Shown here piece after piece: positions 1-64,000 of a stretch of 64,000 nucleotides of DNA; within the stretch, counting starts at the first letter, position 1; each line of letters starts with the position of its first letter. The notes beneath the pieces were generated by a model that ran no database searches, was not told where the DNA came from, and saw only the letters and a list, made by a program, of their open reading frames with translations. The position numbers were made by a program, and so were the translations under genes. Source of the DNA: Podarcis muralis (lineage: Eukaryota); assembly GCF_964188315.1 (NCBI RefSeq), contig NC_135673.1:31806001-31870000 (forward strand). Reading direction: 5' to 3'.

Positions 1-190
1 CCTCTGCCTGTCAGAGACCCTGGAGAACTGCTGCCAGCCAGAGTTTACAGCAATAATGAATGTTCCAGGTCCCCTCCAGATGCTGCTACCTTCAGATGTA
101 GCAATCAGAGAGAGAACATTCTCTCTGGTAGTGCCCCATGAGTACTATGTTGGGCTCGTCTCATTCACTTGAGTTTTTAACAGTCACTAT

Positions 191-397
191 AGCACATCAA
201 AGTGCAAGTAGATATATAGGGAAGGTAAACAGCATTTCCGTGCGCTGCTCTGGTTCGCCAGAAGCGGCTTAGTCATGCTGGCCACATGACCCGGAAGCTG
301 TACGCCGGCTCCCTTGGCCAATAAAGCGAGATGAGCGCTGCAACCCCAGAGTCGGTCATGACTGGACCCAACGGTCAGGGGTCCCTTTACCTTTACC
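191..397 (+). mobile_element. Sauria SINE, 5'-truncated
   Basis: Body GCTGCTCTGGTTCGCCAGAAGCGGCTTAGTCATGCTGGCCACATGACCCGGAAG and (ACCTTT)n tail; reverse complement of the copies at 28057, 45105 and 53002. Confidence 0.9.
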
Positions 398-688
398 TAA
401 CTTCTATTGGTTTTGTTCCATTTTATTTTCTTACTGCCGATTAATTTTTGCAATTTCAAACTATAATCTTACTGAACGGCTTGAAGACCCAGAAAAGGCA
501 GGGATGGGGAACTTGCAACCTGCTGGATGCTGTGACCCGGCAGCATGGCCCAATGGTCAGAGATTATTGGAGTTGGGAGTTCAGCAACATCTGGAAGGTC
601 ACAAGTTCCCTATCCCAAGTATAATAATTTTTAATAGTTTTTCTTTTTTTCTTTTTAAATGAAACAAACCCAAAACAACGCAACATAC

Positions 689-746
689 CTTGCAAGCATT
701 TCTGGATTTCACAGGCATATTTCTGGCAGGGGTCTTTCTGTGCCAT
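689..746 (-). CDS. CMC4: CMC4 (Cx9C motif protein 4, p8-MTCP1) first coding exon; gene continues left of the window
   Basis: MAQKDPCQKYACEIQKCLQ closely matches human MPQKDPCQKQACEIQKCLQ; 58 coding nt; acceptor TCCTCTTCTTTTAG (exon starts 756, 10 nt before ATG); donor CAAG|GTATGT at 689/688. Confidence 0.95.
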
Positions 747-2198
747 GTCTGTGGAACTAAAAGAAGAGGAAAATACAACTGTAATTAAGAACTAAGGGAG
801 TGAGCTAGCAAGGCATCTCCTAATAATCCTGCTCACTGGCAAGGCCTGCTTTTCTTGCACAGCAAGGACTAATCCCTTTCAAGCACATCTAAGGCTACAG
901 TCCCAGAGCCCTCTGAAAAAGTGTCTCTGCCCAATCAAGCAAACCAGTGTGGAATACAATGTCTCGTGCCCTCCCATGTCACCCAAAATTCTGTCAAAGA
1001 TGAGACAAGAAACACCTATGATTGCTTCATTGGTCTAGTAAGATCCAGGTTCCTCCCTACCCACCCCTGCCATTTCTAGGGTGACACTTAGGACTATAGA
1101 TGCATCCTTTTCATTGTGGATTCTGCACTGAGAATAGGTTGGACTAGACTATTTCCAAGGTCCCTCCATGAGCAGCAGTATGGCCTAGAAGGCCCCCTGA
1201 AGAACCACCGGGGGGCAGGGGGAGAGATCACCAAGTAAGCACTGACGATGCTTGTTGAGACAGGGTTCTCCCCTCTGAGTCAATGTCTTGCATAGGATGA
1301 AGGGGGTGATGTAACTTCTGGCAACGCTGAAGCAGATTAGTACAAAGGTGGGGAACCTGTGGCCCTCCACAGATGTTGCTGCGCTACAACTTCCATCATC
1401 CCTGACCACTGGCCATGCTGGCTGGAGCTGATGGAAGCTGAAGATGCCACAGGCTCCCTCCCTCCTGGATTAGTAGAGCAACAAACCACATTTGCAACAT
1501 TCTGAACTGCTGAACAGCGAGGCGGCTTTTCAGACCAATTTAACTCAGCAAGAATGCACAGGCCACCCTGCTGGGTCAGAACAATGTTTATCCCACCCCA
1601 CAGTAAGAGCCCTGCCAAAGGCCTACCAAGCCCCACAATGACCGCGGTCAATCATATGTCTTCCGGGAAGCTCACAAGCAGGACATGAGGACAATAGCCC
1701 TCTTTTGCTTTTGCACCCCAGCAATTGGTTCAGCATCTTGTCCCCTGTAGTGGCTTCCCAGCCGCTTCCAGGAAACTAAACACGGAGAGAACACAATGGC
1801 AATCGCCGTGCCTTGTTGCGGACCCCAGCAATGCCCAGAAATCAGTGCCCTGACTATATTTCCAGTGGAGGGCAGCGGGGGGAGGGGGTGTTCCATCCTG
1901 CCTACCTAGAACTCCCCCTGTTATTTCAACTGGCCGCGGCACTCTTCTTCACTGCCTGTCCTAATCTCTTGGGCGGCAGCACTGCCAAGAGAGCTGCCTG
2001 CCATGCTCCACCACAGAGGCAGCGGCTTTTTAGTGCTGTGAGTTACCACATAAAAAACAAAACAGGGAGACCATCCTAGAGTCACACAGCTCCTGAAAGA
2101 CAAAAACCAGCATTAAAAGAACCGCCATGAGTGCAAAAAGTAAAGAGAAAGGAGGAAGGGGGAGACTGAGAGTGGGAAAACAGCAGAGCTCACCAGAT

Positions 2199-2246
2199 TT
2201 AATCACTTGGGAGGAGTTTCAGCAGCAGCTCTTCCACTCCCATGAT
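2199..2246 (-). CDS. MTCP1: MTCP1 coding exon 3 (IMGVEELLLKLLPSD*)
   Basis: Acceptor TTTTGTCTCTTGTAG; TAA at 2201-2199. Confidence 0.93.
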   Translation of the reverse strand: MMGVEELLLKLLPSD

Positions 2247-2765
2247 CTACAAGAGACAAAATAAAACATTCGTTGCATCCCAGTAAGATACTGGGTCATC
2301 AGTGCTGGAGTCACAGCTAAGCAGCTTGTATCTTTTTTTCCTGCCTGGAACCTTACCATTAAATGGTGTTCGATGTTCCAGATGCGAGAGTTACTGTCCC
2401 GGTACTGCTGTCCCTCTGAAAGCTGCCACATGTGGGGCAGCTGGGATGCAGGGAGATGGCTGGGGCACACCGCCTGGCCCAGGGGGACCCGGACTCTCCT
2501 GATCCGGGCTTTCACTGTATCTGCCTCCTGGGTGGAGAAGCAACCAAAAACAACAACGGAGAGTGGTGGGGGAGAGAACATGAGGTGTTGCTAAAAGGCT
2601 AAAACCAAAACACGAAAGCAAAAGGGTGCTGCGAGTATTCCTGCTTACCTCCTCTGATGCCACCAGCCATGTTTTCTGGTTCTCATCACAGTAGACGCCT
2701 ATGCGCCGCACCCAGAGGCGGACTGGTGGGGCCCGGGGATCACCACCTTCCTCTCCTTCTGCCAT
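2199..2765 (-). CDS. MTCP1: MTCP1 (p13 MTCP1, TCL1 family), complete, 111 aa, 3 coding exons: 2649-2765, 2357-2527, 2199-2246
   Basis: Spliced protein MAEGEEGGDPRAPPVRLWVRRIGVYCDENQKTWLVASEE/EADTVKARIRRVRVPLGQAVCPSHLPASQLPHMWQLSEGQQYRDSNSRIWNIEHHLM/IMGVEELLLKLLPSD* aligns to human MTCP1 (SQLPLMWQL, ELLLKLLPDD); all introns GT-AG, phase 0; lies inside CMC4 intron 1 as in human. Confidence 0.95.
2357..2527 (-). CDS. MTCP1: MTCP1 coding exon 2 (57 aa)
   Basis: Acceptor CTTCTCCACCCAG, donor ATG|GTAAGG, 171 nt. Confidence 0.95.
2649..2765 (-). CDS. MTCP1: MTCP1 coding exon 1 (39 aa)
   Basis: ATG in GGCATGG context, donor GAG|GTAAGC; exon acceptor CTTTGTTCAG at 2833-2831 with a CTAAC branch point upstream. 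Confidence 0.93.
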
Positions 2766-2780
2766 GCCCCGTTTCTCTTC

Positions 2781-2816
2781 CTAGGAATGCCCTCCCTTGG
2801 CTCCCATTCTACACAT
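2781..2816 (-). promoter_or_regulatory. Upstream ORF (MCRMGAKGGHS*) in the MTCP1 5' UTR
   Basis: ACCATG at 2816-2814 and AGAATGG at 2807-2805; TAG at 2783-2781, 15 nt before and in frame with the MTCP1 ATG. Confidence 0.65.
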
Positions 2817-5800
2817 GGTCCCCTTTGTCTCTGAACAAAGACATGGGATGAATTGTTAGCCTTGAAAAGAACTAGCACTGGGCATGGCAGCCAGGTGGAA
2901 TGCAACTTTCCTGAACTGTGAGAAGCATCTATTATTGTTATTATTCTTTTAATAGAAGGGTGGGGAACGCTGGAAATGTACAGCTGCCACAGTAAAATAG
3001 GAAGCTGTCTTGTTGGTCTATCTGAAGTCAGACCATTGGTCTATCTGGATCAAATCCTGAATGCACCCACCTTTGCCAAAATGGAGCCCCCCCCCCCAAG
3101 ATGTTTTGGACTATGATAGTCATCAGACCCAGGCAACACAAAATGCCAGTGGCTCCCCATGGTTACAGGATTTTCCGAATCCTATCTGGAAATTCCAAGG
3201 ACCTGGGACCTTTTGCATGCAAACCAGGTGCTGCATGACCCTGGGGCCTCAGGAAATTCTTTAGGAAAAATACAGCCCGCTTGAAAGACTCACAGCAATC
3301 TTTCTGGATGAAATGTGCTACAGAATCATGAAATTGGAGCTGTTTAATGGGACCTGCTGTCATCCAAGTTGGCCATAGAGTACTGAGGATGCATGCTGCA
3401 CAGCTTTCAGCAACTAGTGGCCTGTGGACGGAATGTGGTTTGCAGATGACTTAGCCCACTGATACAAATCTGTATCTATCCATTTGCTTTCCAGTCTTTT
3501 CCCCCATTTTGGTTCCTCTGTTTTCTTCTTTCACTCAATTCTCCATTCCAATCTGTAGCATCTTCTAGGAAAGGGGGGTGACCTCCCCCCACAAAATCCA
3601 AACTTGGTCAGTTTCCTCCACAAAACCTGGAAGTTAAGAGGAAGTACAACCGCTGCCAGTTCTCTCCTTTGCTCTTGCTCAAAATACTGCAAATACTGGA
3701 GAAGCTAGAAGTGCAAAACTATGGAAATTGTGAGGAGCAAATTGGCTGAGTCCCACCAACCCTGAGTACTAGAAGTTCCCCTTTCCCTATTTCAATTGAG
3801 TTGTCAAGCAGTGGTCACTGGCATAGGAAGATGAACATTATTTCAGCAGGGAAAGTCTATTCTACTTGGCAACTCACCACAGAACCCATGGTAAGACAAG
3901 TTAAAACCCTTGTACTGGGGCAAAGCTTTGTATAAAAAGGGTGACACTGATAGAGTGGGAGAGGAAGAAAAATTAGAATAGCACCCAGAAGATAGAATTT
4001 GGTTAGTTTCACATTTTGGTCATGATGGACACTGTGAAGGCTGGAGAATGCACAGGTGCTTATCACAACTCACAATATGTGTGTGCGGAATCACTCCTCA
4101 ATAGTGTGGGAAGTGCGGCAAGAGACGGTGTGAAAGGAAAGACAGCAGATTAAGAAGACAAAAGCACGTAGTTTTTCTCACAGCAGGAGCACTTCCTTTC
4201 CAGCGAATTAAGCCCCTAACTACAATTATGTCTTAAGCCAGGGGTAACCAACATAGCGTTGCTCTCCAGATGCAATGATGGCCACCAACATGGGTGACTT
4301 TAAAAGAGGATTAGACAAATTCATGGAGGGATAAAGCTATCCACGGCTACTAGTCATCAGCCAGATCCAGCAGGATGTTTTTATACATTGTTGGACTCCA
4401 ACTTCCTGTCAGCTCCAGCCAGCATGGCCAGTGGTCAGGGATGATGGAAGCAGTAGTCCAATTAGCATCTGGGGGACCCCATGCTGGCTACGTCTGCTCT
4501 AAGCTGAAAGGAGAACAAAGTCAGGTTCACATGCTAACATTCTGGGAGTATAAACGGAGGTTGTGGTGATGTGCTTAACTACTTTGGCACCAGCCCTTGA
4601 GAAATTTGTATCCACAGCCACATCATTGCAAAAGATGCATGAAGAGGATCGAGGCAGGAGGCTTCCCCCCACCCCCAAAATGACACAGCCAGTATAATTC
4701 CTCCAGCACTCCACAGGTATCCTTGGAATCAAACTGCTAAGCATACTATGTACTGTAGGGGGCTCAAAGCACACACAGACTAAGAGTCAGCGCACACCCT
4801 TGTTGCACGCAAACTGTATTGGCAGTAGCCCGCCCCTCCAAAAAGTTGACATGGGATCAAGATACTATCAGAGCCAGCTGGGACCCACTTACTCAAAAGC
4901 CCACAGTTTTCTTTAGTGATATAAGTGCCCAAGCTTTCGTTTCTGCAGCAAACTTTCCTAGCAGAACAAAGTACTCTTATTTCGTCATGGGACTATGTTC
5001 CACTTTGACTCAGAGAGGAGACCATGGCCAAGACTGGTGGGTTTTCCCCTCCCCCTACACCTGGGGGGGTCTTCCAAATAAGTTTTCTTTCCATGTAGAT
5101 AGAATCCGAGGGCTCAGCGTGCCTTGTTGCAGCATTCCCCCGCAAGTTCTATTAATATCATCAGCCCCTAAAAGTGAACAATTTTCATATGAAGAGAATG
5201 CGGCTTAAAAGTCTGTTTGTGCACAGCAAAGGTGTTGTGAGAGGGTGACCAATGTTGTAACTGTGCCACCAGAGTACGCAAGCCCTATTGTGATCCTCAC
5301 GGTGCTCTTTCACTCCTACAAGCAATCATAATATCTGTTACAAAGACAGGCAGCCACCCCCAGAACTGGAAACAGCCACTAATTTCCCCAGCATTTTAAT
5401 CCTGCTTGTCAGAGGAAACAAAATAAAAGTAAATAAAAGATCAGCAGGAGACATTACTGACTAGAAGATAAAACAACAGCAACCTCTCTGGGTCAGGAAG
5501 TGACTACCTGATCTGTGATGATGCCTTGTCTTTTAAGCCTCTGTTCCAAAGCTGAGCTTTTCACAACAGAATTTCTCCTTCATCACCCTCCAGCCAACTG
5601 CTTATCAGGTTACCAGAATGCAAAGAGGTGTGGCCTTGTACAGCTACTGCAAAATAGACACAGATGAAACTACCTTTTACAAGACAAACAGGAATGCAAT
5701 TGGTGATGGCAGAAGGGTGGTAATAAACCTGAACTACACAGAAAATCAGCAATCAAAGGAGACTGTAGTTTCCACAAAGCAGTTGATTATTGCAAATCAT

Positions 5801-7062
5801 ATCAAAACAACTGCTTAATGAAAGGTACAACATGAAGAACGAAAGCCTTGCCTTTCACTACTCCTTCCTACAAGTTGCTAAAATCATGGTCAACTTAAAT
5901 GTGCAAAATTAAGAAACTTCTTCCCCTCCCTGCTCCTGATTTTGAGGAGTATCAATGTAACAGAGACAGTAGGCAGTTTCTGGCCCAAAGAACTCCACCT
6001 AGAAAAGCCTCTTTCTAAGCAGTATAAGACCAGGAAGAAGGACTTGCGTATCTTTGTTGAAGTTAAGCTTCCTGGACTCAGACCAGATGCGTAAGTAACA
6101 ACAGAAATCAATGACATATTCCCAATGCAATGTCAAGAGTGAGGTCTTCTGGGGAAAGGGCCCGTTTGGAATATCCCACTTGGATTTCCACCGGCAGAGC
6201 TCTTACACCTTAGCAGACAGAAATCCAACAGGCAAATCTTGGCTCGTCGCTGCAGCACTATCCTAGAAGCTACACCTCTTGAGATTTCGCTTGCCCCCCC
6301 CCCCCCACACCACAGGAAAGTAGCCTGGTTGATCTAGCAGGAGTAGCAGCTGAAAAGAGAACATATTCATCTACACCCTCTAGGTTGCCAGTCAGCTCCT
6401 TCCTACGTTCATCACCTTCTTCTCCCCCCTCCCCCATTGAAAGAAGCTCTGAGCATCATCAGTACGAGACAGGCAGAAGCTCTACAGGTCCAGCTTTACC
6501 TAGTGCAGCGGAGGAGCTACGCCTGTTGAATTTCTGCCAGCAAAGGGAGCTTGGCCACTTCCTTAATCCCAGCTCACCCAAAGTTTCTCCCCCTCCTCCT
6601 CCTCTATTCCACCCACCCCCCACTATCCCGGGGGAGTCTCCATGGCAACAGTTCCCTCACTCTAGCGGTGAGGAAACTGTCCTGATTTGCACGCAGAAAG
6701 ATCTAGCACCCCACACCGCCTCCCTGGCGAGGCATGCCTCGTCCCGCTCGAGGAGTAGCCGGGCGCTACCTGGCCGCCAAAGTGGAGCTTCTCCGCCCTG
6801 CACTCGGCGGGTCTCCCTCTCCCTCCCGCTTCAGCCCCTCAGCCCCGCAGGCGCGCAGCTCTGCCCGATGCCGACGCCCCCCTTCGGGCGGAACCGACCT
6901 GGGCCAGCGACGCCAGCGGAACCAAAGAACGCTCCTTGCGCGGGGCTAGCCGGACACTTCTGCGGACGGACAGGAAGTCGGCGTTGTCCAGGAAACACCA
7001 TCTCCCTCTCAGAAGAGGCCTAGGCGGAAGGGATGCTCAGGACCGCAGGACCGCTTTCGCCC

Positions 7063-7120
7063 TAGACTCGTAAGGTTGGAAGGGACCCTGAGGGCCATCT
7101 AGTCCGACCCCACTGCAACG
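7063..7120 (-). mobile_element. CR1 LINE 3'-terminal fragment inside the promoter
   Basis: TAGACTCGTAAGGTTGGAAGGGACCCTGAGGGCCATCTAGTCCGACCCC nearly identical to the CR1 3' end at 37977-38040. Confidence 0.8.
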
Positions 7121-7253
7121 CTTAACGTTGGGCTTGGACCCACAGCCGTGAGAAACAAAAATAATCTCATGTGCTGCTACCGGCTGAGTGATCCCCGGCC
7201 TCCCCTTTAAGAGGGGAGACAAGGAGCGGCGAAGAAGAGCGAAGCAGCCGGCG

Positions 7254-7358
7254 ATGGCGTTGCAGGCGGCGCACCTGGAGGCCGACGCCTTCCTCGTCTG
7301 CATGGTCCACGCGCTGAGCACTGAGCAAGAGGAGGTCATGGGCCTCTGCATTGGCGAG
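7254..7358 (+). CDS. BRCC3: BRCC3 exon 1 (MALQAAHLEADAFLVCMVHALSTEQEEVMGLCIGE)
   Basis: GCGATGGCG start context; donor GAG|GTGAGG. Confidence 0.95.
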
Positions 7359-10300
7359 GTGAGGAGCGGGGTCTGCTGCTGCCGGGGAATACTGCGGGGG
7401 AGGGACCGGGGCAGCCGGGGGTGGCTTGGAAGTCCCGCTGGGTGCAGGGCGCTTACCTTCTGGGCGGATCCGTTACAGGCCGCAGCCGTAACCCTCACCT
7501 GTCAGTGGGCCGACTCCCCCACTGACTTCCACAGTGTAGATTGATCACAATATTTATCTCTATCAGGGCAGCTCGCAGAAAAAAATTAGAAGTGCTGAAA
7601 ACATAGGGGAGTCTTTAAAAATAATAATAATGAAGCAATAGAATTAAGATCAATTTATCTACATTAAAACATACAGATAACACTCCTGCAGGTGCTATGA
7701 AACACCCCTTCCACATTTGTAAAATCACAACCCTGTACTGTGGCAGCTCCTGCACTTTGGAACTCCTTGCTTATTGAGATTAAGCAGGCACCATTGCTGT
7801 ACTCTTTTCCACACCTCATAAAGCATTGTTACTTAGACACACCTACCCAGATTCTTAGAAAGCTGAGGTAATTTTAATCTGTGTTAGTATTATAATTATG
7901 TATGTTTTAAAGTATGGTTGTGGGACACACCCACACCCACACACCCAATTTTATTGTTTTTTCTTTTTGTAAGCCACTTTGAGGTGTTTTTTGTTTTTCA
8001 TAATCAAGCAGTGTATGGTTTTTTTGAAATAAATAATTACAATAAAAGCAGCACAGCAACGGACCTTTCCTAAAAAGCAGTCTGTTCCCAAAAGACTGTT
8101 GGAGCAAGAAAGACTGACATGTGAAGAGAGAAACAATGGGTTGTAACCATATTTATGAGGAAAGCATGCCTTTTTTGTTTTCAGATTATATTTCTGTATG
8201 TTATAGCGGGCATAATTTTAAAAAGCACACATCCTCTGTGTGGGAGAAGGATGAATTGCCTTTTAAGATGGATCATGCCACCTGCCAGTTTTAATAGAAT
8301 TTGTGTTAAAAAATTATTTTATAAATATGTTGCCTCATGAATCAGGATTAAATATGGCCCAGAGTTCTAAAGAATAAAAGCATCTTTATTTTAAGATGAC
8401 ATGTGCATGTTCTGAAGCAAGTTTCATGTTAGAAAAGGTGCACTCTTTCCCCATTTCTCTCACCCGCAGGAAAGGGATTTCTCTCTTGAACTGAGGCTTG
8501 CTCTCTGCAGGTTTTTCAAGTACTGTACATTTCTAAAAGCGGTGCTTTTAAAAAGCCTCTTGATTACTTTGTATAACTTTTAGTCATTCAGAATATTTTA
8601 ACCCGGGGTGGGGAACCTGGGGCCTAACAAGTATTGTTCTCCCAATTCCCATCATCTCACCCAGCATGGCCGATCATCAGGAATGATGTAAGCTATTGAG
8701 TCTGACCAACTAAATAATGCAGCACTAGGAGGAAATGACAGTATGACTTTAGAAATATTTTCATAGCTTGACCCACTTACTATTTGTTTGTACCGATAAT
8801 TAGGTAGTACTGGGCAACACTGAACATTTTCCTCAAGTACCTCTGCAAAGAGTTGCATCCTTAAAGTCTTTTCTTTCTTCTGCTCCATTGTTGGGGGAAG
8901 GGGCTCCAGGATTGACCACTGGCTGCATTCGTTGTTATGGTTGCTCTCCTAGATTGCAATTGCATGTCTCATGCAGCAAGTTTCAACAGGGACATGCAGC
9001 AGTGTTGCTCTTTTATGCCAGGGCTCTCAGAGAGCATGTGAATTGATAAAAAGTAGCATCTCTGCGTGTGTGCTCTGAGTAACTGCAGCCTGGCATCTCG
9101 AGTCAGATGCAGCCTGGCATCTCGAGTCAGATGGAAACACATAGTGTCTAGTCATACAGTGGCCAAAGTATCTCTCTGTTAAACTTTAAACTACGTGAGT
9201 CTGGGCTCCTGTCTTCAATATATTTTCTTCATTAAAGCTTTTGTCTGCTTAATATAATAAAAACCTCTAAGAAGCTTTCATAAAAACAATAGAAATACAG
9301 CAACATTAAATAAAATTTCCTAAAAACTAGATAAAAATGTAACAGTGTTAACAAATAAAGCTGAGTAGTGAACAAAACAAAGAATTTGGAAAGCTTGAGC
9401 AAACATAGGTGTTCAGAAGTGTTTAAAGCTTATTATTGTCTCTCAAAATTGCTCAAGGGAGGGCATTCCAGTGGTGGGTGCAATTACCAACAAAACCTGC
9501 TTCTGTGTTGTCACCAACACAGATTTTAAAAATCTTCTGATCATGGAGCAAGGTCTCCTCGGAAGAGCTTAGCTTGGCTTGATCTGTACCAGGGAAGGAA
9601 ATCACTTTCTTGGATGGCTTTGGACAGTCAGGTTCTTTGCAAAGGGTATTTGGAGGGATGTAAAGGCAGCTCTGCTCAGTTTTGAAAGCAAGTTTTCAGA
9701 AATAAATCTCTGCTTAAATGATCTTGCATGTGTGCGAGATGTAAGAATGAAGAAGGGTTTTTCAATGAGAGTAAGCATATTCTGGAATCACAATCTTATT
9801 GTGTTGCTGCTGCCATTGCATGCACATTTACCTGGAGTGAGCTCCATTTAATACAGTGGGATGCATGCCCAAGTAAGCATGTGAAATGTTGTGCTTCATA
9901 TGCTTTTCTTCATTTATCCCACAGGTTGGTGCTAGCCGAATAGTTCATATTCACTCCGTGATCATTCTGCACCGGTCAGATAAGAGAAAAGATCGTGTGG
10001 AGATTTCCCCAGAGCAGCTCTCAGCTGCTTCAACAGAAGCAGAGATATCCTTTGACAGAAATTATGGGGTAATAACACTTGAGTATTTTCAAGGCAGGTA
10101 GTCCTCAAAGGGCATGAGATTTTGGGAAAGTGGCTTAAATCACTTTGCAAGTGATGGCCTAGAAGGGAAATGTCCTGCCCATAGTTCTCTGCTTCTTTCC
10201 TTTGCTGTTCTGAAAGAGCATTTCATAATAATAGTGTGTGCGCATGTTTGAGATTGGCAAATGTAAGAACATGTGTATTTTTAAATGCATGACTAGGTTT

Positions 10301-13300
10301 GCAGTAGGGAGCTATTTTTAGTTTTTGGAGAAACCTTAACTAACACACAGATTGGCTAAGTTAACAGGACAGCCTACAAGAGTTGTTGGCTGGTATCATT
10401 CTCATCCCCACATAACAGTTTGGCCATCACACGTAGGTAAGAGTTTTCTTCTGGGTAAGACGTGTCCATCATCCAATATATGCTGACTTGGGGTGGGCTA
10501 CTTTTTAAGGGGGTGAGATACCTGAAAGATTTTGTACGTATGTATATGAGAGAGAGAGAGAGAATATTTAATGTAAGGATAAGATCTTGTGACAGGGGGA
10601 GCCTTCATTTTCCTACCAGGCAGGACCTGTATGAGCTGAATGCTCCTGGCAAAGAATCTTTGCTGATTACAATAGACTTTTGGGGATGAGTGCACTTCTT
10701 TTGCTCCATTATAGAAACATAGGAAGCCGGCTCAGGCCAAGTCAGAACACCGATCACTTAGCTCAATATTTGTCCACACTGACTGGCAGTGACTCCCCAG
10801 ACCAACATATTAATGCTGGAGATTGAACCTGAGACCTTCTGTTTGCAAAGCACACACCACAGCCCTTTTCTTACCTGACTTGGGAAGAAGGAAATGCAGA
10901 AAAAACTGGTGTGTGTGTCCCCACCGAAAAATATATATATAAAAATCTCACCATCTAAGGCATCAGGCTCATATTTATATGGTTTCCCTACAAAGTTTTA
11001 CTTGAAACACAAGATGTTATGAATATCCATTGGCTACTTGAAGCGTGATCGGCACATGTGTACAGTTTCATTGGTTAATAAAACCATGCTCCTATCTGCA
11101 CACACAGTACTATGGCAACAGGTAGGTTTTAGCAAAGTTGCATTTTTAGCTTGGCCTACAAACCATAATAGCTAGGTGTGACCTTCTATTCCTCACTTAC
11201 TACTGTCCACCTTGGAGACTCTTATGTTTGAGTTACTGTTTCATTTCCCCTTTGAAGTTCCCTGCTCTTACTCCTCAAGGCCACCTAATGCTTGCTGTTG
11301 TGTGCCAAGTGATAACGAAGCGAGAGCCCCTAAGAGGATTGGTAGACTGAGACAAGAGAAGAAATGGTTTTTATTCACAGAAGAGGGTCGGAGAGAAAAG
11401 GGGGAAAGTGCAGTTTAAGCAAAAGGGGAGAAAGCCATCCCTCCCCCCCAAAAAAACAGGGAGAGGAAGAGCCCCAAGATCGAAATATATAAATAGAGCC
11501 CAAAGATGCAGCAGGAGATGATTAAATAAGGGACTCCCAGGGCTGTCTTAGATTTGACTGTAATCTTGCTTTTAGAGGCTTACATCAGGGGTGGGCAAGG
11601 TTTACCTTGGTTGGGCCAGTTCACTTCAGCAGAGATCCCTCCGAGGGCTGGATTGTGCATGTGCGTGAGTGCGCCCACCTGCGATTTCTGGCATCTGTGT
11701 CTGCGCAGATGCAATTTCCGGTGTCTGTGCAGACGCAATTTCCAGCACCACGGAAGTGAGTCCCCGCGCTGCACTGTGCCAGTTTAGCACAGCGCGTGGG
11801 GACTCGCCGAGTGGGCCAGCTTGGTTTGGAGGTGGCTCGTGGGCCAGTTAAACGCCCCCCGTGGGGTGCTTGTGTCCCATGGGTCTTAGGTTGCCTACCC
11901 CTGGCTTACATTATTGTATGGTAACTTTCGTTTTCAAATGTCATACAAATCTCTTCTCCAATGCTCTCTGCTGCGCCTGGAAAAAAAGGACATCTGTGAT
12001 CTTTCCTTGTCTGGCTTGATCTTTCACACTGATGATCCAGTGGCTTCTGTTAAGCCAGGAAATGTAGAATTTGTAATTTGTTTTGCCAATTATATGCCTG
12101 CAGACCTCTGCACACAAGCGATGTATCAGATGATGGACCAAGACTTTGTGGGGCTTATCTTTTCCTGTTTCAATGATGACAAAAACACAAAGGTAAATAA
12201 ATGACACCCATTCCTGTGTCGTAGCCATTATTGCTCTCTGTTCCTTTCTAAAAAGAATGCACTATTCTTTCACAAGTGGGTTGTGGCCTAATCCAAGGTA
12301 GGTCACAACAGGAGCATTACCACCATGCAAATATATGATTAAAGTTTAAGAAATAGGTCCCCAAATTTCATGCTTGGGTTAAAAGTGGGTCTTGGGTCTG
12401 AAAAGGTTGAAGATCCCTGGACTGGAGATACTTGAAGCAGTGAACTCATACATGATACCTATTGCTTCTGTGGTTTCAATTTCATCATTGTTTGTGAGCT
12501 GAGTGGTTGTAGTCCTGAGACACACAAAATTAAATTAGAGTTGAGGTGTAGACTAGGTCTCTCACTTTCATTTGTTGATGTTATGGTTTGTCACTTTGTT
12601 TTCGGTGATTACACACACATAAATTCAGTGAAACAAGTGCATGAGCTTGGAGAAGGTAATTTGGGTCCCAGCACTTTTCTTAACTACTTGGTCCTTTGTG
12701 TCTTAGAGTGCACACTCTCAAATCCAGGCTCCCTGGCTTTCCCCATATTTGGGTCTGCAGATGTTGCTGAACCACATTAAAAATGGACAGGCATAAAATG
12801 TGGGAAGATACTAAGAGGGTGCATTGGGGAAAGGCAGACTGTCTTCTTTGGAATACCTAAGCATAGACTGAAGTTCCGTTTCTGAGGCACTTAATCTGGA
12901 TTAGGTGGATCGCTAGTGCTGTGGTTTAGAGAACAATAATTGTTGGCGGAATTTAGCAGTGGGTGTTACAATAGGGGACCACAAATGCAAAGATGACATG
13001 CACAAAGTTGTCCAAGAATGACCTGAGAAGGAAATAAAAGAACACATCCCCCCCAATACTGGTATTGACATCAATAGTCACTTATCTCCCATAGTAAACA
13101 GCAACTTCAAGGAAGGGGGCATGGTTTTTGTTGCAACTGCATGTGTGGGTCGTGGAGGGTTTAACCACCCTGCTCAAAAGCAACAGTAATTCTAATTGTG
13201 CACCCACAACTACTATTAAACAAAAACAAAACCCAGGTATATTCATTGGGACAATGAACTTCACATTTGGCAGTATATCACCTAAACAGGCTCCTTCTGC

Positions 13301-13727
13301 AGCAATCCGTCTTCAAGGTGCCATTGGAATGTTTATCATTTAATGGAATGTGAGCTTTAATCTCTGGCTGGAGTGCAGTGGGTGAAATGAAACTCAGTGT
13401 GAAATGGGATGTATGCCTGTACAACTATGTCCACTCAAGCAACAAGACTTCCCTTCCCCACACCTGACTCATTGTGCTAAACCAGTTATGGGGTTTCTCC
13501 CAATCATCCAGAAAAGATTTAAGGAGCACAGGGGCATGGTGGGGGAGAGGGGAAAGTTCCGCTGCATGGAATATCTTAGTTGAATCCCATCCAGTGTGTT
13601 TATTTCCTTCTTCCCTCCCAGCTTCCCAAGTAGTAGGACACCTGAATAGAGTGTCACTACATAGAGATGTGTGGCTCTTTCAGGGTTTGGATAATCAAAC
13701 ATCCGGTTGTATAATAATCTCTTTCCT

Positions 13728-13763
<36 letters not shown>

Positions 13764-16700
13764 TCCTCACATAAATCTGCTGATTATTCCAGACTGGCCG
13801 GATTCTGTTCACCTGTTTCCAGTCCATTCAAGCCCAAAAGAGCTCCGAGTAAGTACTCTGTTAAGTAGGAGGGTTTGGCAACCTCAATGCCTCAGCCTTT
13901 CTCACTTTTCTTTGAACTTCAGCTTCAGTGGTTACTTTTTATGTATAGCAGTGCTGCTATGTTTTAATTCTCAATTCTTCATCTCTAGGCAATTCTGGGT
14001 TCAAAATTCCCATTGTTCTGGGCGCATTTTGCGACGGGATCTCATTAGCAAGAGCAGTTTCTGAGCTCTGGGCATAGTACTGTGTCTAATATTTCAGATT
14101 AAAACTGCGGAGTGGAAGGAGAGGAGCTTTTTCTGCTTCCCACTTCCAGCTACTCTCTGAAAACTGGAGAAGAGACCCGCTTAAGAATAGTAGGGGGGTG
14201 GGCAGAAGAAGGATTAGACCATGTGAAAAATGAACATAATATTTTAGCTACAGTTCGTTCACTTTCATCTTTGTATTCTTGTTATAAAAAAGTGTGCCTA
14301 GACATTCCGTTGTTGTGCCCAGCTGCTTGTATCTTTATAGTTCCTGTTTTTCACCTGGCATCTATGGACGATATAGTGTGCACACTTCTCTAGAGTAAGC
14401 CCCACTTAACACAGTGTGTATGTGCTGTGTATGTTGTGCTCTTCTAGCGTTTACTTCTCTTACTGGGCTGAATGTTGTATAAGTTCTTATTCTTTTTCTG
14501 TTGCATTTTAATACTGTTTTATGGTTTTAAACTTGTATTGATTTTATGTTGTGAATATGTGTGGTGGGAGCTACCTTGGGAGGGTTTGGTCCTAAAAGAC
14601 AGCCAACAAATACTTAAAATTAATAAATAAAAATGACTTCCAACTAAGCACGCTTAGAATTATGCTGTCAAGTCTCCAAAAATGGAACAGTAACACAAAT
14701 ATTCTTCCCCTTGTAGGTATGAAAGGATTGAAATTCCTGTGCATATAATTCCTCACACCACCATGGGGAAAGCGTGTCTTGAGTCAATGATGGAACTCCC
14801 CAGGATCTTGTGTCAAGAGGAGCAAGATGCTTACAGGAAAATCCACAGGTAAAATGAGAGCCAGGCTCCCTTCTTTGCTTTAGTTGGATACCCTTATCAC
14901 TTGCTCTCCTTTGCCATCAAGCACAGTGGTACCTCTGGTTACGAACTTAATTCGTTCCGGAGGTCCGTTCTTAAGCTGAAACCATTCTTATCCTGAGGTG
15001 TGCTTTCGCTAATGGGGCCTCCCACTGTGCGCGCGCCTCCGGTGTGCAATTTCCATTCGCATCCTGGGGCAGAGTTCGCAACCAGGAGCAGTTACTTCCA
15101 GGTTAGCGGAACCTAACCAGAAGCGTTTGTAAACAGAGGTACCACTGTATGGCAGAGGTAGGCAGCTTACAGCCTAAGGGTTCTATGCAGCTCTTGGCCT
15201 AATTTCATTGAGGGGGGACCCAAAGGCGTCCAAAAGCTGACACAGATGGTGGGAGAAAGGGGGCAAGACCTCTCTGCGGCTTTCGATACCATCAAGCATG
15301 GTATACTTCTGGAGTGACTCTCCATACTAGGGGTGGGTGACACCGCTTTACGGTGGTTCCACTCCTACTTGGATGGTCATTCCCAGATGGTGTTGCTTGG
15401 GGAATGCTTTTCAGCCCCATCGAACCTTCAGTGTGGGAGATTGTCTGCTCTTGATGGGGTTATACTTCCTCTCAAGGAGCAGGTTCGTAGCTTGGGGGTA
15501 CTCCTAGATCTTTTGCTGTTGCTTGTGGCTCAGGTGGCCTCAGTGACCAAGAGTGCCTTCCATCAGCTTCAGCTTCAGGTGGTGGAACAGCTACGTCCCT
15601 ATCTGGACAGGGATAGCCTAACTACTGTTGTCTATGCTCTGGTATCCTCAAGGTTAGATTACTGCAATGTGTTATATGTAGGGCTGCCTCTGAAGACGGT
15701 TCTAAAACTTCAGTTAGTGCAGAATTCAGCAGCCAGGTTGTTCACCGGAGCAAGATGGTTTGAGCGCATTACACCGATCCTGGTCCGACTGCACTGGCTA
15801 CCAATTAGCTTCTGGGTCCAATTCAAAGTGCTGGTTTTGACCTATAAAGCCTTAAATGGCTCAGCACCACAATACCTTAAGGACTGCCTCTACCTCAGGC
15901 ATCCCCAAACTTGGCCCTTCAGCTGTTTTGGGACTACAACTCTCTTCATCCCTAGCTAACAGGACCAGTGGTCAAGGATGATGGGAATTGTAGTCCCAAA
16001 ACAGCTGGAGGGCTGAGTTTGGGGATGCCTTCTCTACCTGGACCCTGAGATGATTTTCTGAGGCCCTTCTTTGTGTGCCTCCTCCTTGAGAAGTCCGGAG
16101 GGTGGCAACACAAGAACAGGCCTTCTCTGCGGTGGCTCCCTGTCTGTGGAATGCTCTCCCTAGGGAAGTTCACCTGGCACCTTCATTATACATCTTTAGG
16201 CGCCAGGCAAAAATGTTCCTTTTTAGCAAGGCTTTTGGTTGATTTGATTGACATCCTATTCCCTTTTAAAATGTGGGTTTTTTTGGAAGGGGGGGGGTTA
16301 TTGGGTTGCTGTTCTTATTTTGATTATATATTTTGTGGTTTTATATTTTGATTTTGTTCTGTGAACTGCTCTGGGACCTCTGGGTATAGGGTGGTATATA
16401 AATTCAATTAATCATCATCATTATCATCATCATTTGCAGAAGTAATTTGGCCCTTGCCTGGCAGTCTGCTGGGCTAGAAGAAAGAGGGTTTGAATTAAGT
16501 AAATAATGAAAATGTTGGTTTTGCAGAAGCATCTGCTTGACTACTGTGGGAATCAAGCCACTGGGACAAGAGGGTCTGATCCAGCAGGGTGCATTTCAGA
16601 ATCCCATGTGGACCATGTGGTGACCCTTGCCAGTAGCCAAGTAACCTACTGTGGTCCAGGAAGTGGACATTGACATGAAGTGACCAGGAAGGAAGAACTA

Positions 16701-17974
16701 CCTGGATTGTAGTCTTTATTTTTTTTTGGAGGATGTTGTTTTGTGAAGCCTGATAGAAAACATACTGTGACTTTTGTGTTTTGTGGGAGTGCTGACTTGA
16801 CACCAGTGTGCTCTCTTCCTCCATTTAGCCTTACCCATCTGGATCCCATAACCAAGATCCATAATGGTGCAGGTAAGGATTTCCAGATCAAAAGTACCGA
16901 TGTCACACATTTTGGTACTTGAAACATTTGCAGTCATCAGACTTTGGACCTGGATTGTCAGAGGCTTGGCATTAAACGATAGTTGCTCCACACCAACAGT
17001 TTGAAAAGTGTAGGGAAGCCTCCTCTGTTTAGATGTGAGCAGTTTGCTGAGGGAGTGCATTATCCTTATTATCCCAGTATCATTAACACCCTTCTATGCC
17101 TCGGATTTGGTCTGTATTGTTGATACGCCAAGATTTGGTGTAACTACTTACTCAAGATAGCAGGTATGATATCTTGTTTGCCATAGAGGACAGGGAGGCA
17201 AGCCTTTTGTTTTGCCAGCATGCTAGCCTGAGTACCTTAATGCAAACTTGTCAGTGGTCTTGCTTCTTTCTTTTGATGGGTTTATCATTGCTCTGTGAGC
17301 TATTGATGCCTGTCTTGCCTTCACAGTTAGGTATCTTTAAGCTGTTAAATTTTGAAGGGCTTATATAATTTATAATACCGTATAGGATCAGGCTCTTAAG
17401 TCGGCCTTGGAGTGAATTGAGTGCCAAGGAAATAATAATTTTTATTATTCAACTATTTTACTTTTAAAAGACAACTGAAGGCTGCCCTGTTTAGGGAAGT
17501 TTTTAATGTTTGATGCTGTATTGTTTTTAATATTTGGTTGGAAGCTGCCCAGAGTGGCTGGGGAAACCCAGCCAGATGGGCGGGGTATAAATAATAAAGG
17601 TAAAGGTAAAGGTACCCCTGCCCGTACGGGCCAGTCTTGACAGACTCTGGGGTTGTGCGCCCATCTCACTCAAGAGGCCGGGGGCCAGCGCTGTCCGGAG
17701 ACACTTCCGGGTCACGTGGCCAGTGTGACAAAGCTGCATCTGGCGAGCCAGCGCAGCACACGGAACGCCGTTTACCTTCCCGCTGGTAAGCGGTGCCTAT
17801 TTATCTACTTGCACCCGGGGGTGCTTTCGAACTGCTAGGTTGGCAGGCGCTGGGGCCGAGCAGCGGGAGCGCACCCCGCCGCGGGGATTCGAACCGCCGA
17901 CCTTTTGATCGGCAAGCCCTAGGCGCTGAGGCTTTTACCCACAGCGCCACCCTATTATTATTATCATTATCATT

Positions 17975-18009
<35 letters not shown>

Positions 18010-18260
18010 TACTGGTACACTGACACTCTGCAGAGGGAGATGGTTGTATCTCACTATTTACTGCATTACTTCTTTCCTCGCCAGTGTTCACTAAGAAGCT
18101 CTGCAGCCAGATGTCTGTCATCAGTGGTCCTCTTATGCAGTGGCTGGAGGATCGCTTGAAGAAAAACAAAGAGAGGGTGCAGGAACTGCAGCAGGAGAAA
18201 GAGAAACTTCTGGAGGAACTCGCTGCCTTGGAGGGAGAAGAACAGAACCTCATGGCCTAA
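7254..18260 (+). CDS. BRCC3: BRCC3 (Lys-63-specific deubiquitinase BRCC36, JAMM/MPN+), complete, 269 aa; exons 7254-7358, 9925-10044, 10349-10436, 12104-12192, 13793-13848, 14717-14848, 16829-16872, 18085-18260
   Basis: The 810 nt spliced CDS is open; JAMM residues present (EEVMG; WYHSHPHITVWPSHVD); all junction phases are consistent when intron 2 is read as AT-AC. Confidence 0.97.
9925..10044 (+). CDS. BRCC3: BRCC3 exon 2 (VGASRIVHIHSVIILHRSDKRKDRVEISPEQLSAASTEAE)
   Basis: Acceptor TTTATCCCACAG; followed by U12 donor ATATCCTTT. Confidence 0.95.
10045..10348 (+). other. U12-type (minor spliceosome) AT-AC intron, BRCC3 intron 2
   Basis: 5' end ATATCCTTT; branch point CCTTAAC at 10334-10340; terminal AC at 10347-10348; removal restores E-R-L in frame. 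Confidence 0.93.
10349..10436 (+). CDS. BRCC3: BRCC3 exon 3 (RLAKLTGQPTRVVGWYHSHPHITVWPSHV, JAMM HxH motif)
   Basis: Conserved JAMM peptide; donor G|GTAAGA. Confidence 0.95.
10710..10860 (-). mobile_element. tRNA-derived SINE fragment
   Basis: B-box-like GAGATTGAACCTGAGACCTTCTG and body shared with copies at about 37500-37930, 47270-47365 and 60482-60600; ends approximate. Confidence 0.6.
11586..11903. mobile_element. hAT-type MITE
   Basis: TIRs CAGGGGTGGGCAA / TTGCCTACCCCTG; perfect 8-bp TSD GCTTACAT (11578-11585, 11904-11911); internal degenerate ~24-bp repeats. Confidence 0.85.
12104..12192 (+). CDS. BRCC3: BRCC3 exon 4 ((D)LCTQAMYQMMDQDFVGLIFSCFNDDKNTK)
   Basis: Acceptor CCTGCAG, donor AAG|GTAAAT; completes the catalytic Asp codon G|AC. 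Confidence 0.95.
13721..13765. repeat. (CTTT)n microsatellite upstream of the BRCC3 exon 5 acceptor
   Basis: About 10 tandem CTTT units. Confidence 0.95.
13793..13848 (+). CDS. BRCC3: BRCC3 exon 5 (TGRILFTCFQSIQAQKSS)
   Basis: Acceptor ATTCCAG, donor GA|GTAAGT, 56 nt. Confidence 0.95.
14717..14848 (+). CDS. BRCC3: BRCC3 exon 6 (YERIEIPVHIIPHTTMGKACLESMMELPRILCQEEQDAYRKIH)
   Basis: Acceptor TTCTTCCCCTTGTAG, donor CAG|GTAAAA, 132 nt. Confidence 0.95.
14924..15147. mobile_element. Tc1/mariner-type MITE
   Basis: TIRs CAGTGGTACCTCTG / CAGAGGTACCACTG; TA on the right flank (left flank CA). Confidence 0.85.
15270..16410 (+). mobile_element. L2-clade LINE 3' fragment (RT and C-terminus, internally deleted), interrupted by a hAT MITE
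   Basis: SAAFDTI; LDYCNVLYVGLPLKTVLKLQLVQNSAARL; LHWLPISFWVQFKVLVLTYKALNG; 3' UTR ending in ATC repeats. Ends approximate. Confidence 0.85.
15896..16031. mobile_element. hAT MITE (136 bp) nested in L2
   Basis: TIRs CAGGCATCCCCAAACT / AGTTTGGGGATGCCTT; perfect 8-bp TSD CTCTACCT (15888-15895, 16032-16039). Confidence 0.9.
16829..16872 (+). CDS. BRCC3: BRCC3 exon 7 (LTHLDPITKIHNGA)
   Basis: Acceptor CTCTCTTCCTCCATTTAG, donor CAG|GTAAGG, 44 nt. Confidence 0.95.
17598..17951 (-). mobile_element. Full-length Sauria SINE (second subfamily) inserted into the simple-repeat tail of an older element
   Basis: tRNA head with B box (GGGGATTCGAACC on the plus strand) and (ACCTTT)n tail. Confidence 0.9.
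17952..18010. repeat. (TAT)n/(CAT)n microsatellite
   Basis: TAT repeats grading into about 12 CAT units, 75 nt upstream of the BRCC3 last exon. Confidence 0.95.
18085..18260 (+). CDS. BRCC3: BRCC3 exon 8 (FTKKLCSQMSVISGPLMQWLEDRLKKNKERVQELQQEKEKLLEELAALEGEEQNLMA*)
   Basis: Acceptor TTCTTTCCTCGCCAG; coiled-coil C-terminus; TAA at 18258-18260. Confidence 0.95.
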
Positions 18261-18774
18261 GAAACAGCCAAATGTTCCCAAGTTTGGCTTCATCCTACCT
18301 TGCTTCTTCTCCAGCCCTCCCATCTTGTTGGGTACATTCTGTGCGTGATGCAGCACAGAAGCTTCAGTCAAGCGGTTAAGCTCACCACATAAAACATTTG
18401 TTCAGCAGAAACATTTGTTGTTTACTGTGGACACACAAACATGCACTCCATATACATATGCTCTACATTCAGACATCTGAAGGCAGCCCTGTACAGGGAG
18501 GTTTTTAACGTTTGAGGTTGGAAGCCACCCAGGGCGGCATATAAATAATAAAATTATTGTTATTTCCCCACAGTGAACACAGGCAAATAATAGTTTATAC
18601 CAGTAACGATTCAAAATTCTGTTTCAGTATCCATTATTTTTGTCATTGGTTACATATATCATAATTAAATAGAGAAGTAACAAGGAGTGAAGGAGGAGGG
18701 ATAACCTATGTGCACCAGACTGTATTGTATACTGTATGTACTGTCCTACTATATGCTTCATTGTTTGTGAAATT

Positions 18775-18780
18775 AATAAA
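18775..18780 (+). terminator. Candidate BRCC3 polyadenylation signal
   Basis: AATAAA about 515 nt after the stop, followed by GT/T-rich sequence; another AATAAA at 18547 lies in a repeat tail. Confidence 0.55.
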
Positions 18781-19559
18781 GTTGTACTAAACCACATAAA
18801 AGTTAGCTAAAGAATCATAGTTCTGTTCTTCGTGCTGAGTTCCATTTCTTCATTAACTGTTGGGGAAACGTGGGTGAGTTTTAAAATATATTCTCTCAAC
18901 AGTTTCAGTTCTTTACCCTAGATTCAGACAGTGTTTTTTTAATTAGGGCAACGTTACCTGCTGTGTTAAATGGAGCCTCTGGTCTCTCTGAGCTGTTTTT
19001 CCCCCTTCACTGTATTGAGCCCTGGTGACCATTTTGGAAATGGGCTTGTGATTCTCTGATGATCTGAGACAGAGGTAAAAACCAGTTGTCTAGAGGGCAT
19101 GATTTTCTGGTCCTGCAGCTCATAGCCTGCTTGGGGCTATTAGAAGTTTGAGCAAGACTTCGTTTTGCTGCAAGCAAGGCAAACCTATTTTTGCTTATGG
19201 GGAAAGAAGGAGGAGCAGATCGAAACACCGTCTCGCCTTGGTGATGTCACTGCCCTTGCAAGCTTTTTTTTTATTATTAATTCTTCTACCTCCAGTACTG
19301 GATCTTCCTTAAACAATTATTTCAGCATAGCCAATTTTGTTGCGTAACAATAATTCTTTATGCTAGGTACTGCCATACCTCCGCTGTTTTTTGTTTGTTT
19401 GTTTGTTTGTTTTTGGAGTTTGGCAGCTCCCTTAGGTGGGGTTTGGTTCCATTTGAGATGCTTCATCAATTGCTCCCATTTTGACATTATTTCAGATGGG
19501 GCAACTAATGAAATGTTTAGGCGTATAAATGAATTCTGGGTACTCATCTTTACAGTAGA

Positions 19560-19920
19560 TATTCTCCCATACCATGAGATAGAAAAGGCATTCCAATATT
19601 ATTTAAAGAATTAGAATATTTCAGTATGGGTTCAGAACTCATCAGTTGGACTTGACTTTTGGAGCTCCAGTAATGGAAAATGGAGGTATGTCAGAAACAT
19701 GCAATCTCTCTAGAGGAGCTAGTCAGGGATGTCCTTTATCCCCCCGTGCTCTTTGCCATTGTGATTGAAGCTTCGGCTATAACAGTAAGAGAAAATGTAC
19801 ACATCAATGGGATCTAACATGGCTCTTTAGATACTAAGATAATTCTTTATGCTGATGAAGTGGTTCTCACAGTCTCACCCAAAGAAGATTTATCAAAAAG
19901 TCATAAGGTTATTATCTATA
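19560..19920 (+). mobile_element. Degenerate L1-type RT fragment
   Basis: Remnants of EKAF, QGCPLSPVLFAIVIE and YADEVVL motifs with frameshifts; ends approximate. Confidence 0.7.
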
Positions 19921-19975
19921 ATAGTGAGACATCAGATTTTTTTCCTATGTTTTTTGCTGTTCTTATTTTATCTGT

Positions 19976-20120
19976 AAGGTAAAGGTAAAGGTACCCCTGC
20001 CCGTATGGGCCAGTCTTGCCAGACTCTAGGGTTGTGCGCTCATCTCACTCTATAGGCCGGGGGCCAGCGCTGTCCGCAGACACTTCCGGGTCACGTGGCC
20101 AGTGTGACAAGCTGCAGCTG
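19976..20120 (-). mobile_element. Sauria SINE 3' fragment (same subfamily as 17598)
   Basis: AAGGTAAAGGTAAAGGTACCCCTGCCCGTATGGGCCAGTCTTG nearly identical to 17598-17745. Confidence 0.9.
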
Positions 20121-20152
20121 CCTTAAATTCCTGTTGTTGGGGAATGTGGGGT

Positions 20153-20153
20153 A

Positions 20154-20207
<54 letters not shown>
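20153..20207. repeat. (TAAA)n microsatellite
   Basis: About 13 tandem TAAA units. Confidence 0.95.
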
Positions 20208-20209
<2 letters not shown>

Positions 20210-20727
20210 ACAATAGTGCACAGTGTTATAATGTTTCTGGCCATCTCTTCACAGTGACGTTTTGTTCATAACCATTTCAAAAAGCTGCTGGATAAGATAT
20301 TCTTGGAAGGCTTTTCCTGTCACCACATGGCCCTTGGGGCACAGCTGAGCTAATGTTGATTTTTTAAAAGGGAAGAGCTTTCAAACATTTGAACTTGGAG
20401 AGAAAATGAGGGGAATCTGCAATTGTGTTTGTCTCCGTTGTTTCAAATCAAATACCTTTATTGGCATCACAATATAAAACGTTTCAAATCACTGAGATAA
20501 TTAAAAGGACAAGGGTTATAGGGTCACACTGTGGTCATGTGCACTTAGATATTCTGCCACTCCCTGTCTATTTCCCGAAGGGATGGTTCGTTAGGAACCA
20601 TTTCGGGTAAAATTGTGGCTAAAAAGGAAGCTACTAGAGCAGTGGTATCTTTGTCCCGATCTGCCAGGAGAAACCTCGTTTGATTTCCAGTTGTGGGCTG
20701 GAGGTCCAACATTTTACTCAGCATCAG

Positions 20728-21660
20728 TTAGCAAGGTCTGCTATGTAAAGGGCAATCTAAAAGAATGTGGTCCATTGAGTCTGGTACTTCTTGGTTGCAG
20801 GGACACAAACGGGCTTGATATGGAGTGTGTGAGAATCTACCTTTAGTCACGGTAGAAGGGAAAGCATTTAATCTCACAAGCATAAAGGCTCTTCGATGGG
20901 AAGGGAGTAGTAAATCCTTTAAGTATCTGGCACAGGTTCCATAGGGTGTTGTAATACCTAAGGCCTCCAGAGAACAAGATCTCAGAGTGTGAGGTAACAA
21001 GCGCTGTCTTTTGTGGTCGCACAGAAGCTGCTTGATTAATTGGAATGTGATTTTCGTCACATGCTTCAAGGCTCTTGAGAACAATGCCCAAACTAAGGAT
21101 TTTGTCTTGATTTGCTCTGTACCATGAGATTAGATGTGGTCTTCAAGCATAGAGGTTAAGAAGGAGTTAGATGTTCTAAAGTGGACTTTCAGCCAAGCCT
21201 TGATTGTAGAGAGCCATGCTTTGGTTTCCATCAGATTTTGGCCGGTTTCAGCACATAAGGTTAAATAACTTACACATTTAGGGGCACCAAGGATCTTATG
21301 AAGAAGGGTTGCTTGGATTTGTTCAACTTCTCTATTGAATGCTTGTATCCAAATGGGAATACTGTACAATAGCTGAGAAAAATTAATTATTATATATTAT
21401 AAAGGACCTTGGCATTAAATATATTTATTGCTGGAGGGACCATCTGGTTGCCTTTGAGGAAGAAAAGAATGGAGAATCGCTGATGTAGTGCATTCTGCTT
21501 GAATAATCATTTGACGACTGTGTGTTGTCCAGTTTAAATTTGGCTGGTAAAATATCCCTAAGTATTTGAAAGATTTTACCTGGTCAATGGGATGATTTTT
21601 TAGTCTCCATTTGATGATTTGACGACTTTTAGGGGGGGAAATCATAATTTTAGATTTTTG
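20728..21660 (-). mobile_element. Degenerate non-LTR retrotransposon ORF2 3' portion, clade uncertain
   Basis: Collinear broken frames IDQVKSFKYLGIF, LLHKILGAPKCVS...LCAETG, RRAFMLVRLNAFPS...RLCPC...HILLDCP (C-terminal Cys/His knuckle). Confidence 0.75.
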
Positions 21661-24074
21661 GTAATTAATTCTCAGGGAGTTGATCTGGCAAAAGAAAGAG
21701 AACGAGTTCAGGAATCTTCTAAGGCCGACCTGGGTATGAGAGAGAATTGTGGTATCGTCCGCGTCTCTGTTGTTTGTTAAATACCTAAAGTACAGATGAG
21801 GAACCTGTGGCCTTCTAGATACTGAATTCCAGCTTCCATCAACCCCAGCCAGCTTGGCCAGTAATCAGGGATGTGGGGAGATGTAGCCCAACATCATAAC
21901 TTTTCTCCCCTTCCTCCTGGGTTCTGGAGGTAAGAACAAAGAAGAACCCACTGGATCAGGCCAATGGCTCTTCTAGTCCAGCATCCTGTTCTCACAGTAG
22001 CCAACCAGATGCCTGTGGAAAACCAGCAAGCAGGATTCAAGCACTAAAGCCCTCTTCAGTATAGACAACAATAATGGTTGCTACGTCCATTACACACAGC
22101 ATAACTGAGAAATCTATGTATATTGACCATGTCAATCACAGTTATGGAGACATTTCTGCCTTGCCACCAAAAGAGAATGCTGAATAAGGGAGGCAGATGA
22201 AGAAGCTAAGCTGCTGCAGGGAGGGTGGGCTGGTCCTGGCTGTTTACAATTTGCCTCTCCTTTGGGAAGTTGGTAAGAGTTGTATGAGGCATTGCCTTCT
22301 CCCTTGCTGGCCACTGAACACTACTCAGCTCTAGATATTTCACTAGCTATTATCCACACATTTTTAAAATATGTGCCAACGCTCTTAATATGCTGGATTA
22401 TATGTCTTTTGTGGAATGCTATGCTTGCATTATGCGGATTTAAAACAATCACAGATATAATGATTTCCTATCAGATTTTTCACCTTGTGCCATAATCTGA
22501 AGATTGGTAGGGGGAGTGACATCATTCTGCAATCACATCCTTACCTCTAGTTTGGTCTTTAACCTGTTTCTGCCTCTGCTGCTGCTGAGCACTAAACTTT
22601 AAAGTCCTTCAGAATCAGAGCTTAAAGTGATCACTTTAACTTTTATCTGTGACCACCTGCTTCTTGAAGATAAGAGCCAGGGGTTTGAAGAGCTGATGGG
22701 AAGCGTCTGGAAAGGACAGCTGTGGCTGCAGTTTCTTACAGCAGTGTCTCCGACAACTTTGCTAATGCTGTCCTTTAATCCTCATTGTGATCATTGAGAA
22801 ACTTCCAAAGTGCATCCAGGTCTGGAAGGGGCTGCTGCTTCCCTCTCCCTTTTTTTCTGTTCCAACGTGTGCTAAAGCTGAGCAAGTTTATCCTTGGCAT
22901 GGCAATTGGTCTTCCAAGTTTATGCTTGGCACAGCAAAGCTGTTTCTTCCCCCAGTCTTGCTGTCAAGAAAGTTCTTCAGGGATTGGAGAAACTTCAGCT
23001 AATGATTATTTTCATGGATCAGGGACTTGATAAATGGGGTGGTGACATCACTGCTTTAAGATGATGGGTTAGCCCAGGAGCCCACACTCGAGTTGTCGAC
23101 ATATTGAGCAAAAATGTCTTTATGAAAACATGAAAGTCTTCTAATTGTGGGGTCAGGTGTGTTATGCAATCAAGGACCACAGACCCAAAGAAAAAAGGAT
23201 TAAAAGCATCTTGTAGTGTATGGGAATCCCAGACAGTTAATGGCCTAATTTTTGTGGGGCGGTCTGCTAATGACCCAGAAAATGATGTGCATCATTTTAG
23301 AGGGCTGGGGCTCTCCTAATGATATTCCGAAGCAATTGACACAAGGTTTAACTTAAATGCAATTAAGCATTTAAGGGAATAAATTAAGGGCCTATCAAAT
23401 AAAATACAGGATATTTCAAAGGCACTTGCTCTTAGTATGAAGTCTGTGGATGATGTTAAAGCCCTACAAAAAGTGATGCTGGATGCACCTTCACATGGTA
23501 GATTGGGAGGACGATAGCAGATGATGTAATGTGATGGTCCAGAATCCTTGGAAGACACTTAGTCAGTTTGGTTCTTTGTCAATGGGCTGAATAGCCTATT
23601 CCCAGGTTTGCATCTCAGCTGCAGGATGTGGAGACAATGCACAAAGCACCCTGTCCAAAGCTGTCTCAAGAGCATAAACTTCAGATGTTGAGAATGGGGG
23701 GAATTCAAACCCTTTAACTGAGCAATTTTGAGACTCTGTTGTAAGTTGGAACATCCCTTTAACACAACAAGGCAATGCAGCATTGATAGGAGGAGGCGCA
23801 AACAATAACGGTACACCTGAGGCAACATGCTACTTTAGGAGGGGAAAACAGGCTGAATAGTATACCTACGGGGCTGCCCTCCAAGAAGAGAATGGCTGGG
23901 GTGGCTATTTTGCTTCTCCCCTGCACAGCATTTGCTGCTTGAAGTGGCTGCCTCCCTTTGCCTAATGGTAGGACTGATCCTGCAGGTGTTGCCCACATAC
24001 GGTATTTGGAAATCCTCCTTTTTAGCATTGTGCAGTACAAACAGATTTTAAATAGGATTGTGATTTTCAGTATA

Positions 24075-24315
24075 CAGTGGTACCTCGGTTTACGAACTTA
24101 ATCCATTGCAGAAGTCTGTTCTTAAACCAAAACCGTTCTTAAACTGAGGCGTGCTTTCCCTAATGAGGCCTCCCGCCGCCAGTGCCCTTCAACCATTCAG
24201 AGTCCATTCTTAGAGCGAGGTAAAGTTCGCAAACCAGGACACTACTTCTGGTTTTGCGGAGTTCGTAAACCAAATAGTTCGTAAACAGGGCTGTTCTTAA
24301 ACCGAGGTACCACTG
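24075..24315. mobile_element. Tc1/mariner-type MITE
   Basis: TIRs CAGTGGTACCTCGGTT / AACCGAGGTACCACTG; TA TSD on both sides. Confidence 0.9.
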
Positions 24316-25468
24316 TACTGATTTTGAACTCAGTGCATTGGGGATTGGAAGCAATAATGTGTGGCTTCCCTGGTAAATGGGTAGAGTACCCAGAGTACAT
24401 GTAGAGGAACCAGCCTCATTTGGAGTGTTGCTTGGCTTGGCCATTCACGTCTTAATTTCCTCCTGCACTTTTTCAGTTTGCGCAGGGTGTGGTCACGCTT
24501 GACCTCTTAACATCCCTTGCACACAATTATCCTGCTGCTGGCAGGTCATGTTGGCTACATGCAATGATGGTCTTGAGGGCCTCCATTTTCAAAACAGCCA
24601 AGGGTGCTTCTAGGAGTTGGACATCTTAGTAAGGAGATGAAACATGTAGGTTGGCCTGTGGTGGGAGAAGGCTACAGCCCATTTCCCATCCAGGTGCAAA
24701 TATAATGGGCCGTGGGATTGCCATGTGTGCCTCTGTAATTAGGGTAATGTGATACTTAGAGGGCTGGATGCAATGCTTGCAGAAGAGATTCTTTCCATTG
24801 GAAAGAAGATTGAATGTTGGTGGTGGTAATGAGCTTGAAAAATATGACCGCAGCTGGAACTGACAGGAGAATTTGGTCCCTAGCGTGAGGCATTTAGAGA
24901 AAGCCTCAGCAGATGGTTCAAGAAATGACCTCGTCATTAACTTGTTCATTAACTTGTCCATTAACTTGTTCTCAGCCACTCTCAAATCTGATCTCTTAGA
25001 CCTTGAGGTGTATGCCATCAAATGCCAGTAGTGCCCTTCAGCTCTCTATATTGGACAAACAGGCCAAACCCTACGCCAAAGCATAAATGGACATAAATCT
25101 GACATCAGGAATCACAAGACAGAGAAGCCAGTAGGAGAACACTTCAATCTCCTAGGACATTCAATACAGGATCTCAAAGCAGCTGTCTTATTACAAAAGA
25201 ATTTCAGAAATAGACTTGAAATAGAAGTTGCTGAATTACAACTTATTACTAAACTGAAAACTATGGAGAGACCTGGTCTGAATAGAGATATTGCATTCTT
25301 GTCTCATTAAATATGCTAAAGTTATATTTTTGGTCATCTGCACACTATCCCTTGCTTTTATCAACAGATTTACTATACCCATTGAGTCAATCACCCATCT
25401 CTTACTACCCTTCTGAGAAAACCCCCACCCCATATATATAAGGGTCTGGTGACTTCTGTTTCAGGGTA

Positions 25469-25695
25469 CAGTGGTACCTTGGGTTACAGACGCTTCAGGT
25501 TACAGACTCCGCTAACCCAGAAATATTACCTTGGGTTAAGACTTTTGCTTCAGGATGAGAACAGAAATTGTGCTACGGCGGCGCGGCGGCAGCAGGAGGC
25601 CCCATTAGCAAAAGTGGTGGCTTCAGGTTAAGAACAGTTTCAGGTTAAGAACGGACCTCCAGAACGAATTAAGTACTTAACCCGAGGTACCACTG
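25469..25695. mobile_element. Tc1/mariner-type MITE inserted in the Penelope terminal repeat
   Basis: TIRs CAGTGGTACCTTGGGTTA / TAACCCGAGGTACCACTG; TA TSD at 25467-25468 and 25696-25697. Confidence 0.92.
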
Positions 25696-25732
25696 TATCT
25701 GAAGAAGTGTGCATGCACATGAAAGCTTATAC
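25695..25732 (+). ncRNA. Minimal type I hammerhead ribozyme motif (Penelope-associated), probably impaired
   Basis: GTAT-CTGAAGA-A-GTGTGC(AT)GCACAT-GAAA-GC-TT-ATAC: core CUGANGA and GAAA, stem II, palindromic AAGCTT in place of stem III, stem I GTAT/ATAC. Confidence 0.7.
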
Positions 25733-26183
25733 CCAGAACAAACTTAGTTGGTCTCTAAGGTGCTACTGGACATTTTTTAAGTTTATTTCAACTGTGTCAG
25801 ACCAACACAGCTACCTACCAGAACCTTGAGCTCAGATATCGATAAAAAGTAGATCATGGCACACATAGGAGTCAACTCCTCGGGGCTGAGGTCGCTTGCC
25901 CCCATAAAATATTTGAGGGGGCCAGCCCAACCCCCCAAAGTTGATGGGCAATGCATTCCTTGGAGGCTGGATCTGCTGCTTCCATATCCTGCTGCCTGAG
26001 GCAATTTGCCTCATGGGTGGACCAGCCTTGACCCATTCAGGTGTTTATCTGCTTCATTCCATTTTGTCCCTACCTGTTTTGCACCTCACCCCCCCCCCCA
26101 ACCAGTCAGCATTCTGTGACCTCTGACCAATTTTAGCCCTTGTTTTGACAACTTCCCCCCATTTTAAAAAGAAACATTTTATT

Positions 26184-26298
26184 ATATCCACACATATATA
26201 TATTGTACTTCTATATATATATATATATGTATTGTGTTTGTGTGTATATATGTATATGTATGTATGTGTGTGTGTACAGTATATATATATATATATAT
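26184..26298. repeat. (TA)n/(TG)n compound microsatellite
   Basis: Alternating TA/TG runs flanking the palindromic element; continues at 26456-26528. Confidence 0.9.
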
Positions 26299-26456
26299 GC
26301 TTTCGTAGATTTTCACGGGTACAGGAATGCAGGTTTTGGTGTCCTCGGGTGTCTTCCCGTGTAAAAGTTGGGATGACGAGTGAGACCTCGTCGAAACGTC
26401 GCCTAGACACCCCAACTTTTACACGGGAAGACACCCGAGGACACCAAAACCTGCAT
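26299..26456. mobile_element. Miniature palindromic Penelope-derived element with a partial hammerhead core
   Basis: Perfect 46-bp inverted repeat (26327-26372 / 26411-26456) enclosing AT-GACGAG(TGAGAC)CTCGTC-GAAACGTC; embedded in (TA)n. Confidence 0.7.
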
Positions 26457-26477
26457 ATATATATATATACACACACA

Positions 26478-26532
<55 letters not shown>

Positions 26533-27778
26533 ACTTCTCCAATCCACATGATTCCACCAAGCCTGCCTTTTGTGCATTGAACTGAGTGAGTTTGTAGATG
26601 CTGATATCCCTACAAGGGACAGTCTGCGCTATGTCATCCTCTTGCACCATCTCATCCAGGTCATTCCACTTGCTTAGCTATAGGAAGAATTGGTTTCCCA
26701 CACATGCAGTTGGCATAACCTGGCAGGGAGTCAGAGGGGAACTTGCATTCCATTCTTCTCTGTTGCCTTCCTGGGTAATGTTACAACAGGTTCACCGAGT
26801 TCACGGCTCCCTGGCAGCTGGCCCTGCTATTTATAAGCTCCTGAAGAGGAGGTTGAAGGAGGGTAAGGGGTGATGAGGTGTTTAATAGACACAAAACAAA
26901 ACAAAGCAGTGCATACCCCACTGTGCAAAACTTACACCTGTCATTTCTGAACATGAATTGGGGGAGGCAGGAGGATGATGATAGTGCAGCAAACTGCAAC
27001 TGAGATGATACCTTCTCTCCCCCTCCTTTTCTTACTTTCTTTACTTTTTAAAAACAAACAAACATGCACATTAAATAATTCTTCCAGACAAATTAGGTAA
27101 GGGAAGGCTGGAAAATTACTTTTCAAATGATGTCTCTCTTCAGTCACTCAGCAGTGGTGTAGTTCATTAATGTTAGATTCTGGATGTAATAGTCTCAACA
27201 TGGTGATGGGAGTGCCTTCAGATCATGAGTGGAAGATGTTTCTCAGACCAAGGGCCACATTTTATTCTGAACAACCTTTCAGGGACCACATGTCAGTGAG
27301 GGGCACAGAAAGAAGCAAAAGTGGGCAGAGCAATAATTGTGAATTTTACCAGAAGGCTAATTTCTACACAGATTCACACACCTCTCATTGTCCCCCAACC
27401 AGGCAAGAAATAGGCATTGTTCAGCCAGAAAAAAAAAAACATTTGAGGAGGGGGTGAAATAGGGTTGGTGACTTGGAGGGAAGAATCCAAACAAAAGAGG
27501 CAAATTTTTGTTTTCTTAATGGGCAGCCAGACCCCCAAATGGGAAGGTCAAAAAAAGCATTTGGACAATTGAAAAATTCAAAACTTTTAAAAACTGCATT
27601 ACCTTGTGATGTAAAAAGTGACTGATAATAGTGTGAAAAGTATATTAAGTAGTCCAGGTTCCCCTAGACCCCAGACCCAGATCAAGCAGACCCATTTCTC
27701 CTCCCCCTGCCAAAAATACTCCCCACAGATTCCACAACTATTGTCCACTGAGCATTCACCAGTGTTTCTAAGGAAATA

Positions 27779-28038
27779 CAGTCATACTTCAGGTTACGTT
27801 TGCTTCATGTTACGTTCTTTCAGGTTACGTCCCGCGGCGACGCAGAAGTACCAGAAAGGGTTACTTCCGGGTTTCGCCACTCGCACATGCGCAGAAGCGC
27901 TAAATGACATCACGTGCATGCGCAGAAGCAGCGAATCGCAACCTACATGTGCGCAGATATATTGCTGTGGGTCACGCTCTTTTCATGTTGCGAACGGCCT
28001 TCCGGAACAGATCTCGTTCACAACCAGAGGTACCACTG
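27779..28038. mobile_element. Tc1/mariner-type MITE (CpG-rich subfamily)
   Basis: Imperfect TIRs CAGTCATACTTCAGGTT / AACCAGAGGTACCACTG; TA TSD; related to 31139 and 58857. Confidence 0.85.
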
Positions 28039-28056
28039 TACAACTCTTTTCTACAA

Positions 28057-28392
28057 GTAAAGGTAAAGGTGCCCCTGACTGTTAGTCCAGTTGCAGACGA
28101 CTCTGCAGCTGTGGCGCTCATCTCGCTTTACTGGCTGCGGGAACTGGTGTACAGCTTTCCAGGTCATTGGCCAGCATGACTAAGCCGCTTCTGGCAAACC
28201 AGAGCAGCGCATGGAAACACCATTTACCTTCCTGCCAGAGCGGTACCTATTTATCTACTTGCACTTTGACGTGCATTCGAACTGCTAGGTTGGCAGGAGC
28301 AGGGACCGAGCAACAGGAGCTCACCCCGTCACGGGGATTTGAACCACCGACCTTCTGATCGGCAAGCCCTAGGCTCTGTGGTTTAGCCCACA
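28057..28392 (-). mobile_element. Sauria SINE, near full length
   Basis: (ACCTTT)n tail, body and tRNA-head B box GGGGATTTGAACC. Confidence 0.9.
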
Positions 28393-29811
28393 AATTTTCA
28401 GTTCTGAGAGTTCTCTCCCAAATCTACATAGGCTTCTAAATGCCATGGAATTTGGCTCTAACCAAAGTACCATGTCTGCACATGCAAGAGAAGTGCACAG
28501 GTGTGTTGCAGCAGAACATAATCCTAATAAACTATTTTGGTTTGCATATTGTAAAACTAAATATTGTAATAGCTGTCTTGTGAAAGCTATAGCCTAAAAG
28601 GGCAACCTTAATACATAAAAGAAAAACAGGGAACCTGTGAAGAAGATAAAGTGAGCAGAAGGACCAGCTCTACCATGGGGCAAAAGGAGGCAAATACCTC
28701 AAGCAGCAGATGTTGAGGACAGCCAGGGTAGCCCCATGGCTGCTCAGTCTAAGCTCCCAGCTCCCTAACCTGGCATGCTGTCTCAGGTGCAGCAAAGTTA
28801 TCCATCTCTCTCACTAGCACCTAAGTAAGAGTCAACTGCTGGTTCATTTGGCTTCCGTTTCCAGAATGGAGAGTGGCCGCTATCTTGCCACCCTTGCATT
28901 GCAGGGGGTTGGACTAGATGACCCTTGGTAGCCCCTTCCAGCTCTACAATTCTATGGTTTTTTTGTCCTTTCCCTCAAGCAGCAGGATGGGGGGGGGGGC
29001 TGGGGGAGACAGCCTTGAGCTTGTTGGTGGGAAAGGCAGGATATAAATGTGATAATGATTATGAAGTTTATTGTTATTCTCCCTCTACTCCCATCATAAT
29101 CGTGGGGGCTATTTACTGGACCAGTATTAAATCACCTGTTACCTCAATCCTTCTTCAGTTCAGATCTAATGCATATACAGTACAAGTCAAGGTACCCTTT
29201 GATAAATAGAGGGGTTCTGAGCTCGGAAACTATACAAAAGGGGGCGAGCAGCTTCTCCCTTCCAGTTTGGATTGCTACTCTCCGCACTCTCCCTCCCCCC
29301 CACTCCTGTTGCGACAGGTAGAAATTAATCGGGTGTAGCCTTCTTCGCACGGATAATCAGGGCGCGCGAAGAGCTTGCTTATGATTCCAGCCTGCCATGC
29401 AGCTGTTAACGGAACAGGTGTCTTTGATAGAGGGAGAAAGGAAAAAGTCAGTTTGGTGCAGAGAGACAGACAGCCCTAGCTTCATCGTCCAGGAAAGTCC
29501 AGCTGCCTCTAGGATCCGGAGAGCTTCCCCCCCACCGGACAGTGCCTGGGGCGGGGTCAAAGGGGTGGGATCTGGGGCTGGGAGGGACACGCGGGGCCGC
29601 TGCTTTGCAAACTTTGCAGAGTCTAGCCAGGTCCGATAGTCCCGGGTGCGCTATTCCTCCTCCTCCACCTTTCCAAAGCTTTGCAGAGCCAGTAGCTGCC
29701 GCAGATATCGGTGCGCTCTCGGAGACAGACATCCAGCCGACGGGCGCCTTCTTCCTAATCCTGTTCGCGTCTGCAGACGGTTTCTCACCCGTGCCAAAGC
29801 AGTTCGTGGGG

Positions 29812-41859
<12,048 letters not shown>

Positions 41860-42420
41860 GGCAGGCAGATGGAGCTGGACTGGATTATCAGACTGCTGGG
41901 ACCAGACTGGTAGACAAGAGGAGAGAGATGAAATGGGGAAAGGAGTGGTGGATTGGCACACTTGGCCCTTCCAGATGTGCACCTCATCTTGGCAAGATGC
42001 TGGCAGACGCCTTGAAAAATGAAGATGCAGAGATCTTGAGTTGGACACCCTTCAAAGAATTAGAGGAACAAAAAACTATAAAAGAGCCATACTTCTCCAC
42101 AGAATAACTAGCTTGAGATCTTTCGCTTGTTTCTATTATTCTATGCAGGAAACGTTGTCTTTATTTTTAAAGAGAACAACCCCCTGTGTTGAAGTAGAAC
42201 TTGGTTGCCTTTATTTTGAGGTGCTTAGCACACACCCTTTCACGTGGTGCAGGAGACAGGTGGGGGAGCATAGGGTGAAGTCAACTGGATCTGTAAATGT
42301 ATCAGTAGTAAATCCACTTGATCCTGGGAAACCAGAAGTGCACAGAGACTGGTTTGCTGGTGGTGATCTCGGTCCCTGCTCTGTGCAAAAAGTGTGTGGG
42401 TTTGTGTAGCTGCAGAGTTG

Positions 42421-42439
42421 AATAAACCAACCTATTAAA
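42421..42439 (+). terminator. Candidate TMEM47-like polyadenylation signals
   Basis: AATAAA (42421-42426) and ATTAAA (42434-42439) followed by GT-rich TTTTTGTGTTGTATGT. Confidence 0.55.
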
Positions 42440-43166
42440 ATGAGATTGCCATGGTGCATGTTTTTGTGTTGTATGTATGTGAAAGCTTTGAACAGCTCAG
42501 CATTCCTGGGGGGGAGTTGTGCAGAGAATGGAGTTGAAAAGGTCAGGGTTGGTGGGGAGGTATCAATGTAGATGGAAACAGTCACATCAGATTGATTGAA
42601 ATCAGTAAGGAAACTCATGTTACTTGCACAATGGGTGAGAAACTGGGAAGGCAGCACCATTCAACTTCTTTGCCTCTTTGAGAAAACACACACAAATGGG
42701 ACATAGGAAATGCTCCTATTGGCCCATCTAGCTCGCTTTGTCTACACTGGAGGTAGGCAACATAGTGACTCCAAATGTTTTGGACTACAATTCCTATCAG
42801 CGCCAGCAAGTATGGTCATTTGTTCAAGGATGAGGGGAGTTGTATTCCAAGGCATTTAGAGGACACCGTGTGGGCTGTGTCTCATCTACACTAACGTGGC
42901 ACCTTAGGATTTCAAACGAGTGTTCCCTGCAGTGCTAGGGATTGAACCTGGGACTTTTTGTGTCCTAAGCAGATGCTCTACCCAGACTGACTTCTTCATA
43001 AATTGATATCACATGGCTTACTCTGTTAAAACAAATGAAACAACCTGAATGTAGAAGCCGAGATGATTTTTCAACAGCTAATGGAGAAAGACTAGATTTC
43101 ACTTCAGCTGTTTTGTTTATAAAGGTAAATTCTTTATCACCTTGTTATACAAAGAATATAATGACC

Positions 43167-43206
<40 letters not shown>
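43167..43206. repeat. (AAC)n microsatellite
   Basis: About 13 tandem AAC units. Confidence 0.95.
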
Positions 43207-43207
<1 letters not shown>

Positions 43208-44383
43208 TTAAAGTCAACAACTACAAAGGACTGTCAGCATAAAAATAACCCCAAGAGATGCCTGAAAGTTGAAAGTGATGGGCCTACTCAATCTCCGCTA
43301 GAAAAGTACCTTCCACTACGAGCCCAGCAACACTCAATGCCCAATTTCTGGTTTTGAGGCAAGCTGGGTCTCTGTAACCTGGGAAACAACTAACAACACT
43401 CCTCCGCGTGATTTCAGCTGGGATATAAGGACTCGGGTGGGGGGGCGGTCCTTAAGGTATCCTGGACTCAAGTTGCTCAGTGCTATCTCTGTTAACACAA
43501 AAACCTTCAACTTGGCCTGGTAACATGGTGAAAAGGTAAAAGGCCCGCATCCTCAGTGGACACTGACTAACTATTGGAAGGGGGGAACAGGAAGCCTCCA
43601 GGGAGGGAAGAACACAATGGAATATGTAGAAGAGGCCATGGCTGGCATTTTGAATAGGAGTACTCCATACTGCAACATTTTGTTGCAGGTCCCACTTCTC
43701 TCTACTAAAGGTAAAGTCCAGTGTTTTTCTAAATAAAGGCAAGGTATCTTCCTTCTTTGTCTCAGCACCTGGGAAACATTAGAATACAAATTAGTTATGG
43801 CCTCATTTACTTATTGCCAGATAAATGAATTCCCTCTCCCCGCCCCATCATGAAATCTGAGTGTGACAGGGTTTTAAACAACCATCCTAGTGTTTGGTGC
43901 ATACGGAGCAGGTGTTAGAGTTGTAAAAACCACCACCCACCACCTTACTCATCTGAGTGTCCTCTAGATGTTTTGGACTGCAATTCCCATGATGAGTTGG
44001 TGCCAAGTGGGGCTGATGGGAGTTGTAGATATTGTAAAACATCTGCAAGGCACTAGGATGTGAAAATCTTCCAATAACCAATCAATCTACCTGCCTACCA
44101 AATTAACTTTTCTTATCTTCTGCCTGAAAAATATTCTGTGTCACTCAGAAACTTCCTTTGATATCAGCACTTTCTTTCAAAATACTGTATGTCACCTTCA
44201 AAGTTTCCTTTTGCTGTCCTTTGCAATGAGGTCGGCACAGCCACAGACTGCCATAGAACATACCTTGATAGTAAGTATAAAGTGCAGGAAGAAATGAAGA
44301 AAATTGTGCCATCATGTGGCTATGGTCAGGCTCTGCACTGCTGACCACATCAGTCACATCTGTACCTAACATTAAACGCAGTA

Positions 44384-44599
44384 CAGTGGTACCTCAGCTA
44401 ACAGATCCTTCAGGTTACAGACGCTTCAGGTTACAGACCCAGAAATAGTACCTTGGGTTAAGAACTTTGCTTCAGGATGAGAACAGAAATTGTGCTCCGG
44501 TGGCGTGGCGGCAGCGGGAGGCCCCATTAGCTAAAGTGGTACCTCAGGTTAAGAACAGAACTCCAGAAAGAATTAAGTTCTTAACCTGAGGTACCACTG
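44384..44599. mobile_element. Tc1/mariner-type MITE
   Basis: TIRs CAGTGGTACCTCAG / CTGAGGTACCACTG; TA TSD; close relative of 25469 and 48149. Confidence 0.9.
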
Positions 44600-44846
44600 T
44601 ATTGTACCAGTCATGGCTGCTCCCTGCTCAAGAATTTTGGGAATTGTAGTTTACTAAGAGTTGTTAGGAGACCCCTATTCTCCCTGCAGAGTGTCAATTC
44701 TGAGTGGTTTAGCCATCAATCCCTCTTGCCAGGGAACTGGGAAATATAGATCTGTGAGGTGAATAGGGGTTTCCAAACAACTCTCAGCACCAGCTACACT
44801 TATCACTTATTTTATAACAGGGGTAGGGAGCCTCTACGCTGTAGGA

Positions 44847-44976
44847 CAGGCATGGCCAAACTTGGCCCTCCAGCTGTTGTGGGACTACAATTCCCATAAT
44901 CCTTAGCTAACAGGACCAGTGGTCAGGGATGATGGGAATTGTAGTCCAAAAAACAGTCCAAATTTGGCCATGCCTG
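44847..44976. mobile_element. hAT MITE
   Basis: TIRs CAGGCATGGCCAAA / TTTGGCCATGCCTG; TSD CTGTAGGA / CTGTAGGC. Confidence 0.88.
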
Positions 44977-45104
44977 CTGTAGGCCAAAAGAAGCCCTCCA
45001 GGCCATTCTGGCCCTGAGGATGCTTGCTGTCTCATGCCCCTCATCAGCCTCGCTCTGCACTCTCAAGTAATTTTGGCTGTTTGGAAACTTTCCTCTATGA
45101 TCAT

Positions 45105-45456
45105 AGGTAAAGGTAAAGGGACCCCTGACCATTAGGTCCAGTCGTGACCGATTCTGGGGTTGCAGCGCTCATCTCGCTTTATTGGCCGAGGGAGCCGGTG
45201 TACAGCTTCCGGGTCATGTGGCCAGCATGACTAAGCCGCTTCTGGCGAACCAGAGCAGTGCACGGAAACGCCGTTTACCTTCCGGCTGTAGCGGTACCTA
45301 TTTATCTACTTGTACTGGTATGCTTTCAAACTGCTAGGTTGGCAGGAGCAGGGACTGAGCAACGGGAGCTCACCCCGTCGCGGGGATTCGAACCGCGGAC
45401 CTTCTGATCGGCAAGTCCTAGGCTCTGTGGTTTAACCCACAGTGCCACCCGCGTCC
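45105..45456 (-). mobile_element. Full-length Sauria SINE
   Basis: (ACCTTT)n tail, body, tRNA head with B box; followed by an AT-rich degenerate tandem tract at 45457-45560. Confidence 0.92.
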
Positions 45457-48148
45457 ATTATACTATATAATCATTATATAATTATATATAATTATAGAAT
45501 TATTATAGAATTATATATAATCATTATATAATTATAATCATTATACTATGATTATACTTATTGCTTAACTAGATTGAAAGTTTGCGGGGGGGGGAGCTTT
45601 CAGAGAAACCCCTGGCTTTTGCACAAGTGGAATGGAGCCCACAGTACTAAGTTAAGAGTCATTTCATTGCTCCACTTCCCATTGCCTTCTACCTTGCCCA
45701 ACAGTGGCATGAACCCTTGGAAATTTCTCAACAAGGGTGTGTGTGAGAGAGAGAAAGAATAAGATACAGTTCAGTAAAATAAGTAAAAATTACTTTGATA
45801 AATAAATATTTCACAATAACTCCCAAAGAATATGTTTGTTGGCATTTTCTTGCATCTTATTGTACCAATGAAAACACTTCATTTCTTCTTTTTTTAGTAA
45901 CATTGTCTCCCTTCTCTGACTCTGACCATGTTGGTCCATTTCAGCATGCATACTGCAGAAAAATTCATGCATAGTAGGAATATGATTTTCTACTATGCAT
46001 GTGTTTTCTATGAGGTTAACTTTGCACCTAAGAGACACTGTCCTCATGTCAATTTATCTGAGAGCTGCTTTCCATGGTTGGGGAAATGTGCTGAGCAGAT
46101 TCTCAAAGGTACTTTGTCTTGAGAGACGTTTTTCAAAACAGCCAATTCTCTCCCTATAGGGTTTCACAGATTTTTGCCTTTAGGTTATTTTAAGTAAATA
46201 TTAGAAAACTGTCCATGGCAAATTGCATTCAGAAGATGCTTACAGGTGTTTAACAATGTGCCTAGAACCTTTGACACATTAACATTCACAACAGCAGCTA
46301 GGTATGCTGTTCTGGTTTGGGTGTGACTTTCTATGCTGAAGGTAGTCTCTACCAGGGAGGGAAGAAACTTGATTCAACTAGGATTTTAAAGTGATTCTAC
46401 CACACTTTGCAAACCATGTGAACTGAAACACTACTATTATTTGAAATTTGCACTTTGCCTAATTTTGTGATGCAGTTCTCCAGCAAAAACAAAATACACA
46501 AAAATGCACATACTGTATTGGGCATATATTTGTAATTATATAAAATGGTGATGAGTGGAGTGCTGGCAACGTCCTGACCCAAGTTATTGGTCTTTGTCGG
46601 GCAGGCAGTCAAGTCATGTTTTCATAGCAGTGACCAGAGGAGAAATGACCACTGGGAGGAGCACAGAGAGAAGAAACTCCATGATGCATTTGTAGCAGTA
46701 CAACTGGACACCATTATCTGCCCCAGCTGCAACAAAACATGCCTCTCCTGCATAAATCTCTCCAGCCACAATGGGTGCTGCAACTGTTCAACAGCTTGAC
46801 CTCATCCCTAAAGGCAGACTCCTCCATTGTCTTCCAAAACCAGACAGATGCCAACTCAATTCAATATAAAGTGCATTATATTCGGGAAATAGCTTGCAAA
46901 AATGTGTATATTATGAGAAAGCTGCACTAAAATGCCAATGGATTTTCAGGATTTTTTCTTTTAAAAAATTATAAACTGTAGCAGAAATTGTAGAGAACTG
47001 AACATAAGACTGGGAAAAATGAAAAGGAAAAAAACAACAACTGGGTTGACATACCGTAATCTCCTGTGTGGTAAGTGAACATTACTCACTTATGTGTGTG
47101 TGTGGGGGGGGGGAGAATAAAGATAACGTATGCCAAGTGACTAATGGCAGATTAACACAACCAATTAACATCATAATAATAATCATCTTTTATTTGTATC
47201 CTGCCCTCCCCGGCCAAAACTAATCGAGCAATTTTCTCTTGCAGACACACAGGTCCAAAGTCCTCCCTTCTGATTGCAGCTCAGTGGCAGAGCATCCGCC
47301 TTGCACACAGAAGGCACCAGGCAAATTCCTGCTGGCACCTTGAGGTAGGGCTGAGAGATACCTATGTGAAATCACACCACATAGAAAAACCCGAGTCAGA
47401 TGGACCAAGTATCTTACTTAGGATGCTTCTTAACATGCAGTAATTCATCTTGGTACAGTTGCTTTTTTAAAGGAACTTTGATGGCTGTTGTTGGCATCTG
47501 TCTCAATTGTGTGCTTCCAGGGGTGAAGTCAGACTGCGGCATCTGCAGCACTGAAATGTCCTCCCAGAGGCGTGAGTCTGGGCATAGAAGTCCTGGGCTG
47601 CCCAGGTGAACAGACTCTGCTCTTGGCCTTGCCGATGTGGTTCAAAGGAAAGCAGAGCTATACGCTTGGCACCCATTTGGCTGCAGGAGTTGCTGGAAGG
47701 AGCTGCACAAGGTGCCATTCAATTGTATTAGGGACTGCACTCTGGATTTGTGTAGTTTTCAGGGCCGTCTTAAGCATATGTGGCGCCGGGGTGCAAAGAT
47801 TCCTCTGCCCTCCCCACCCCCCGGTTTCCCAGAGTTGTCGACCTTTTTTAGGGGGGAGGGGAATCGCAACGTTGTCAGACCATGTGGTGAGGCAGAAAAA
47901 TGGCAGCCCACAGAAAAGCTTTGCAGGTCTGTAGAATATAGATCGTTTGCCCACTTAAAAAATGGCTGCCAAACCAAACCATGTGCTATAGCCTGCAATA
48001 TTGACCACGTGACCAGAAAACGAGATGGCAGCCCTCAGGTTGGCGATCTCACACTGCATGTAATGACAAACAAAAAGCAATCCAAAAACCCACACAAACT
48101 ACAAGGGGTGTTCACAGCAAACACTGCCACTAATGCCAATTGCCAATA

Positions 48149-48374
48149 CAATGGTACCTCAGGTTAAGTAGTTAATTCATTCCGGAGGTCCGTACTTAAC
48201 CTGAAACTGTTCTTAACCTGAAGCACCACTTTAGCTAATGGGGTCTCCTGCTGCTGCTGCGCTGCCGGAGCCCGATTTCTGTTCTCATCCTGAAGCAAAG
48301 TTCTTAACCTGAAGCACTATTTCTGGGTTAGCGGAGTCTGTAACCTGAAGCGTATGTAACCTGAGGTACCACTG
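48149..48374. mobile_element. Tc1/mariner-type MITE nested in the hAT element
   Basis: TIRs CAATGGTACCTCAGGTTA / TAACCTGAGGTACCACTG; TA TSD. Confidence 0.9.
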
Positions 48375-48719
48375 TATAGCGTTGCAATCCCCACTGTTAA
48401 ACAATAAAAGCTGGTAAAAACTGCCTTCAAGCCATTTCTACAGTGCGTGAAAAGCCCAAGCCTCTTAAAGTGGAAGGCAGCTCTTTAAACACAGAGGGAA
48501 ACACACAGCCCCCAGAGCACACACACCCTCATGCAAACCAGGAGTGACCGGGAGGCAAGCGGCAAACACACACACTCAAACCGTGCAACAGGGACCGGGA
48601 GGCTGGTGGCGTGTGAGAGATCCAAAATCTCGCCCGTGATGCAGGGGGCAATAACATGCCCCCTGCAAGCGCGGGAAGCGATCCCCACTCACAACCCCTC
48701 CCCTCGGGGCGGGGGCAGC

Positions 48720-48886
48720 CAGTGGCGTAGCGTGGGGTTGCAGGGGGGTCCAGTCGCACCGGGCGCAACATCTGGGGGTTAGGGTTAGGGGGTGCAAATC
48801 CACGGGTTGGGGGCGCAAATCCATGGGTTAGGGGGCGCAAATTACTTGCCTTGCCCCGGGTACTGACAACCCACGCTACGCCACTG
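48720..48886. mobile_element. hAT MITE with G-rich / telomere-like internal repeats, nested
   Basis: 17-bp TIRs CAGTGGCGTAGCGTGGG / CCCACGCTACGCCACTG; perfect 8-bp TSD GGGGCAGC. Confidence 0.9.
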
Positions 48887-49311
48887 GGGGCAGCAGCGGA
48901 GCGGAGTCGCCCGATGCCCACAGCAGAAGAGCCTGCGGCACAGCCTCTGACAGAATCTGCTCCGCTCGTCAGCGCAGCTTCCCCAGACTCCAAATTTTGG
49001 CCCTGGACTCTTGCTGGGCGCCCCTGAGAGGCCGGCGCCATGGCATGACGGACCACTAAGCCCAATGGTTAAGATGGCCCTGGTAGTTCTTATCCTCTTC
49101 TTCTTCCAAAGGTAGCCCACAAAGCAGTGGAGGTTCAGGACCAGAGTTTTCCTTCTAGGAGGACTACCTTCTTAGGTTGACAAGCCTCGTTTGCCTCTCA
49201 CATGGCATCTCCAGAAACAGGCTCCTTGGCCTTTGGACCCACTATTGGTCTCATCAATTGGTCTGATCAATCCACCACATGCCTGAGAAGTCACCAACTG
49301 AGGGTTTGAGA

Positions 49312-49487
49312 CATAGTTGTCAACCTTCCCTTTTTTGCGGGAAATTCCCTTATTCCAGCACCGTTTCCGCTGCTATCCCGGATTGTTAGATATCCCATAG
49401 ACTGTCCCTGGGACAGGTGAGGCTGCTGATCCCTTATTTTCGAGGCTGCTGATCCCTTATTTTCAAATATGAAAGTTGACAGCTATG
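49312..49487. mobile_element. hAT-type MITE
   Basis: TIRs CATAGTTGTCAAC / GTTGACAGCTATG; perfect 8-bp TSD GTTTGAGA; internal 23-bp tandem duplication. Confidence 0.85.
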
Positions 49488-50073
49488 GTTTGAGACCCAA
49501 CAGCTACCCTCACCTGGTTTAGCCATGCCCCAGGGATTTCCTCAGTAGGTACCCGTATACATTCAGGTATTATTATTATTTTGTGCCCCATCAGCTTGGC
49601 ACCCTGTGTGGGGGAATTGCCTGCACCTAACCTGGTGCTGCACAAGGCGGTTGTGGGGATTAAAATGAGAAAGGGGGAGCTACACCACCTCAGAGGGGGG
49701 TGGAAGGTGGGATATAAATGCAATAAATAAATAATTCAATGTGCTTATTACTAGTGATTAAATCTCTATACCACCCTTCATCCGAAGATCACAGTATTGT
49801 ATTTTTATTTTATTCATTCATTCATTCATTCATTTAAAAAGGGTCCTTTAGGAGCTGCTTGTTTCTGTTTCTTAACTCTCCCTCTGACTGAGGAAAAACT
49901 AACTCGCCGGTAGTTCCTTCGCCTGACGATTTAAATCTCGGGGACGGGGAGGAGCGAGCGGAGGGGGCGGAGCTTGGCGCCGGCGTGCCCCTCACACCCA
50001 CCCCGAATGGGCGTGGCCGCGCACCTTCCGCTCTGATCGGCAGCATTGTCCCGGAGCTGCGACCTCTTTTGCC

Positions 50074-50322
50074 ATGGCGCTCTCTCGCGCAGAGCGCTGC
50101 GTCGTGCTCGTGCTGCGCTTCCTCTCGGGAGCCCTCCTCGCGCTGCTCAGCCTGGCGGCGCGCGCCTCAGCCCTCCGCTCCCCGTTGAGGGCGCCGGCGG
50201 CAGTGGCGACTTCTGCTGCTTCTCCTCCTGGCCCCAGCAGAGCCCGCGCCGTCCCGCCGCCGGAACACCCATTGCTGTTGCTGTCCGCAGTGGAGCTGGC
50301 GCGGCGGATCCGCCGCAGGGAG
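50074..50322 (+). CDS. FAAH2: FAAH2 exon 1 (83 aa)
   Basis: GCCATGG start; hydrophobic N-terminus; EHPLLLLSAVELARRIRRRE; donor GAG|GTAAGG. Confidence 0.92.
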
Positions 50323-50351
50323 GTAAGGGCCCGGACAGCCCGTCTCTGAGT

Positions 50352-50393
<42 letters not shown>

Positions 50394-53300
50394 TGGGAGG
50401 GGATCGCCCCGCAAGGGCTGCTGGGCACTGTAGTTTTGCTAGGAGGGGGTCTACTCTAAGGCAAAGCTTGGGGATTCCTAGCCCTTCGCGAATGCCCCAT
50501 GTTCCTAGACCACCTAGGCTTCCATATATCCTACCTTGACTCTGAGGATCTGCTTATGAAGTTGTGCCACAAAATCCAGTGTGGAATATTTAGTGGAAGT
50601 CCTCTGTTCCAAGGTAGCAGGGGCATGTCGGCTCTCACAGCCTTGGTGCTCTCTTTTTAATTTCTTTGCAGCTTGTTTGTGGAGTATGGAATCTAGATCT
50701 GGCGTGGGAGATTCTTGGCCTAGGCACAAGGGCTGAACCTTTCAGAATAAATCAACTTAACATGAATCCCAGGATCTTTGTATGTAGAATCTTAAGTCCA
50801 CATAGTTCTATTAGATACTCCACCTGCTTTCAAAGAAAAAATAAATTTATCGCGAGAATGTGGGCGATGTTCCCTTTAGTTAAAGGAAAGAGGCAGTACT
50901 CTTTAATAGTTCTTTTACTATTAAAAGTACCACTTTTACAACCAGAATGGTGAAGGCAGATAGTATTGGGCACCCAAAAGGTGGAGGGAGCAGAAAAATA
51001 CCCATCTGCTGCATTAGCTTTCTTTCTAGCGCAGTGAAGAGACCAGGATTGCACCTGTTGCCATTATGTGACAGTAGCAGGATCGGCAGAGGAGCCATAG
51101 GATTCTGCGGTGGCTCAGCCCCACCCCTGAAGCACCCTGTTTCAGAGATTTCTGCTGGTGGGGACGCCACTAGTGGTTGATTCTGCTCACTATTTGGATG
51201 GGTGCATTGGGGTGCTCTTTGCTGGCAGCGCTTCCACACTGATGGTTGGAGCTTCCCTGGTTGCAAAAGCCTTTAAAATGTAATTTCTGGCCCCATTCAA
51301 ACTCCCTTCAGCACAGGGATTCAGGGATTTGGATTGCTCAGTTATCCATGGTAGTAGTCTACTGACTCCAAACATGTAGCTTTCATGTGGGAAAGACCAA
51401 GAGCTGGGGGTGGGAGGGTGGGAGAGAGAAATCCAGCTCCTAAAAATGCAATATCTGAAACTTTTCTAATTCTTCAGATGGTTTGGTAAGCCACTATCTC
51501 TGCAGCATTAAAGTTCATTTGCTGAACATTATACCCATTTGATAAGGGTCTCGCCTGCCTTCAGTTTACCCACTAAATAAATGTTTTAAAGAAATCCCAC
51601 CAAATGCAAAGCCTGCCATGCTCTTGCTGTTTACCTTCTGCCCACTTTTCTGTGGAAGATACAAATAAATTTGCAATGAGCCCTGCTGGTGTTCATGATG
51701 AAATAAATTTGGATTGGTTCCACTTGAATACTTCACTGGGGTAGTTGTGGTAACTGCACATCATAGAATTATCCTAGCAATTCTGAAATAGCCAAAAGCA
51801 TCTGGAGAAGAGTAAGAGAACATCCTGTTCTTAGTTTTAATTTTTGTTTTGCAGATTAATGCAAATCATTATTAGGGATAGAGAGTTGCTAGACCACAAT
51901 GATGCTGGCTTCCTTGCTTTATCCACCTGTATTACCGATTTTTAGGTTGGGTGGGGGAATGACAAACCAGCCTGGTCACCTGGAGGCAAGTTTTACTCTC
52001 AGCAAGTTACTATTTGAAAATCTAGATTTAAGAAGGTAATCAACTGTACCACCGTTGATGCTGATGTCCCCTCACCTCCAGTTCTAAATGCACCTGTTGC
52101 ATGAGTGAATTCCAATTTGTTTCAACAACACTTGCTTCTAAACTAAGGTTACCAGTTGTCCCCATTTCCCGGGGACAGTCCCCGGATTTACGAATAAGTC
52201 CCCATACAAAATCCATTGAAGTTGAAAAATGTCCCCAGACTCATTGAAAAAAATCTGGTAACCTTATTCTAAACAAGCATTACACTGTTCTTTAGCTGCT
52301 TTGCGTCAGGGCAAGAGATTGGTATTGAGAATCTCGTCTCCTGCCCCTCCCTTCCTTAAAGGAATGTGGTTTTTTCCAGTGACTTGCTTGGTGTGTATTG
52401 TAAAGAGGTTTGGAATCTTAGGAGAAATCTTGTGTACATTCTCATTTAGAAGATTTTCAAATAAGCCTCCAAGCACTGTTCAGATTATAACTTATCCAAA
52501 ACCTGTAGAGGTTACCGTGGCATAGACTTTTGACCCAGGCAAATAACATACAGTAATTGTCTTTCATGGTTATACAGGAAAATGGGCTCATTTGAGTCCT
52601 TACATTCTGTTGTGCATCTTTCATAGGGGCGGGGAAACTTTGTGTCATCATCACATGTTGCTGAACTGCAGTTCCCATCGTTCCCAGCCATTGACCATGC
52701 TTTCTAGGGCTTGTGGGAATTGTAGTCTGGCAACATCTGGAGGCTTCCCATATTTTCCACCATATCTCCAACTCTTTCTTAACCTCTTTCCACAATTTAA
52801 TATACCGTATTTTTCCTTCTATAAGATGCCCCCGTGTATAAGATGCCCCCCATTTTGGGGGACTCAGATTTAAGAAAATGGGAGGAGATGGCCCCGTGTA
52901 TAAGAAGCCCCCTAATTTTTGACATTATTTTTAAGGGGGAAAACCTAGTTTTATACACGGAAATATACAGCAATTATTTTCAAATAGGTTAAGATTTCTT
53001 AAAGGTAAGGTAAAGGGACCCCTGACCATTACGTCCAGTCGTGACCGACTCTGGGGTTGCGGCACTCATCTCGCTTTATTTGCCGAGGCAGCCAGCGTAC
53101 TGCTTCCGGGTCATGTGGCCAGCATGACTAAGCTTCTTCTGGCGAACCAGAGCAGTGCACAGAAATGCCGTTTACCTTCCTGCCGGAGCAGTACCTATTT
53201 ATCTAATTGCACTTGACGTGCTTTCGAACTGCTAGGTTGGCAGGAGCAGGGACTGAGCAATGAGAGCTCACCCCGTCGCGGGGATTCGAACCACCAACCT

Positions 53301-56300
53301 TCTGATCAGCAAGTCCTAGGCTCTGTGGTTTAACTCACAGCGCCACTCGCGTCCCAATAAGATTTCTTACTGTCAGCCAAATTCCCAAATACAACTTTTT
53401 GCCTATTTTTAAACTAGACATCCTTTCTAAAAAATTTTTTTGACTGCTCATCCATGTTTTTGACCAACATTTTGGTTTTATCTGAGCTTATTTTGAAACC
53501 TGCCACTTCTCCAAACCTTTTAATTTCTTCTAATGTTTTGGGAATGCTCTCCAAAGGTTGTTCTCGTGTCAGCACCACATCGTCAGCAAATGCCCTTAAT
53601 TTATAGTCTCTATGTCCCACCTCAATACCTTTAATATTCAATGAACATTTAAAGCACATTGCCTCCCTCAAATAATACCTGTGGGAAACTATTTTGTTAA
53701 GGGTGCTAGGAGTTGTAGCTCAGTGCGGGTAAAATGCAGTTCTGAGTATTCTTTGAGGAAAAACATGCATGTTAAATGTAGGCACATTCCCAGATGGCAA
53801 GGGAAATAATTCGTAATAGTGAGTATGAGCTAAATTCTGCCTCTTTCTGAAATCTGTTGTTATCAGCGGCTTCCCTCACATTGCTGCTCACACCCAATGG
53901 TTAATGATAAACTTATTTATCACTTATTTTATTGCATGTATATTACACCACTTTCCCAAGGAACTCAGACATACTGTGCGTGGGCTTTTCCAATTTTCCC
54001 CTACTCAACAAATATTGTGAGGTGAGTGAGGCTAAAATACAGCAACTGACTGAAGGCACATGGCCATGTGGAGAGCCTCCTTTCTCAGAGATAGTGTACC
54101 ACTGACAAGTAATTTTCTGGCAAGTAATAGCAGGGAGTGTGCGATGGACGTTTTGCCTTGCTTGTGAGCTTCACAGAAACATCTGTAAACCATTTTGTGA
54201 AGCTGGATTATTTGGACCTTTGGTCTGATCCATTAAAGTTCATAGCTGCCCAGAGTGGCTTGAGCAGCATATAAAGAATGAATCATCATCATTATTAAAT
54301 TATTATAGAATATTCAAACCTTCATTACCTTGCTCCAAGCCCAGCATTCTATCCATGACACAGTGCTAATTGCTAATGAAACAGAACACAATGTTCAGTA
54401 CATACGATCATTAGATCTCTGAAAGTTAGCCAGATTGCAGCAATCTTTTGAGAACTTTTTATTCCTTGCAGGTGAAATGTATTGATGTTATTGAAACATA
54501 CATTGGGAGGATCAAAGAAGTCAACCCATTGATCAATGCGGTTGTAAAAGACAGGTGAGTGATGGAATTTATACTTTCTGTTTCAACATATTTCTACTTC
54601 TGACAGGAAAAAGGGCAGGCAGATGTGGTCCTCCGCTAGAGATTCTCTGTTGCCTCACACGTTGACCTACTTTGAGTCAATACAGTTCCTGAAGAACTCT
54701 TCCAAGCGCTCACATAGTTATGATTTGCAACACAATCATAGCAAAAGTAACTAGTTTGTAGCTTCTCCGAATCCAAACAAAGGGAGCTCTGCTCATTCTC
54801 AGAAGTACTTGTCCTTTCTGAACCTTTCGCTGACCTTGGGCATCTTGTATTCAGACTAAGAACATGAGAGCTGGCCTACTGGATGAGTGGGGCAGGCAGG
54901 TGGGGTAAAGTTTCATCTCACCTAGTACTCTGTCTCCCAACAGCGGCTGATCAGATGCCCCCTGGAAGACTCACAAGCAGGGGCATGGTGGAGAAAGGTG
55001 ATGTGATAGGTGGCCCATCTCACGGGGTGGGACAAAGCAGCACCCGGCAATAACGAGCCTCCCACTCACCAACCTTCCTGCAGGGATCTGCATTGCCAAT
55101 GCATTCTCTGGAATCTTTGGGCCCCATCCCCATCATGCCTATCAGCTAATGTCATCCTTTGCTGGTGGGCATGTGGCTGTAGTTTGGAGAAATGGTCTAA
55201 TGGGTCAGACCCCCTGTAGACCACGACTGGCTGCAAGGTGGAGATTATCTGTCCCTGTTGTATACCATCATGTTTTTCTTTTAAGGATTTTTTAAAAGCC
55301 ATTTGACCATTTGTCCTCGCTCCCAGGTAGGAAATAGCAAGGGGCTGCATACCTGAGGGGAAACCTGGAGACAGAACCCTGTTTTGTTTATCCGAGGTCA
55401 AGAACCTCTTTGCCGTTAAGCAAATATTTCTAGAGAAGTTGCAAAGCTGTGGTGATCACAAAGCAAAAAAACCAAAAAACAGCAACATTTAGACTTGGCT
55501 CCCTCTGAAGTCTTTCTCCAGCTTCACCTTTGGCTGTGGCTCCAGAGATGGAACTTGGGAGGAGCAATAGGTGTGGGACAAAATGAGCATCGTAGGAAGA
55601 CCAGTTAGGTTCCAGGCTCTAGAGATTGACGGGTTTTCTCTTATTTCCTCTGGCTCTTACCCATCCATCCCTCTCAGGTTTGAAGCTGCCCTTGAGGAAG
55701 CTCATCAGGTCGACCAGCTGCTCTCTGAGGGGCAAGATGATGAAGAGTCACTGAAGGAAAAGTTCCCCTTCTTGGGGGTCCCTATCACCATCAAAGAAGC
55801 CTTTGCGCTATACGGTATGTTCTTTTGCATAACCTCCACCCACCTCTTGACCGCAGTCTGTAGCCTTCCCTCATTTAATTTATTTATCTATTTCATAGAT
55901 TTGTTTCAGTATGAATATTTTAATGGGTAACAGAGCAACCCTTAAGACGTTTTGTTTGTTGCTTTCTTAAATCGGCATTCCTTCATTCTTTTAAAACTCT
56001 GTCGATGAGATCTTATAAAATAGTGACTGCCAAGTGTATCTAAACAACGGTGCTTGAATCAGTTGAATCCTTTTTAAAAAAAATAATTTTTATTAAGTTT
56101 TCCAATTTAACAGTCCAATCAGATCACATTAAATATTCCAAATTATACAAATACATATCATATAATCCAAATATTTTGCCAAATTATAAATTTTTGTTGG
56201 GGCTTCCCATGCTTCAAGTTCAGTGGGGTCCAATCATCTTATGTTTCTACTGCCTTGAGTTTCCAATAGTTCCTTCTTTAAATCTTCCTGTTGTTATCCT

Positions 56301-59300
56301 TCCTTCTTTCATGACCTCTGAGTTATTTCCACAGGCGAGTTGAAATGAGCAATAATATGCTTCTGTGTGAAATTTGTATGACTCTCCCTTTTTTGTTGTT
56401 GTTGTACCTGGTAAGTCTATTATTTGCAGTATATCCTCACACGTTGGTGTTTATACCAAATCAATCCAAAAGTCCTTCTCTGGTGGCAAACGCCATCTTT
56501 TCTCAGTTCCGATGAAATAAAATCTAGGCATTTGCTCATTATTTTTTTCAGACAGGTTGCATCAAACATTAGTCTTTCCAGGGGAGATTTGCCAAATCAG
56601 ACTTGAAGTACAGATATAATAACAAATTAAGAGCTCGCCTCCCCCATGACTATTTATCTCTGCAACTCAGTCTATCCCATAATGGCGGATCCCAGTTAAA
56701 TAGTGCGTCACATCACTCTTTCGAAGAGTCTTTTATCTTCTTCCAGGTATTTAAAAAAACAAAGGCTTTAGTTAGTATTTGAATCAGTTGAATCCTAAGG
56801 GCATTCTTCTAAGAGTGGGTGACTCATTTAGGACTTTGAAGACAAAGGTTCAAATCCACCACTCAGACATGATGCTCAACTTAACCCTACATCACAGGGT
56901 AATTGTGAGGATTAATTAGGAGGTAGACATGTGCTATCTTGAACTTACTGGAAGAAGAAGAAGGTTTCCAATTGTTGTGTTTTGGGAAAGCTATGTTATC
57001 TTACAATAGGGTGTGCTGTATAAAGTGCAGCCCATGTCCTTTTCTCAGTGAGTGACTTCTTTGCTAACTTTCTAGGGATTTTCCTTCATGTAGTTCTGCA
57101 GACTAAGCTAAAATCCAGCTGCTCTGAGGGCGCCAGGTTTTAGTCTGAAACCAGCAATTCTCTGGTGTTGCTGCATCTTAGAGGGTGTGGTCCCAAACTT
57201 GTTAAACAAGATACTCCTTCTCCAGTAAAGCCAACCAATTTTTGCACTCTTAATGAGGTACCTCTGGAGTATCTAGGGATGAGATTTACTATTTGTGGTT
57301 TGCTCTCCACAAACCTATTCCTCCTTGGCTAAGCCATACCTCTCTTCACACATACAAAACAAGTAAGATACTTGCTTGTATACTTGAGGACAGAGAACAT
57401 GCTAAAAGATCAAGGAACTGGCTGGGAAGGAGGAGGTGGGTTATAAAGCACAGAGTGAGCAAAAACCATTACTGTATTAGGTTTTGTTTTTATTTTTGTT
57501 CATTACTTACCTTTCTCCCTTCCACTGCTAAAAGGAGCATTTGCTTTCCCCAGCTGGAAAAATGATAAAGATGAGCTTTATCTCATCTACTACAGGCTGC
57601 AAATGGTTTACAGAAAATGAAAAACACCTACCAAATAAAACCAGAGATTCCTGCTTGATTAAACATTGCTGAAATAGTGTGGTGTATCTACCATATTGCA
57701 TCATTTTCCAGACACTTGGGGGGCAGCTACTCCCTTGGCTCTTGGCCTTATAGCTGCCCTTTAGCTCTGCTCTAGGCTATTGTGGAACCTCTGACTCTTT
57801 TTCTCCTTTTTGTTTCCCTCGTTGTGGGTAGGGTTGCCCAATGCCTCTGGACTGGTTAGCCGTCGTAACATTATCTCCACATCCGATGCTTCGGTAGTGT
57901 CACGGGTAAAGCAGGCTGGCACCATCCCACTGGGTGTGACCAACTGCAGCGAGCTGTGCATGTGGTTTGAGTCGAGCAACCGGGTCTATGGTCGGACCAA
58001 CAACCCATATGACCTAGAGCGCATCGTAGGAGGCAGCTCAGGTGAGTGGGCTACCTCGTTTGTGAGAACATGCTGCACTGAACCGATAAATTACTCCTGG
58101 CCGATCAAATCTCCTGCTAGTGATTAACTGCTCATGTGATGGGGGTTTAAACAAGTGACCAGAACTCAGCAAGAAAGGAGGGCAGTTGGGAATACGTTGC
58201 TTATTTTTGACTTTGATACAGCATAGAAGTAGGGTTGTATAGGGATTGGGGACTGGAAAGCCACCTATAATAGTTTGCAAGTTAGGTATGCCAGTGATGC
58301 TTCTATTTTGTTGGATCTGCAAGTATTTGAGATTAGTACTGAGTAGCAAGACAATCCCTGGGGGACAAAAATCTGATTAGCCCACTCTGTTTCTCCATAT
58401 GTATTTCGGTCTCCCAGAGCAGATTTTGTGAGTGGCAAGTGCGGGGTTACTCAGATATGTCTGTGGTCCACTGCCAGTCTGTCCTTTGTTTCCCTTCCAG
58501 GAGGAGAAGGCTGCATCCTGGCAGCTGCTGGTTCTGTGATCGGTGTGGGCTCGGATATTGGGGGCAGCATCCGTATGCCGGCTTTCTTCAATGGCGTCTT
58601 TGGACACAAGCCCACCACTGGTACATTTCCCATTGCTTCTTTTTCCACCTAGTTAACTAAAAGAAAGGACAGAAAGAACAGTTGTAGGTTGTCTTGATGC
58701 TCTTCCCTCTCAAGAATTAGGGTTTATTTCCTTTGGAAGGTCATCTGGACCTTAAGGTAAACGCCTTTGGGAATTTGGGCATCCAGTTCAGAAGGAGAGT
58801 CAGCTACCGTTCCTGAAGGCCTGGCTGTTTTGGCTACACAAATTGGCATCTCAGTACAGTGGAACCTCGTGTTATGGGCGGGATCCGTTCCAGAGGCCCA
58901 TCCGTAACACTGAACTGATGCATGCCAAAGTGCCACGTCTGCACACCCGGAAGTAACCCATTCCAGTACTTCCAGGTTGCCATGGGACGCAACACGAAAA
59001 CACGTAACCTGAAGCGGACGCAGCATGAGGCATAACTGTAGTGGAGGCAGCAAGTCCAAATCTGGCAACGGTATCCTGTTGAAAACTTTTTTTAAAGCAT
59101 TGCATGGCTATTAAAAGACAGGAAGGCCCCTGCCTGCAGGTTCATAGACTAATACAAAAGCAATGTGAAGAGGTAAGAGAGCAAGACTTGCAACACCTGC
59201 TCCTTCTTTGGCCAGAGGATGGGGCCAGGATACTTTATCCCCGTTGCCATAATGTTCATTGTGTGGAACAGAAAGTGGACCCGAGTGTGCCTTCTTCAGT

Positions 59301-62300
59301 TCTGCAGTCTCAAGGTAACTGCCAGTAGCAGTGTCCTTTCTGTCAGAAAACTGATTAGGGTTCTGGTTTGGACCTAAACTAGCCTTGAATACAGTGCTCT
59401 GTGTATGGGAGAGGTGGCATATGAACCCAACTCTGTCACTAAACTAAAACGATGTAGTTTGTCATGCAAAGCTAAACTTGATGTGTTCGTCTAGGTGTGG
59501 TTCCCAATGACGGCCAATTCCCTAATGCTGTGGGCATTCGGACAAAGTTCCTGTGCACTGGCCCAATGTGCCGTTTTGCAGAGGACCTGGAACCCCTGTT
59601 GAGGGTCATGGCTGGGTCAGGTGTTACAAAGTAAGTGGTTCTTACTACTTTTGCAGTGCATAAAGTGAATTCTAGTCTGCTAAGAAGTGCAAATGTGTTT
59701 GGCGCCTGTCATTATTGTCACCAGCTGTCTTTGCCCCTGATGGTAGAGATCTGCACAGTGAGGGACAGGGCTAACTAAGGCAGAGGTCGGAATACGCCCC
59801 CCCTCCCTCCAATACCATGTAGGAAAGCTGATTTAACTGGCCGTTGAATCTTATTTCCACACTGGCTGTGGAACAGCATCCCTCACTGTGCCTCTGGGCA
59901 CCAGGCTTGCTTCAGGGGTGCAGCATTGGCTGCATAGCTCACTTGACTCTGTTATCCATTACTTTGCTCTACTCTGTACCCTCTATCATCCTCTGCCTTG
60001 GTCTGCCTAATGGAGGACAGTATCCCCACTGGTCTGGCGCCTTCGGTTGCCGTGGCATTTTTTTACCAAGAGTTGATTATAAGAACTTGGTGTACATCAA
60101 GGAGCTAGTCCACTCTGCCGACTTGAACTGAGGATGGGACCAAAGTGCTGCTCGCTTCTGACTTGTGGCCATCTTATTCCTTCCTATTCAGGTTGAAGCT
60201 GGATGAAAAAGTATCTCTAAAGAATGTGAAATTCTACTCCATGGAGCATGACGGAGGTTCTGTCTTTGTTTCCCCAGTGGACAAAGAGCTTCTTCAGGCT
60301 CATCGGAACGTAAGAGGAAACTGCACCTGGTAGCTTAAAAACTTGAGGGCCATCACAGTTATCAGGGAGTTTAGGTAGGCGTTTGGTAAATGGCAGCTGA
60401 GTCAGCCTGTGCAAATTTGCCTGTGCATGCCTTCGTGTGCCCCAGCGTACCTGGGCACTGTTTTGTCAGATTCATGCACAGGTCCATAGCTCAGTGGTAG
60501 AATATATCCTTTGCATGCAGAAGCCCCCTGCCCCATTCGGTTCCCAGCATCTCCAGATAGGAAAGAATCCCTTCTTTAAACCTTGGCTCTATATCTACTG
60601 GCTGTGTTATATTTATTATTAATAATAATAATTAAATGCATTTTTATAGGGAAAAAAGTCTCAGTTCAACTTGCAGCAAGATTATGAATATAAAGATAGC
60701 ATAAAATAGCCCCAAAGCAGTGCAATTATCTTGAAGTAGGATTGCCAAATCAAAATGGGAAATGTAAGGGCTACTGTGGAGCTTTGATAGCTAAGCTTAG
60801 GGTACATTTACATAATGTTCTGGTGAGCTGTGGAAGTCTTGAAGCTGGAGTGTAGGGAACAACCCTTATGTTCACTAGTGGTTGCAGTGAAAGTACCAAA
60901 GATTAAGGAGAACCACTCTCTATCCTTCTCTCTCTGTGTGTGAGAGAGTTCACACATGCATACCACCTTCACCCTGTGTGATGTATGCACATACTTGAAA
61001 AAAGTTGTTGCATAGCAAAGTCCGCAGACACAGTCTTCCTATCATGTTGCCTGAAGCAGAGTGGAGCTCCTCAGAAGTTCAGACGTCCATCTGTGAATGT
61101 CCAGGTGTTACCAGTCCTCCTAACTCTGATGTAGTGGTGATAATATTGTTTTGGTGTACTGTGTCTGTGTGGAATGAGAAGAATCCTATATTTTTCTTAA
61201 ATGCTCTTTGGCCCCCAGGCTTTCCATTCCTCCTTTAATAACTGTTTACTCAATGGCTGTTATTTTCTCTCTTATGTTTTCAAGGTGGTAAAGCACCTGG
61301 AGGCTGACCTGGGTGTTCAAGTTCAGCCTGTGAATATTCACAAAATGAAGTATTCCTTCCAGATCTGGTCTGTCATGATGTCTTCCAAGGACAGTGATGG
61401 GCAGGTATGTAAAATGCAAACCAGGGCGTAAGCCTACCTGCGACAGGGGAAGAACAGCAGCGATGGACAAATTGTCTTTCAGGGATGCTGATCTTCACAT
61501 GGAGGTTTCTGTGCACTTACATTGTTCTCTAGAGCAGTGTTTCCCAACCTTGTGCCTCCAGCTGTTTTTGAACTACAACTCCCATCATCCCTGACTAGCA
61601 AGACCAGTGGCAAGGGATGATGGGAATTGTAGTCCAAAAACAGCTGGAGGCACAAGGTTGGGAAACACTGCTCTAGAGCATGGTTCTAAAAAGTACATAG
61701 TTAGTCCTTCCTACGGGCCCCAATCTGTACTATACGTTTAAAGTAGTACCATGCTACCTTAAGCAATTATGGTTTCCCTCAAAGAATTCTGGGAACTGTA
61801 GTTTGTTAAGAGATTTGCTAGGAGATCCTTATTTCCCTCCCAGAGCTACAATTACCAGAATTCCCTGGAAAGAGGGATTGTTTTGTTTTTTAAAAAATAA
61901 TTTTTATTTGATTTTACAAGTATAAAATTGTAACAGTACAAAATACATAACAATATTTAGAGATTCTTCCAAAACTCTGGACTTCCCACCTTCCCCTCCA
62001 TGGGTCCTATTATCAACTGCATATTATTTAATCATCCAAATTTTATATCTCTCAATTTTTGTCCATAATACTTTCTACATTACAAGTGTTATTGTAATCC
62101 TGCTGACATTTTCGTCTGCTTACAGTGGTCCCTCAGGTAGATTGTAAATTTCCCCCATTCTTTATTAAAGTTTTGATCTTCTTGGTCCCTGAGCTTTCCG
62201 GTCAGTTTCACCATTTTGGCATAATCCAACAGCTTAGTTTGCCATTCTTCTCTGGTAGGGACTTTGTCTTCTTTCCATCTAGAAGAGAGATTGATTGTTA

Positions 62301-63530
62301 AACCAGTCTGGCAGTTGTAGCTCTGCGAGGAGAATAGGGATCTCCGAACAATGCTCAGCAACCGTAGCAAACTACACTTTGCAAGATTCTTTGGGAGATG
62401 CTGTACCATGACTGTTCAAGGTGACGTTGTCTTTTAAATGTCTGGTGCAGTTGGGACCCATGCCTGCTGCCATAGCTCTTGCTCCACTATGAAATATTTA
62501 TTTGTCATTGTACCTTGTAAAATTGAGAGAGGAGGTTTGGTACAGGCTGCAAACCATGCTTACAATATACTAGTTTAAAAAGCTAGAAGCAGAAAACGTT
62601 ATGGAATTCTCTTCGTCCTTGCTTCTCCATTCATATTCATATTACAGCAAACAGAAACCTTCACAGAGCTTCTTGGGGATCACGGAAAGCCAGTGTGGCC
62701 GTCATGGGAGCTGCTGAAGTGGATGATAGGGATGTCTTCACACACCATCCCAGCCATTGGTAACGTCCTGTTTTTAAACTTAAGAGTTTTATTCTAAAAT
62801 AGCTGCACTTCTTTGTTGTGCTAGTTCTATCCAGGTTGTTTGGCAATTTCCTGGTAACTAAATATGGAGTGCTGGCAAAGAAATGTATATAATAATGCTT
62901 GGGGCCAGAAGGTAGCATCATATATTTGGAAGGAAGATGGTGATGCTGACAATCTAGGACTGGGATAGCCAACATAGTGCCTTCCAGATGTTGGTGCACT
63001 ACTAGTCCCATCACCCCTGACCATTGGCCATGCAGGTAGGGGGCTGATGTCTGCTGGACTCCAACAACATATGGAGGGTACCAACATATGGTACTCATCC
63101 AGTACCATGGAAGTTTGGGAGTGAAAGGCAGCAAATAAAAGAGTTGTTTTCAAATGCTTGTGTACCTGCTCTTGGCTGTGGCCCGTGCTAAGGGATGATG
63201 GGACTTGTGGTCCAGCAATATCTGTAGGGCATCACATCGGCTACCCCTGTTCTAGTATATCATGTTATATATGATGCAGCCTTTTGCAGTGACTGCTGTT
63301 TGTCTTTGACCTACCTGCATCTCTGTGCTCTTTAGCACTAGGATTAACCGAGAAGGTGGTGAAATACAGTCCCAAAGTGAACGCTAAGCTAGCAAGCATG
63401 GCACAGAGTCTGCAGACCGAGATGGTGAATCTACTGGGAAGTGATGGTGTCCTCTTATATCCTTCACACCCTGTAGTTGCTCCCAAGCACCACACTCCTC
63501 TGGGGATGCCTTTCAATTTTGCCTACACGG
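50074..63530 (+). CDS. FAAH2: FAAH2 (fatty-acid amide hydrolase 2, amidase signature family), exons 1-10, 3'-partial: 50074-50322, 54472-54554, 55678-55814, 57832-58041, 58501-58620, 59495-59630, 60192-60309, 61285-61404, 62648-62759, 63336-63530
   Basis: Continuous frame across GT-AG junctions; catalytic elements GVPITIKE (Lys), GGSSGGEG and GSDIGGSIR (Ser-cisSer); each exon peptide aligns to human FAAH2. Confidence 0.97.
50353..50390. repeat. (AG)n microsatellite just downstream of the FAAH2 exon 1 donor
   Basis: About 19 AG units. Confidence 0.95.
52144..52266. mobile_element. hAT-type MITE
   Basis: TIRs TAAGGTTACCAG / CTGGTAACCTTA; perfect 8-bp TSD TTCTAAAC. Confidence 0.88.
52804..52969. 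mobile_element. Tc1/mariner-superfamily (Tc2-like) MITE
   Basis: Ends TA-CCGTATTTTTCC ... GGAAATATACAG; internal TATAAGATGCCCCC repeats; right end approximate. Confidence 0.65.
53002..53357 (-). mobile_element. Full-length Sauria SINE with TSD
   Basis: 12-bp TSD TAAGATTTCTTA (52990-53001, 53358-53369); tail, body and tRNA head present. Confidence 0.93.
53400..53640 (-). mobile_element. L1-type RT fragment
   Basis: IKGIEVGHRDYKLRAFADDVVL...FGEVAGFKISSDKTKML. Confidence 0.85.
54472..54554 (+). CDS. FAAH2: FAAH2 exon 2 (VKCIDVIETYIGRIKEVNPLINAVVKD)
   Basis: Acceptor TTTATTCCTTGCAG; donor CAG|GTGAGT. Confidence 0.95.
55678..55814 (+). CDS. FAAH2: FAAH2 exon 3 (FEAALEEAHQVD...FLGVPITIKEAFALY)
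   Basis: Acceptor CCCTCTCAG; donor ACG|GTATGT; contains the catalytic Lys. Confidence 0.95.
56072..56778 (-). mobile_element. L1-type insertion with 18-bp TSD
   Basis: TSD TTGAATCAGTTGAATCCT (56054-56071, 56779-56796); A-rich tail with AATAAA on the minus strand; TWKKIK-type ORF2 remnant. Confidence 0.8.
57832..58041 (+). CDS. FAAH2: FAAH2 exon 4 (LPNASGLVSRR...TNCSELCMWFESSNRVYGRTNNPYDLERIVGGSS)
   Basis: 210 nt; donor CAG|GTGAGT. Confidence 0.96.
58501..58620 (+). CDS. FAAH2: FAAH2 exon 5 (GEGCILAAAGSVIGVGSDIGGSIRMPAFFNGVFGHKPTT)
   Basis: Acceptor TTTCCCTTCCAG; nucleophile Ser motif. Confidence 0.96.
58857..59038. mobile_element. Tc1/mariner-type MITE (CpG-rich subfamily, opposite orientation to 27779)
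   Basis: TA-CAGTGGAACCTCG ... GAGGCATAACTG-TA. Confidence 0.75.
59495..59630 (+). CDS. FAAH2: FAAH2 exon 6 (VVPNDGQFPNAVGIRTKFLCTGPMCRFAEDLEPLLRVMAGSGVT)
   Basis: Acceptor TTCGTCTAG; donor AA|GTAAGT. Confidence 0.95.
60192..60309 (+). CDS. FAAH2: FAAH2 exon 7 (LKLDEKVSLKNVKFYSMEHDGGSVFVSPVDKELLQAHRN)
   Basis: Acceptor TTCCTATTCAG; donor AAC|GTAAGA. Confidence 0.95.
60482..60600 (+). mobile_element. tRNA-derived SINE head (not a tRNA gene)
   Basis: A-box-like TAGCTCAGTGGTAGA, degenerate T arm, continues into SINE body. Confidence 0.65.
61285..61404 (+). CDS. FAAH2: FAAH2 exon 8 (VVKHLEADLGVQVQPVNIHKMKYSFQIWSVMMSSKDSDGQ)
   Basis: Acceptor TGTTTTCAAG; donor CAG|GTATGT. Confidence 0.95.
61535..61670. 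mobile_element. hAT MITE (136 bp)
   Basis: Long TIRs CAGTGTTTCCCAACCTTGTGCCTCCAGCTG; perfect TSD CTCTAGAG. Confidence 0.92.
61888..62288 (-). mobile_element. L1-type 3' fragment inserted in an older MITE
   Basis: RWKEDKVPTREEWQTKLLDYAKMVKLTGKLRDQEDQNFNKEWGKFTIYL (L1 ORF2 C-terminus) plus A-rich tail. Confidence 0.85.
62648..62759 (+). CDS. FAAH2: FAAH2 exon 9 (QTETFTELLGDHGKPVWPSWELLKWMIGMSSHTIPAI)
   Basis: 112 nt; acceptor ATATTACAG; donor TTG|GTAACG. Confidence 0.92.
63336..63530 (+). CDS. FAAH2: FAAH2 exon 10 (LGLTEKVVKYSPK...GSDGVLLYPSHPVVAPKHHTPLGMPFNFAYT)
   Basis: 195 nt; acceptor CTCTTTAG; donor CGG|GTAAGG; exon 11 lies beyond the window. Confidence 0.95.
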
Positions 63531-64000
63531 GTAAGGAGTTCCTATTTTGCATATGCATGTATTACTCATGTACATTCTTTCAGTGTATATGATGCTTTGC
63601 AGAGTACAAGATGTTAGACAGGTCACTGCCTTAAGGAGCTTAGAATGTAAAAATTCAACACAGGAAAAGGAGAGGAAGCAGGAGACCAGGAGAAAAAGGG
63701 AAGCAGCATGCAGTAATTGTATTTCACCATTTGGGTGAATATGGTTTTCTTTGCCTGTGTACATGCTCATGTGCACCCACCGAACAGGACATAGCATATG
63801 ATACAGCCATATGTGTGCAGTACATGGGTATGTACTATACAATTCCACAGTACTGCTACCTCCAAACTAGGTTATACAACTTTTCCATGGGATTATGTTG
63901 ACCTCCTGATTCTGGGAAGTCTCTGGGTATGGAGCAAACTGTGCTTTGTTTATTAGGGGCCTCTGTGACATATTGTGTTTCATTAGCCAGTGCAGAACCC

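What the first reader, a model, noticed from the sequence alone, without database searches (positions are those of the whole stretch)
2188..2204. Stop codon, poly(A) signal and 5' splice site overlap at the end of MTCP1: a possible cleave-or-splice switch
Seen: the minus strand reads GAT TAA ATCTG|GTGAGC. The stop codon is part of an ATTAAA hexamer (2203-2198), a strong donor CTG|GTGAGC starts 5 nt after the stop, and U-rich tracts follow (CTGTTTT, TTTCTCTTTTACTTTTT). By eye I found no other AATAAA/ATTAAA on this strand between the stop and the CMC4 acceptor at 756. Established: U1 bound near a poly(A) site suppresses cleavage, and a junction more than about 50 nt downstream of a stop triggers NMD. 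Inference: cleavage gives a p13-only mRNA with a tiny 3' UTR. Splicing to CMC4 gives a bicistronic mRNA whose next junction is 5+10+58 = 73 nt past the MTCP1 stop, so it would be NMD-sensitive. This 17-nt element could set p13 output without affecting CMC4.
Basis: partly seen in the sequence, partly recalled or inferred. Interest (0 to 1): 0.75.

Follow-up and report, generated by a model that had tools for sequence, protein, structure and literature searches.

The report
Conserved splice donor just after MTCP1 stop
The splice site five bases after the lizard MTCP1 stop codon is real, used and over 300 million years old, but it opens a small 3'-UTR intron on the way to a two-gene MTCP1-CMC4 mRNA, and the overlapping poly(A) hexamer looks like a by-product of the coding sequence, not a switch.

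Summary
The sequence is exactly as described. On the minus strand it reads GAT TAA ATCTG|GTGAGC, with ATTAAA at 2203-2198. There is no other AATAAA/ATTAAA down to the CMC4 acceptor at 756.

The window is Podarcis MTCP1/CMC4, head-to-head with BRCC3. RNA contigs from two studies, plus one raw read from a third, show the donor at 2194|2193 in use. It joins an acceptor at 2092 (101-nt intron), not 756. A 187-nt non-coding exon (2092-1906) follows, and its donor joins CMC4 at 756.

The same exon chain is fully spliced in an independent turtle mRNA contig that carries both ORFs. The stop-proximal donor, the short intron and the inter-ORF exon are present in all 13 sequences compared: lizards, snake, gecko, turtles, alligator, bird and platypus.

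ATTAAA occurs in only 6 of the 13. Five of its six letters are fixed by the Asp codon plus TAA. No RNA was seen entering the short intron and no 3' ends were seen there, though raw-read depth was low.

The cleave-or-splice switch is therefore not supported. Bicistronic output is supported, and the mRNA is still NMD-eligible by the 50-nt rule: the second junction lies 192 nt past the stop, not 73. This is a new instance of the known human MTCP1/CMC4 arrangement. No human sequence was fetched or compared.

The parts
2649..2830 (-). MTCP1 first coding exon. Acceptor at 2830, small uORF at 2816-2781, ATG at 2765, donor at 2649|2648.
   Evidence: Sequence. Joints 5508->2830 (X2) and 2648->2527 (X1, X2).
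2357..2527 (-). MTCP1 second coding exon (57 codons).
   Evidence: Joints 2526/2527-2648 and 2246-2357. 100% identical to Podarcis p13 MTCP-1, Pfam PF01840.
2194..2246 (-). MTCP1 last coding exon. It encodes IMGVEELLLKLLPSD, has the TAA stop at 2201-2199, and carries 5 nt of 3' UTR.
   Evidence: X1 contig record 4 runs through it, and both of its junctions are seen.
2198..2203 (-). ATTAAA hexamer overlapping the Asp codon and the stop. It is probably incidental.
   Evidence: It is conserved in only 6 of 13 orthologous sequences.
2188..2196 (-). 5' splice site CTG|GTGAGC, with the exon ending at 2194.
   Evidence: Joint 2194->2092 in X1 (depth 27), X2 (15.2) and one raw read of X23. Conserved in all 13 sequences.
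2093..2193 (-). 101-nt 3'-UTR intron (GT..AG), with its polypyrimidine tract and the acceptor gtttttgtctttcag.
   Evidence: joint 'skips 101, CT..AC (cut +1)'. The acceptor is invariant in the 10 sauropsid loci and similar in platypus.
1906..2092 (-). 187-nt conserved inter-ORF exon. It is non-coding, carries several short uORFs, and ends in the donor TAG|GTAGGC at 1906|1905.
   Evidence: X1 record 4 and joint 1906->756. 68-71% identical from lizard to turtle, alligator, bird and platypus, while the flanking intron does not align. Present in the spliced turtle mRNA L010.
757..1905 (-). 1149-nt intron between the inter-ORF exon and CMC4. It contains an interspersed repeat at about 1200-1600 and no AWTAAA.
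   Evidence: Joint 756->1906 'skips 1149, CT..AC' in X1 (31.6) and X2 (6.6). Hexamer scan.
689..756 (-). CMC4 first coding exon (ATG at 746, MAQKDPCQKYACEIQKCLQ). The next CMC4 exon lies beyond the start of the window.
   Evidence: Orthologous loci carry a PF08991 gene at the same relative place.

Best explanation
The 17-nt element is the end of MTCP1's last coding exon. The stop codon sits 5 nt before a constitutive, ancient 5' splice site.

MTCP1 is nested in the first intron of the CMC4 transcription unit, and its exons behave as optional internal exons of that unit. After the p13 stop, the RNA is spliced in three steps:
1. Across a roughly 100-nt intron (2193-2093).
2. Into a conserved 187-nt non-coding exon (2092-1906).
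3. From its donor into the CMC4 coding exons (756 onward).

The transcript then uses the CMC4 3' end. The product is a bicistronic p13-p8 mRNA.

Shown: the junctions, their conservation, and one complete bicistronic mRNA in a turtle.

Inferred:
- The first junction (5 nt past the stop) is NMD-silent, because its exon-junction complex would lie inside the ORF.
- The junctions at +192 and +260 nt make the bicistronic mRNA NMD-eligible whenever p13 is translated. That would keep p13 low.
- The short uORFs in the inter-ORF exon make CMC4 translation from this form inefficient.

The ATTAAA is a by-product of the Asp-TAA codons plus one variable base. It is not a working poly(A) signal.
For: - joints: 2194->2092 (X1 depth 27, X2 15.2, one X23 raw read); 1906->756 (X1 31.6, X2 6.6); 2246->2357; 2527->2648; 5508->2830. 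All have GT..AG ends on the minus strand.
- depth: one X1 contig (record 4) runs 2529..2357|2246..2194|2092..1906. Its depth alone accounts for the whole bin depth (27 x 99/200 = 13.4 observed in X1; 15.2 x 99/200 = 7.5 observed in X2). No contig therefore covers the short intron.
- in 12 amniote loci the stop-to-donor distance is 4-7 nt, intron A is 81-141 nt, the acceptor ...tttcag|G is kept, the exon is 169-212 nt, and the donor TAG|GTAGGC is invariant.
- Logan contig L010 (a turtle, 92-97% identical to Mauremys exons) is a spliced RNA with the MTCP1 ORF, TAA, CCTG|GAGC..., the conserved exon...TTTTAG|TTCTGTGGAT, the complete CMC4 ORF, and AATAAA near its end.
- no canonical hexamer is conserved between the MTCP1 stop and the CMC4 ATG. 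Sceloporus and Mauremys have none at all.
Against: - Contigs show presence, not proportions or absence.
- The raw RNA runs had depth below 2 here, so rare cleaved forms would be missed.
- The shared exon 1 (about 6770) lay outside the 6000 bases laid. The share of CMC4 mRNA that skips MTCP1 exons was therefore not measured.
- Unspliced contigs cross the 1906 donor (depth 6-9), so a form ending downstream of the 187-nt exon cannot be excluded.
- NMD sensitivity and translation of either ORF are inferred from rules, not tested.
- X1 and X2 are labelled 'RNA?' by guess. Their spliced joints and uneven depth argue for RNA.
Confidence: 0.8

Rival explanations
1. ATTAAA at the stop is a working poly(A) signal that competes with U1 at the donor 1 nt away. 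Cleavage gives a p13-only mRNA with a tiny 3' UTR, splicing gives the bicistronic form, and the ratio sets p13 output.
For: A canonical hexamer is present. A TGCTGTTTT stretch lies 14-22 nt downstream. There is no other AWTAAA before CMC4. The hexamer is kept in 6 squamates, including a gecko and a snake. Raw-read depth was too low to exclude rare ends.
Against: No starts or ends cluster was found, and no contig enters 2193-2093 in two RNA assemblies. The hexamer reads ATTAAT, ATTAAC or ATTAAG in Sceloporus, L011, Mauremys, L010, Alligator, Gavia and platypus, while the donor is universal. Five of the six letters are forced by GAT+TAA. The U-rich tracts are accounted for as the polypyrimidine tract of the 101-nt intron.
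Confidence: 0.06
2. The real splice-or-cleave choice lies one exon further on. The 187-nt exon can be extended past its donor (1906) into a terminal exon that ends at a non-canonical signal. That would give a monocistronic p13 mRNA, as the human annotation (MTCP1 exons 2-5 with its own end) suggests. Use of the 1906 donor would give the bicistronic form.
For: Unspliced contigs cross the 1906 donor (X1 5.95, X2 8.8). Human MTCP1 is annotated with an exon 5 beyond three coding exons (PMC7537572). Variant hexamers exist: ACTAAA at 2034-2029, AATATA at 1860-1855 and GATAAA at 1592-1587.
Against: Unspliced coverage continues evenly through to 730, as pre-mRNA would. No canonical signal is conserved in this interval in any locus. 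The donor TAG|GTAGGC is invariant across amniotes, which argues for regular use. No ends cluster was seen.
Confidence: 0.2
3. The joints are assembly artefacts of short-read contigs, and the region after the stop is simply an unspliced 3' UTR or intron.
For: Logan contigs can be chimeric, and X1 and X2 are only guessed to be RNA.
Against: The same joints appear in two studies and in one raw read of a third. All have GT..AG ends. The same chain occurs in an independent turtle contig. Both splice sites of each intron are conserved in the 12 genomic loci.
Confidence: 0.02

Closest known systems
Human MTCP1/CMC4 (p13/p8) locus at Xq28, with 'type B' transcripts carrying both ORFs
   Same: A TCL1-family ORF is nested in the first intron of CMC4, on the same strand and head-to-head with BRCC3. 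Transcripts exist that carry p13 upstream of p8 (PMC8566464, PMC7537572, PMC2276209; the description of type A/B transcripts by Madani et al. 1996 is from my own knowledge).
   Different: Here it is shown in a lizard and a turtle. The exact junction chain and a deeply conserved inter-ORF exon are defined. No own poly(A) signal for MTCP1 is evident, whereas human MTCP1 is annotated with its own terminal exon. I did not compare human sequence.
Splice-versus-polyadenylation competition (immunoglobulin mu secreted/membrane choice; U1 'telescripting'; the U1 site in the BPV-1 late 3' UTR)
   Same: A 5' splice site and a poly(A) hexamer lie close together, which is the arrangement in which U1 is known to suppress cleavage (established knowledge).
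   Different: No evidence that the hexamer is ever used. The hexamer is not conserved, while the splice site is.
3'-UTR-intron transcripts regulated by EJC-dependent NMD
   Same: Exon junctions lie 192 and 260 nt downstream of the p13 stop, which meets the 50-55-nt rule.
   Different: The junction nearest the stop (5 nt) is too close to count. Sensitivity to NMD was not tested. The downstream 'UTR' contains a second functional ORF.

Membership tests
MTCP1/CMC4 nested bicistronic locus | Upstream ORF of the TCL1_MTCP1 family | tested here: met
   the exon-2 query (57 aa) is 100% identical to Podarcis p13 MTCP-1 (111 aa), Pfam PF01840.
MTCP1/CMC4 nested bicistronic locus | CMC4 (twin Cx9C, PF08991) coding exons downstream on the same strand | tested here: met
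   The first coding exon 756-689 reads MAQKDPCQKYACEIQKCLQ. PF08991 genes lie downstream in 9 of the 10 orthologous genomic loci fetched; none was called in Alligator. The second CMC4 exon lies outside the window.
MTCP1/CMC4 nested bicistronic locus | Transcripts that carry both ORFs | tested here: met
   Joints 2194->2092 and 1906->756. Complete bicistronic turtle contig L010.
MTCP1/CMC4 nested bicistronic locus | Shared promoter and 5' exon, head-to-head with BRCC3 | tested here: inconclusive
   BRCC3 lies upstream on the opposite strand in the window (read by eye) and in 7 of the 10 fetched loci. The presumed exon 1 (donor near 6770) was outside the stretch laid. Only an intermediate exon ending at 5508 was seen joined to 2830.
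Functional poly(A) site in competition with a 5' splice site | Canonical hexamer | tested here: met
   ATTAAA at 2203-2198.
Functional poly(A) site in competition with a 5' splice site | RNA 3' ends 10-30 nt downstream of the hexamer | tested here: inconclusive
   table 6 lists none, and no contig covers 2193-2093. However, raw depth was below 2, and contigs drop rare forms.
Functional poly(A) site in competition with a 5' splice site | Hexamer conserved among orthologues | tested here: not met
   Present in 6 of 13 sequences. It reads ATTAAT, ATTAAC or ATTAAG in the others.
EJC-dependent NMD target | Exon junction more than 50-55 nt downstream of the stop | tested here: met
   The junctions lie at +5 nt (too near), +192 nt and +260 nt, from the coordinates.
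EJC-dependent NMD target | Transcript stabilised when NMD or translation is blocked | not testable with these tools
   Needs UPF1 depletion or cycloheximide.

The most novel reading that the evidence does not exclude
In sauropsids and monotremes, p13 MTCP1 may have no mRNA of its own. It would be made only from a bicistronic, NMD-prone MTCP1-CMC4 transcript. The inter-ORF exon, conserved for more than 300 million years (invariant splice sites, a purine-rich block, a conserved upstream ATG), would act as a regulatory bridge or 'poison' exon that sets how much p13 and CMC4 come from this form. In the squamates that carry ATTAAA, a minor cleaved form could add a lineage-specific layer.
Probability: 0.2. 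Interest if true: 0.5.

Novelty: new member of a known kind. Interest (0 to 1): 0.25.

Why it matters
MTCP1 is a T-cell leukaemia oncogene whose protein is not detected in normal human tissues (Madani et al. 1996, as cited in PMC7537572). This work shows three things across amniotes: its stop codon is followed at once by a splice donor, a conserved exon links it to CMC4, and no own poly(A) signal is conserved. Together these suggest that low p13 output may be built into the transcript architecture (bicistronic and NMD-eligible). That gives a concrete exon and concrete junctions to test. It also removes a tempting but unsupported 'switch' reading of a hexamer that the coding sequence creates almost by itself.

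Tried and rejected
1. A direct 2194->756 junction was not found in any of four runs.
2. Poly(A) ends near 2170-2185: none were listed and no contig lies in the intron. Depth was too low for a firm negative.
3. A conserved RNA structure in the 187-nt exon, as an IRES-like idea: RNAalifold gives -1.14 kcal/mol with a positive covariation term and one compensatory pair. Rejected.
4. A conserved peptide in the inter-ORF exon: only a start codon near its 5' end is kept, and frames drift with indels in T-runs (read by eye). Rejected.
5. Literature on MTCP1 and NMD: no paper held both terms.
6. Earlier notes of this scan near this place concern other features at 10045, 25460 and 26299. They did not bear on this finding.
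7. My intron-identity measure uses free end gaps and is crude. I use it only to say that the intron does not align while the exon does.
8. Two paper look-ups and one paper search failed on term syntax and were repeated.

Full report
**Observation.**
On the minus strand, window 2204-2188 reads GAT TAA ATCTG GTGAGC. The MTCP1 reading frame was rebuilt from three exons: ATG 2765 to 2649, 2527-2357, and 2246 to the stop at 2201-2199. It gives 111 residues. The 57-aa exon-2 stretch used as the search query is 100% identical to 'protein p13 MTCP-1 [Podarcis muralis]' (111 aa, Pfam PF01840), and that protein's sequence matches my hand translation of all three exons. So the window is a Podarcis MTCP1/CMC4 locus, with BRCC3 head-to-head upstream. 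ATTAAA occupies 2203-2198. On this strand the next AATAAA/ATTAAA is at 630-635, beyond the CMC4 exon at 756-689.

**What the RNA shows.**
I laid two raw RNA runs and two contig sets on window 1-6000.
- The donor after the stop is used. A joint that skips 101 bases, with GT..AG ends on the minus strand, links 2194 to 2092. It appears in contigs of two studies (X1 depth 27, X2 15.2) and in one raw read of a third (X23).
- The exon that follows is 2092-1906 (187 nt). Its donor TAG|GTAGGC is joined to the CMC4 acceptor at 756 (skips 1149; X1 31.6, X2 6.6).
- No 2194->756 joint was reported.
- One X1 contig runs 2529..2357 | 2246..2194 | 2092..1906 without a branch.
- The bin depths are reproduced by that contig alone: 27 x 99/200 = 13.4 for bin 2001-2200 in X1, and 15.2 x 99/200 = 7.5 in X2. 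No assembled RNA therefore covers the short intron 2193-2093.
- Any transcript cleaved 10-30 nt after the hexamer would have to enter that intron. The table of molecule ends lists none.
- The raw runs are stranded the right way, but their depth here is below 2. Rare cleaved forms cannot be excluded.

**Comparison with other species.**
I took the exon-2 peptide by reference, fetched nine sauropsid loci and platypus, and compared the stop regions.
- In every genome the TAA is followed 4-7 nt later by a GT donor. The donors read CTG|GTGAGC, CTG|GTAAGT, TGA|GTGAGT, CCG|GTGAGC, ATG|GTATGT and CTG|GTAATA.
- An intron of 81-141 nt follows. Its acceptor tttttgtctttcag|GAG is invariant in the 10 sauropsid loci aligned, is the same in L011, and is similar in platypus.
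- An exon of 169-212 nt comes next, ending in the invariant donor TAG|GTAGGC.
- That exon is 68-71% identical between Podarcis and turtle, alligator, loon and platypus. The intron beside it does not align.
- The hexamer is not conserved. The base after TAA is A in six squamates, T in Sceloporus, alligator, loon and platypus, C in the two turtles, and G in an unnamed squamate contig (L011).
- Because GAT (Asp) plus TAA already spell ATTAA, the hexamer needs only one free base to be A.

**Independent transcript evidence.**
A 1928-nt Logan contig, L010, aligns to the Mauremys locus in seven colinear blocks, the five exon blocks up to the first CMC4 coding exon at 92-97% identity; five of the six breaks coincide with introns and the last is an unaligned stretch inside the final CMC4 exon/3' UTR. 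It is a spliced RNA containing, in order:
- the full MTCP1 ORF;
- TAA CCTG joined to GAGC... of the conserved exon;
- ...TTTTAG joined to TTCTGTGGAT ATG;
- the complete CMC4 ORF (75 aa);
- a 3' UTR with AATAAA near the end.

The bicistronic chain seen in Podarcis therefore exists as one molecule in a turtle.

**Mechanism.**
*Shown:* the 17-nt element is the boundary of MTCP1's last coding exon. Its donor opens a short 3'-UTR intron. The RNA then passes through a conserved inter-ORF exon into CMC4.

*Inferred from established rules:*
- The junction 5 nt after the stop cannot mark the stop as premature.
- The junctions at +192 and +260 nt can, so the bicistronic mRNA should be NMD-sensitive when p13 is translated.
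- The several short ORFs in the inter-ORF exon should hinder ribosomes from reaching the CMC4 start on this form.

No canonical poly(A) hexamer is conserved between the MTCP1 stop and the CMC4 ATG in any locus. Sceloporus and Mauremys have none at all. This fits MTCP1 borrowing the CMC4 3' end.

One rival remains open: the choice between splicing and cleavage may lie at the 1906 donor, with the exon extended into a terminal exon at a non-canonical signal. Unspliced contigs cross that donor, and human MTCP1 is annotated with its own fifth exon (PMC7537572).

**Known or new.**
The human locus is described as bicistronic. [quoted passage not shown] The lizard and turtle transcripts are new instances of that arrangement. 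I did not find described:
- the conserved stop-proximal donor;
- the inter-ORF exon conserved from lizards to platypus;
- the lack of a conserved MTCP1 poly(A) signal.

These are details that gene annotation would show, and interest is modest. RNAalifold found no conserved structure in the inter-ORF exon.

**Limits.**
- I fetched and compared no human sequence or contig. What I say about the human locus comes from the cited papers or is marked as my own knowledge.
- The shared exon 1 lay outside the 6000 bases laid. The share of CMC4 mRNA that bypasses MTCP1 was therefore not measured.

Noticed in passing
window 2648-4327 (minus strand): The 'intron' upstream of the MTCP1 first coding exon is a single RNA contig at depth 26 in X1, the same as the MTCP1 exons (27). 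In X2 the unspliced form (12.7) exceeds the 5508->2830 splice (5.1). The turtle mRNA contig L010 is likewise colinear with the genome for 178 nt upstream of the ATG. This could be an internal start site for p13-containing transcripts or strong intron retention.
   Followed up: partly
window 1906-2092 (minus strand); L001-L009, L011 and L012 at the coordinates listed: The inter-ORF exon has invariant splice sites, a purine-rich block (GGACAGGCAGTGAAGAAGA), and a start codon near its 5' end that is kept from lizards to platypus, while the frame behind it drifts. No conserved RNA structure was found.
   Followed up: partly
window 2781-2816 (minus strand): An 11-codon upstream ORF (ATG TGT AGA ATG ... 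TAG) lies inside the MTCP1 first coding exon and ends 15 nt before the p13 ATG.
   Followed up: no
protein P0041 (Hirundo rustica): An annotated swallow isoform joins the MTCP1 exon-1 peptide in frame to the whole CMC4 protein through the CMC4 5' UTR (..LVAAEE-FLN-MSQKDPCQ..). This is a possible p13-N-terminus/CMC4 fusion made by skipping MTCP1 exons 2 and 3 and the inter-ORF exon.
   Followed up: no
window about 200-400: A SINE-like element (ggtaaagggacccctgacc...) has RNA word depth above 100,000 in both contig sets and hundreds of raw reads on both strands. It is a very abundant repeat in transcripts of this lizard.
   Followed up: no
window about 1200-1600, 4300-4430 and 515-600: Copies of an interspersed repeat produce cross-joints between these places in reads and contigs (tables 5 and 5c). 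These are repeat artefacts, not splicing.
   Followed up: no
window 5508 and upstream (minus strand): A non-coding upstream exon ending at 5508 (donor CAG|GTAGTC) is spliced to the MTCP1 acceptor at 2830 in X2 only. Its own 5' boundary was not determined.
   Followed up: no
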